A stretch of 64,000 bases of DNA, taken from Mobula hypostoma (Eukaryota). A program made the translations under genes and the position numbers. The notes below the pieces were generated by a model. The model did no database searches. It saw only the letters and a program-made list of their open reading frames with translations, and was not told the origin of the DNA. Positions 1 through 64,000 of the stretch are shown here, piece after piece (within the stretch, counting starts at the first letter, position 1; every line of letters starts with the position of its first letter). The stretch spans positions 50,470,001-50,534,000 of the forward strand of contig NC_086108.1 of NCBI RefSeq assembly GCF_963921235.1, read 5' to 3'.

Positions 1-212
1 TGCTGTTACATCACTTGCATGTCCATAGTAACAGCAGTTTAAAAAAGTAATTTCAGTTCCTGGGGTAGAAACAGGGAACAAGCTCCATTCACCATAAAGC
101 ATATTGGAACAAAAAGTTTACTAACCTCATTTCCAGTTTGATAAAACACAATAAGTGCCAAATATTAGACTTGGTCCCCTAATACAAAGTCTTCAACAAG
201 CTGACTGTTTAC

Positions 213-357
213 CTCCCGGATTGATTGTGGTGCATTCATGGAATTCTTGGGGCCCAAGAGCTTCTTGATTCCCTCCATCACATTTTCCCTCCTCTTCTGC
301 CTGAATGACTTCTCCTCATCACACAGTGCCATGCTAAATCGAAGATCAACTGAAGAA
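213..357 (-). CDS. PLA2G4A: cPLA2-alpha coding exon (equivalent to exon 7), linker and start of catalytic domain
   Basis: 145 nt, ccttctag/TTCTT...GAG/gtaaac; (C)SSVDLRFSMALCDEEKSFRQKRRENVMEGIKKLLGPKNSMNAPQSIRE versus human SCPDLRFSMALCDQEKTFRQQRKEHIRESMKKLLGPKNS. Confidence 0.97.
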
Positions 358-556
358 CTAGAAGGAAATTGGGAGTGATTGCAATGAAATGTAATAGAAA
401 ATATATTACAGTGTTAGTGGGAGTTTCAGCACAACCTTTTACCATATGGATAAAATCATAAGAATCAAACAAACTATGTTAAATTTTCACAGATGACAGA
501 TGCATTTTTCATCAATTTTTTTTTCGTGAAAATAAATATACATCTCTTGGCCGCTA

Positions 557-1930
557 GAACATAGAAAAATAAGAGGTGAAGTTACTTATTTGCCTCCTCA
601 ACTGATTCTTGGTCCTGATACCATACAGTGGATTCCGGTGAATTAGGACAAATTGTGTCCTGTACCTTTTGTCCCAATTAAGCACCTACTCCAATTAGTT
701 GACATTTCATGGAAATAGTTAAAAAGGTATGAAAATACAAGCTAATTTTAACTGAGTAACAAACTATGCATTTAAATGAAATATTAAACAAATTAGAACA
801 CTATGAATACTACTACAATATTAGAAAATTGAGCTTTAGTTCCTAATAGTTATTGATGGAGGAAATCATCCAGTGTACGTGGCCATGATCTTTTGATCGA
901 CTGAAAATGCAAAAAATCAGCGTACACACCTAATGCAGTCAATGGAATGCCTTCATACCATGTCTTTGATGATTGCATCTTCCAAATCTTCATTTTCATT
1001 GTAACATTCAAGATGATTGTCATACCTTCAAATTCTTCATGTTCCTAACTTACTGAGTTAGTGAAATCGCTAAATTTTCACTCTTAGCCATTTCTTGCAT
1101 CTCCAAGCCTGAATACTTGAATCCGCATTGAGCAAAACAATTCTGCATTGTCTTACAGCTTATTACTCGCCAAATATCAGTGACAAAAATCACTGATTTT
1201 TGAATGCAAACACAAGCAACTGACACTATTTAAAAAGTGTTCTCTCTAAGTACAGTGTAGTGTCTAATGACCACACAAATGCAGGTGACTAATGCTAGTT
1301 AGAAACTGTTTGGCAAATTTCCTGTCCCAATTAAGTTGCATAGTGTACCAAGTAAACAAAGTGAATCCCGACTATTTTCTCGATTAGTTTTTGTTCCTTA
1401 AGAGTTGTCTAAATTAGGCAGCTACCCTGATTTACCAATGACCTAATTAACCTGAATGCAATACATTTCACTTCTCTCCCCATACCCTTTGATTTCTTTG
1501 CTGCCAAGAAATATATTTAGTGAGTTGTCTTCCACTGGTTTCTGTGATAGTTTCACAAGTTCACCTCAATCTACGTCAACAATTTTTTCCTCAACTCAGT
1601 CCTAAGTGTATCCTCACTCTGTAATCCTTTTCCTAAACCACAATGCCACCCCTGCTCCGCCAAGCCAGGGGAAACATCTTGTTGAGCCTCTAAACTTTGT
1701 TTATTAAAACCAAGTCAATCAATCTTTCCTCAAGCAATAGTTTGGCCATCCCAGGAATCAGTCTGGTGAACTGTCGATGCATTCCTTCCATGGGAAGTTT
1801 ATCCTTCCCTAGCTAAGGTGACTAAAACTACCCCAGGTCTGGCCTCAGCAATGCCCTGCGTAATTACAGAAAAACAATCCTTGCTCCTGCACTCAAAACC
1901 CCTTGCAATGAAGGCCATTATGTTCTCAAC
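557..1930 (-). mobile_element. Decayed CR1 3' fragment, split by the Tigger-like element
   Basis: gaacatagaa-type tail and RT C-terminal remnants (AFIARGFECRSKD...). Confidence 0.7.
626..1463 (-). mobile_element. Tigger/pogo-like internally deleted DNA transposon, copy 1
   Basis: TA/CAGTGGATTCC.G TIR; remnant transposase C-terminus (KT.QNCF..CGF; EEFEG.DNHLECYNENEDLEDAII); reverse orientation to copies 2 and 3; inserted into a CR1 3' end. Confidence 0.85.
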
Positions 1931-2329
1931 TGATTCTTGATGCCAAAAATGAGGAGTATTTTCAGCATTCCTGTTCTGCTGTCCTGGGGACGCATGCCAA
2001 ATGCCAGCCACAGGAAGAATGAAGCAATAACCTCTGAGGCCACAGAGCTGAAAGAAAAGGTTTACTGGAAAAGAACAGAATAGGTTCTGCAAGGTGAACA
2101 AGAATAGAAAGTAGTCCAAGGGCTCAAAATAAAACAAGTAAAATTAAGATACATGCTAATAACAGTCTTGCAAATAAAATCAAGGTAGCAAAAGAGAAAG
2201 ACAAAAATATTGATTAGTTAGTTTAACTCAGGGCTTTTTAAACTTTAGAGACTAAGGAAGATAATAGAAGAAAATATCTAATATCATCAACATTTATAAT
2301 GAGTGTGAAGTATTGCTTCACAGGCCTGA

Positions 2330-2980
2330 AGAGAGCATTGTAGAACAGAGAGACCTTGGTGTACAAGGACATAATTCCCTTGAAGTGGTGTCGAGGGTAT
2401 TTGGCACACTTGCCCTAATCATTAAGGGCACTAACGAAAAGAGTTGGGGAGGCACATTACAACTGTGCAAGGCATTGGTGACACCACACTTAGAGTATGG
2501 TGTTCAGTTCTGGTCACTGAGCTAAAAGACAATATTATTAAGCTGCAAAGGGTGAGGAAAAAATTAACAAGGATGTTACTAGAAATGGAGGGCGTGAGTT
2601 ATAAAGAGAGACTAGATAGGTTGGGGCTTTTATCCCCCAGGAATATAGAGACCTAACATGTGGCCTTTTAGAGATATACAAAATTGTGAGGGGTATTGAT
2701 AAGCTGAATGGTCACAGTTTTCAGTGAAATCTAAAACTTGATTTAAAGTGAGAAAGGCAAGATTTAAGGGAAGCCGAGGGGATACTTTTTCCATACAGAC
2801 TGCCAGAGGAAGAATAGAGACAGATACAATTATAACGTTTAAATGACATTTGAACAGATACCTGGATAGGAAGTTTTTTGAAGGATATGATCCAAATATA
2901 CTATCTCAGGTAGGCAGCTTGGTAGGCATGGATGAGATCGGCCAAGGGGCCTGTATGGTAGCTGTACAACTCTATGATCA
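2330..2980 (+). mobile_element. Decayed CR1 3' fragment
   Basis: QLCKALVTPHLEYGVQFWS and SYKERLDRLGL motifs plus CR1 3'UTR. Confidence 0.85.
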
Positions 2981-4834
2981 TGACTCCACGTAATGGTAGT
3001 TCGTAAAGATAAACAGAAAAGACACTTTAGTGATACTCACATTTAAACAGAAATTCTAATCTGAAAGAATTTCAGTGTGAAGGAACTAAAAGGGCAGCAA
3101 ATATTGGCTCCAATCAAAAGGAGAAGTAATAAATCCAAGGGATTTTATATCAGATAAATTCATGTTGGGATATTGGATTATTTACTTAAAAATACAATAG
3201 AAAAACACTTAAAGGGAAAAATTACTAAAGAATAACACAAGGAAAGGCTTAGAATGGAATTTAACACTTGATGAACCTCATTGAATTATTTAGACAAAGT
3301 AACAAAGAAATATTCATGCAACACTGTAGGTGTACACATAATGTCTTGGATATGGTATCTCATGGTGAAATGACTAAGATCAGAACACAAGGAATCACAT
3401 AATAAGCAGTCTCCTGAGATAGGTGTTGATTTGCTTTGATAGGACATATGCCACTGCCTCAAATATAATTTAGCTATTAGCATCACCTAAAGAGGGAACC
3501 CTGTTTTCAGTTGTCGAGAAACAAAAAACTGAAGACATTGGAATCTGAAGCAAACAAGATGCTGGAGGAATTCAGGAGGACAGTCAGCATCAGTGGAGGG
3601 AAATAGTGGTAGGTCTCCAGGGCCACCAGTGACATGTAATGTCTTAAGGACTGATGAAGAAAATGACATCTGAATGATGGCCAGGCCACAATGATGCTGG
3701 ATTGTTCCAGCAGTGCCTAGAGGCAGATTGGCAGGCATGACAATATCAAAAGGAGAAAAATAATAGATATATGACCAAGTATAGGATTATTTATTAAAGT
3801 CAAACGACAGAAATCAGAAATTTATTGAAGTTCTGACATATGAGAACTGCTCCAGGGTTCGGATCCGAGGACTCAGTTTTAGTTCGGAATGTTGCTGTTC
3901 GCTTCAATTGTTCGCATGATTTGTGTTTTTGTTTCATTCTCTTGTGAATTGAATGCTGGTCTTTTATTTTTATTTTTTATTCTTTTTATCTATTTAATTG
4001 GCTTATTTCAGGTTTCTTGCTTTGTGGCTTCCTGTGAGCAAACAAATCTCAAGGTTGTATAATTTATACATTCTTTGACAATAAATTAATCTTGAATCTT
4101 GTATGATCTGAGAATAACAGGCAATAAGTGTTTGGATGGTATACTCTGACGTCAGTGGAAGGACGTTTACCCAACCTTGAGCCAAACCAATAAAAAAATG
4201 TATTCAAAGTTTCCCAGCACAGATAATTTGGCTCAGGAAACTTTGAAAACATTCCTATTAAAATAATCTTATGACATTTAACAAACCTTTAATACCAATA
4301 TACTGCAAACAGCAAAGGTTAGTAAAATTGAATCTGCTTCTAAAAGCAGATACACTATGAGAATAAGAAAGTAATTTCAGTTTGGAGGATCAGCACTTCA
4401 ATTCAAAGAGGCAATGTGAATGAATCAGGCAGCTTGTCACCAGATTTGCTTTGTAAATAGGGAGTTGCCATGTTTGCTGTCAGTGAGCTTAGACAGACTT
4501 TGGAACGTGAACAACTTAGAATATGCTATGTTTTTTTTAAAAAAACATATTACAAGCTTCTACAGGAGATTTGACTGTATCTCAGGAACAACATTGTTAT
4601 GTCCTCTGTAAAGACAACATAAATCGGCAGTCAGATGAAGGTTCTTTACCGACATTTAATTTCCCTGGTGTAGCTCCAATTCCACATGCTTTTGGTACTG
4701 TCAAGGAAATGGAGTGCATGCAGCTCTTAAAGACAGCCAGACCGGAAAAAAAAAATTCCCTGGATCTGAAAGATTTTGTTATGGTATGGAGCGCAGAAAT
4801 TACAATACTGTTTCTTTGAGCATAAGCAGATAGA

Positions 4835-5400
4835 ACACAGAAATCTACAGCACATTACAGGCTCTTTGGCCCACAATGTTGTGCCAACCATGTAATCTAC
4901 TCTAGAAACTGCCTGGAATTTCCCTACCTCAGACCCTCTATTTTTTTAAGCTCCATGTACTGATCTAAGAGTCTCTTAAGAGACCCTATTGTATCCACCT
5001 CTACCAATTTGCTGGCAGTGCATTCCACATACCCACCACTCTCTGTCTGAAAAACTTACTTCTGACATCTCCCTTGTGCCTACTTCCAAGCATCTTAAAA
5101 CTATAACCCCTCGTGTTAGCCTTTTCAGCCCTAGGAAAAAGCCTCTGGCTATAAGATCAATGCCTCTCTTCATCTTATACGCCTCTATCAGATCCTCTGT
5201 TGCTCCAACGAGAAAAAGCCAAGTTCACTCAATCTATTCTCATAAGGCATGCTCTCCAATCCAGGCAACGTCCTTGTAAATCTCCTCTGCACTCTCTCTA
5301 TAGTATTCACATCCTTTCTGTAAGTGAGGACCAGAACTGAACACAGTACTCCAAGTGGAGTCTAACTAAGGTCATGTATAGCTGTAACATTACCTTGATT
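4835..5400 (-). mobile_element. CR1 3' fragment
   Basis: RT C-terminus remnants and 3'UTR; same tail family as 61970-62125. Confidence 0.8.
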
Positions 5401-5789
5401 GATCCACAATGAAGAGATGGCAAAATATCAATTGTAATGTTTTTGTTACATTTAATGATCCAGTGTAAATTCAACCTGGTTCTAGCTGTGTTTCACCCTT
5501 CTGCCAATCCTGTAGTTGGCATACTGTGAAATCCTGCGGGGAAAACTGAATCTTTTGTTCTGGGAGCAACTGTTAATTGATGGTTAGTAGTCACTCACTG
5601 AACAATGGTGTGAAGAATGAAACCCAATAACAGAGACTGAGGGGTCAACAGAGCAATAAGGCAAAGAATCGTCTAATGTTTGTCAAGATAAAAAGCCAGA
5701 GATCTGAATTTTAGGTTAGGCAGAGAACAGAATACAGAGAAGAAAAAACAAACACTGTCTTGTAATACTGTTTCCGAAGCAGTGACTTG

Positions 5790-6645
5790 TAATTCAGTAG
5801 GAAATTTGTCTTCCACAGTGTAGAATGATGCAAAATATTTATTCATGTCATCTACCATTTCCTTAACCTCTATTACTACCTCTGATATCTACTGATGGTC
5901 TGATATCTACTCTCACCTCTCTTCTACACTTATGCATCTGAAGAAACTTTTGGTATCTTCTTTAATATTATTGGCTAGCTTACTTTTGTATTCCATCTTT
6001 ACCTTCTTAATGACTTTTTTTGGTTGCCTTCCGTTGGTTTTTAAAAGTTTCCCACTAATTTTTGATCTATTATATGCCCCCTCTTTGGCTTTTATGTTGG
6101 CTTTGACTTCTCATTAGCCACGGTTCTATCATCTTTCCTTTAGAATATTTCTTCCTCTTTGGGATGTATATATCCTGTGCCTTCCGAATTACTTCCAGAA
6201 ATTCCAGCTGTTGCTGCTCTGCTGTTATCCATGTCAATGTTCTTTTCCAATCAATTCTGGCCAACTCCTCTCTCATGCCTTTGTAATTCCCTTTACTCCA
6301 CTGTAATACTGATACATCTGACTTTAGCTTCTCCTTCTCAAATTTCAGGTCAGAGTGAATTCAATCAGATTATGATGACTTCCCAAAGGGTTCTTTTACC
6401 TTAAGCTCTCTAAACAATTCTGGTTCTTTGCACAACACCCAGTCCAGAATAACTGATCCCCGAGTGGGCTCAACCACAAGCTGCTCTAAAAAGCCATCTT
6501 GTAGGTGCTCTAGAAATTCTCCCTCCTGTAATCCAGCATCAACATGATTTTCCCAATCTATCTGCACATTGAAGTTCCCCATGACTATTGTAACATTGCC
6601 CCTTTGGCATGCACTTTCTATCTCCAATTGTAACTTGTAGGCCAA
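5790..6645 (-). mobile_element. CR1 ORF2 fragment (APE endonuclease C-terminus and linker)
   Basis: VMGNFN...FLEQLVVEPTRGSVILDWVL; MREELARIDWKR; MNKYFASFYT. Confidence 0.85.
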
Positions 6646-9038
6646 TCCTCATTGCTTTTGCTCCTGTGTCAGTTCTCAGAAGGCTGGATTTTTCTACTGA
6701 GGCTTAGACACAAACTCCGTCCTCTCCTTATGGACCAGCAAGTTCATTCCCTACCCACAATGCTCACCCACAGCAACCCCCCCGCCCATGACCTTGATCA
6801 CATCACCTTCAATACCCTGGCATGGCTTAGCATATAATCAGCTCTCATCCCAAAGACCTTTATCAGCCTCCTGGAGTTTCAAACAGCAATCCCTGCTCCT
6901 CCTCTTCACCCCAACTGTTGTGACCACTTATCTTTTCACCAGTAACCCCAGGTCCTGTCTCACTGTCCCTGTAGGAGGAGAAATTTATCATCCAAAAATG
7001 TATACTGTAATGCCTATGAATCACATTGACATTTTATGGCCTTTAGCACCGCCCTATATTAGAGAGTCAATAGGTCCCTCAAGTTACTCTATTTCTACAA
7101 TATTTTAAACAGCATTCTCCAATATCCAGGACCACATTTTAACATTTTGAACTATCTTTTGTATTTTAATGCATTTTTGCACCTTTTTGTTTCATGTTTT
7201 CTATCTGGAATATCACACCTTATTCTCTCTTCTCAGAGACACTCCCATCTTCCTTCTCCATTTGACCCTGAATTTCAATTTCACTTTGCAATGCCTTTTC
7301 CTCTGCCTCATTGCCACTTCTTCCATATGCTGTTCTTGGTCCCTCTCTGATATCTTTCCACATTCCTTTTGCCACTCATTTTTCCCCGATTTCCTTCATG
7401 ACGTCTCCCATCCCCTCCATATCAGTAGTTTTAAGAGTACAACACAGCTCCTCTGTCCACATTGTCGTGTCAACGTTTTAACCTACTCCAAGATCAATAT
7501 AATCCTCTTCCATGTAGCCCTCCAATTTTCTTTCTTCCATGTGAGTCTCGTAAATGTCGCTAATGTACCTGCCTCTACCACCATCTCCAGCAGTGTGTTC
7601 CATGCACTTAACACTCGGTTTAAAAAAACAACCTCTGATAACCTCCTATACTTTCTTCAAATTGCCTTAAAAATGTCTTCTCATATTTGCCATTGCTGCC
7701 TTGGGTAAACGACATTAGCTGTCCACTCTATCCATGCCTTTTACCATCTTATACACCTCCAATCTTTCTTCACTTCAAGGGGAAAAGTCCTAGCTTGTTC
7801 AATCTTTCCTCATAAGACTCATTCTGCAACCGAGACAGCATCCTGGTAAATCTTACCTATGCTCTCTCTAAAGCTTCCACATTTTTCCTAAAATAAGGTG
7901 ACCAAAGCTGAACACAATACTCCAAATGGCATCTTACAAGAGTTATAAGGAGCTGCAACATTACCTTGCGCTTTGGAATTCAATCCCCCAGCAAAGGAAG
8001 ACCAACCCAACACATGCCTTTTCAACTACCTTATCAACTTGCATAGCAACTTTGAGTGATCTGTGGATGTGGACTTCAAAATCCCTCTGTTCTTCCACAT
8101 TGTTAAGGATTCTACTGTTAATCCTGTACTCTCCCTTCGTTTAACCTTCCAAAGTGTATCATTCACAGCATTTAATTCCATCTGCCACTCCTCAACCTGG
8201 CTCATCATCTTGCCAATGTCCCGTTGTAACCTATGGCAACCTTCTGCAGTATCTACAACACAAACTTACTAACCAACACTTCCACTTCCTCATCCAAGTC
8301 ATTTATAAAAGTCACAAAAGAACAGGGGTCCCAGAATTATCCATGCAGAACACCACTAGTGACTGACCTCCAGGCAGAATACACTCCATCTACTACCACC
8401 CACCATCTTCTACAGGCAATCTAATTCCCAATCCACAGAGTCAAGTTTCCATGGATCCCATGCCTCCTGATTTTCTGAATAAGCCTACCACAGGGAACCT
8501 TGTCAAATGCTTTACTAAAACCCATATACACCACATCCACAGCTCTAGCTTCATTATTTTGTTTTGGACTTCCTTGTAGTCAATCCAGCTTGTAAAACAC
8601 CATCTGCCCCTCACAAGACAATGATAACTATCACAAATCAGACTACGCTTCTCCAAGTGCTCATAAATCCTGTATCTAAGGATCCTCTCCGATAGTTTGC
8701 CCACCACTGATGTAAGAATAACTGGTTTATAATTCCCAGGATTATCCCTATTACATTTCTTGAACAAAGGAATAACATTGGCCACCCTCTAATCTTCTGG
8801 TACTAGTCCTGTGGTGAGTGGGGACACAAAGATCATCACCAACAGCAATGCAATCTCTTCCCTTGCTTCTAGTAGTAAGCTGGAGTATATCCCATCTGGC
8901 CCAGGGACATTTCTATCGTAATGTTTTTTAAAAGTTCCAACACTGCCCCTTTCTAAACTTCGACATGTTCCAGCACATTAGCTTGTTCTAATCACCATCG
9001 TCAAGGTCTCTCTCACTGGTGAATACTGAAGCATAGTA

Positions 9039-11281
9039 CAGTGGATTCCAGTTAACTGGGCCATCTGTTAATCAGGACAGCCTCTTACTTGGGACACTAT
9101 GCCCCTTAAATGGGACAGGAGACTGTTGCTGAACTGTTTCTAACTAGAGTCAGTCACACGCAATGTGTGACCATTAGACACTACACCACATTTAGAGTGA
9201 ATAGATTTTAAAATAGCATCATTTGTATGTGTGTTCAAAAAACAGGGATTTTTTTCACTCATAGTTGGCAAGAACAAAATGCAGTAAGACAATTCAGAAT
9301 TGTCTGCTTACTGTGTTTTCAAGCATTAAGGCTTGGAGATGCCAGAAATGGCCAGGTGTGAAAATTAAATGATTTAATGACTTCAAAAAGTTAGGAACTA
9401 TGAAGAATTTTAAGGTATCAGCAATCATCTAGAATGTTCCAATCAGTTCCTGTGGATTGGAGGGTGGCTAATGTTGTCCCACTTTTCAAGAAAGGAGGGC
9501 GAGAGAAAACAGGGAATTATAGACGGGTTAGCTTGACGTCAGTGGTGGGAAAGATGCTGGAGTCAATTATAAAAGATGAAATTACGACACATTTGGATGG
9601 CAGTAACAGGATAGGTCTGAGTAAGCATGGATTTACGAAGGGGAAATCATGCTTGACTAATCTTCTGGAATGTTTTGAGGATGTAACTATGAAAATGGAC
9701 AAGGGAGAGCCAGTGGATGTAGTGTACCTGGACTTTCAGAAAACCTTTGATAAAGTCCCACATAGGAGATTAGTGGGCAAAATTAGGGCACATGGTATTG
9801 GGGGCAGAGTACTGACATGGATTGAAAATTGGTTGGCTGACCGAAAACAAAGAGCAGCGATTAACGGCTCCCTTTCGGAATGGCAGGCCGTGACCAGTGG
9901 GGTACCAAAGGGTTCAGTGCTGGGACTGCAGCTGTTTACAATATACATTAGTGATTTAGATGAAGGGATTAAAAGTAACATTAGCAAATTTGCAGATGAC
10001 ACAAAGCTGGGTGGCAATGTGAAATGTGAGGAGGATGTTATGAGAATGCAGGGTGGCTTGGACAGGCTGGGTAAAGTGGGCGGATGCATGGGAGATGCAG
10101 TTTAATGTGGGTAAATGTGAGGTTGTCCACTTTGGTGGTAAGAATAGGAAGGCAGATTATTATCTAAATGGAGTCAAGTTAGGAAAAGGGGAAGTACAAC
10201 GAGATCTAGATGTTCTTGTACATCAGTCACTGAAAGCAAGCATGCAGGTACAGCAGGCAGTGAAGAAAGCTAATGGCATGCTGGCCTTCATAACAAGGGG
10301 AATTGAGTATAGGAGCAAAGAGGTCCTTCTGCAGCTGTACAGGGCCCTGGTGAGACCACACCTGGAATATTGTGTGCAGTTTTGGTCTCCAAATTTGAGG
10401 AAGGACATTCTTGCTATTGAGGGAGTGTAGCGTAGGTTCACAAGGTTAATTCCCGGGATAGCGGGACTGTCATATGTTGAAAGATTGGAGTGACTGGGCT
10501 TGTATACACTGGAATTTAGAAAGATGAGAGGGGATCTAATTGAAACATATAAGATTATTAAGGGATTGGACACGCTGGAGGCAGGAAGCATGTTCCCGCT
10601 GATGGGTGAGTCCAGAACCAGAGGCCACAGTTTAAGAATAAGGGGTAGGCCATTTAGAACAAAGTTGAGGAAAAACTTTTTCACCCAGAGAGTGGTGGAT
10701 ATGTGGAATGCTCTGCCCCAGAAGGCAGTGGAGGCCAAGTCTCTGGATGTTTTCAAGAAAGAGATGGATAGAGATCTTAAAGATAGCGGAATCAAAGGTT
10801 ATGGGGATTCGGCAGGAACTGGATACTGATTGTGGATGATCAGCCATGATCACAGTGAATGGTGGTTCTGGCTTGAAGGGCCGAATGGCTTGCTCCTGCA
10901 CCTATTGTCTATGTTACAATGAAAATGAAGATTCAGAGCTTGCAATCATCGACAGCCTTTTATAAAGGCAGTCCATTATTTGCACCAGGTGTCTGGACTG
11001 ATTTTGTTCATTTACAGTCAATAAAAAGAACATGGAAGCATACACTGGATGAATTCCTCGGTTGATAAATATTTGGAACTAATACAGTTTTATAGTACTG
11101 TAGTAGCATTGGTAGTGTTCTAATTTGTTCTGCATTTCAATCAAATACATCATTTGTTACTCAGTTAAACGGCAGCTTGTCTTCTTTGTACCTTTTAATT
11201 ATTTCCATGAAACTTTGACTAATTGGGGCAGCCGCTTAATTGGGCCAAAATGTACTGGTCCCAATTAACTGGAATCCACTG
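9039..11281 (+). mobile_element. Tigger/pogo-like deletion derivative, copy 2 (contains a CR1 insertion)
   Basis: TA/CAGTGGATTCCAGTTAA ... TTAACTGGAATCCACTG/TA, TIRs with TA duplication; KTIQNC remnant. Confidence 0.92.
9444..10910 (+). mobile_element. Young 5'-truncated CR1 (RT domain to 3'UTR)
   Basis: ORFs 9434-10105, 10053-10430 and 10500-10829 (YLDFQKTFDKVPH, KFADDTKLG, RPHLEYCVQFW); flanked by ATGTTCCAAT/ATGTTACAAT. Confidence 0.95.
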
Positions 11282-13540
11282 TATTCATTAAGGGTTTCTC
11301 ATCCCTTCCCCAATTTCAGACATCTTTCCTCTTTTATACCCGATCAGTCCTACCCTCATTCTAATCACCCTCCTGTTCTTTTTTATGCATAGAACACCTT
11401 GGGATTTTCTTTAATCCTACTTGCCGAGGCCTTTTCATGTTCCCTTATAGTTCCATTCTTAAGCTCTTTCCTGGCTACCTTATAACGCTCAAGAGTCCTG
11501 CCTGATCATTGTTTCCTAAACCTTAAATATGTTTCCTTCTTCCTCTTGACTAAACGTTCTACAACTTGTCCAGCATAGTTCCTCCAACCTACATCTTTTT
11601 CCTGCCTCAATGGGACAAACCAATCCAGAAGCCCATGCAAGTGCTCCCTAAACTTCCACCCACTGTATTTCCCTAAGAACATCTGTTCTCAAGTTGTGCT
11701 TCAGAGGTCCTGTTGAATATCATTCCCCCTCCTTCAATTAAATACTTTCCCATACCATCTGCTCCTATCCTTGTCCAAATAGTCAGTGAGTTGTGGTCAC
11801 TCTTTCTGAAATGCTTTTTCACTGAGAAATCTGTCACCTGACCATGTTCATTGACTATTACTAGATCCTGTACAGACTCTCCTCTTGTTGGCCTGTCCAC
11901 ATATTGTGTCAGGAAGCCTTCCTGGACACACCTTCAAATTCAACCCCATCTAAACCTCTTATACTTTCAAGATGCCAATCAATATTGGGGGAGTTTAAGT
12001 CACACACCACAAAATCTATCGCTTTTGCACTTTTCCAAAATCTACCTCCCAATCTGCTCCTTAGTAACCCTGTTGTTATTCTGGGACTTACAAAATACTG
12101 CTAACAGAGTGATTGCTCCCATCCTGTTTCTGACTTCCACTGACACAGTAGAAGATCTTGCCACGATGTCCTCCCTTTCTGCACCTGATTAGCAACGCCA
12201 CTCCCCCACCTCTTTTACTTCCATCCCTGTCCCTTTAGAAACATATAAAACCTGGAACATCCAGCAGCCATTCCTGCCCTTGTGACAGCCAAGTACTTTT
12301 CACATTTAAATAACACATTTCAACCTATCCAACTGCACTTAACCCCCAATTTCTGCTTGTCCTTCCCAACAGTCTCTCTACACATTGTATCTACCTTTAC
12401 ACCAACTGCTTCATCATCTGACCTATCACTCTAGTTCCTATCTCCATGAAAACCTAGTTTAAAACCTCCAAAAAAAACACTACCAAACTAGCCTACAAGG
12501 ACATTGGTCCCTCTCGAATTTAGGTGTAACCCATCCCTTTTCTGCAGGTCCTAACTACCCCAGAAGAGATCCCAATAATTCACAAATCTGAAACCATGCA
12601 TCCTGAACTCATTCTTCAGACATATATTTACCTGCCGTATCTTCCAGCTCTTACCCTCACCGGCACAGGAGCAAAATCCAGAAATTACTACCTTCGAGGT
12701 CATGCTTTTCAGCTGCCGTCCTAGCTGCCTATATTTGCTCCTCAGAACCTCATCCCTTTCCCTAGCTATGTCGTTTGTACTAATATGTACCAAGACACCG
12801 GCTGCTCACTCTCCCCCTTAGGAATGCTGTGGACTCATTCGGAGACATTTCTGACTCTGCCACCAGGGAGGCATTGTACCAACTGGGTGCCTCGTACACA
12901 TTCACAGAATCTCTTGTTTCTTTCCTCAACTACTGAATGATTGAATTTTCTGTATAAATACTACACCTTGGGCATAGTAAACCTATAAATAGGGACTGCA
13001 TGTCTGCCTTCAGAAACAGTCCATGGTTAGGTTACCCCCATCTCTTGGCCCATTCCACCATGCCACATTGGGACACAGAAGCTCAACTTACAGTGCTTCA
13101 GCTTTCCTAGATCTCAGCTCTAGAGTTACAACATAACTCGCAACTCTAATGCCAAGGATCATCATTCTGCACACAAGTCCACAAATGTCAACAAACGATG
13201 ACATCTTATAAGGTAAATATCTGAGAGTGAAATTTAAAAAAAAACTCATATTTCATTCGTTTTTTTCATTTCAAACTTTCACGGATCATTAATTATTACT
13301 TCACCAGAGCTTCTACAATTCCCTTCTGAAGCTTTGGTAACAATCCAAAGAAACAAGGTACTGGACCATCAGTATGACTTCTCCAGGGGGCTCATGCTGC
13401 AGTGGAAGCTCACTGAACCACCGTGGAATTTACTGAAGCCCCTGAGATCCAACCAAGGCAAGCCAGCAAAGGCCCAGCATCCGGCTTCCCAATTCTAACA
13501 AGTAACAAGGCATGAATTCCAGCTTTATCACAATACGTAC

Positions 13541-13578
13541 CAAACTTCCAAGGACATGTTCAAAAATACAGTAGTCAC
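13541..13578 (-). CDS. PLA2G4A: cPLA2-alpha 38-nt coding exon (equivalent to exon 6), end of C2 domain
   Basis: tttttccag/GTGACT...GTTTG/gtacgt; VTTVFLNMSLEV(C) versus human VTEMVLEMSLEVC; phase 0 to 2. Confidence 0.93.
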
Positions 13579-13924
13579 CTGGAAAAAGATTAAGGAAATG
13601 ATTAATATGGAGCATTGTGCAGCCTAGCAACTGCTTATCAGCACTCATGGGAACAAAGCTTTGATGGGAGCAGGTCTATAAATGGAATCACAAAACACAC
13701 CAAATTTATAGTTGCTCTAAAATATTCTCCCTTTCATGCTGAAAAGGTGGGGCACAAACCCTGATTGCAAATCCTGGCAGGCAGTTCTGCTACAGAATGC
13801 TTCAGCACCAAGCTCAACTGCATTCATAACCAGCATTCACACAAATATACTGTACAATAGTTGAGGCATTGACTAACTTTGGGTATCTGTGGACTGCAGC
13901 TAATGAAACTAACTGTAGTACCCT

Positions 13925-16900
13925 CTATACTAGTTTTTAAATTAATATGGCAGTGGGATGGGAACCCACACAGAAAAGAGGAGGGAAGTGATGCAGAGAC
14001 CAAAGCTACAGTTATTGAAGAAAAATGTAGTAGAGTGCATAAATGCAAAAATCACATAGGTCACTAGATTCTAAAAGGACAATGAGTATAAGGGCACTTT
14101 ATCTAAATGGCCGTAGTCTTAGAAACAAGGTTAGTGAACTTGTGGCACAGATCAGTACCAAGGCAAATGATTTAGTGGCCATTACAGAAACCTGGTTGCA
14201 AGGTGGAGATGACTGGGAATTAAATATCCAAGGGTATCAGGTAATACGGAAAGATAGGCAGGAAGGCAAAGGAGGTGGGGTGGCGCTCTTAATTAAGGAT
14301 GAGATCAGGGTGATTGTGAGAGACGATATAAAATCTACGGAGCAGAATGTTGAGTCCATCTGGGTAGAGATTAAGAATAGTAAAGGGGAAAAAAATCACT
14401 GGTAGGAGTTGTCTATAGGGCACCTAATAAAACTATTGCAGTGGCAGAGGCGATTAACCAAGAAATAACTGAGGCTTGTAAGAACAGAACGGCAGTTGTC
14501 ATAGGGGATTTCAACTTCCACGTAGATTGGGTGAATCAGGTTGGTCAAGGAAGTTTGAAGGAGGACTTCATAGAATGCATCTGTGATGGCTTTCCTGAGA
14601 GGCATTTTAGTGACCTGACAAGGGAAAATGACACCTTAGATCTAGTCCTGTGCAATGTGACAGGTAAGATTAATGATCTTGTAGTCAGGGATCCTCTTGG
14701 AAAGGGTGATCACAGTATGATTGAATTTCGCATACAGATGGAGGATGAAATAGTTAGATCTAAAACTAGTGTATTATGCTTGAACAGGGGAGACTACAAC
14801 AGGATGAGGGAGGAGTTGGCTAATGTGGATTGGGAACACAGGCTATTTGGTAGGACAGTTGAGGAACAGTGGAATACTTTCAAAGAGATTTTTCCACAGT
14901 GCTCAACAAAAGAATATTCCAGTCAAAAGTAAGGACAGTAAGTGTGGGGAGAGCCAACCTTGGATAACTAAAGATATAAAAGATAGTATCAAATTAAAAG
15001 TTCATGTGTACAAAGCCGCAAAGGGTAGTGGGAGACTGGAGGATTGGGAAAACTTTAAAAAGCAACAAAGAACAACTAAACAAGAAATAAGGAAAGGGAA
15101 GATAGATTATGTAAGTAAATTAGCACAAAATATAAAAACAGGTAGCAAAAGTTTTTATAAACATATAAAGTGGAAGAGGGTGGCTAAAGTCAACGTAGGT
15201 CCCTTAAAAGACGATAAGGGGAAATTGATATTGAGTGATAAGGAAATGGCTGAGGCACTGAACGACTATTTTGTGTCAGTCTTCACGGTGGAGGACATGT
15301 TTATATGCCAAAGAATGATGTTATAGACGAAATGGGAGGCAAGGACCTCGATAAAATAACTGTCACTAAAGAGATAGTGATGAGCAAACTAGAGGGCCTG
15401 AAGGTAGACAAGTCCCCTGGTCCTGATGGGATGCATCCCAAGGTGCTGGAATTGGTGGAGGTTATAGTAGACATGTTGGTAATCATTTACCAAAATTCTC
15501 CAGACTCTGGGCAGGTGCCGGCAGATTGAAAAACAGCAAATGTCACGCCACTTTTTAGAAAAGGATGTCGGCAAAAGATGGGCAACTAAAGGCCAGTTAG
15601 CTTAACATCTGTAGTCGGGAAAATGCTTGAAGCTGTCATTAAGAAAGAAATAGCGAAACATTTAGAAAGGAGTGATTCCATTAGACAGATGCAGCATGGA
15701 TTCAGAAAGGGCAGGTCCTGTTTGACAAACTTACTGGAGTTCTTTGAGGACATAATGAGTGCAGTGGATAGAGGGGAACAGGTGAATATTGTATACTTGG
15801 ATTTCCAGAAGGCGTTCGATAAGGTGCCACACAAGAGACTTATAAATAAGATACGGATGCATGGAGTTGGAGGAAGTGTATTGGCATGGATAGTGGATTG
15901 GTTAACCAACAGAGTTGGTATTATTAGGTGTTTCTCTGGTTGGCAGTCAGTGGTGAGTGGCGTGCTACAGAGTCGGTGCTGGGCCCGCAGTTGTTTACCA
16001 TTTACATTGATGATTTGGAAGAGGGGACTGAGTGTAGCGTAGCAAAATTTGCTGATGACACTAAACTGAGTGGAAAAGCAAATTGTACAGAGGATGTGGA
16101 GAGTCTGCAGAGGGATATAGATAGGTTAAGTGAGTGGGCCAAGGTCTGGCAGATGGAATACAATGTTGGTAAATGCGAGATCATCCACTTTGGAAGGAAT
16201 AATAGAAGAGCAGATTATTATTAAATGGTGAAAGATTGCAGCATGCTGTTGTACAGAGGGACTTGGGAGTACTTGTGCATGAATTGCAAAAATTGGATTG
16301 CAGATACAACAGGTTATTAAGAAGGCAAACGGAACGTTGGCCTTCATTGCTAGAGGGGTTGAACCCAAGAGCAGGGAGGTCATGCTGCAACTATGCAGGG
16401 TACTGGTGAGGCCGCACCTGGAGTATTGTGTGCAGTTCTGGTCTCCATATTTGAGGAAGGATATACTGGCTTTGGAGGCAGTGCAGAAGAGGTTCACCAG
16501 GTTGATTCCAGAGATGAAGGGGTTAACCTATGAGGAGAGATTGAGTTGCCTGGGACTATACTCTCTGGAATTCAGAGAGAGGGGATGAATTCATGAGAGG
16601 GGAATCTTATAGAAACATACAAAATTTTGAAAGGGATACCAAAGATAAAAGTAGGAAAGTTGTTTCTATTGGTAGGTGAGACTAGAACTAGGAAGATTCA
16701 GGGGAGAAGATTTAGGACGGAGATGAGGAGAAACTGTTTTTCCCAGAGTGGTGAATCTGTGGAATTCTCAGCTCAGGGAAGCAGTTGAGGCTTCTTCACT
16801 AAATATATTTAAAATAAAGTTAGATAGATTTTCACATAGTAGGAGAATTAAGGGATATGGGAAAAAGGCAGGTAGATGGAGCTGAGTTTACGGGCAGATC

Positions 16901-16985
16901 AGCCATGATCTTATTGAATGGCAGGTAAGGCTCAATGGGCCGGATGGCCTCCTCCTGCTCCTATTTCTTATGTTCTTATATCCTA
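13925..16985 (+). mobile_element. CR1 with near-complete, frameshifted ORF2 (APE endonuclease + RT)
   Basis: YLNGRSLRNK, AITETWL, GDFNF, GDHSMI, YLDFQKAFDKVPH, FADDTKL; ttcttatgttcttat tail. Confidence 0.95.
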
Positions 16986-17065
16986 CTATGCAGGTTAAAA
17001 GCTATACGTTTAGTAGATTAGGTACTGCTGTATACTCCCTATTCTTCTTATCATCATCACACAAG

Positions 17066-17633
17066 TGTTGGAGTGAGTTTTTTGGTAGATGTTTCATTTA
17101 CACTGAAATGACTTAGATCACCAGTCTTCTGTTTGACAAAGTACTGTGGATTGAGTTCACAACGATGCATCTACTAAAAGCTGTGAATATTGGAATACTA
17201 GCCGGACGCTGCGGATGGAAGTGTGAAGTTTGCAGATAGTTTTGAAGACAGCCCTATCTATGCTTTATAATATTAATTGTCCTCTATGTTAGTACATAAA
17301 ATACCAAATTAATGTATTGTGGATTTGACTTGCACTCCTAAAGGCTGTGAGTACCAACCCAGACATGTTGGCATCGGGAGGAAAGGATGAAGTCAGAAGG
17401 TGTGATGTTTTTTATGTAGCTTTAAAAGGAAGCATTGTCTATAACCTTGTAAATAGTGATTGCCCTTTGTGTTTAGCATATAAATATTGAGCCCACATTG
17501 GCCTAGCAGACCTTTCTATCGAAAGCGTCTCTGTCCGTATGACACCTGCTGTACCTTGTTGTGTTGAATAAAGAAGCTGCTTTGTATCTACCAGTAACTC
17601 TGTCTCTCCAGTGATTTCATCAACCCAACAACA
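17066..17633 (+). repeat. 5' LTR (568 bp)
   Basis: Starts TGTTGG and ends CAACA (short inverted termini); TATAAA at 17479 and AATAAA at 17567. Confidence 0.93.
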
Positions 17634-17635
17634 TT

Positions 17636-17653
17636 TGGTGTCAGGGGTGGGAT
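17636..17653 (+). promoter_or_regulatory. Primer-binding site, tRNA-Leu type
   Basis: TGGTGTCAGGGGTGGGAT, 2 nt after the LTR; one mismatch to the complement of the vertebrate tRNA-Leu(CAG) 3' end (TGGTGTCAGGAGTGGGAT, recalled). Confidence 0.85.
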
Positions 17654-18159
17654 ACTTCGTGACCCGCTGTGTGGCCTGTGTTCCTAGCAGTCTAAGTTGG
17701 TGAGTATTTTTCTAAAATAACACTCACACTTGGATCTGTTCGGTCGGTAGTATACGGGAACACGAGGTATCACGAACGTGGAGAGCTGAACTGGTAGATA
17801 TAAAAGTAGTGTGTGCGTGTACGTGTGTTTTTTTTGTGTGTTAACTTGGTTAACTTGGTGAGATGGAGCCACCTGTTGCGAAAGGTGGTAACCGACGGTA
17901 CGGTTCGAGACGCCAGAGTAGGGGCGTGTATACTCGTTCAGGGACCGGCATTTCAGTGTATGCGTTTGCAAGTGTGATGCAAAGGGAAACAGCAGGCATC
18001 ATGAGTTCAGGTACTCAAAAGTGGCAAATTGTGGAATACATACTCTGTGGTTTTAAGTATGTACTATTTAACTGCTACCCATCTTTTATATTTTGCGTAG
18101 TGTGGGAATTAGTGTGAGGATATCTCAGGGAGAGGTTTTACCCAGATAGATCTACCAGA

Positions 18160-18825
18160 ATGGCACCTATTGAGGTCAGGCAACACCAGGTTGAGAACTG
18201 TGGCGATCCAAGCCAGCCCTTGACCTTGATTACGACCATTTATAAGCCCTTCACCCCCGGGGAGAAACAGAGTATCTTGTCTGAGTTGCCTTCACTTAAA
18301 GTCGCCTGTGGGAATTCAGAATTCTGGCATAAGCTCGAGGAAATGGTTTTAATTCACCAGATGCACCTTAAAAATATACACGTATTGGTAAAAGCGAAGT
18401 GCCTGAGCAATACGTGGGACAGAATGGCCCAGAGGGTGCGGGATGGTACATGGGTAACTACTGGGAGCGCCAGTAATGAAGACAGATATCGCTCTTTTAA
18501 AGGGGAAGTGAGGCAGTGACTGGGGGGAGTCAAGAGTAGCTGGGGAACAATAATGTCAGTGACCCAGAGGGCTGACGAGACAGCCATGGATTATGTAGAA
18601 TGTAAATATCGAGCACATGAGGAGTATTCAGGATTGGATAATCCAGGGAGGGACGACCCAGTCTTCCTAAAAATGCTGAAGGAAGGCCTGAGTTCAGCCC
18701 ACCAAGAAGTTTTAGATTTAGGCATAACGGTAGGGTATGAAAACATACCCGGAGAAAACGCTAAGGCAGAAAATGCCGAGAGTGTGGCAGAAGACACTGA
18801 GAACGTGTTGGAAAACCATGAATAA
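18160..18825 (+). pseudogene. Gag/capsid-like remnant
   Basis: ORFs 18160-18519 and 18553-18825 share a frame, separated by one TGA; YKPFTPGEKQSILSELP and MHR-like QRADETAMDYVECKYRAHEEYSG. Confidence 0.7.
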
Positions 18826-19458
18826 CCTGCTAAAGTGTGATGACGATGGTACTCTGTAAAGAAGGCTGGTTGCTGAAGGTAGGTGATTAATTTTATAGCA
18901 TAGTATAGAAATTTATTGGGAAATAGGGAGGAATTTCTGAGTTAAAGCAAAGACGGCAAGTTCCACCACTTCGATGGCATTTCAGACTGCACATGGCATC
19001 TGGAAGCAGTCACCCCGAGTCTGAGGAGCTGGGCCCTTTTCAGCAGTCGAGCCAGTGATCAACAGAACAATTCGGAAGGGGGTGCCACCGGGGAGAGGTC
19101 CTTGCAGACGTTTACATAGAGGCCACCCCAACCCCTTCCTGTACATTGATGAGAGAGCCTGTGGGCGCTCCTGGAAGGAGAGTTTCAGCGACCAGAGGAT
19201 AAAGGGCTGAAACAAAGGAATGTGATTAAGATGCAGTCAGCCTGCAGGCACATGAAAGGAGCTGCATTCCTAAAGACTTGGAACAGCCTCTCTGCTTAAC
19301 ATTTGGTAGGTAATGCTAGGATAGATATCGAGGTACATAAAATTGGGGGGGAAATTTCGAGACAGGGCGTTTTTGCTGCCCTATTTGAGCAGATCCTTCG
19401 AGGTTGGCCTTTCCTGACACAAATTTAATTTTTATCCAGGAGGGCCAAGAGGAGGGAC

Positions 19459-20027
19459 TGTTGGAGTGGGTTTTTGGGTAGATGATTCGCTAACACTTAA
19501 ATGACTTTGGCCACCAGTCTTCTGTTTAACAAAGTACTGTGGATTGAGTTCATAACAATGCATTTCCTAAAAGCTGTGAATATTGGAATACTAGTCAGAC
19601 GCTGCGGATGGAAGTGTGAAGTTTACAGGTAGTTTTGAAGACAGCCCTATCTATACTTTGTAAATATTAATTGTCCTCTATGTTAGCACGTAAAATACCA
19701 AATTAATGTATTGTGGATTTGACTTGCACTCCTAAAGGCTGTGAGTACCAACCCAGACATGTTGGCATCGGGAGGAAAGGACGAAGTCAGAAGGTGTGAT
19801 GTTTTGTACGTAGCTTTAAAAGGAAGCATTGTCTATAACCTTGTAAATAGTGATTGCCCTTTGTGTTTAGCATATAAATATTGAGCCCGCCTTGGGCTAG
19901 CAAACCTCTCTACAGAAAGTGTCTTCATCCGTAAGATGCCTGCTGTACCTGGCTGTGTCGAATAAAGAAGCTGCTTTGTATCTGCCAGTGACTCTGTGTC
20001 TCCAGTGATATCATCCACCCCACAACA
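19459..20027 (+). repeat. 3' LTR (569 bp)
   Basis: Colinear with the 5' LTR; preceded by PPT aagaggagggac. Confidence 0.93.
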
Positions 20028-21379
20028 ACGGGGCTATGTGAGGTTCTGACACCTGACATGCCTTATAACTTAGGGGTCTCTCACTATGCAAGCGAGCTCT
20101 ATCTTTGAGATTCTTCCTGGGTTTCTGTTGTTTCCCACTGGAAAGGCCACAGATGAGGTGGTGTTGTCTTTACTGACACAGATTGACACTGTTTTCTCTC
20201 TGATCGTGTCTACCCCAACATTTCATGTCAGTGTAAAGGTGGGCTGCAAAACCCTCTGTGACTGAAGTTCAAACACAGCTTCAAAGGAAATTTTTCTTTA
20301 AACATAATCCTTGAATTTGTGATCTGTCAGCAGAAACCAAATGCATCCAAAATAAATAGAAGGGGAAAGGCAGGAGGAGCATGTTGGCACAAATTCCAGT
20401 TAAACGCATCGCAGCAACATCTGATAACCTGCCTTGGCAAGGGAGTTAAAAATGAAAGTGACACAAAATCCACAGAGGGGCATGAATGGTTGCTATTTCT
20501 ATGTTTATTATCTGTGTTTATTAAAATCCAAAATAATCAAACTGTTCGCTCTCATTCAATGTATCAAATATTGTCCAAGTTTACTTCTTATAAAAATTGC
20601 AATTGTCATTTGCTTCAACAAGACTAGTTACAAAGCATATGAAGATATTTATAGCAACACATGAAAAATGCTTATTAACTGTTCTCCCCAATGCAATTCT
20701 ACTTCAGTTACATTCCACTGACCAGATTTTAACTCATAATTTGAAAACTAAATGTAATGAGCTCTTTGGACTTGTGCAGGGAGCTGGAGCACATTGGGCT
20801 CCAAGGTTTTTAGAGCACCTGAGATGGTTAATTGTTTAGAGTTCCCGGTGTTTTTACTCGAGCGATTTGCTCTTTGTAATGTGGTCTCCTGATGCTTTCT
20901 GTTTAAATTTGTCAAATTTAATTTGATGGGCTTAGGGATTCCATGTTACCTGTATTACTTAACTGGACGCCCAATTAGAGTTAATCACAAGGTCCTAGTT
21001 TTAAGAATGTTACATCTCGTGGTGTTGCTCAGCTGAGGCTCCAGTGCTCTGTTGGAAATCTTATGAATGAACACTGGTCATCGTCTCTACATTGGAGTCT
21101 GTCTTTCCTCTGCATTTAGGTTTCAATACTGTCAGTGCACATCATGACAGAAGGACCCCACCAGGTGATGGACTCAGTGAAGATTAAACAGTGGCATAAT
21201 GATATCGATTAGCTTTAGATGCGAATGTCATCTCCTAAGTACACCTCCGAACTAACGTTCTGAAATTTTCTTGCAAACGTTCTGAGTTTCACAAATCCAT
21301 GTTTCTAATCCACATCCATGTTGTGAGCTTCTCTCATCTACCTTCAAGGCTTTCTTCAGGTCATCAACCTTTTCTCTGT

Positions 21380-22410
21380 CTTTCTCATTTCTGCCACTCC
21401 TGTTGCCATGCTGAGGCTTTCCTTTCCAGAATATCAGAGATATCCTCTTTCTTTAAAGGATGGGGCTTCCCTTCCTCCACCATTGATGCTAGCCTCACCC
21501 ATATCTCCTCCATTTCCTGGACATCTACGCTCAGCCTATCTTCCCTTCACCTTAACAGGGGTAGAAGTCGCTTGTCCTCACCTACCACCCCATGAGCCTC
21601 CACATGCAACACATCGTTCTCTGTAACTTGCAACATCTTTAACAAGATCCTACCACCAAACACATCTTTACCTTCCTCCCCACTCTCCGCTTTCTACAGG
21701 GAGTGCTCCCTCTGTGATTCTCTTGCCCATTCGTCCCTCCCCAGTTAAATCACCCTCCTGGCACGTATCCCTGCAAGCAACAGATATACGACATCTGGCC
21801 ATTCACCTTTTCCCTTGCCTCCATTCATTTCTTAAGCTGTTTTCCCAGATGAAGCAACACTTCACCTGCGAATCTGCTGGGCTGGTCTATTGTATCCGGT
21901 GCTCCTGATGAGGCCTCCTCTACATTGGTGAAACTCGTTGTACACTGAGGGACTGCACGTGTTAGTCCACGGCCACCTCTTTTGCCACATTCGGGGTAGA
22001 GGAGCAATACCTCATATACCATCTTGGTAGCCTCCAACTTGACAGCATGAACATGGATTTCTCCTTCTGGTAATTTTTTCCCTCCTTTTTCCTTCCTCCC
22101 CACTCAGGCCTCTTAGCTCTTCTCCTCACCTGCTTATCACCTCCCCTTGGTGCCCCTCCTCCTTCCCTTTCTCCCATGGTCCACTCTCCTCTCCTATCAG
22201 ATTTCTTTGTCTGCAGCCCTTTACCTTTTACCACCCACCTGCCTTCACTTATCACCTTCTTGCTGTACTCCCCCCCCCCCATTTTTTTATTCTGATGTCT
22301 TCCCCTCTTTCCAATCCTTAAGAAGGTTGTTGGCTTAAAATTCAAACTGTTCACTCATTTCCATATATGCTGCTTGACCTGCTGAGTTCCTCCAGCTTTT
22401 TGTCTGTGTT
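21380..22410 (+). mobile_element. Penelope-like element 3' part (RT tail, GIY-YIG remnant, pyrimidine-rich pLTR)
   Basis: EAFLSRISEISSFFKGWGFP; KQHFTCESAGLVYCIRCS...LLYIGET; decayed hammerhead region near 22312. Confidence 0.85.
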
Positions 22411-22639
22411 GTTAGTATCATTCCCACTATACAAATTGTCTGCATGTATTGAATTCTTTGTGGAGAAGCTGAATGAAGCACACTGCCAGAATGAAACTAT
22501 ATCAGATTGTCATTGTTCATTGCTAAACAATGTGCACCATTTACTTTACATACCACTTCCTTCAGACTTCATTAAGTTCAGGATTCAAAATAAATTTATT
22601 CTCAAGTACGTATTACTATTCTCCTGCCTTCTCCCCAGA

Positions 22640-24180
22640 ACATCTGATGCCCTTATTAATCAAAAAATCAATCAACTGCTGCTTTAAATATATCCAATGA
22701 TGTGGCCTCCACAGCCGTCTGTGGTGATAAATTCCACAGATTCACCACCCTGACGAAAGAAATTCCTCTTCTTCTCTGTTCTAAAGAGACATTCTTCTAT
22801 TCTGAGGCCGTACCCTCTGGTCTTGTACTCTCAATATTGGAAACATCCTCTGCACATCCATTCTATCTAGGCTTATCAATATTCAGTACATTTCAATGAG
22901 ATCCCCCTTCATTCTCCTAAACTCCAGCAGGTACTGGCCTGGAAACATCAAACAGTCCTTATACATTAACCATTTCATTCTCAGGTCTTACCTTGGTCTG
23001 TCCTCCCAAAGTGAAAAACCTCACTTGTCTGCATTAAATTCCATCTGGCATTTTTTAGCCCATTTTCCCACCTGGTCCAGATCATGCTGCAAGCTTTGAT
23101 TACCTTCCTCACTGTCTATTATATTCCCAATCTTGTTGTTATCCTCAAATTTGCTGATCCACTTTATCACAATATCATCTAAATGATTAATACATGACAA
23201 ATAACAAACGACCCAGCAGTGATCCCTGTGGCACACCATTAGTCACAGAGACAACTATCTACTACCACTCTCCGGCTTCTCCCTCCAAGCCAAAGTTGAA
23301 TTCAATTGACTACTTCATCCTGAACGCCGTCGCCTAACCTTCTAAACCACGCAGGACTTTATCAAAGCCCTTGTTGAAGTTCATGTAGACAATGGACACC
23401 ATCTTTTCTTCATCAAACTTCTTGGTAACCTTCTTGTAAAACTCCGTAAGACTGGTTAGACTTGATGTACTCTACACAACACCATATTGGCTATACCTAA
23501 TAATGCTCTGTCTATCCAAATACTTGTGTGTTCCGTTCCTTAGAATACCTTCCAATAATTTACCCATGACCAGCATCAGACTCACCAGCCTAAAATTACC
23601 TGGCTTATTCTTAGAGCCATTCTTAAACAACAGAATATTAGCTATCCTCCACAAACAAGATAAAATCTGCAAATGCTGGAAATCTCCACAACACACACAA
23701 AATGCTGGAGGAGCTCAGCAAGCCAGGCGTCATCTATGGAAAAAAGTACAGTCGATGTTTCGGGCCGAAACCCTTCGCCAGGACTGGAGAAAAAAAGCTG
23801 AGGAGTAGATTTGAAAGGTAAGGGGAGGAGAGGGAGAAACGTCAAGCGACAGGTGAAACTTGGAGGGGGGGGGCGGGATAAAGCAAAGAGCTAGGAAGTT
23901 GACTGGTGACACAAAATGCTGGAGGAACTATCCTCCAGTCTTCTGGCACCTCGCCTGTGGCAAGGACATTTTAAATATCTTTGCCAGAACCCCTGCAATT
24001 TCTGCAAAAGCCTCCTGCAGGGTCTGAGGGGACAACTTGTCAGGCCCTGCAGATTTATCCATCCTAAACACCCTCAAGACAGCACGCAGATCATGACCTT
24101 GGTACTTTTTTGCCTGAGCAACTGAGACTCTGTGCCTGTCTCCTAAGTAAGTACTGATGCAAGAAATTCATTTAAGATCC
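22640..24180 (-). mobile_element. Decayed CR1 fragments with a PLE insertion
   Basis: SKFEDNNKIG...KWAKKCQMEFN; ANILLFKNGSKNKPGNFRLVSL. Confidence 0.75.
23652..23927 (-). mobile_element. PLE pLTR insertion
   Basis: TSD CTATCCTCCA (23642-23651 and 23928-23937); mutated hammerhead (CTGGCGA...GAAACATC). Confidence 0.85.
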
Positions 24181-25035
24181 CCATCCTTCCCCTTCTCTGG
24201 AACTTAAAGAACCCTGCTTTTCTTCCCCACTTTTCCCATTCCAATAGTACAGCATCAATCAAAAACATTATGTTTCTCTCTCCACCATTTATGTTGAGTA
24301 TCTCCAGCATTTTGTTTTTATTTCCGATTTCCAGCACCTCCTGCAGTTTCTTGCTTTTCTATTAGGTTTTATTAATCCAATTTGCTCTGAAACCGCATTA
24401 CATAAAAGGCCAAAATAATTCTCATTCTTGTCTTCACTGAGATCAATAGCTTCAAACAGAACCTCACGCATATAACCAGGCTGGCATGGAGTAGATGGGC
24501 AGAAAGGCCTGATTCTGTGCTGAAATGGTCTATGACTCTCTGTGCCCTTACTGCTTTGATCACGAAGTCTGTGTTTTTATCAAGCTTCAAAACCACTGCA
24601 GGCGGCTGCTGCTCATTATAGGATTTGCCAGTCTCTGTTGCTTTTAGCAGTTCAGCCACACTCCACGCTCAAGGAGAGGAGACCATCTACTTTTCCTTTA
24701 GTCCACAGGTACATGCAGAGCAGATTCAGGGATTTACTTGCATTGCACGAATACAGAAACTGTCCTTGTGCCTTAGCAAATACCTACCGACAAGTGCCTG
24801 ATTATAGCCCTGGAGGATCTCCCACAAAAAGAACATAGCTTCACTGGCCTCTGCTCTCCACTAGCCTGTTTAGTTTGATCTAACTTCCCAGGAAAACTCT
24901 CCAACATCTTTTGCTGTCAACAACTGCTATGTAATGGGATGAAGGTTATTTACATTTGGTACACCTTTTTAAAAAGGTACCTCCAGAGTTAGATGATGAC
25001 AACCATGAAAATTTGCATGTATATATGTATATATA

Positions 25036-25037
<2 letters not shown>

Positions 25038-25105
<68 letters not shown>

Positions 25106-25120
25106 TGTGTGTGTGTCTGT

Positions 25121-25154
<34 letters not shown>

Positions 25155-25194
25155 TTGTGTGTGTGTGTCTGTGTGTGTTTGTGTGTTTGTGTGT

Positions 25195-25289
<95 letters not shown>

Positions 25290-25295
25290 TGTGTG
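25038..25295. repeat. Long (TG)n microsatellite with TT/TC interruptions
   Basis: About 260 bp of TG dinucleotides. Confidence 0.99.
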
Positions 25296-25319
25296 CAAAA
25301 AAAGTGAGGCAAGAGTGGC

Positions 25320-27950
25320 ATTGAACCGCTGCAAAAATTACGCAGGAGAGGTAATAATGGGGGACAAAAATGACTGATGAACTTTATTTCGTGCTACTGT
25401 TCACTGTGGAAACACCAGCAGTATGCCAGAGGTTTAAGAGTGTCAGAGGGTAGAAATGAGTGCAGCTGCTATTACTACGGAGAAGATGCTTGGGAAACTA
25501 AAATGTCAGACGGTAGATAAGTCACCTGAACCAGATGGATCACACCCCACAGTTCTGACAGAGGTAGCTGAAGAGATTGTGGAAGCATTAGTGATGATCT
25601 TTGAAGAATCACTAAGTTCTGAAGGACTGGAAAATTGTAAATGTCACTCCATTCTTTAAGAAGGGAGAGAGGCAGAAGAAAGGAAATTATAGGCCAGTTA
25701 GCCTGACTTCCGTGGTTGGGGAGATGTTGGAGTCCATTATTAAGGATGAGATTTCAGGGTGCTTGGAGGCACATGATAAGGTAGGCCAAAGTCAGCATTG
25801 TTTCTGTAAGAGGAAATCTTACCTGACAAATCTGTTGGAATCCTTTGAGGAAATAACAAGCAAGATAGACAGAGAAGAGTTAGTAGATGTTGTTTACTTG
25901 GATTTTCAGAAGGCGTTTGACAAGGTGCTACCCATGAGGCTACTAATTGAAATATGAGCCCATGGTATTACAGGAAAGATACTAGCATGGATAGAAGATT
26001 GACTGACTGGCAGGAGACAGTGAGTTGGAATAAAGGTGGCCTTCATTTGTTGGTTGCCAGTGACTCATGATGTTCCACATGGGTCGGTGTTGAGACCATT
26101 CCTTTTTGAGTTATATGCCAATGATTTGGATGACAAAATTGATGGCTTTGTGATGAAGTTTTCAGACTATACAAAGGTAGATGGAAATGCAGGTCTTGTC
26201 TTGTCTTGTCTCCCTTTCTCTTCACCATTTACACTTCGGACTTCAAATACTACACAGAGTCTTGTCATCTTCAGGAGTTTTCTGATGACTCTGCCATAGC
26301 TGGATGCATCAGCAAGGGAGATGAGGCTGAGTACAGGGCTACGATAGGAAACTTTGTCACATGGTGTGAGAGAATTATCTGCAGCTTAATGTGAAAAAGA
26401 CTAAGGAGCTGGTGGTAGACCTGAGGAGGGCTAAGGCACCAGTGACCCCTGTTTCCATCCAGGGGGTTAGTGTGGACATGGTGGAGGATTACAAATACCT
26501 GGGGATACGAATTGACAATAAACTGGACTGGTCAAAGAACACTGAGGCTGTCTACAAGAAGGGTCAAAGCCGTCCCTATTTCCTGAGGAGACTGAGGTCC
26601 TTTAACATCTGTCAGACAATGCTGAGGATGTTCTACGAGTCTGTGGTGGCCAGTGCGATCATGTTTGCTGTTGTGTGCTGGGGCAGCAGGCTGAGGGTAG
26701 CAGACACCAATAGAATCAACAACCTCATTGGTAAGGCCAGTAATGTTGTGGGGATGGAACTGGACTCTCTGACGGTGGTGTCTGAAAAGAGGATGCTGTC
26801 GAAGTTGCATGCCATCTTGGACAATGTCTCCCATCCACTACATAATGGACTGGTTGGGCACAGAAGTACATTCAGCCAGAGACTCATTCCACCGAGATGC
26901 AACACAGAGAGTCACAGGAAGTCATTCCTGCCTGTGGCCATCAAACTTTACAACTCCTCCCTTGGAGGGTCAGACACCCTGAGCCAATAGGCTGGTTCTG
27001 GACTTATTTCCTGGCATAATTTACATATTATTATTTAATTATTTTTGGTTTTATCACTATTTAATTATTTAAGGTGCAACTGTAACAAAAACCAATTTCC
27101 GTTGGGATCAATAAAGTATGATTATGACTATGACTAGGTAGTGTTGAGGAAGCAGGGAATCTTCAGAAGTACTTAGACAAATTGGGAGAATGGGGAAAGA
27201 AAGGGCAGAAGGAATATAGTGTAGGGAAGTATATGGTCATACACATTGGTAGAAGGAATTAAGGTGTGGAAATAGGAAGGAAATTCAAAAATCTGAGGTG
27301 TAAAGGGACTTGGGAATCCTAGAGGTTAACTTGCAGACTGAGTTGGTATTAAAAAAGGCAAGTGCAGTGTGAACATTCATTTTGAGAGGACTAGAATACT
27401 AAAGAAAGGACATGATGCTGAGGCATTGGTCAGACCTAAGTTGAGTATTGTGAGACGTTTTGGGCCCCTTATCTCAGAAACGATGTGCTGGCATTGGAGA
27501 GGATCCAGAGGAGGTTCATGAGAATGATTCTGGGAAAGAAAGGAGCAATTGATGGTCCTGGGTCTGTACTTGCTGGAATTTAGAAGAATGAGGGGTAATC
27601 TGATCGAAACCTATCAAATAGATAGAGTGGATGTGGAAAGTAAGTTTTCTATAGTGGGTGCCTCTAGGACCAGAAGGCACAGCCTCAGAATAAAGGAACA
27701 TCCATTTAGAACAGAGATGAGGAGGAATTTCTTTAGCAGAGGGTAGTAGGATTCTTTCCTATGGGCAGTTGTGGAGGCTGGTCATGGCGTATATTTGAAG
27801 CAGAGGTTGATAGGTTGTTGATTAGTCAGGGCATCAAAGGTTACAGGGAGAAGGCAGGAAAATGAAGTTGACAGGAGTAATAAATCAGCCATAATGGCAG
27901 CCTAGACTCAATAGGCCAAGTGGCCTAATTCCACTCCTATATCTTGTGGT
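25320..27950 (+). mobile_element. Decayed CR1 RT and 3' end, interrupted by Rex1
   Basis: DKSPEPDGSHP, YLDFQKAFDKV, EFRRMRGNLIETY. Confidence 0.85.
26205..27135 (+). mobile_element. Rex1/Babar-clade LINE 3' end
   Basis: LSPFLFTIYTSD, FSDDSAI, KTKELVVDLRR, YKYLG, YFLRRLRSFNI; AATAAA followed by (TATGAC)n tail. Confidence 0.88.
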
Positions 27951-28349
27951 CTATTGCCATGTTCATAAACACTGCAAGCATGACCCAAAAATGGCACAAA
28001 GCAATTTCTAAGCCACACTCTTGATCTGCTTTCTTTGGTTTGTATCTCACAATTTCTTCCTACCTTAGAATTTTGTGACAAACAGCAATCTTGTGAAATT
28101 AACCAACTAACCAAGAAATGAACCTAGAATTGGCTTACCCTCTAACCTACACAACCGTGCAGTTAAGTGTTAAACAGAAGGCTGGAAGATTACATGAATC
28201 AAGTATGGAGATAGTCTCTGGAAATGTATCCTTGTGACTGATAAATATTTATTACAAAGCCTAAATTATATGGCAAATTGCAGTTTGTCATCAATTAGTA
28301 TAAATACCATAGAATCTGAAGAAAAGTGGAATAGTTGGTTAAGTTGCTG

Positions 28350-28655
28350 GAGTAGCAGCTGGAATCTTAGACTAGTAATCAGAAGAAAATTTCAAATCCT
28401 ACTATAGTAACTGAACCTCAAGTGAAATCTGATCTTTTATAAAAAGACAGTCCTAGTTGTACAACCTACAAAACAAATGGATTGTTATACAAATCCAACT
28501 GGTTCACAAACTTGCTTCAGGGAGAAAATCTGTCATTCTTAACCAGTCTGGCCTGCATGCACATCCAGACCATGAGTGTGGTTGAACTGTAACTGCTACC
28601 TCCAGGGACTATGAAGGATGGATGTTAAAATGTCAGTTATGTCCATATCTCTTAA
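28350..28655 (+). mobile_element. Decayed tRNA-derived SINE (LF-SINE-like, chondrichthyan)
   Basis: gactagtaatc head, ctggttcac...aatctgtcattctta..gtctggcct core, ggatgg tail; recognised from memory of the family; tail also at about 36910-36965 (-). Confidence 0.45.
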
Positions 28656-28901
28656 GTAACATCCCTTCTGGCTTCTTTAGCCCCCTTCATGTCTTGCTGT
28701 AACTTGCTATTTGACAAACTCCAAGATAGGACACTGCAATCACTTGCTGGCAACATTTTCACTAGAGGCAAAGCAATTTTAATCTAGATGACCAACTTTC
28801 TTTCTTCTTGATTGTGCAGATTTGTTCTGAGGGGTACTCTGCTTTCAGAGTGTGTGTCATAAAGGATGCTGATTAGGTTGCAACAGCAATGACATTTATA
28901 T

Positions 28902-28994
28902 CAAGCAACACACATAAAAATTGCTGGTGAACGCAGCAGGCCAGGCAACATCTATAGGAAGAGGTACAGTCGACATTTCGGGCCGAGAGCCTTC
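28902..28994 (-). mobile_element. Short PLE pLTR fragment
   Basis: Same sequence family as 29501, 54029 and 62195; flanked by TTTATAT. Confidence 0.8.
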
Positions 28995-29500
28995 ATTTAT
29001 ATGGTGTCTTTCAATGTAACAATGCCGTAGAAGTGCTATTTAATTGTTTACTGGGTGACATGGAGATTTTAGAACAGTGCTAAATAGCCCACTAACAATG
29101 CACCATGAAAGTCTGTGATGTGTACTTTAACAGAATTTGTTTGAAATGTTGTAGGATCAAAATTACTTGATTTTTTAAATTTACCAAAATTATCTAGTTC
29201 AGAGAAATTGCATTATTGTTCCCCTAAAGCATACAGCAGCTTAATACAAGGAGGAAAACAGTAAAAAAAATAGAAGCAGCTTAATTTATTTTTAACTAAA
29301 AGACCCAAAGTCTGCATTATAAATTTTAGCTTTGAATTTCCAACCCCTTTAGATTAATCCACCTTTTGGCCCACATTTTAATCAAAGCTAGTCAACTGAA
29401 AGGTGATGAAGTGTTAACTTGATAAATCATTCCCTTATGGAAACAGGAAAATAAGATGGCCCAATAAAAACATTCAAGATACTTCAAAAAATGATACAAC

Positions 29501-29645
29501 ATACATCAAAGTTGCTGGGGAACGCAGCAGGCCAAGCAGCATCTATAGGAAGAGGTGCAGTCGACGTTTCAGGCCGAGACCCTTCCAGCAACTTTGATGT
29601 ATGTTGCTTGAATTTCCAGCATCTGCGGAATTCCTGTTGTTTGCG
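29501..29645. mobile_element. Short fold-back PLE pLTR insertion
   Basis: 17-bp TSD TCAAAAAATGATACAAC (29484-29500 and 29646-29662); internal inverted duplication. Confidence 0.88.
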
Positions 29646-29963
29646 TCAAAAAATGATACAACTGCTTTGGATAGATGGCTTTAAACTAGAGAAAAAGAAT
29701 TCAAATTTACAAAGCTAGGAAAAATAAGGAAATTCATAGCTGGGATTACTGTCCAAGATGAGACGTGTGATAAATTTGGCGGAGAAGGACACTGAGACAG
29801 CCAGTTTGAAGATGGAAGGGATGGTGTATTTCTGGAGAAGGGCTTAAGTGAGTTGTGATATGAAGAGGAGATGGCTATCAGAGTTCGTCCAAGATTAAGA
29901 GAGGCACTTGTATGGCATGTTATACTTCTATAATTTTACATTTGGTTTTAAAATTTTACTTAC

Positions 29964-30080
29964 ATTATTGAAGACAAAGGAAAATTCCTTTTTTCCTCCC
30001 ACTTTAATATTCTCTCCAATATTAAAAGAGGTAGTGCCCAAGGTTTCATCCATCACATAATTTGCATCCATTAAAGTAAT
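29964..30080 (-). CDS. PLA2G4A: cPLA2-alpha coding exon (equivalent to exon 5), C2 domain CBR3
   Basis: 117 nt, ttttcag/ATT...AAT/gtaagt; [39 protein letters not shown] with the conserved DANY motif. Confidence 0.97.
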
Positions 30081-30699
30081 CTGAAAAAGTAGACATTAAA
30101 TCTTTCATGCACAAATATCTAAAGTAGTACAAGCAAGCTACACATTAAGGTAACAACGCAGCTTTTTCTCCACACTGAACTGAATACTTATTCAAGCATA
30201 AAATCCTTCTACACAATGGGAGACAGAGGCATTGGGTCAGGTGGTTGCTGGAGTAACAGTTATTATATTAAGAAGTGACTTCAGTCACAATTTATATCTC
30301 AATGTTAGGATCACAGCACAAGAAGCTTCATTCTGGGGTAAACTGATACACAACCTCCTGCATGAAGATGGCCACATCATCACTGGAACAAGATTTAAAA
30401 CGGTGCCTTTCATTTGGGCAAGGAAGGGAGAAAGAGCTGCTGCCATTAGAATTAGGATTCCAATATGTGAGGAAGGGAACAATGATCTTACATGCATTCT
30501 CATAGCAAATATTCCCGAACAACATGTCATCAGGATAATGTTCAAGTAAGGACAGCAAAGCTAAAGCAATCTTTCAAGATTTTGGAGTGAGCTGTTTTTC
30601 CACAATAAATGCATACCTTCGTGCCTACCTTCATTACACTTAATTACATAGAATTGAACTGAATATCCAATAACTATTTTCAGAAAGAGGATACTCTAC

Positions 30700-30848
30700 C
30701 TCCATAATATTCTTCTCGTTTGGGTCAAGAAGAAATTCAAATGTCTCATTCCACTCAGGGTTGACAACATTGTTGAGATATCTGCTCCGTTTTCGACCCT
30801 CTGGCGCCGAGGGGATGAACAGTTCCACATAAGGGTCGGGAGTGTCAA
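30700..30848 (-). CDS. PLA2G4A: cPLA2-alpha coding exon (equivalent to exon 4), C2 domain calcium-binding loops
   Basis: 149 nt, ctcag/TTGAC...GAG/gtagag; (L)[49 protein letters not shown]; phase 1 to 0. Confidence 0.97.
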
Positions 30849-30992
30849 CTGAGTAGTCAGAACAGGAAAAAAAAAATCACGGCTCAAAGATGCTTACTTG
30901 CAATGGGATTTACCCCCGAAGCTTAGTTCTTTTATTCTACTGTATAAATGAGGTTTGTAAATTGAAATTTCAGTTAAAAATAATGTTTTCTA

Positions 30993-31745
30993 TAGATTAG
31001 ATTAGACTTTATTGTCATTGTGCCGAGTACAGATACAAAGCCAATGAAATGCAGTTAGCATCTGACCAGAAATGCAAAGAATAGTGTTATTTACAAAATA
31101 ACTGTGAATAAAAAGTAAGTGCTACAGCACACAAATATGTAAGTACTGAGACAGTACAATATGGGTGCAATAGTGCTTAGCGCAGTGATGTGAGGTTCAG
31201 CAGGGTCACAGCCTCAGGAAAGAAGCTCTTCCTGTGCCTGCTGGTGTGGGAGTGGAGGCTCCTGTAGCGCCTACTGGATGGGAGGAGAGTATAAAGTCCA
31301 TGGTTGGGGTGAGATGCATCCCTGATAATGCTTTTTGCCCTGCCCAGGCAGCATTTATGGTGGATGTTCTCAATGGTGGGCAATTGGGTGCTGATAATCC
31401 GCTGGGCAGTTTTCACCACACTGGAGTGCTTTGCGGTCCGATGCAGGACAATTGCCATACCACACTGAGATGCAGTTGGTGAGTATGCTCTCAATGGTAC
31501 AGCGGTAAAAGTCCGTCAGTATCCTGGGACAGAGGTGAGCTTTCCTGATGCTCCACAGGAAATAAAGACGCTGTTGCACTTTTTTGATCAGGATGGAGGA
31601 GTTCAGGGACCAGGTGAGATCCTCGGAAATGTGGACACCATGGAATTTGAAGCTTGATACACACTCTACTACAGCTCCGTTGATGTAGATGGGGATGTGA
31701 GTGTGGCTCCTAGCATGCCTGAAGTTCACAATGATCTCCTTGGTC
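30993..31745 (-). mobile_element. Rex1/Babar-clade LINE 3' end (second subfamily)
   Basis: PIYINGAVVECVSSFKFHGVHISEDLTWS...QQRLYFL; (CTAAT)n tail. Confidence 0.85.
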
Positions 31746-32544
31746 TATGACGTACATACTTTTACTCTTGTATTTAGCCTCAGCCTAACAAATCTTGATG
31801 CCAACGGATATCGTTATTCTGCTTTTATGGAAACGGCATGATCATTAGTTTGTGGGATATTAAATCTGAGGTTTGGAATTTTCTTTTAACACCTACTGTA
31901 ATAAGACTGAAAAGACCTTGTCAGTCACTCTGTATAAAAAGGAGAGGTCACTAGGAAAACATACCTGGCATATTGAACAGAGGTTTGAACCTCGGCTGAA
32001 GGTGCCAGCAAAATGGATGACTTCATATCAATCTGTATTGTATCACACCTACCAGATATTGGCATATTCACTCCCATCTAAACTGCCTCAGAAACTCGCT
32101 GTATTCTCGTGACAACTTGCATTCCCACTCATTTTTGTAATGTTTCTAAGGTTACATTTGGTTCCTTCAGTCATTTCATTAACATATATTGTGAGTAGCA
32201 TGAGGAAAAGCATTTAAAAAAGAAAATTCTGTGTTTGTGGATTGATGGATGTTGGTTCAATAATATAATCCACACTGTTGCCAAAGGAATTACAAACTAG
32301 CCTTAGAATAGAGAGTTAAAAACTACAATTAACACTGCCATAGTGTGTATTAACTGGCACCAATAATTATGCATCTTGTTAAAAATAGAAACTAATGGTG
32401 TCTGAGAAATCTTTATTTTCTTTATTTTGTGGAATGCTTGAAACAGTTTTGCAGTCTGGAAGTGTCAAGTAAATGGAAGACAATTCTGTATCACATAGCT
32501 ATAAAACAACAAACGTAGCTTGAGAAACATTCCTAAAATATATT

Positions 32545-33145
32545 GGGTTAACACATTCACCGAGTTTAACACTGATCCTTCGACTGCCCTATTTGGTATT
32601 GTTGGAGGGAAAGATATCATCTTGAAGACATCAGATTTGCACATTCTGGCTTTTATCTCTCTTATGGCTAGGAGGGTGCTTTTGTTTAAATGGAAGGATG
32701 CTGTTCCACCTAACCATGCTCAGTGGTTATGGGATGTTATGGCATGCCTAAATTTAGAAAAGATTCATTGTTCAATTTCTGAATCTAACCAAGATTTTTG
32801 AAATTTGTGGGTGCCGTTTTAAAATTATTTTCATAATCTTTGACTTCTAGTTAAAGTACAGAAGTTGGTTAATAGCATAGTTTATTATCTGATGAGGTTT
32901 TTTTTTTCTTTTTTTTCCCCGAACAGCTTCGACTTTGGTGTAGATCTTTTTATAAATAAAATTGTTTATATTCTAATATACAAAATAATCTAATCTATAT
33001 GAATATAGAGTAAGGAGTTCATTAATGTGATTCAATATACTGTATCTGGTATTATTATATTTTTTCTTTTGTTTTATAATATGTATTCTCTTGGACTCTG
33101 TATTCTTCTATATAGAAATCAATAAAAATATTGAAAAAGAAAGAA
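32545..33145 (+). mobile_element. L1/Tx1-clade LINE 3' end
   Basis: ALFG...ARRVLLFKWKDAVPP..AQWLWDVMACLNLEKI resembles fish L1 ORF2 C-terminus; AATAAA plus A-rich tail. Confidence 0.7.
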
Positions 33146-36100
33146 GAACACGGGTTTGGCTTTTGAGCCTTAATGTAATTGACCACCCCGCTGTTTTTGC
33201 ACAGGAAACACTGGCACATCTTGAGTGAAGGACCATTTTTCCTGAACCCAAATCAACATGGCACTATTTGTTAATTTAGCTAGGCTGTTATTGTGGGATG
33301 TTTTCTGCAAATTTATACTAATGGCACATTTAACAGAAATCACTTTCCACAAGGAAATCTTAAATTCATTTAAGGATAACTTTAAAAACTAAAAAAGAAG
33401 CCATCAAAAGACTTAAACCTTACATTCAACCAAGAAAGCTGAGGGAGGTAACTGCAGGTGAAGCCAGTGAAGCAACAATCTGCTGCAAGAACTCAACACA
33501 TTGATGAAAAACTGAGGAAGTATAGAGATTGACAAAACCCTGCAATAGGACTGAAAGTGAGGGAGGCCAGGTAGCCAATATAACAAGGGGAGTGGTGAGA
33601 GCAGAATCTGAGGTGATTGGTGGACTGAGGAAGGGTGTAGGACAGCCTGCAGGGGAGTCCAGTGAGGGGAAGTGAACAGGGAGTGGAGTAGCAGGTGAAT
33701 AAGGAATAGGGGATTAAAAGAGCAGGGTGGCAAGGTGGCAGGGGGGGGGAAACTCGAGAGAGCTGGGCGGTGCAAGCTGGGCAGTGAGGTGGGGGGGCCG
33801 AGAGAGGGAGGCAAGGAGGGGGTGCATGAGAGCCAGGAGCGGGAGGGGTGTGAGAGGCGGAGGGGGGCGTGAGAACTGGGAGGCAAGGGGGTTAGGGAGG
33901 AGAAGTAGGAGTGTAGGTGATGGGGAGAGCACAAAAAAGAGTGAGAGCATGCGAGGGAGGGGCCGAGCACATGCCAGGGGCGGGGGAGGGAGAAAAGGAA
34001 CAAGAGAGAACAAAGGATCATGTAAAAGTTGTAACATACAGGTCAGATCTATTGAAGAGAACCAAAATAAAGAGGAGCATGTTATAAATGCCTTGTACAG
34101 CAGGAAGTGTCTGGGCTCTGGGTATGGAGAAAAATTGAGATAGTGTTACAAATAAATAACCAACAGCAGAACCGGTAATTCTGAGACAAACAAACAATAC
34201 ATACTGACTAAGAGTTTTGACTTTGATATGAAAGACTTGAATACATTCAAAGCAAAGACCTTCAGTCGTTTGAAATACTACACAGTGAAAGGGAATGGGG
34301 AGAGAACAAAAAAAAGTAATGTGGATACCAAGACTGGGTCAGGCATGACTTTATTAAATGGCCAACCTAGTTTGAAGAGCCAATTAGCTTTTCCTGCCTC
34401 TGTTTATTATGTATTCACAGCTGAAGTTTCACCATGCTTAGCCAAGATTTTGCATATGCTTTAAATTTTCATGCAAATTAATTTGAATAAACACGAAGAA
34501 ATTAGAAAAAGAAGAGCAACTGTTTTGTGCGTTAGGATTTGCCCGTGACAAATCAATAAACTAATTTTTCAATTCCAGGGTTGCTTTTGATGTGAGAAAA
34601 GGTCATTGTTAGTTCGTGAACAACAAGTAAAGATCAGAGCCTGGCAAAATCATAATTGTCTACTGCTGTATAAACATGGGCTTCTAGTGCTGTTATGTCT
34701 TAAAATATGCAAATGATTTATGGGAAACAGTCTCCACGCCCCACTACCTTCACAGCCGTCAGTCAATTTCCAAACACATTAAACCGGAAGTTTAGAGATT
34801 GCACATCTATTTTCAATCAGCTCCAAGGTTCTTTGAATACTACAGCAACTCAGCCCACTCTCCACCCACCCAATGATCCTGGTCATTGCAGAACCCAGAA
34901 CTGGATGTCAACTAGCCAAAAGAGAATATGAAGGCCTCATGTACGGATTGACTGAGCTGCAATTCACGGGGTTGGGAAGAGTCAGGTTGGACTACAATAA
35001 GATATGAGATATTTTGAAAATTACAGAAATATTCCCTCTGCACTCATCTCTCAATCCTCACGGCAGGAACTAGTCTTGATAGAAACAATGGGAATTTGTT
35101 GTTCATTGGTTTTAGTGAAAAAGATCAGAAAATGTTTAACAAAATACTAAGATTGCACAGATTGAAAGATCATTAAAATATTACTCTTTGATAAGGTATA
35201 CATCCACTTAACAGTGGAACCATTAGCCTCTCAGAGATTCCACCGGAAATAGGCAGAATGAATTCTCAGTCTGACAAAGACAGACAAGCTTTGAATATAT
35301 ATGGTCCTCACATTCAGAGACATTGTCATTCCCGCTCTGGGATATACAGTCTCTTCAGTGGTCTTCCAAGATCACAAGGTATCCACAAGGCTTTCAAAGT
35401 ATTGAGATGATCCAGTTTTTTTTTAAACAGTGAAAACATGCACCAGAGAGTGTTCAGTAAGTGAAGTGAACCGCCAGTTGAAGTGGCTGAGGCACATACA
35501 TTAACAACATTTAAAAAGACACTTAAACAAGTACACGGCTGGGATAAGTTTGGTGGAATATGGGTAAAATGGCAATTTAACTTGGTTTGAGCCAGATGGG
35601 CCGAAAAGCCATTTTCTGCGCTAAATCACTCTGCTCAGCACATTAGCTGCTGGCAATCTGCAGGAATTCCAGATCATTTAAATTCTCTGACCCACAACAT
35701 CCTCAGGCATTTATGAGGTAGGGAATGCTGGGGCGGGGGAGAGCCATGTACTTTAAGTGCAAACAAGTGGGGATTTTATTGAAAAAGGTTGAGAAACACA
35801 GCCCTAATCATCACGTTCTACTAACCATGGACAAGGGACAGGAACAATGTGTGCTCACCACCCACTTTAAGCACTATCATTAGCTTTCTCTGGTTTGAAA
35901 AGTATCATTATGTTACATACAAAGCATCCTTTTTAAAAGTTTCAAAACTTTTAGACCACTAAGTTTTTTGTCTATCCTGGGTATTCATGAACAGTTCATT
36001 GCCATGTAGAATAGAATTGAACTTTATTGTCATTGCCCAAGACAACCAGATTGAGATGCAGCCCCAGTCCATGCAAAACATATTCACGATGCATGCAGTA

Positions 36101-36989
36101 AGGTGTTTTTTTCTTCAAATCTCATATGTTTGATTGTCCATAACACTGAAGGGTCATTTGCAAGCTGGAGTGTAGCATTATTCAGCTGCATATCAGCCAT
36201 TGGGAAGAAGCTGTTTTTTTAATCTTACTGTTTTGGCCAAGATGTTTCTATTTCAGGGGGTTGGGGATTGAACAGTGGCCTGGAGGGGATGGGTCATTAC
36301 TGATGTCAGGAGCCCATGAAAGAAACAAGATAGTAACCACGTGCCAATGTGTAAAAGCAACGTTGATGAAAAACAAATCAAATTCTTACACATCAGCTAA
36401 ATCCACAAATTTGACTTTAAAAAATACTTTCACGTAAATCAGATTCCTTAACACTACCAGTTTGTAATTAGATTCACCTTACAGACAACTAACAAAAGTC
36501 CTTAACAGACCGAAAGGCCAAAGGCAAGTCTGACTTTTGCATAAGCATCTATTCAAATCAAGAACAACTCAGAACTCAGTGAGTAACTGAGTTCCACTGG
36601 AAGCCAGAGATTGTGCCACTGTGTAAATGCCAATAATCCAGGATTCCGGTTTCCTAGCAGAAAGATCTGCCAAATAAAAACATACTTAAGGCCAAAAATG
36701 ACACAAACATACTATCACCTGAAGGAGTGCTCAGGGTTCGATCAACCTGCTCAGGTTACCAATTGCAATGTACATCGACAGAAACTGTGTGGCTCACCTG
36801 ACAGCACTTCCAACACTAAGTGAAGACACACTTCATCTCAGTCACTGGCCTTAGTGTGCCAGCAAAATCTTGGGAAGCAAAAGGCAGGGAGAGGGGTTTC
36901 AATATTACTTACTCATTCACAGGATAAGCATTGCTGGCAGGCCAGCATTTACTGCCCATCCCAAACCTCTTGAGCTATCATAACCCCAG

Positions 36990-37770
36990 AACAGCACGGC
37001 CCTGCACAGGCCATTCAGCCCACGATGTTGTGCTGACCTAGATACCAGTTTATACAAAATGTCCTCCTCCTGTGTGACATCCATATCCTTCCATTCCCTT
37101 CATATTGATGTGTCTATCTAAAAACCTCAAATTTCACCAAACGGTTTGATTCTACTACTACCACTGGTAATCTATTCCATGCACTGACCACTGTTAGTGT
37201 AACCCACCCCCTTCCCCCAATCTGGTGTTGGTGTTTGACATTTCTACCCTGGGAAAAAGATTGACTGCCTACCCTGTCTATGCCTCTCATAATTTAAAAA
37301 AAAGAAACCTCTATCAGGTCTTCCCTCAGCCTATGATACTCCAGGGAGAACAACCCAAATTTGTACCATCTTTCCTTATTGCTTATACCCCCTAATCCAG
37401 GCATCATCCTGGCAAACCCTTTCTGCACACAATGCTCCAAGAACGAAAAGTTCTTACCCTTATACTTAATATCTCTGCTACTGAAGGCTTTCTTTCCCAA
37501 CATATCCACTTCCATAGCCTCTTAAGGACCTGAACCTCAAGATCACTCTGTATCTCAATGCTATTAAGGGTTCTACCATCCTTTCTCCTTTCATCTGACC
37601 TCCCAAAGGGCAACAACTCACACTTGCCCAGATTAAACTCCATCTGCCACTTCTCTGGCCATATCTGTAACTGATCCACTTCCTGCTCTATTCTTTGATA
37701 GTCGTTTACATGTCCACAAGTCCGTCCATCTTGGAGTTATCTGCAAACTTGCTAAGCCGCCCATTTACAG
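36990..37770 (-). mobile_element. Decayed CR1 3' fragment
   Basis: WQMEFNLGKCE; FGLFSLEYHRLREDLIEV. Confidence 0.8.
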
Positions 37771-37814
37771 TACATTTTTAAAGTCAAGGCCAAATTAGAT
37801 TTATGATCAAAGTA

Positions 37815-38357
37815 CACTCAGTAGTTATGTTATTATGTACACCAGCTAGTTAATGTAGATATATAATCAGCCAACCATCTGGCAGCAACTCCATGCATAA
37901 AAGCATGCAGACATGGTCAAGAGGTTTGGTTGTTGTTCAGACCAAACATCAGAATGGGGAAGAAATGTGATCTAAGTGACTTTGACCATGGAGTAATCGT
38001 TGGTGCCAGAAGGGGTGGCTTGAGCATCTCAGAAACTGCTGATCTTGTATTTTCATGCAACTGTCTCTAAGGTTTACAGTGAATGCTGTGAAAAACAAAA
38101 AAAAATCAAGAGTGCCAGTTCTGTTGGCAAAAATGCCCTGTTAATGAGAGAGGTCAGAGGAAAATGGCCAGACTGATTCAAGATGATGGGAAGGTGACTC
38201 AAGTAACCATGTATTACACTGGTGGTGTGCAGGAGAGCTTCTCTGCATGCACAACAAGTTGAACCTTGAAGTGGATGGGCTACAGCAGACCGCAAACATA
38301 CACTCAGTGCCCACTTTGTTAGGCACCTCCTGTACCTAATAAACTGGCCACTGAATG
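37815..38357 (+). mobile_element. Tc1-like non-autonomous element
   Basis: Transposase HTH remnant MGKKCDLSDFDHGVIVGARRGGLSISETADL; CACTCAGTG(G)CCACTTTATTAGG-type TIRs with TA flanks. Confidence 0.8.
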
Positions 38358-39560
38358 TATGTACAAGTCATATACCACCTCGAAATTCATTTTCTTGCAG
38401 GCATGTACAGGAAAATAAAGAAGTACACTGTAATTTACATAAAATAATACATAAAGATGGACAAACAACTAACGTGCAGAAGGCAAATTGTGTAAATAAA
38501 TAATTCAGAGAATATGAATGGTAACGTCATTGAACGTAAATCTGTAGGTTATAGAATCAGTTCAGAGTTGAGTGAGTGAAGTTATCCATGCCAGTTTAAA
38601 AGCCTGACAGTAGTAGGGTAATAACTGTTCCTGAAGCTGGTGGTGAGGGGCCCAAGGCTTCTGTACCTCCTTCCCAATGGTTGTTGTGAGAAGAGAGCAT
38701 GACATGGGTGGTGGGGGTCCTGTGGCAGCACTCCTTGTAAATGCGCAAAATGATGGGGAGGGCTTTGTCTGTGATGGACTGGGCTGAATCTATCAAGGGA
38801 AAAGTCCACCCCACCATTGTGCACATATTCACCTAAATCATTTATCAGATTTCTGAATGGACAATGAACCCAAGTACACGAACTCACTGTATTTTCTTCT
38901 TTATATTTGCTCTATTTTTGCACTACTTGCTCAATGTAAATACATTTCTTTTCGTAATTTAGTTCTTTTTTTTTTGTTATGTATTGCAATGTACTCTGCC
39001 AAAAAGCAACATATTTCACAGCATATGCCAGTGACACTAAACCTGATTCTGATTCTACTGAGGTCCCAGAACCAATCCTTGGAGAACATCACTGGTCATG
39101 GACCTCCAGCTAGAACAACAGCCCTCCAGCCCTACTCTGTCTTCAGTGAGAAGCCAGCTCTGAATCCAAGCCCCCTGGATCCCATCAATGTTTATCTTCT
39201 GAATCAACCTACCACAGGAGATCTTTTCAAATGCCTTACTAATAGATTCATAGATTCCACTGCCTTACCCTCATCAAGCTCTTTTGTCATATCCTCAAAA
39301 ATCGCAATCAAGTTTGTAAAACATGATCTTCCCCGCACAAATCCATGCTGATCGTTACTAAGCGAGCATGCCTTTCTAAATGCACAACCATCCTATCCAA
39401 TAGCTATCATTCAACTAAAGTGGGCCTCCCTGGTGTATAATTATCTGGATTATTCCTATTTTGTCTCTTGAACAAAGACCCAAAATTTGCTACTCTCCAG
39501 TCCCCTGAGACCTCTCCTGTTGTTAGTGAGGACACAAAAGTATTTGTCAAAGCCCCAGAA

Positions 39561-40012
39561 ATAGAAACATAGAAACATAGAAAATAGGTGCAGGAGTAGG
39601 CCATTCGGCCCTTCGAGCCTGCACCGCCATTTATTATGATCATGGCTGATCATCCAACTCAGAACCCAGCCTTCCCTCCATACCCCCTGACCCCTGTAGC
39701 CACAAGGGCCATATCTAACTTCCTTTTAAACATAGCTAATGAACTGGCCTCAACAGTTTGCTGTGGCAGAGAATTCCACAGATTCACCACTCTCTGTGTG
39801 AAGAAGTTTTTCCTAACCTCGGTCCTAAAAGGCTTCCCCTCTATCCTCAAACTGTGACCCCTCGTTCTAGACCTCCCCAACATCGGGAACAATCTTCCCG
39901 CATCTAGCCTGTCCAATCCCTTTAGGATCTTATACGTTTCAATCAGATCCCCCCTCAATCTTCTAAATTCCAACGAGTACAAGCCCAGTTCATCCAGTCT
40001 TTCTTCATATGA
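39561..40012 (-). mobile_element. Young CR1 3' end
   Basis: YSLEFRRLRGDLIETYKILKGLDRL; (TATGTTTC)n tail; flanked by GAAATAG. Confidence 0.92.
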
Positions 40013-40949
40013 AATAGCTTATCTTGTTTCTTTTGATATTCTGGGACATTAGCCCTTGGGGATTTATCCACTTTAATGCTATTCAGAAAATCTAGGAATT
40101 CCTCCTTAATCTCAAAATGTCCCAGCACATTAACATATCCCATTCTGTTTCACTATCTTCCAAATCCTCTCCTTAGTAAATACCAACACAAAGTGCTCAC
40201 TTTGTATCTCACCTACTTGATATGACTCAAAGCACATATCTGAGTGGAGCTACCCTCTCCTCAGTCATCCTTTCATTTTTAATATGTATAAAATGTTTTA
40301 ATCCTGTTCACCAAGGGCATTTCATGGCCCCTTTTGGCCTTCCTAATTGCTTGCTTGAGTACATTCCTGATGTCTTTATATTCCTGAAGAGTCCAGTCTG
40401 ATTTTGGCTTCCTAAATCTTACATATGCTTTCTTTTCCTTCATGACTAAATTTAGCATCCCTAGGGTCATACAAAGTTCACTTACCTTATCATCCCTGTC
40501 CTTACTCCTTATATGCTAATCCTGAACTCTATTTATCTGGTCTTTAAGCAATTCCCACATGTCAGATGTCAACTTGTTTGACAGCAGTTGTCACTTAGCT
40601 CCTGTCTTATAATGTTCATAATTTTCCCACAAGTTTGTACCTTTCTACAATACCCAATTTTATCCTTTCTCATAATGATCTTAAATCTTACTCCAAAACG
40701 TTCACCCACTATCAGGTCTGTCACCTGGCCTTGCTCATTTTCTATGACCAGTGTTCAACATGGTTTCTTCTCTAGTTGGGTTTTCCGACTACCGTTACTT
40801 AGATGCATTGAAGAAATCCTGCTCAATCTGAGCCTCTCACAGTAAGGAACTTCCAATCAACACCGGGCAAGTTAAAGTCCCCCACAATGAAAACCCTGTT
40901 GTTTACATATCTATTCTTCCACTTCTCAGTGGCTTTTGAGGGTCTATAG

Positions 40950-41034
40950 CAGGGGTTCCCAACCTGGGGCCGACAGACCCCTCAGTTAATGCTGGGGTCC
41001 AAGGCATTTTAAAAAAAAAGGTTGGGACCCCCTG
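40950..41034. mobile_element. 85-bp hAT (Charlie-like) MITE
   Basis: TIRs CAGGGGTTCCCAACC and GGTTGGGACCCCCTG; GTCTATAG target. Confidence 0.8.
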
Positions 41035-42984
41035 GTTCAATAGTATCAGCATTAATGTACTTTTCTTATTTAGGAGCCACTGAAATGGCCTCTATGGATG
41101 AGCCCTCCAGTGTGGCCTTTGTGTGCTCATCTGGAATTCTCCCTCAACATCTTTTAAACCCCTCTTTAACATGCTGAACTGCCATTCCAGTCCCTCATGC
41201 AAGCAGGCCTCTGTAATGGCAATAACACTGTAATTCTATGTACTGATCAAGGTGATCATAGCCCTCAAAGTGAAGCCACTTGCATCATATTGTTAAGTAG
41301 CAAGAACCAGTACTATCAACAACAAAATTCAAAGCTCAAAGTACATTTTTAATCAATACATACATGTCACCCTATACGACCCTGAGATTAATTTTCTTGT
41401 GGGCATACTCAATAAATCTGTAGAATAATAACCATAACAGAATCAATGAAAGAGTGCAGAAACTTGGCCGTACAACCAGTGTTCAAAAGACACCAAACTG
41501 AGCAAATAAATAAAGAAAGGATGATATGGAGAACATGACATGAAGAGTCCTTGAAAGTGAGTCTATTGGCTGTGGGAATATTTCAACGATGGGGCATGTG
41601 AAGTTGAGTGAAGTTATCCCCTTTGGTTCAAGAGCCTGATGGTTGAGGGGTAGTAACTGTTCCTGAACCTGGTGGTGTACCAATGCAGGACGAATGGTAT
41701 ATTTTCATTCAGGAAGCTGTGTAACTTGGAAAGAGACTCACAGGTGGTGAAACACACAAAAGCCTGCTACCCTTTTCCATCCGAGTGTTAGAATTAGGTA
41801 CTTTAGGTGATCTCTCAAAGAAGCCTTAGCAATGAGCAGAGATGTGTTTTGTAGGTGCCATGATGTGCTAATGTTAATGAGAATCAACGCTTAAGGTTAG
41901 GACGTTGTTTAATGATCAAGCAGGCTGCTGGTGGTAACAAGGTTAACATTAATGGAGTTGCACACATCCAACTATTTGGAGAATATTGAAGTCACATCCC
42001 TAATTAACAGCAGAACAACTTTCGGGAAGTCAGGAGAGGAAACCAATTTGCACTTCTACCCTTCTCCTCTAGTCATAGTTGCATGGCTGGTCTATATAAT
42101 TTTAATCACAGAATAGTTAGAATGTATAAGGAAGCCACAGTCCACCATGTCTATAATTGCAAAACGTTAGCAATCTAGCTAATCTCCACTTCTTTACCCT
42201 CTCCCAGGAGCCACATAATTTCTTTATTTTCAAGGAGTTATCCAACGTTCTTTTGAATATTACAATTGAATCTGCCTCCACAAGATGTGCATTCCAGACT
42301 CTAATCACTCATTCTACTATTAGTCTTTTTCCCATTGCCTTTGTTCTATATCCACTAGTTCTTGACCACTCTGCCATAGGAATGACTAAGCCCCTCATTA
42401 TTTTAAATAACTATTGGATCCATTCACAACCTTCTTGGTTCCAAGGTTCTCCAGTATATCTACATTAATCAATCATGTACAAGTCATTTATCCCTAGTTT
42501 CATTTTGGTATACCTCTTCTGTGCCCATTCTAAAACCTTTGCATTTTTCTCCAATGTGGGGTGCCCAGAGCTGGATACTATACTCCAGATGTGCCCAAAC
42601 CACCTCTTACAAAGCTCATTATGATGTTATTGCACTTAAACTCAATTGCTAAAATTGATAGTTGTGTTGTGATTTCTTTACCACTTCCCCAACCTGCCTT
42701 GCCACCTATTGCAAGCTATGCACATGTTCCCCATATCTCTAGTTGGGAAGCCAGGAGGAGAAACAATTACCATCTCAGGCTTGCTCCTGTGGTCATGTTT
42801 GTAAACACGAAATAGCTAGAATGTGGAAAAGGGACACTCAGTCATTCAAGTAGACACTAGCTCAACATAAACGATCCAACTCATCCCCAATCTCACAGCT
42901 TTCCTAATGACCTTGCAAATCCATGTTTTTAGCATCATATCATCCAATTTTTATTTCTTCATTATACTCTTCCCATCAAAATGA

Positions 42985-45900
42985 GTGAGTGAGTGGGCCA
43001 GTGAAGGAGTGGAGCTTTGAGGCTTTGACTCGAGAGGCTTCGACGAGAACAGGCAGAGGACCAGCTTGCTCGCAGTTAAGTCTTTACAATGCCTCCTGAG
43101 ACGGTGATGTGCCTCTCATGTGAGATGTGGCAGTCTTGGGGGAACGCCTCTCTCCCGCAGAGTCACATCTGCCAGAACTGCCTACAGCTGGGAGATCTGG
43201 AAGACCGTGTAAGGAATCTGGAGCAGCAGCTGGATGACCTTCAACTCATAAGGGAGAATGAGGCAGTCACAGATGAGAGCTACAGGGAGGTAGTCACACC
43301 TAGGCTGTCGGAAGCAGGTTGTTGGGTGACAGTCAGAGGGGGGAAAGTGAAGGTGAGCAGACAGGTAGTGCAGAGCACCCCTGTAGCCATTCCCCTGAAT
43401 AATAAGTTTACCGTCCTGGATACTGCTGGCGGGGCGACCGACCAGGTGTGAGCCACGGTGGCAGGGCCTCCGGCACTGAGTCAAACCCGGTGGTGCAGAA
43501 AGGTGGGATGGAGAAGAGGAGAGCTGTCATCATTGGAGACTCTATAGTCAGGGGAGCAGACAGGAGATTTTGTGGACGTGAGAAGGACACCCGCATGGTT
43601 TGTTGCCTCCCGGGTGCCAGGGTCCGGGATGTCTCTGACCGGGTGCACGACATCCTGGTACGAGAGGGAAAGCAACCAGAAGTCGTGATACATGTTGGGA
43701 CCAACGACCTAGGCAGGAAGAGGGATGAGGTCCTGAAGTGTGAGTTTCGGGAACTAGGCAGAAGGCTGAAGAACAGGACCTCAAAGGTGGCGTTCTCAGG
43801 ATTGCTGGCAGTGCTATGTGACAGTGATGGTAAGAATTGGAGGAGATGGCAGTTGAATGCGTGGCTGAGGAGTTGGTACAGGGAGCAGAGTTTTAGATTT
43901 CTGGATCATTGGGATCTCTTCTGGGAAAGGTGGGACCTGTACAAATTGGATGGGTTGCACCTGAACTCGAGGGGGAGCAATATCCTTGCAGGTAGGTTTG
44001 CTAGCATGGTTCGGGAGGGTTTAAACTAATTTGCAAGGGGGATGGGACCCAGAGCGATAGAGCAGTGAAAGAAGTGCATGGAGTAAAGCCAGATCTAACA
44101 TATAGAGAGGCTTTGAGGAAAGAGAAGCAGAATAAACGGTGTAAAGACAGTAAGGTAGAAGGGCTGAAATGGGTGTACCTAAATGCAAGAAGCATCAGGA
44201 ACAAAGGTGATGAACTGAGAGCTTGGATACATACATGGAATTATGATGTAGTGGCCATTACAGAGACTTGGCTGGCACCAGGGCAGGAATGGATTCTCAA
44301 TATTCCTGGATTTCAGTGCTTTAAAAGGGATAGAGAGGGCGGAAAAAGGGGAGGAGGGGTGGCATTACTGGTCAGGGATACTAGTACAGCTAGAGAAAGG
44401 GTGGGTAATGTAGCAAGATCCTCTTTCGAGTCAGTATGAGTGGAAATCAGGAACAGGAAGGGAGCAGTTACTCTATTGGGGGTATTCTATAGGCCCCCCA
44501 GTAGCAGCAGAGATACAGAGGAGCAGATTGGGAGGCAGATTTTGGAGAGGTGCAAAAATAACAGGGTTGTTATCATGGGTGACTTTAACTTCACTAATAT
44601 TGACTGGCACCTGATCAGTTCCAAGGGTTTATATGGGGCAGAGTTTGTTAAGTGTGTCCAGGACGGATTCCTGTCACAGTATGTGGGCAGGCTGACTAGG
44701 GGGAATGCCATACTAGATCTAGTACTGGGTAATGAACCAGGTCAGGTTACAGATCTCTCAGTGGGTGAGCATCTGGAGGGCAGTGACCACCGCTCCCTGG
44801 CCTTTAGCATTATCATGGAAAAGGATAGAATCAGAGAGGACAGGAAAATTTTTAATTGGGGAAGGGCAAATTATGAGGCTATAAGGCTTGAACTTGCAGG
44901 TGTGAATTGGGATGATGTTTTTGCAGGGAAATGTACTATGGACATGTGGTCGATGTTTAGAGATCTCTTGCAGAATGTTAGGTATAAATTTGTCCCGGTG
45001 AGGAAGATGAAGAATGGGAGGTTGAAGGAACCATGGTGACAAGTGAGGTGGAAAATCTAGTCAGGTGGAAGAAGGCAGCATACATGAGGTTTAGGAAGCA
45101 GGGATCAGATGGGTCTATTGAGGAATATAGGGAAGCAAGAAAGGAGCTTAAGAAGGGGTTGAAAAGAGCAAGAAGGGGGCATGAGAAGGCCTTGGCGAGT
45201 AAGGTAAAAGAAAACCCCAAGGCATTCTTCAATTATGTGAAGAAAAAAAGGATGACAGGAGTAAAGGTAGGACCGATTAGAGATAAAGGTGGGAAGATGT
45301 GCCTGAAGGCTGTGGAAGTGAGCAAGGTCCTCAATGAATACTTCTCTTCGGTATTCACCAATGAGAGGGAACTTGATGATGGCGAGGACAATATGAGTGA
45401 GGTTGATGTTCTGGAGCATGTTGATATTAAGGGAGAGGAGGTGTTGGAGTTGTTAAAATATATTAGGACGGATAATTCCCCGGGGCCTGACGGAATATTC
45501 CCCCGGCTGCTCCACGAGGTGAGGGAAGAGATTGCTGAGCCTCTGGCTAGGATCTTTATGTCCTCGTTGTCCGCGGGAATGGTACCGGAGGATTGGAGGG
45601 AGGCGAATGTTGTCCCCTTGTTCAAAAAAGATAGTAGGGATAGTCCGGGTATTTATAGACCAGTGAGCCTTACGTCTGTGGTGGGAAAGCTGTTGGAAAA
45701 GATTCTTAGAGATAGGATCCCTGGGCATTTAGAGAATCATGGTCTGATCAGGGACAGTCAGCATGGCTTTGTGAAGGGCAGATCGTGTCTAACAAGCCTG
45801 ATAGAGTTCTTTGAGGAGGTGACCAGGCATATAGATGAGGGTAGTGCAGTGGATGTGATCTATATGGATTTTAGTAAGGCATTTGACAAGGTTCCACACG

Positions 45901-47015
45901 GTAGGCTTATTCAGAAAGTCAGAAGGCATGGGATCCAGGGAAGTTTGGCCAGGTGGATTCAGAATTGGCTTGCCTGCAGAAGGCAGAGGGTCGTGGTGGA
46001 AGGAGTACATTCAGATTGGAGGATTGTGACTACTGTGTCCCACAAGGATCTGTTCTGGGACCTCTACTTTTCATGATTTTTATTAACGACCTGGATGTGG
46101 GGGTAGAAGGGTGGGTTGGCAAGTTTGCAGGCGACACAAAGGTTGGTGGTGTTGTAGATAGTGTAGAGGATTGACGAAGATTGCAGAGAGACATTGATAG
46201 GTGGCAGACATAGGCTGAGAAGTGGCAGATGGAGTTCAACCCAGAGAAGTGTGAGGTGGTACACTTTGGAAGGACAAACTCCAAGGCAGAGTACAAAGTA
46301 TATGGCAGGATACTTGGTAGTGTAGAGGAGCAGAGGGATCTGGGGGTACATGTCCACAGATCCCTGAAAGTTGCCTCACAGGTGGATAGGGTAGTTAAGA
46401 AAGCTTATGGGGTGTTAGCTTTCATAAGTCGAGGGATAGAGTTTAAGAGTCGCTATGTAATGATGCAGCTCTATAAAACTCTGGTTAGGCCACACTTGGA
46501 GTACTGTGTCCAGTTCTGGTCGCCTCAATATAGGAAGGATGTGGAAGCATTGTAAAGGGTACAGAGGAGATTTACCAGGATGCTGCCTGGTTTAGAGAGT
46601 ATGCATTATGATCAGGGATTAAGGGAGCTAGGGCTTTACTCTTTGGAGAGAAGGAGGATGAGAGGAGACATGATAGAGGTGTACAAGATAATAAGAGGAA
46701 TAGATAGAGTGGATAGCCAGCGCCCCTTCCCCAGGGCACCACTGATCAATACAAGAGGACATAGCTTTAAGGTAAGGGGTGGGAAGTTCAAGGGGGATAT
46801 TAGAGGAAGGTTTTTTACTCAGAGAGTGATTGGTGCGTGGAATGCACTGTCTGAGTCAGTGGTGGAGGCAGATACACTAGTGAAGTTTAAGAGACTACTA
46901 GACAGGTATATGGAGGAATTTAAGGTGGGGGGCGTTATATGGGAGGCAGGGTTTGAGGGTCAGCACAACATTGTGGGCCGAAGGGCCTGTACTGTGCTGT
47001 ACTATTCTACGTTCT
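42985..47015 (+). mobile_element. Near full-length CR1 LINE (ORF1 zinc finger + SGNH esterase; ORF2 APE + RT), inactivated
   Basis: ORF1 CLSCEMW...HICQNC, IIGDSIVRG, HVGTNDL, DGLHLN; ORF2 [39 protein letters not shown]; several stops and frameshifts; ttctacgttct tail. Confidence 0.96.
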
Positions 47016-48881
47016 AAAATGTGAAATTTCTCGACACTAAATTTTATTGGTACTGACCTTGTCAATAATCAATGGTGATGCTCAGGATAGCAACGATAGG
47101 GGGTTTGATCATGACATTTCAGAGGAAGATGATATTGTTGTGTAGAGCTTGTAGCTGTCCCATCTGCTCCGGATCCTGGCCGTTATTATCTCTCATTGTA
47201 ACATATGGGAATGGGGTCAGTGAGAGGAGGCTGCAGTGGTGAGAAGTCTGTTTTTACTAAATTTCTCATCTCCTTTTAGTCACCACCCATCTCGAAGCCA
47301 ATTCAGTGCATTTTTCACCGGACTGGAAATTCAGCTGTTCCATCAAATTTTATCTCTGGGCTTGGGCAATGCACACCAGCAAGCAGAATGAAGACCTATT
47401 AAATGAGAGGTCACCTCAGTTGGAATGTGTCAAGGGCTATTCTGAATATGGAATTTGTAGGAGTTGGAATTTAGCACTGCAGTTTGGGCACAGTGAAGTG
47501 CAGAAGTTCACTGAAACTGTGACTTCTCACCCACTGTAGCCACTTCCTCCTGACCCGAAACCTCATTTATTCCCATTTGCTGTAATATCAACCTCTGACA
47601 CAGTCACTGTAATTTTACTTTGATCTTTGCCTTGGGAGATGTTGACCACTTGGGAGTAGCAACAAAAGGTAGAGCAGCCATAAAGTTTTACAAAGCTCAA
47701 AGGATGGCAGCTAAGTGCATCGCAGAGACGTGAACAGCCTGACTCAACCTCAGCTGAAGCCAACATGACCAGAAGGAAAGGAAGAGGAATCTTTATGATT
47801 CAAGAAGGGCAGGGGTGCCAGAGAAAGAATTAGCCTATGTAATTACTATTTGTGTAAAACATATTAAGTTTATTATTTTTCACTGTACATGATTTGAAGG
47901 ACTAACATTTTTTTCTCTCTTCCACCACTCATCCTATCTGATCATCTCCATCCAAATTGTTAGAAGAGTCAGCAAAAAACACTACATTGAGATCATGTGA
48001 CCAAATGATGCACAGCACATTGTGGTACTTGATGCATGTACTTATCTCTTACCCACATTTATTCTTGTTATTTATGGACGATATGGAATTTGATATTAGA
48101 AGATTACTTGGAAAAATTATTCATTATGGTGATATTAGAAATTATAGTGGTAATATTGGTGATTCTATTTACGCCATTTTGCAGTGATATCAGATATCAT
48201 GATGATATCAGACATCTGGCAGATGAGAGAAATTATGGTGACTGAATCAGAGGCTGATATCTGGTTATAATGATGTTGTACATCATGATGGTGTCTGAAA
48301 CCAAGATGATTGCAAGAATTGTGCTGTGTTGAGTGGCAGTGCTTATATCTCTGACAGTAAAACCTGGTTACGGTAGTATTGCTGGACATATGGGCTGAAA
48401 AACAAATAAGCAAAATCCACCTGCATAATTCAATTGCTATTGCGAGTATGTGTTTTAGTCTGTATCTCTCAGGACCCACCTGCACTGTAAGTTAATCCAA
48501 AATGGGACAGTTTACTCAAACTCTCTTTTTATGTTAGTTACCATATCTGAATGCAGCAGACATTGCCACCAAGAAATATCCTGGGCCATTCAAGAGTTAA
48601 AGATTAAACTGCTGGCAACTAATAAGATGAAGTTAAAAGAAAAGAATCATTAAACTAGTTTGGAAGATTATTATTTTCACTTTCTTTAACACATTTTTGG
48701 TTTTTTTCTGTCCAAGTAATGGAGGTTGGAAAAAAGATTGTACGTTAATTGAATTGTTCAAAATTTGAGTCACATGATACATCTGCCTGGAGTTCATCAG
48801 CTCAGAGCTGGTTTGGGGAAAAAAAACATAAAACTCATTCAGAGGACCCAGGTAATAAAAAGCTAAGATATTTTCACAACA

Positions 48882-49380
48882 TATAGAAACATAGAAACAT
48901 AGAAAATAGGTGCAGGAGTAGGCCATTCGGCCCTTCGAGCCTGCACCGCCATTTATTATGATCATGGCTGATCAACTCAGAACCCCGCCCCAGCCTTCCC
49001 TCCATACCCCCTGACCCCTGTAGCCACAAGGGCCATATCTAACTCCCTCTTAAACATAGCCAATGAACTGGCCTCAACAGTTTGCTGTGGCAGAGAATTC
49101 CACAGATTCACTACTCTCTGTGTGAAGAAGTTTTTCCTAATCTCGGTCCTAAAAGGCTTCCCCTCTATCCTCAGACTGTGGCCCCTCGTTCTGGACTTCC
49201 CCAACATTGGGAACAATCTTCCTGCATCTAGCCTGTCCAATCCCTTTAGAATTTTATACGTTTCAATCAGATCCCCCCTCAATCTTCTAAATTCCAACGA
49301 GTACAAGCCCAGTTCATCCAGTCTTTCTTCATATGAAAGTCCTGCCATCCCAGGAATCAATCTGGTGAACCTTCTTTGTA
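48882..49380 (-). mobile_element. Young CR1 3' end, near identical to 39561-40012
   Basis: QRRFTRLIPGMAGLSYEERLDELGLYSLEFRR; same tail. Confidence 0.92.
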
Positions 49381-50024
49381 CATCAGGAATATAGCAATAA
49401 ACCATTAATAGATGTAGTCTCTATCAAGTAATTGCTATCCTTATTCCAGTAAAGAGCACTCAAATTTTTGCCTGTTACGCATATTGTTCTATGTTAGAAC
49501 ATCAAGATGGCTTTTTTGCAAACAATTACATTGTGTTCGCTTTGAAACATAACCACATTGAATAAAATACATATGCATACCACAATAAATCTATAATTTT
49601 AAAGACGGTCCATTATGCATTGCTACTAATAGATGTCATGATGGTGCACCCTTCAATACTGCCTGCAAATAAAACATAAGCCAGCTGATTATCCTACCAC
49701 TTTGCGAAATGCATCAGAGTGCTGCAATTTTCAAAGCATGATTTTATCTTTAAGCAAGACCTTTTATCAGTTTTTAGATCATTTTCTATTTTCGCAGTTT
49801 GAAATGCTGTGAATGTAGTGTATGAGGCTCTGCAGGCAAATGCCTCAAAAATGCTCTGCATCATTTGTAATATCGACCAAAACCACTTCTGCTTATCATG
49901 CCTCTCCAAGAACATGGTGAGTTAATTTTAAAGTGCTGTCTGTTATTTTAGCAAATGCCACAACTTTATTGCATAATAAACAAGATGAACAATTAACCTA
50001 TTTGGCCTTTTTACCATTGTGACT

Positions 50025-50165
50025 GAGGAAGGAATATTGGGCAGGACAAAATATCCTGATCTTTGTTATTTTTAATGTTTTTCCACCTGAATCACAGATT
50101 CCGAGCCAGACTGGACCTTAGATTAACACCTCATGTATTGCCCTAGAGTATCAGTCTGAATGTCC
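50025..50165 (-). mobile_element. DeuSINE/SacSINE1-like core fragment
   Basis: aatattgggcaggaca...ccacctga...ttaacacctcat...gagtatcagtct resembles the Deu domain in reverse; from memory. Confidence 0.45.
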
Positions 50166-50252
50166 TTTAATAAACAATCCTGCATATAACATGTGAAAGA
50201 ATGAAGGGCAAGTGGGAAAAGGAATAAACAAAGCTCTCTAAAATGTACTTAC

Positions 50253-50334
50253 GTAGATCACCAAAAGTTCCTTTGGTCACATTTTTAGCTCGTAGAATGC
50301 ACACGATTAATCTATGAGAAACCTGATGTTCTAC
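50253..50334 (-). CDS. PLA2G4A: cPLA2-alpha coding exon (equivalent to human exon 3), start of C2 domain
   Basis: 82 nt, ttttag/GTAGAA...CTAC/gtaagt; translates VEHQVSHRLIVCILRAKNVTKGTFGDL(L), matching human [28 protein letters not shown]; ends in phase 1. Confidence 0.96.
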
Positions 50335-51055
50335 CTAAAAATAAAACAGGAAAGAAAAAGTTTAAAATGTGCAAAGCCTCCCTAAGCAAAGTCAAAAATG
50401 TTTCAAGATTAGGAAAAATATTTGATGAATTGTATGTATATACTTTATGCCTGTTTTGACTATTACTCTACATGCTAAACATTCAGTTAGACCATGGAGG
50501 TACAATATCTACACTGGCTAAGAATGTAAGAGGCCTTTTCATGTTCAGTGGGTAGAATTTGAGAGACTGCAATGCATTCTAATCTCTCTTGATGTCTATG
50601 CTGCAATTCAAATAAGAATGTAAACAACTCAAGGTCAGCAAAGAAACATCATTCTCCCACAATCCATGCTGCAGGACCACAAACTAAAGTTAGAATTATG
50701 GTATGTTAATAGTACTTGTCCCACTCTGCTCTACATTTCAATAACCCACAGCAGAAGGTCTGACATTTATTAATGATATATTAGTAGCACTTCCCCAGGA
50801 ACCTCCTTGAAGGGAAGTATGTCCAAAATTGAAGCACTGGGTGGATGCATTTCTCAGCTTTTCCCTCCATTTTGAAATACAAAAAGGACATCTTTCCTGC
50901 ATCTCCACAATACTGAGTGACCGCAACCTCATATCAGCCGACCTACTTTCCAAAATCATCAATGGTATTTTTTTATACCTTAAACTTGGCCACTTGAAAG
51001 CACTCCTGGCCAGTGGCTCATTTTCAACCATTTACAAAGTTAAAGTGATCTGAAA

Positions 51056-51822
51056 CAGGGGTCCGCAACCTTTTTTGCACCGTGGACTGGTTTAATATTG
51101 ACAATATTCTAGTGGACCAGCCAACCAGGGGGGGTGTTCAAGTAGGGTTAAACTCACCTCAACATGTCATTTACAATTAGTGTTGCCAACTTTCTCACTC
51201 CCAAATAAGGGACAAAAGTAGCAGTCAAATACGGGACACTTGTGTTTACCCTAGGAAAGACTACTATGACCATGAAGCCTTGCGTGGGCACCTGTGTACG
51301 CATGCGCGTACGTGCCGATTTTTTTCCACAGATCGGTTTTGGCTTAATCTTCCCGACTATACTGTACATACATTATTTCTACTTTATATAGGCTGTGTAT
51401 TTATCATAACATTCCTGCTTTTACTGTATGTTAGTAGTATTATTTCAGGTTTTGTGTGTTATTTGGTATGATTTGGTAGGTTATTTTTTGGGTCTGGGAA
51501 TGCTCAAAAGTTTTTCCCATGTAAATTAATGGTAATTGTTTCTTCGCCTTACGCCATCTCGGCACGAAAGGTTTCATAGGAACGCTCTACCTTAGCGGGG
51601 GAAATATGGGACAAGGGTGGTCCCGTATGGGACAAACCAATTTAGCACAATATACGGGATGTCCAGGCAAATACGGGACAGTTGGCAACCCTATGTTCAA
51701 GTTCAACAGTGCGTGACAGGAAATGAGGAAAGGTGCAGCTGACTCATTTCGTTTCCTCGCGGCCTAGTAGCACATGTTTTGCAGCCTAGTACCGGTCTGC
51801 GGCCTGGTGGTTGGGGACCGCT
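51056..51822. mobile_element. hAT (Charlie-like) MITE containing a second hAT MITE
   Basis: TIRs CAGGGGTCCGCAACC and GGTTGGGGACCGCT; TSD ATCTGAAA/ATCTAAAA. Confidence 0.85.
51143..51693. mobile_element. Nested hAT (Blackjack-like TAGGGTT termini) MITE
   Basis: TAGGGTT...GTTGGCAACCCTA with perfect 8-bp TSD TGTTCAAG (51135-51142 and 51694-51701); repeated TACGGGAC subterminal motifs. Confidence 0.85.
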
Positions 51823-54028
51823 ATCTAAAATCTTAGTATCCAACCCTGAGCAAGTCCTGTTCACCTATAACTCTGTGACTGCCGACATAATGTTGCTTAA
51901 ATGGGAACCTGTTTAAATTTCTCACCCTTTTTAATACATCTATGGTCCCATGCCCCATCCCCATTTCCAAAATCCCCCTCCAGTCCCATTTCCTCCATGA
52001 GATTTCTGCTTTGGTTTTATTCTGGTCTTCTGGTTATCTCTAAATATGATCACTCTACCATTGGAAGCCATTTCTTCAGCTACCATGGTCTCTGGAATTC
52101 CCTCCCAAATCTTTTTGCCTTCATTAAGTTGCTCAGCAGAAGCCTTAGGTCATTAGTCCTATTATCTTACGTAGCTTGTTGTCAATTTTTGAGATGATGC
52201 TTTGAACCACCTTTGCAATGTTAAGGTTACAGCCAAATGGAAGTTGTTGTCTAACATTTCTCTCTTTCAGTAATTTAAGTGAAATACAGCACAAAGTAAC
52301 AAAATCATTATGAAGATTTAAGCCACCTGAGAGTCATGTTACATAATCATGAAATGACATTAAAAAATCTTGAATCTTCATACATTTAACCTGAACACAG
52401 AGTACAGAAACTGACCCTCCCATTTACAGCAGTAATCATTCATACATTAAGTTAACCTGCAGCCAGCTGTTAAGGCACGGCCTTAGTAAATTCCTTCAAT
52501 GACCAGGAAGTTTCAATTTACAGACAAATCTCTTTTACCCTGTATTTGAAAAGAGTAATTATAATTAAACCTCTGAAAGTAGGTTCAGAACATCTTTTTC
52601 TATAGATATACATTGAATGGACTAGACTCTAGTCACTAGAGGCAATAAATACTTACATTCCTCAGGGCAATGAGATGATTAGAACATGAATTCTTACCCT
52701 GAACAGAGGAACTGAATGACTTATTCTATTAAGAGGCAGCATTGAACTACTCGATGTGGTTCCTTTCAAATCAATCCTTGCCAAGATTGTGGTGCTTTCT
52801 TCAGAGCATAGACAAAAGGTAACTCAATGGTGCTGGGAGGCTTACTTAAATCTTCTTTCACAGCTTTAGTAGGATTATTGAAAGGTGGAGTCAAATGGAG
52901 AGAGGGCATCCGAACTCTCAACTCGTGATTCAGACAATGCAAATCCTAAGCGATAGGGCAGTCAACAGCTGGTTGATGGTGCTAGGACCCTGCTGGTCTA
53001 CTAATACAAGTCCTTTATTAAATATGATGAAATGTAATTGGTTTACTAAGGTACAAGGAAAAGCTATCTATTTGGTGTGCCATCCAGTCAAATCAATGCC
53101 ATCCATCAGTACATAGGGAAAAACAAAGAATACAAGATTTAGTGGTAGGGTTACAGACTAAGTACAGTGCTGATAGACGAAGTGCAAAGGCCGTGACAAG
53201 GTAGATTGAGAGATCAAGAGTTCAACTTTATCATATAAGAGGTCTGTTCAAGAAACTTACCACAGACAGCAGGATAGAAGCAGTCCTCGAGCCAAGTGCT
53301 ATGTGTTTTCAAGCTTTTGTATAGGTTGATGGGGTGATTAAGAAGGCTTATGGAATGCTTGCGCTTTTACTAGTTGAGATATTGAGTTTAATATATTGCA
53401 GCTTTACAGAACCCTGGTTAGGCCACACCTGAAATTTTGCACACAATTCTGGTTGCCCCACTTATAGGAAGGATGTTGAGGCTTTGGAGAGGGTGCAGAA
53501 AAGGTTTACCAGGATGCTGCCTGGTTTAGAGGGCACGTGCTATCATGAGAGGTTGGGCAATTATGGGTTGTTTTCTCTGCAGTGGCAGAGGCTGAGGGAG
53601 ATCTGATAGAGGTTAATAAGATTACGGGGTCATGGATAGAGTAGACAGGGAGAATCTTTTTCCCAGCGTAAAGATGTCTAATACCAGAGGACATGCATTG
53701 AATTGAGAGGGGTTAGGTTCAAGGGAGATGTGAGGGGTAAGTTTTTTTTTACTCAGTGGTGGATGCCTGGAATGCACTGCCTGATATGATGGTGGACGCA
53801 AGTACATTACAGGCTTTTAAGAGATGTTTAGATAGGCACATGAATATGAGGAAGATGGAGGGATACAGAAATTGTGTAGATAGGAGGGATTAGCTTCTGG
53901 ATTATTTAAATTTACTTTTTAGCTGGTTCAGCCCAACACTGGTGGGAGGAGAAGATGGCGGCGCGACACAGCGTGTGCAGCTCTCCGGTGAAATGATATT
54001 GTATTTGTAAGTAGGATACCGTGCACAA

Positions 54029-54274
54029 ACAACAGGAATTCTGCAGATGCTGGAAATTCAAGCAACACAAAGTTGCTGGTGAACGCAGCAGGCCAGGCAG
54101 CATCTCTAGGAAGAGGTACAGTCGACGTTTCAGGCCGAGACCCTTCGTCAGGACTAACTGAAGGAAGAGTTAGTAAGAGATTTGAAAGTGGGGGGGTGGG
54201 GAAGGGGGAGATCCAAAATGATAGGAGAAGACAGGAGGGGGAGGGATGGAGCCAAGAGCAACTTTGATGTGTGT
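54029..54274 (-). mobile_element. PLE pLTR insertion with intact hammerhead motif and short inverted tail
   Basis: 12-bp TSD TACCGTGCACAA (54017-54028 and 54275-54286). Confidence 0.88.
54119..54156 (-). ncRNA. Minimal type I hammerhead ribozyme motif
   Basis: TAGTC-CTGACGA-AGGGTCTCGGCCT-GAAA-CGTC-GACTG: helix I, CUGANGA core, stem II, GAAA, palindromic ACGT stem III, GUC site. Confidence 0.75.
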
Positions 54275-54884
54275 TACCGTGCACAATTCTGATTTGATGG
54301 AGAATGATGTGAGAAGCACAGAGGAGCATCTGGAGAAACTTCTGCAATGCCCGGTTCGCTGCTGCTGATACTGTGCGATCCAGCATCTCCGGAGGGAAGG
54401 CCCCAAAATCCCCGGCTTTGCCTGCTGCTGGTGACCGAGGCTGGGGTCGAAGCGTTTGGCAGAGATGGTGCTTGGTACTCGGTGTCGGAGGGTTGGTCGG
54501 AGGCTCGAAGTTATCGGACGACTCAGAGTCGGACTGTAGTTGGGTATGGCAGGGAGAGTTTTCTTCCTTCTCCCGTCTGCGTGAGATGTGGGACTTTTGA
54601 GAGACTTTGAACTTCTTTACTGTGCCATGGCCTGTTTGTCATCAAGTTATGGCATTGTTACACTGTTGTAACTATATGTTATAATTATGTGGTTTTTGTT
54701 AGTTTTTCAGTCTTGGTCTGTCCTGTGTTTCTGTGATATCACACCAGAGGAATATTGTATCATTTCTTAATGCATGCATTACTAAATGACAATAAAAGAG
54801 GACTACGTGTCCTCATAATCTAATTTAATCTACCATTGTAGGCCAAAGGGCCTGTTCCTGTGCTGTACTGTTCTATGTTCTATG

Positions 54885-55250
54885 TTATTTCCGATCTGCA
54901 CAGACTGTGGTCTCTCTGTGAGGAAGTTAACGATCCAATTGCAGAGGGAGATAAAGAGGCCCAGATTTCGGAGCTTGCTGATTAGAACCGAAGGTACGAT
55001 TGCATTGAATGCTGAGCTGTAATCAATAAATTGCAGCCTAACGTAGGTATTATTATTGTTCAGATGATCGAAGGCTGAGTGGAGAGCCAGTGAGATTGCA
55101 TCTGCTATATGCGTATTGTGGCAAAAGGCATATTGCAGAGGGTTCTGGTCCTTGGTTAAGCAGGAGTTGATTCTAGTCATGACCTACCTCTCAAAGCATA
55201 TCATCACAGTAAATGTGAGTGGGCAATAGTCGTTGAGGCAGCTCACCCTG
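54885..55250 (-). mobile_element. Rex1/Babar RT fragment
   Basis: PLQYAF...DAISLALH...YVRLQFIDYSSAFNAIVP. Confidence 0.85.
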
Positions 55251-56299
55251 TTCGATATATAAAAATTGGTGAGAGTTATCAGTTATGCCAAATTTCCTTA
55301 GCCTTCTAAGGAGAAAGTTACTGCAGTATTTTCTTGGCTATCGCCTCCACGTGGCTGGACACCTTGGAACAATATAAATGCCTTCAAAAAAATCCATATA
55401 ATTATTAGGACTTGACGAATGGCATTGTTTGTAGTTGTTCTATTTAACAAATGGATGTTTGTTGAAGCACCTAACATCCCTTATATTAAAGGAGTTGCTG
55501 AAGTAGCCTCTCTTGATCAGATTTAAATCATTCTACACTGATCTTCAATGATAATAATCAGTGTTCAGGCAACTTGCAATAGGAAATACAGTGGAAGTCG
55601 AAGGGTAGAACAACTAATACAGTAAGGGACTATCAGAGCTCAACTTTGACCATCCAATAACACTGAAGAGAAATACAGAGGATTCCAATTAATTGGGTCA
55701 TCAGTTAATCGAGGTAGCCACTTACTTGGGACAACCAAAAGAATAAAAACTAATCTAGAAAATAGCTGGGATTGCCTTTGTTTATTTGGGACACCATGCC
55801 TCTTAATTGGGACAGGAGATTGTTGCCGAACAATTTCTAACTAACGTCAGTCATGTGCAACTTGTGTGGCCATTAGACACTGCACCATACTTAGAGCAAA
55901 TAGTTTTTAAATAGCGCCAGTTACATTTGTGTTTAAACAGCAGTGATTTTTGTTGCCGAAAATTGGCGAGAAATAAGCAGTAAGACGATTCCAAATTGCT
56001 TTGCTCACCAGAGTTTCAAGCATGATGCCAGAAATGGTTAGGAATGGAAATTAAACAATTTCACTACGTCAGCAAGTTAAGAACTATGAAGAATGTGAAG
56101 GTGCTGACAATCATCTTGAATGTTACAATAAAAATTAAGATATGGAGGATGCAATCATTAAAGTCAATCCATTATCTGTACTAGGTGTCTGCCCTGATTT
56201 TGTTCATTAATAGTCAATCAAAAGAACATGGCACCATACACTGTATAAATTCCTCTATTAATAATTATCAGGCACCAATACACAGTTTTTATAGCACTA

Positions 56300-57872
56300 C
56301 TAGACAATGGGGTGACCCGCTGGGGCACCCTTTGAGAGAAGGGTAGTGCAGTTTGATATGAGCAGAATGAACATTGAATTTTCCTGAATGCTATTGGTAT
56401 CGCTTTGCATTGGAAACTGAAGTAGAAAACCTCAGTTTATTAAAGAAGAATGGCGCATAGCAAAGCAAATATAGCTGCTCCTCATTTAACGAAGGACACT
56501 TTTGATAGCATCATTTCTGGTTTATCTGCCACCTTGTGCCTCTCGTTGTCATTCTGGAGACATGCAGTTCTTTCATCCCCCGTCTCTTCAGCTCTTCTGC
56601 TGTTTGTCTCTGATCCTGGAGATGTGCATGCCTCTCCTCCTCTGTCTCTTCCTCTCTCATCTTTTTTTTGTCCTGACTCTTTGATCCTGGAGTTGTGCGG
56701 CCCTGGCCTCACCTGATTCTTGTTCTCTCCCTCTCCTTGCCGCTTCCTGACGACGTTTCGCATCATCTCTTGACCATAATGTCCCCCTTCCCTCTCCACG
56801 CGGCATAATTAGGCTGGCCATTTTTTTTTACCCTAATGCTGGATAGAAGATACGAAGCACTAATTCCAAAGGATGCTGATTATTCTTGATGATGTGGCTG
56901 GCGCTCTCCTAAATGGATGTGATATAGTCACCGCTGTCCTTTGACTGCAGCAGAGGGTTTTATGGGTGTCTCGAAGTACGTCATTACAATAAGATTTAAT
57001 TATCTCTTATTGATGGGTGGCAGTTAGATCTGTCCCAATCCTGCACACGCTGATGGTGATTAGCAGAATGTGACCCCTCGAAATCCCTTCCCCTCCCTTC
57101 CCCCATCCCAGTTTCATTCTGCCCCCTCCCGCAGCTGCCTATCACCTCCCTCATGGTTCCACCTCCTTCTACCACCCATTGTGTTTTCCCCTATTCCTTC
57201 TTCACCTTTCCGGCCTATCCCCTCCCTGGCTCCCCTCCCCCACCCCTTTATCTTTCCCCTTACTGGTTTTTCATCTGGCACCTACCAGCCTTCTCCTTTC
57301 CACCCTCCCCCCACCTTCTTTATAGGGCCCCTGCCCCCTCCCTCTCCAGTCCTGACGAAGGGTTCCGGCCCAAAACGTTGACTGATCTTTTCCATGGATG
57401 CTGCCTGACCTGCTTGAGTTCCTCCAGTGTGTTGTGAGTGTTGCTTTGACCCCAGCATCTGCAGATTATTTTGTGCCCTCGAGATAGAGCTGCCCTGCCC
57501 TTCTGCTCCGGTAGGTGTAGCTGCTGAGGCAGGCCGCGTGCATGCGTCGTGGTGTGGCGTCGCAGTCTCCATAGAAGTTGGAGCCAACTCTGTCAGCATT
57601 GTGAGGCGCTGCCCAGGCTGGCCATGCACATACGTCGGGCTGTGGCATCCCAATTTCCATGATGGTCGATAGGGTCTCGGGTGAAAGGCAGCCTGTTGAT
57701 TTTTGGCAAATGAGCAATTTTATACGAATATATAACCCTGCACTTTGCCTGCATTCTGTAAGTTAGTGCATTTTAATTCGATGTAGCCAAAAAAAGTGCC
57801 GCTGTAATGTACGGTTTGCGCTAATCGGAAGTCACAAACAGACAGAGCAAGAGAATTTTAGTAGTATATAAA
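56300..57872 (-). mobile_element. Non-autonomous Helitron
   Basis: 5' end TTTATATACTACTAAAA (canonical TC appears as TT); 3' hairpin GGGTGCCCCAGCGGGTCACCC then CTAG; inserted between A and T with no TSD; remnant MPRG...ETEEERHAHLQDQR repeats. Confidence 0.82.
57082..57475 (+). mobile_element. PLE pLTR inside the Helitron
   Basis: Pyrimidine tract plus degenerate hammerhead (CTGACGA...AAAACGTT); flanked by CCCTCGA. Confidence 0.82.
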
Positions 57873-58280
57873 TAGTAGTATTGGTAGTGTTCTAATTTGT
57901 TCTGTATTTCATTTAAATATACAAATTGTTACCCAGTTAAACACTAGTTTGTCTTTTTATACTTTTTTAACTCTTTCCATGAAACTTCAGGTAATTAGGA
58001 CAGCTGCTTAATTGGGCCAAAATGTACTGGTCTTGATGTATTCCAATTAACCAGAATCCACTGTATAAATAATCAAAAGATCTGAATCATTTGCCCATGA
58101 TTTGCTCAAAGTTAAAACTTTCTATTAAGGGGCAAGTGCTCATCTACTAAAAAATTGATGAAAGAAATAACTAAATGAAAAATATGGTATAAATATTTAA
58201 TTGAGAAACTCTCTTAACCCATTTACTTTTCTGACCCATTGTTGTTCGATGATTTAGACTAAAGAAGAAGAAAATCTTAC

Positions 58281-58378
58281 CATGTTTAAACCTTTGTTCT
58301 CCAAGTGCTATGCTGTGAGACATTTGTGGTTGGAAGTGTGGTAGGTTACCTTTACCCACATAAAGGTACTCTATCTCA
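58281..58378 (-). other. Candidate upstream 5'UTR/start exon of PLA2G4A (unconfirmed)
   Basis: Non-repetitive stretch with cttatcacag acceptor and ATG/gtaaga donor; a terminal ATG would join in frame to VEHQ; no similarity to human MSFIDPYQHII. Confidence 0.2.
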
Positions 58379-59325
58379 CTGTGATAAGACTTAAAAGCCA
58401 TGCTGCCTTCAAAACATTATTCCGTTTTAGTGGCTTCAGACTTTATTAAATGTTAGATATAAAATTATGTGTTTCCACAGGCATCACAAAATAAGCACCG
58501 GAAAGCCACTTGACTACACTCTAAGTCACTCACCACAAATCCATTAAGCACCGGCTCTCGGACATTTCACCCGAACTCAAATGACAACTCCCAATAATAA
58601 TGTTTTTTGTATCAAAATTCTTGCTGACCTCCAAAGTCTTTTGTTACCAGTTTGATTTAATGGTCAGTGCTGACCTTTGATTATATTTCTCCACACAGAT
58701 TGTGTCACATACTTCAAGCATATCGGCATGAAAATGAACCTGTGGCATTACAACACCTTCCTTAGTTATTGTATCCATGCTCTTGGATGAACCTGGAAGA
58801 AGCTCTGAGAGTATCAAGACTCAAAGCATTGACTGTCCATAGATGCTGCCTGACCTACTGAGTTCCTCCAGCTTTTTCTGTTATTCTAGATTCAAGTATC
58901 TGCAATCTCTTGTGCCTGCGGGTTTACCGTTTGTATTGGGAAAATCACCTTGCAACACGAGCCACAGTGAGCTCCATGTTGATCTGTGATAGTTGCACAG
59001 ACCTTGTCCTCTGCCACATTTCTATCTTCTGTCTTATAGATATTGGAAAATCTACAGGGTGTCATATGGTGAATTAAAGGAAACCTGTTCCTGACCTGCT
59101 TTTAGAACTAAATTCATGTGAGTGGTCTGGTAAAGTTCACGGTCAATGGTGACTCCATCAACAGGGAACTTGGAAATTGAAATCCATCAAAGTATCAATG
59201 GTAACTGAAATAATTGATACTCATCTTTTATCAGCTGACTTCTGAACATTTTTTCGGTCTTACTAGATGCAAATATTGTTCACATTAATGGTGCGGCTTG
59301 GATCTTTTGTAGTAATATCCTAAGA

Positions 59326-60037
59326 TAGTCATAGTCATACTTTATTGATCCCGAAGGAAAATGATTTTCATTACAGTTGCACCATAAATAATTAAATAGT
59401 AATATGTAAATTATGCCAGGAAATAAGTCCTGGACCACCTATTGGCTCAGGGTGTCTGACCCTCCAAGGAAGGAGTTGTAAAGTTTGATGGCCACAGGCA
59501 GGAATGACTTCCTATGACGCTCAGTGTTGCAACTTGGTGGAATGAGTCTCTGGCTGAATGTACTCCTGTGCCCAACCAGTACATTATGTAGTGGATGGGA
59601 GACATTGTCCAAGATGGCATGCAACTTAGACAGCATCCTCTTTTCAGACACCACCGTGAGAGAGTCCAGTTCCAACCCCACAACATCACTGGCCTTATCA
59701 ATGAGTTTGTTGATTCTGTTGGTGTCTGCTACCCTCAGCCTGCTGCCCCAGCACACAACAGCAAACATGATAGCACTGGCCACCACAGACTCATAGAATA
59801 TCTTCAGCATCATCCGACAGATGTTAAAGGATCTCAGTCTCCTCAGGAAATAGAGGTGGCTCTGACACTTCTTGTAGACAGCCTCAGTGTTCTTTGACCA
59901 GTCCAGTTTATTGTCAATTTGTATCCCCAGGTATTTGTAATCCTCCACCATGTCCACACTGACCCCCTGGATGGAAACAGGGGTCACCAGTGCCTTAGCC
60001 CTCCTCAGGTCTACCACCAGCTCCTTAGTCTTTTTAC
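59326..60037 (-). mobile_element. Rex1/Babar LINE 3' end, same subfamily as 26205-27135
   Basis: ORF 59439-60017 near identical to 26391-26990; (TATGAC)n tail. Confidence 0.9.
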
Positions 60038-62194
60038 AGATATAGGATGTTTAACTTCCAACATCTTCCTTTGCTTGAGGCACAAATCTGGCAGATGGAG
60101 AGTTATCACTTTGAGATCCTTTCTTTCTACTCCTGGATCCCATACTTGAACAAATGTTGATTGATGCCAAGGGCAGCCACTCATACTTCACCTCTAGAAT
60201 TCACTGCTCTGGTCCAGGCTTGGACCAAAGCTGTGCTGAGGCATAGGGAAATAGCAATCTTCAAGAAGATTGGATAAGTGCCAATAGTTGGAAATGTGTT
60301 GGAATAGCTTGGCCAGGGGTATGGCAAGTTCTGAAGCACAGGTCTTCTATACTGCAGATTGGACGTTTTCTTGTCCCATCGCTTTGCTGCACCTCACACA
60401 GTTGCTTTTTGAAATCATTAAATTTATTTGCATCCTTCACATTGCATTAAACTGGATTTGTACATGATACATATGGATAGAGAGCCAGACAGTGAATAGC
60501 CAAACAGTGTAACTTCAAACAGCATGCCATAAGACTCTTCTCATCACTAGTTCAAAATTCTTTCAAGTGACCAAGCCTCATGAATAGTACAAGAAACTCA
60601 CAAAGCAAAAGAATTGAAATCTACTTTAATGTTAATTAAAGAGACTCCAACTGAACAACTGCACTGCCATATTGTCCAAGGCATCCACTGTGCTGCAGCT
60701 AGGTCCTCCTTCAAGTCATTTCCTTCACCTTTGCTTGCACCCTCCTGTGCCCTAGCTGCCAGAAATCAGGGATGTTGCCATCGTGCACAGGCCACCAGTT
60801 AGTCACATGCTGGATTTATCCAGCCAACGTGTTCTTCCTACCAACATCCAATCTTCTGTCCAAACACAGCAGCACCACCATCCCCAAAAGGTTCAATATC
60901 CCCCGTCACAAGCCCTCAGCCCATTCACACAACTAAACCAACCCCTACCCTCATCACCCTACAATCAATTACAGGCCCAATCCAGGGAGTAGAAAAAAAC
61001 TTGGGACGATCAGGTAGCGCTTTGGACTCTTATGTGCAATTCAATTCAATGTTGTTGGGGACCTTGGAATTGTAACTGGTTTATTGTTATTACATACACT
61101 GAGGTATAGTGAAAAGCTTGTCTAGTGTACTGTTCATAAAGATCAATTCCTTACAAAGTACAAGATAAATCAATAACAATGCAAAATAAAGTGTAACAGC
61201 TACAGAGAAGGTGCAGTGCAGGTATACAATAAGTGCAAGATCATAACAAGGCAGATTGTGAGGTCAGAGTCCATTTTATCATACTAGGGAACCATTCAGT
61301 AGTCTTATCGCAGCAGGCTAGAAGCTGTCCTTGAGCCAGGTAGCATGTGCCATCAGGTATTTATATCTTCTGCTCAACAGGAAAGGGAAGAAAAGAAAGT
61401 GTCCAGAGTGGGTGGGGTCTTTGATTTTGCTGGCTGTTTTACTGAAGCAGAAAGCATAAACAGAGTCTATGGAAGGGAAGCCGGCTTATACGATGATATG
61501 CATGTCCACAACTCTTTGCCAGATCTATGCTACCTTTATGCACCTTCTCCGGCATGTTGAGTGATGGTACAGCATGTGTTGTCTACTGAGAACTACAGTG
61601 TGGATTCTCATCAGTGGGTTCACATTTGGACGTTCCAGTGTCAGGAACCTGGAAAGTAATGCAACTTCAAAAAGTAGTTACATAAATCTGACATACAATA
61701 GTGCACAGATAATGTGTTGCAGCTGCAACATGTGGGAGCTCACGGAAACCACTGTGACAACAAGATTGGCTAAGTGCCGGTAGTTAGAAATGTATTGCAA
61801 AAGCAGCTGAAGGGACTTGGGCCAAATGAGCTGGAATCTGAGATTCAGACAGTCCCAGGAATCATGGAGGGGATTAAAGTTTTCTCCAAGAGACAGCCAC
61901 ATCCCTTGAATTAAGATCTGCATGATTGGTCAGTCAAGAGGGAAAAGAAAGGAATGGAGGTTGAACATAAAACGTAGAAATTTACAGCACATTACAGGCC
62001 CTTCGGCCCACAATGTTGTGCCAACCATGTAACCTACTATAGAGACTGCCTAGAATTTCCCTAGTGCATAGCCCTCTATTTTTCTAAGCTCCATGTACCT
62101 ATCTAAGAGGGTCTTAAAATACTCTATTGAAGCTGTGGACTCTATAGAGATAACTTTGTACAAGAGTATAAAGAGGAAACAAGTGTCCAGGCAA

Positions 62195-62438
62195 ACAACA
62201 GGAATTCTGCAGATGCTGGAAATTCAAGCAACACACATCAAAGTTGCTGGTGAACGCAGCAGGCCAGGCAGCATCTCTAGGAAGAGGTACAGTCGACGTT
62301 TCAGGCTGAGACCCTTCGTCAGGACTAACGAAGTCTGAGTCCTGACGAAGGGTCTCGGCCTGAAACGTCGACTGTACCTCTTCCTGGAAATGCTGCCTGG
62401 CCTGCTGCATTCACCAGCAACTTTGATGTGTGTTGCTT
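62195..62438. mobile_element. Palindromic PLE pLTR insertion
   Basis: 101-bp inverted arms 62226-62326 and 62338-62438, 11-nt spacer; 14-bp TSD AAGTGTCCAGGCAA (62181-62194 and 62439-62452). Confidence 0.92.
62338..62373 (+). ncRNA. Minimal hammerhead ribozyme motif (mirror copy on the minus strand at about 62291-62326)
   Basis: AGTC-CTGACGA-AGGGTCTCGGCCT-GAAA-CGTC-GACT. Confidence 0.75.
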
Positions 62439-63349
62439 AAGTGTCCAGGCAATTTTTTTTTCCAGATCTAACACTGGACAAAGAAAAAAATCATCATGTC
62501 ATGCAACATCTGTTGAGGCAAAGGGATGGTCAATGAGAGATTTTATTAATAATCTAGTAGTTAAATAGCATTTAGGGAAAAATTATACTGATAGGATAAT
62601 CTTTTTGTAAAAGGAATAAAAACCATTTCATTCAAGCTAGAATCAGGATCTTAACATCTAGACAAAATAATCCATGTAGTTATGAAATGTTAGTTGGCTG
62701 TGGAGGGTTGGGGAAATAATTTAAAAGAGTTGACAGTAAACAAGTATAACTAGTACTTACACACACTTTGCTGCAAATGTATTTCTTTCTAAGGCACAAA
62801 CAAAAAAAATCAATAGGAAATGGCTTATCACCAAAGTGCACAAAGCCTGAAGATTGTCAGGCTCCAGCAAAGGAGGACCAGAAAATTGTTAAGGGTAATT
62901 CCAGCCAAAAGCAAAACGGTAAAAGATTGCATAAGTCTGCAAAAAGAAACACAAATGTAAAAGTTAACCTGAGTGCCATAAAGACAGAGACTGGAGTGAC
63001 ACCCTAATAGCAAATAAGTTAAACAAATATCTTCTGCCTTCATGAAGGAGATATATAATAATCAAGTACAGGGAAAGAAAGTACACTGGCAAAACTCGGT
63101 CACTGAGCGCATGACTCAATCTCCACCCAGAGAGGGCAGCAGCATAGCTACGTGTGTCACAGGGCTCCAAACCCCACTCACATTTCCCTGCTAATGGTAT
63201 GTAGTTTGATCTTGGTTTAAAAAAAGATAAAATTTTGTTCAGCTCATTCATCCTATGACTATCTCTGGCAGACGAGCATGGACCTTTTTGAACAAGAACT
63301 ACTATTCAATTTACTAGATGAAAAGATAGTGAAACCAGTTTTAGTCACG

Positions 63350-63780
63350 ACTTTCAGAAGGGATTTGGACATGTATTTGAAAAGGAACACTGGCTAGTCT
63401 CCAGTCCTCTGGGATCTTGCCTGTGATTTAAGAGGATACAAACACCTCTGTCACATTCCTAGTAATATCCTCTCTTGCCTCTGTCTATAGCCTGGGATAG
63501 ATCCCATCGTGCCCTAGTGACAAATCCACCTTACAGTACGTCAAGTGACCAAACACTTCCTCCTCGACGTCAACACATCACAGAACATTAGCATACTCCT
63601 CCCTGATTTCACTATCCTCCATGTCCTCCTCCTCCTCAGCAAATACTGATGTGAAGTAATTCTTCAGGATTTCACCCACTTTCACCAGCTCCAGGCACAA
63701 ATACCCTCCTTTGTCCTTCAGTGGTCCTACCCACTCCCTTTAACCTATGTATATTATGATTGATATTTTAAAATGCTTTT
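63350..63780 (-). mobile_element. Decayed CR1 ORF2 fragment
   Basis: Reverse-strand remnants of RVGPLKDKGG..., ILKNYFTSVF and the SPGPDGI-type motif. Confidence 0.6.
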
Positions 63781-64000
63781 ATGGACAGAAGAGATGAAGA
63801 TTTAATGCAAAAACTATCCTGTGACTTCCTCTGGAACATCCATATATGGGAACATCACTTCAGGAAACAGTCAGGTGTTCTGACTTCACTTGTCCTCTGG
63901 GATCAAGAACAACCACAGTGGCAACCAAGCAAAAAGAAGGGGAAATAATTCAAAGTTGCTCACTGTTCTGCTGCTAATAGGCAAGTCTATTACACAATTC

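What the first reader, a model, noticed from the sequence alone, without database searches (positions are those of the whole stretch)
62181..62452. Fold-back Penelope-derived mini-element with a hammerhead ribozyme motif on each strand
Seen: a 244-bp insert between 14-bp TSDs, made almost entirely of two 101-bp inverted copies of a PLE terminal repeat around an 11-nt spacer, with only a few mismatches. Each arm holds helix I (AGTC/GACT), CTGACGA, stem II, GAAA and a loopless palindromic ACGT stem III with a GUC site. Known: PLE terminal repeats carry minimal hammerheads thought to act as dimers. Inference: a transcript from either strand contains one ribozyme plus its full antisense, giving a self-masking hairpin and a ~100-bp dsRNA (ADAR/Dicer substrate) at the PLA2G4A locus. 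It could be a non-autonomous mobile RNA unit or a one-off integration product.
Basis: partly seen in the sequence, partly recalled or inferred. Interest (0 to 1): 0.72.

Follow-up and report, generated by a model that had tools for sequence, protein, structure and literature searches.

The report
Penelope hairpin stub made at insertion
This 244-base mirror-image insert is one of thousands of stubs of a very abundant Penelope-type jumping gene in a cartilaginous fish, likely built on the spot from two short DNA copies of the element's RNA joined head to head rather than being a mobile ribozyme unit of its own.

Summary
In detail: 244-bp insert, 14-bp TSD, 101-bp inverted arms (4 mismatches), 11-nt spacer, a minimal hammerhead motif in each arm. 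The parent is an RT + GIY-YIG Penelope-like element (Neptune/Nematis-type linker) with at least 15,538 young ends. The focal junction is unique in the genome; 42 of 90 unbiased insertions carry an adjacent inverted arm with their own junction, either arm can be the longer, and even a recurring junction has the tail on either side, so this is an insertion product, not a mobile mini-element. Inverted pLTR plus tail, and opposite-strand hammerhead pairs, are published. Not found in my paper searches: 64 of 181 arms end within 15 nt at the hammerhead's 5' edge (about 8-fold excess), also in non-inverted insertions; the predicted cut site shows only a weaker excess. Best reading: both target ends prime cDNA at two fixed RNA sites and run off at a likely RNA 5' end; an overlapping hairpin is a rival cause. 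Ribozyme activity and dsRNA processing are untested. The scan has reported this before in this and at least 16 genomes.

The parts
62181..62194 (+). Left copy of the 14-bp target-site duplication; its last 4 bases also match the element's tail, so the boundary is ambiguous by 4 nt
   Evidence: comparison with the full-length copy L181
62195..62225 (-). One-sided 31-nt PLE 'tail': sequence between the two outer end sites (+100 and +131/135, counting A of AGTCC as 0)
   Evidence: described for PLEs in PMC8557442, PMC3846280, PMC11167929
62195..62329 (-). Tail-bearing arm: element positions +131 to -3, a short 5'-truncated pLTR copy (inferred first cDNA)
62291..62326 (-). Minimal hammerhead motif, left arm (predicted cut between 62295 and 62294)
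   Evidence: activity untested
62330..62337 (.). 8-nt junction filler unique to this copy: locally templated (GA from the recurring ACGAAG junction plus a near-duplicate of the right arm's first 7 nt, one C short)
   Evidence: templating is my reading of the letters
62338..62438 (+). Inverted, tail-less arm: element positions 0 to +100 (inferred second cDNA, primed from the other target end)
62338..62373 (+). Minimal hammerhead motif, right arm (predicted cut between 62369 and 62370); its 5' edge is the family's truncation hotspot
62439..62452 (+). Right copy of the 14-bp target-site duplication
54029..54276 (.). Sister insertion of the same family: long tail arm (about 230 nt) plus a very short inverted arm, own TSD
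29497..29646 (.). Sister insertion in the opposite orientation: 89-nt inverted arm plus a 56-nt tail arm, own TSD

Best explanation
The insert is a short insertion of an abundant endonuclease-bearing Penelope-like element, likely made when both cut ends of the target DNA primed reverse transcription at two fixed sites about 35 nt apart on the element's RNA and the two roughly 100-135-nt cDNAs were joined head to head. Shown: parent element, tail asymmetry, 13-15-bp TSDs, two outer end sites (+133 and about +97), copy-specific junctions, independent arm lengths, and a strong pile-up of inner ends at the hammerhead's 5' edge. Inferred: the endonuclease makes a staggered cut; each 3' OH primes cDNA (top strand at the tail site, bottom strand at the inner site); both usually copy the same RNA or the same subfamily; both often stop at the same place, most likely because the RNA begins there (an initiator-like motif lies at -4 and 0), so the polymerase runs off; the ends are then joined through 1-4-nt microhomology with short templated fill-in. 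The hammerheads are passengers from the parent's pLTR; in this hairpin each is predicted to be locked by its full antisense and the unit is likely a dead end.
For: Parent: L181 holds pLTR-ORF-pLTR, 1043-codon frame with RT, CX4CxxC linker and GIY-YIG; the ORF starts just past the tail; closest named relatives are shark proteins, 64-67%. Abundance: 15,538 exact 52-nt tail ends. Junction unique: 1 match; the 30 most similar copies have their own TSDs and many different spacers. In 90 consecutive tail-bearing insertions from contig C1, 42 have an adjacent inverted arm; the inverted arm reaches at least 10 nt further 5' than the tail arm in 16 and the tail arm further in 10, which a copy-back of one strand cannot give in both directions. 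A recurring junction (377 genome matches; 21 of 30 examined continue alike) has the tail on the left in 13, on the right in 7, undetected in 1, in 6 subfamily types. Outer ends cluster at +131..+135 (47 of 54) and +96..+100 (19 of 28); TSDs are 13-15 bp in 44 of 54. Paired arms share the subfamily type in 46 of 62 pairs against 14.4 by shuffling (max 26 of 5000). Hotspot: 64 of 181 arms end at -5..+9, 0.037 per nt against 0.0047 in the flanks; 20 of 44 non-inverted insertions with a TSD end there too; genome-wide 2,811 copies have a non-T base before position 0 against 30,836 with T, and 29 of 30 checked are true truncations. In vitro, an anole PLE cuts and extends both strands and starts at two RNA sites bounding the tail (PMC11167929).
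Against: For this one copy the inverted arm (0) lies within the reach of the tail arm (-3) and the ACGAAG filler fits a snap-back, so copy-back is not excluded here. The cause of the hotspot is not shown: no raw RNA reads were available; the upstream edge is not sharp (0.016 per nt at -15..-6, 0.006 at -30..-16); no overall G excess before position 0 as a cap would give (31 G, 34 A, 35 C in the first 100 hits); a hairpin whose loop covers -2..+3 is predicted in the longer RNA; and related families keep a polypyrimidine-YAG motif like a 3' splice site exactly here. The -5..+9 window was chosen after seeing the data, end calls carry some errors (e.g. L128), and the samples come from the start of contig C1 only. 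High arm concordance also fits copy-back or gene conversion.
Confidence: 0.78

Rival explanations
1. Self-primed copy-back: one cDNA (or an antisense template, as proposed for rotifer Penelope) folds on itself at the imperfect palindrome around the hammerhead's 5' edge and copies itself to make the second arm.
For: Proposed in PMC3846280 (passages). The tail arm's 3' end at -3 can pair back and extend as GAAG, the start of the focal filler; 377 copies share that junction start; arms usually share the subfamily type (46 of 62).
Against: Inverted arm longer than the tail arm in 16 of 42; same recurring junction with the tail on either side (13 vs 7); a few adjacent arms differ at two diagnostic sites (L008, L028, L056); the inverted arm's outer end is fixed near +97, matching a second priming site rather than a random stop.
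Confidence: 0.13
2. A non-autonomous fold-back mini-element (retrozyme- or MITE-like) that is itself transcribed and re-mobilised as a unit.
For: At least 40 full-length look-alikes at 91-95% identity with their own TSDs; some junctions recur hundreds of times.
Against: Focal junction is unique; continuous range of arm lengths from about 60 nt to over 2 kb; recurring junction occurs in both polarities and 6 subfamily types; a transcript would be a -216 kcal/mol duplex.
Confidence: 0.04
3. Twin priming is right but the inner ends are set by RNA or cDNA structure or processing (the hairpin with its loop at -2..+3, a protein bound at the polypyrimidine-YAG motif, or splicing) and not by a transcription start. 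This differs from the best explanation only in the cause of the hotspot; I put about 45% of that question here.
For: Predicted hairpin loop coincides with the mode at 0/+1; conserved (Y)n-YAG-TCC in related families; in D. virilis an intron ends at the 5' end of helix I (PMC4209133); soft upstream edge.
Against: None of 151 truncated copies has 10 or more nt of other element sequence joined in sense before the site, as a spliced template would leave; a structural block would be expected at the hairpin's 3' base (+13), not its loop (inference); short duplications that restart at position 0 or -3 (focal copy, L009, L021) fit run-off at a template end.
Confidence: 0.35
4. Assembly or library fold-back artefact.
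For: Perfect-looking palindromes are a known artefact class (recalled); no long reads were available to check.
Against: 14-bp TSD, 4 arm mismatches, one-sided tail and templated filler; dozens of independent loci with the same anatomy and their own TSDs; similar joints into positions 0..+4 in contigs of other organisms (table 5).
Confidence: 0.01

Closest known systems
Inverted-pLTR insertions of EN+ Penelope-like elements with a one-sided 30-40-bp tail (PMC8557442 and PMC3846280, passages read; PMC8969392, passages)
   Same: Adjacent inverted 5'-truncated copy, head-to-head, tail at one end only, whole unit flanked by a TSD, palindrome at the junction.
   Different: Here both halves are minimal (about 100-135 nt) with no ORF; the papers explain the inversion by self-priming or endonuclease resolution and report no pile-up of inner ends at the hammerhead's 5' edge in the passages I saw.
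[quoted passage not shown]
   Same: Short helix I, extra base between 9 and 10.1, no helix III loop, palindromic 15.2-16.2; that paper also notes dual min-HHRs 100-700 bp apart on opposite strands in Schistosoma.
   Different: The focal family mostly has U at 11.1 (149 of 169 copies), losing the G10.1-C11.1 pair; the two motifs here are about 10 nt apart at their 5' edges and fully complementary.
PAc (Poseidon, Anolis) in vitro mechanism (Frangieh et al. 2024, PMC11167929, main text read)
   Same: Both target strands cut and extended; two internal RT start sites bounding the tail, near the ORF start; hammerhead not needed for insertion.
   Different: Different clade (no CX2-5CxxC linker); that work did not describe joining of two cDNAs or a 5' stop hotspot; here the outer ends overlap the TSD by 1-3 nt in over half of the cases (31 of 54 and 15 of 28; no chance control run), whereas PAc initiation was called non-homologous.
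L1 twin priming (Ostertag and Kazazian 2001; recalled, not read)
   Same: Second target end primes on the same RNA, giving an inverted 5' segment inside a TSD.
   Different: L1's second primer anneals at scattered internal sites so the two segments do not overlap; here the second site is fixed about 35 nt from the first, so the same stretch is copied twice and a palindrome results.
Retrozymes (non-autonomous hammerhead retroelements; seen only in search listings)
   Same: Small, non-coding, hammerhead-bearing, TSD-flanked.
   Different: Retrozymes have same-strand tandem hammerheads and propagate as units through circular RNA; here the motifs are on opposite strands and the unit does not recur.

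Membership tests
EN+ Penelope-like element (parent) | Single ORF with RT followed by C-terminal GIY-YIG endonuclease | tested here: met
   L181 and L131: RVT_1 (E 9e-5) and GIY-YIG (E 6e-4), both below Pfam's curated cut-offs; 772 relatives with the same domain set
EN+ Penelope-like element (parent) | Partial-tandem pLTR-ORF-pLTR structure | tested here: met
   L181: the same pLTR precedes and follows the ORF
Neptune/Nematis clades | CX2-5CxxC zinc-finger linker between RT and EN | tested here: met
   CX4CxxC motif in P0001; definition in PMC8557442
Neptune clade (as against Nematis) | RT phylogeny | not tested
   No named reference proteins were on hand; no tree built
PLE inverted-pLTR insertion | Adjacent inverted 5'-truncated copy, 30-40-bp tail on one side, flanking TSD | tested here: met
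   31-35-nt tail, 101-bp inverted arm, 14-bp TSD
Minimal hammerhead of PLEs | CUGANGA and GAAA cores, helix I, bulged base before helix II, palindromic helix III, NUH site | tested here: met
   Present in both arms
Minimal hammerhead of PLEs | G10.1-C11.1 pair closing helix II | tested here: not met
   Both focal arms have U at 11.1; 149 U, 19 C, 1 A in 169 copies; related families mostly keep C
Minimal hammerhead of PLEs | Self-cleavage as a dimer | not testable with these tools
   Dimeric hammerhead fold scores -10.9 kcal/mol against -29.7 for the best dimer fold; genomic ends at the cut site show only a modest excess
Non-autonomous mobile family (retrozyme/MITE-like) | Dispersed copies share one internal structure and junction | tested here: not met
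   Junction unique; recurring junctions occur in both polarities and several subfamilies
ADAR/Dicer substrate in a host transcript | Transcribed, edited or diced in vivo | not testable with these tools
   Only contigs of other organisms were served; flanks of the locus not covered

The most novel reading that the evidence does not exclude
These hairpins are paired 'strong-stop' cDNAs: a dimeric Penelope RT primes from both target ends on the 5' leader of its own RNA, runs off a transcription start at the hammerhead's first base, sometimes slips back and re-copies the last few bases as telomerase does, and a minority of templates are hammerhead-cleaved RNA (ends at the cut site about 4-fold above the neighbouring base). 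The genome would then hold a record, in thousands of copies, of the element's start site, its two priming sites and in vivo ribozyme cleavage.
Probability: 0.3. Interest if true: 0.62.

Novelty: new member of a known kind. Interest (0 to 1): 0.35.

Why it matters
As a sequence feature it is ordinary: a published PLE insertion shape in miniature. Its value is as population evidence on an open question, how Penelope-like elements integrate and why they leave inverted pLTRs and tails. The copies favour two separately primed cDNAs over self-priming and point to a precise RNA position (the hammerhead's 5' edge) that can be tested by 5' RACE and with the existing in vitro PLE system. A side consequence, untested, is that a few thousand near-perfect 100-bp hairpins lie in this genome, many presumably in introns.

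Tried and rejected
Rfam scan: no hammerhead family matched, only sub-threshold miRNA hairpins. Cap signature: no G excess before position 0 in 100 listed hits; in 9 simple insertions without microhomology 6 had G (by eye), too few to use. Spliced-template idea: 0 of 151 truncated copies show a sense join of 10 nt or more from elsewhere in the element. Cleavage-site footprint: 1,029 matches with a purine before +32 against 381 before +31, but by eye 16 of 30 and 13 of 20 are point mutations and 2 each are internal deletions; 12 of 30 and 5 of 20 are real junctions (about 410 against 95), half of the 12 have 3-4-nt microhomology and none is a simple TSD-flanked insertion: suggestive only. Expression: no RNA holder listed; the laid runs are contigs of other organisms and cannot show starts, strand or editing; they do not cover the flanks, so no empty site was seen. 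No solved structure of a relative. The cPLA2 ATG exon was not located in 44 kb upstream of the first exon found. A first end-calling rule stopped at subfamily polymorphisms and was replaced; the replacement moves +32 ends to +39 or +50, so +32 is read. Nine of 100 arm-based loci were dropped because they carried the tail; four spurious inverted hits (L039, L045, L127, L160) were removed from the 46.

Full report
Observation. Below, positions count from the A of AGTCC, the first base of helix I (0); the predicted cut lies between +31 and +32. The left arm covers +131 (or +135, four bases being shared with the TSD) to -3, the right arm 0 to +100. The four arm mismatches are all transitions and each is a change in one arm away from the common type, about 2% per arm.

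Setting. The host is a cartilaginous fish, likely a ray: a window exon is 93-96% identical to sawfish and electric-ray cPLA2 and matches solved cPLA2 C2 domains. Exons lie on the - strand at 50334, 30843, 30080 and 344 and continue left of the window. The 11-codon ATG exon seen in relatives was not found up to 30 kb past the window end, so the insert is likely in a long early intron; not shown.

Parent element. The 244-bp query finds 40 of 40 scored candidates as full-length look-alikes among 1,055, and a 52-nt tail probe has 15,538 exact matches. Long copies lead to L181, a pLTR-ORF-pLTR unit with a 1043-codon frame: RT, CX4CxxC linker, GIY-YIG, i.e. Neptune/Nematis type by the definition in PMC8557442. 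The ORF begins just beyond the tail, as in the anole element (PMC11167929).

Mobile unit or insertion product? The focal junction occurs once. The 30 closest copies have their own TSDs and many spacers (this set is biased toward the query's spacer). In 90 consecutive tail-bearing insertions (the first 90 of 15,538, contig C1), 42 have an adjacent inverted arm, 19 have both arms ending in -30..+10, and 14 of those have a full-length second arm like the focal copy, which scales to roughly 2,400 young copies. Arm lengths are independent: inverted arm longer by 10 nt or more in 16, tail arm longer in 10. One junction does recur (377 matches to its first half; 21 of 30 continue alike), but with the tail on the left in 13, the right in 7 and undetected in 1, across six subfamily types: repeated independent formation through microhomology, not a master copy. 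Outer ends are fixed at +131..+135 (47 of 54) and +96..+100 (19 of 28), TSDs are 13-15 bp in 44 of 54. Paired arms share subfamily type in 46 of 62 (shuffled mean 14.4); most of the 16 discordant pairs differ at one site or are alignment artefacts of short arms, a few at two sites, so usually one RNA or one source, sometimes perhaps two.

The inner ends. 64 of 181 arms (90 tail arms, 91 tail-less arms) end at -5..+9, mode 0/+1: 0.037 per base against 0.0047 in flanking bins, 7.8-fold (window chosen after seeing the data). It is not a by-product of inversion: 20 of 44 non-inverted insertions with a TSD end there. Genome-wide, 2,811 of 33,647 exact 33-nt hammerhead copies lack the normal base at -1 and 29 of 30 inspected are truncations. 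Contigs of other organisms show joints into the same bases (a selected list). The hammerhead cut site is a much weaker signal: about 410 junctions at +32 against about 95 at +31 after removing point mutations by eye, half with microhomology. Causes for the hotspot: an RNA 5' end (initiator-like motifs at -4 and 0, consensus recalled; short duplications restarting at 0 or -3, including the focal filler); a predicted hairpin with its loop at -2..+3; or a conserved splice-acceptor-like motif (an intron ends here in D. virilis, PMC4209133), though no spliced junction was found in 151 truncated copies. No overall cap-G excess and a soft upstream edge weaken the first. I put it at about 55:45 for the RNA end.

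Ribozyme. Motif features are met except G10.1-C11.1 (U in 149 of 169 copies). The monomer prefers a rod that pairs the core and the dimeric hammerhead fold is 19 kcal/mol above the best dimer fold. Published min-HHRs are weak or need protein (PMC4209133, PMC11167929). Because the arms are head to head, either transcript makes the antisense arm first, so masking is predicted. No data on editing or small RNAs were available.

Comparison with print. Inverted 5'-truncated copy, tail and TSD: PMC8557442, PMC3846280, PMC8969392 (passages). Opposite-strand hammerhead pairs: PMC4209133. Two-strand extension and two start sites: PMC11167929 (parts 1-2 of 4). Self-priming model: PMC3846280. Six searches listed no paper applying twin priming to PLEs or describing a truncation hotspot at the hammerhead edge; the three papers holding both 'twin priming' and 'Penelope' were seen as listings only, subscription papers (Arkhipova 2006; Evgen'ev and Arkhipova 2005; Schostak 2008) are not in the library, and no supplements were opened, so absence from print is weakly shown.

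Earlier notes. I recorded the twin-priming and hotspot reading before the first look-up. The scan holds 37 matching notes in at least 16 genomes and several in this genome with the same conclusion; they are AI notes and add no evidence, but this locus adds nothing beyond them.

Verdict. Real, known in shape, not a new mobile element; of moderate interest as population evidence on PLE integration. Interest 0.35.

Noticed in passing
window 54029-54276, 29497-29646, 28901-28994: Three more insertions of the same family with different arm lengths; the first two have short inverted arms and their own TSDs.
   Followed up: partly
window 23655-23830 and 57348-57465: Copies of two related, older PLE families (76-78% identical) whose similarity begins at the same polypyrimidine-YAG-TCC boundary.
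   Followed up: partly
L309, L310, L311: Three independent insertions share one junction: tail arm ending at +1, one extra base, then the inverted arm starting exactly at the predicted hammerhead cut (+32).
   Followed up: partly
L201-L230 and L001-L030: TG is the commonest pair of bases just before position 0 in truncated copies (TGAG in 17 of 60 AG-ended copies; sample biased); could be end re-copying, a cap-derived G or a tiny first exon.
   Followed up: partly
L131 (G000:C1:5525700-5530426): A 4.4-kb head-to-head insertion with arms of about 2.3 and 2.1 kb, the large end of the same series.
   Followed up: partly
L181:3920-3940: The upstream pLTR of the near-full-length copy is itself preceded by a roughly 20-nt inverted stub of the element's end.
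   Followed up: no
window 61964-62139: Another abundant repeat (very high depth in the laid contigs) sits just left of the insert; probably a LINE or SINE 3' end.
   Followed up: no
window 24958-25347: About 390 bp of short-period tandem repeat.
   Followed up: no
window 26394-26991 and 59438-60035: Two 598-bp copies of a repeat, 95% alike, in opposite orientation 32 kb apart.
   Followed up: no
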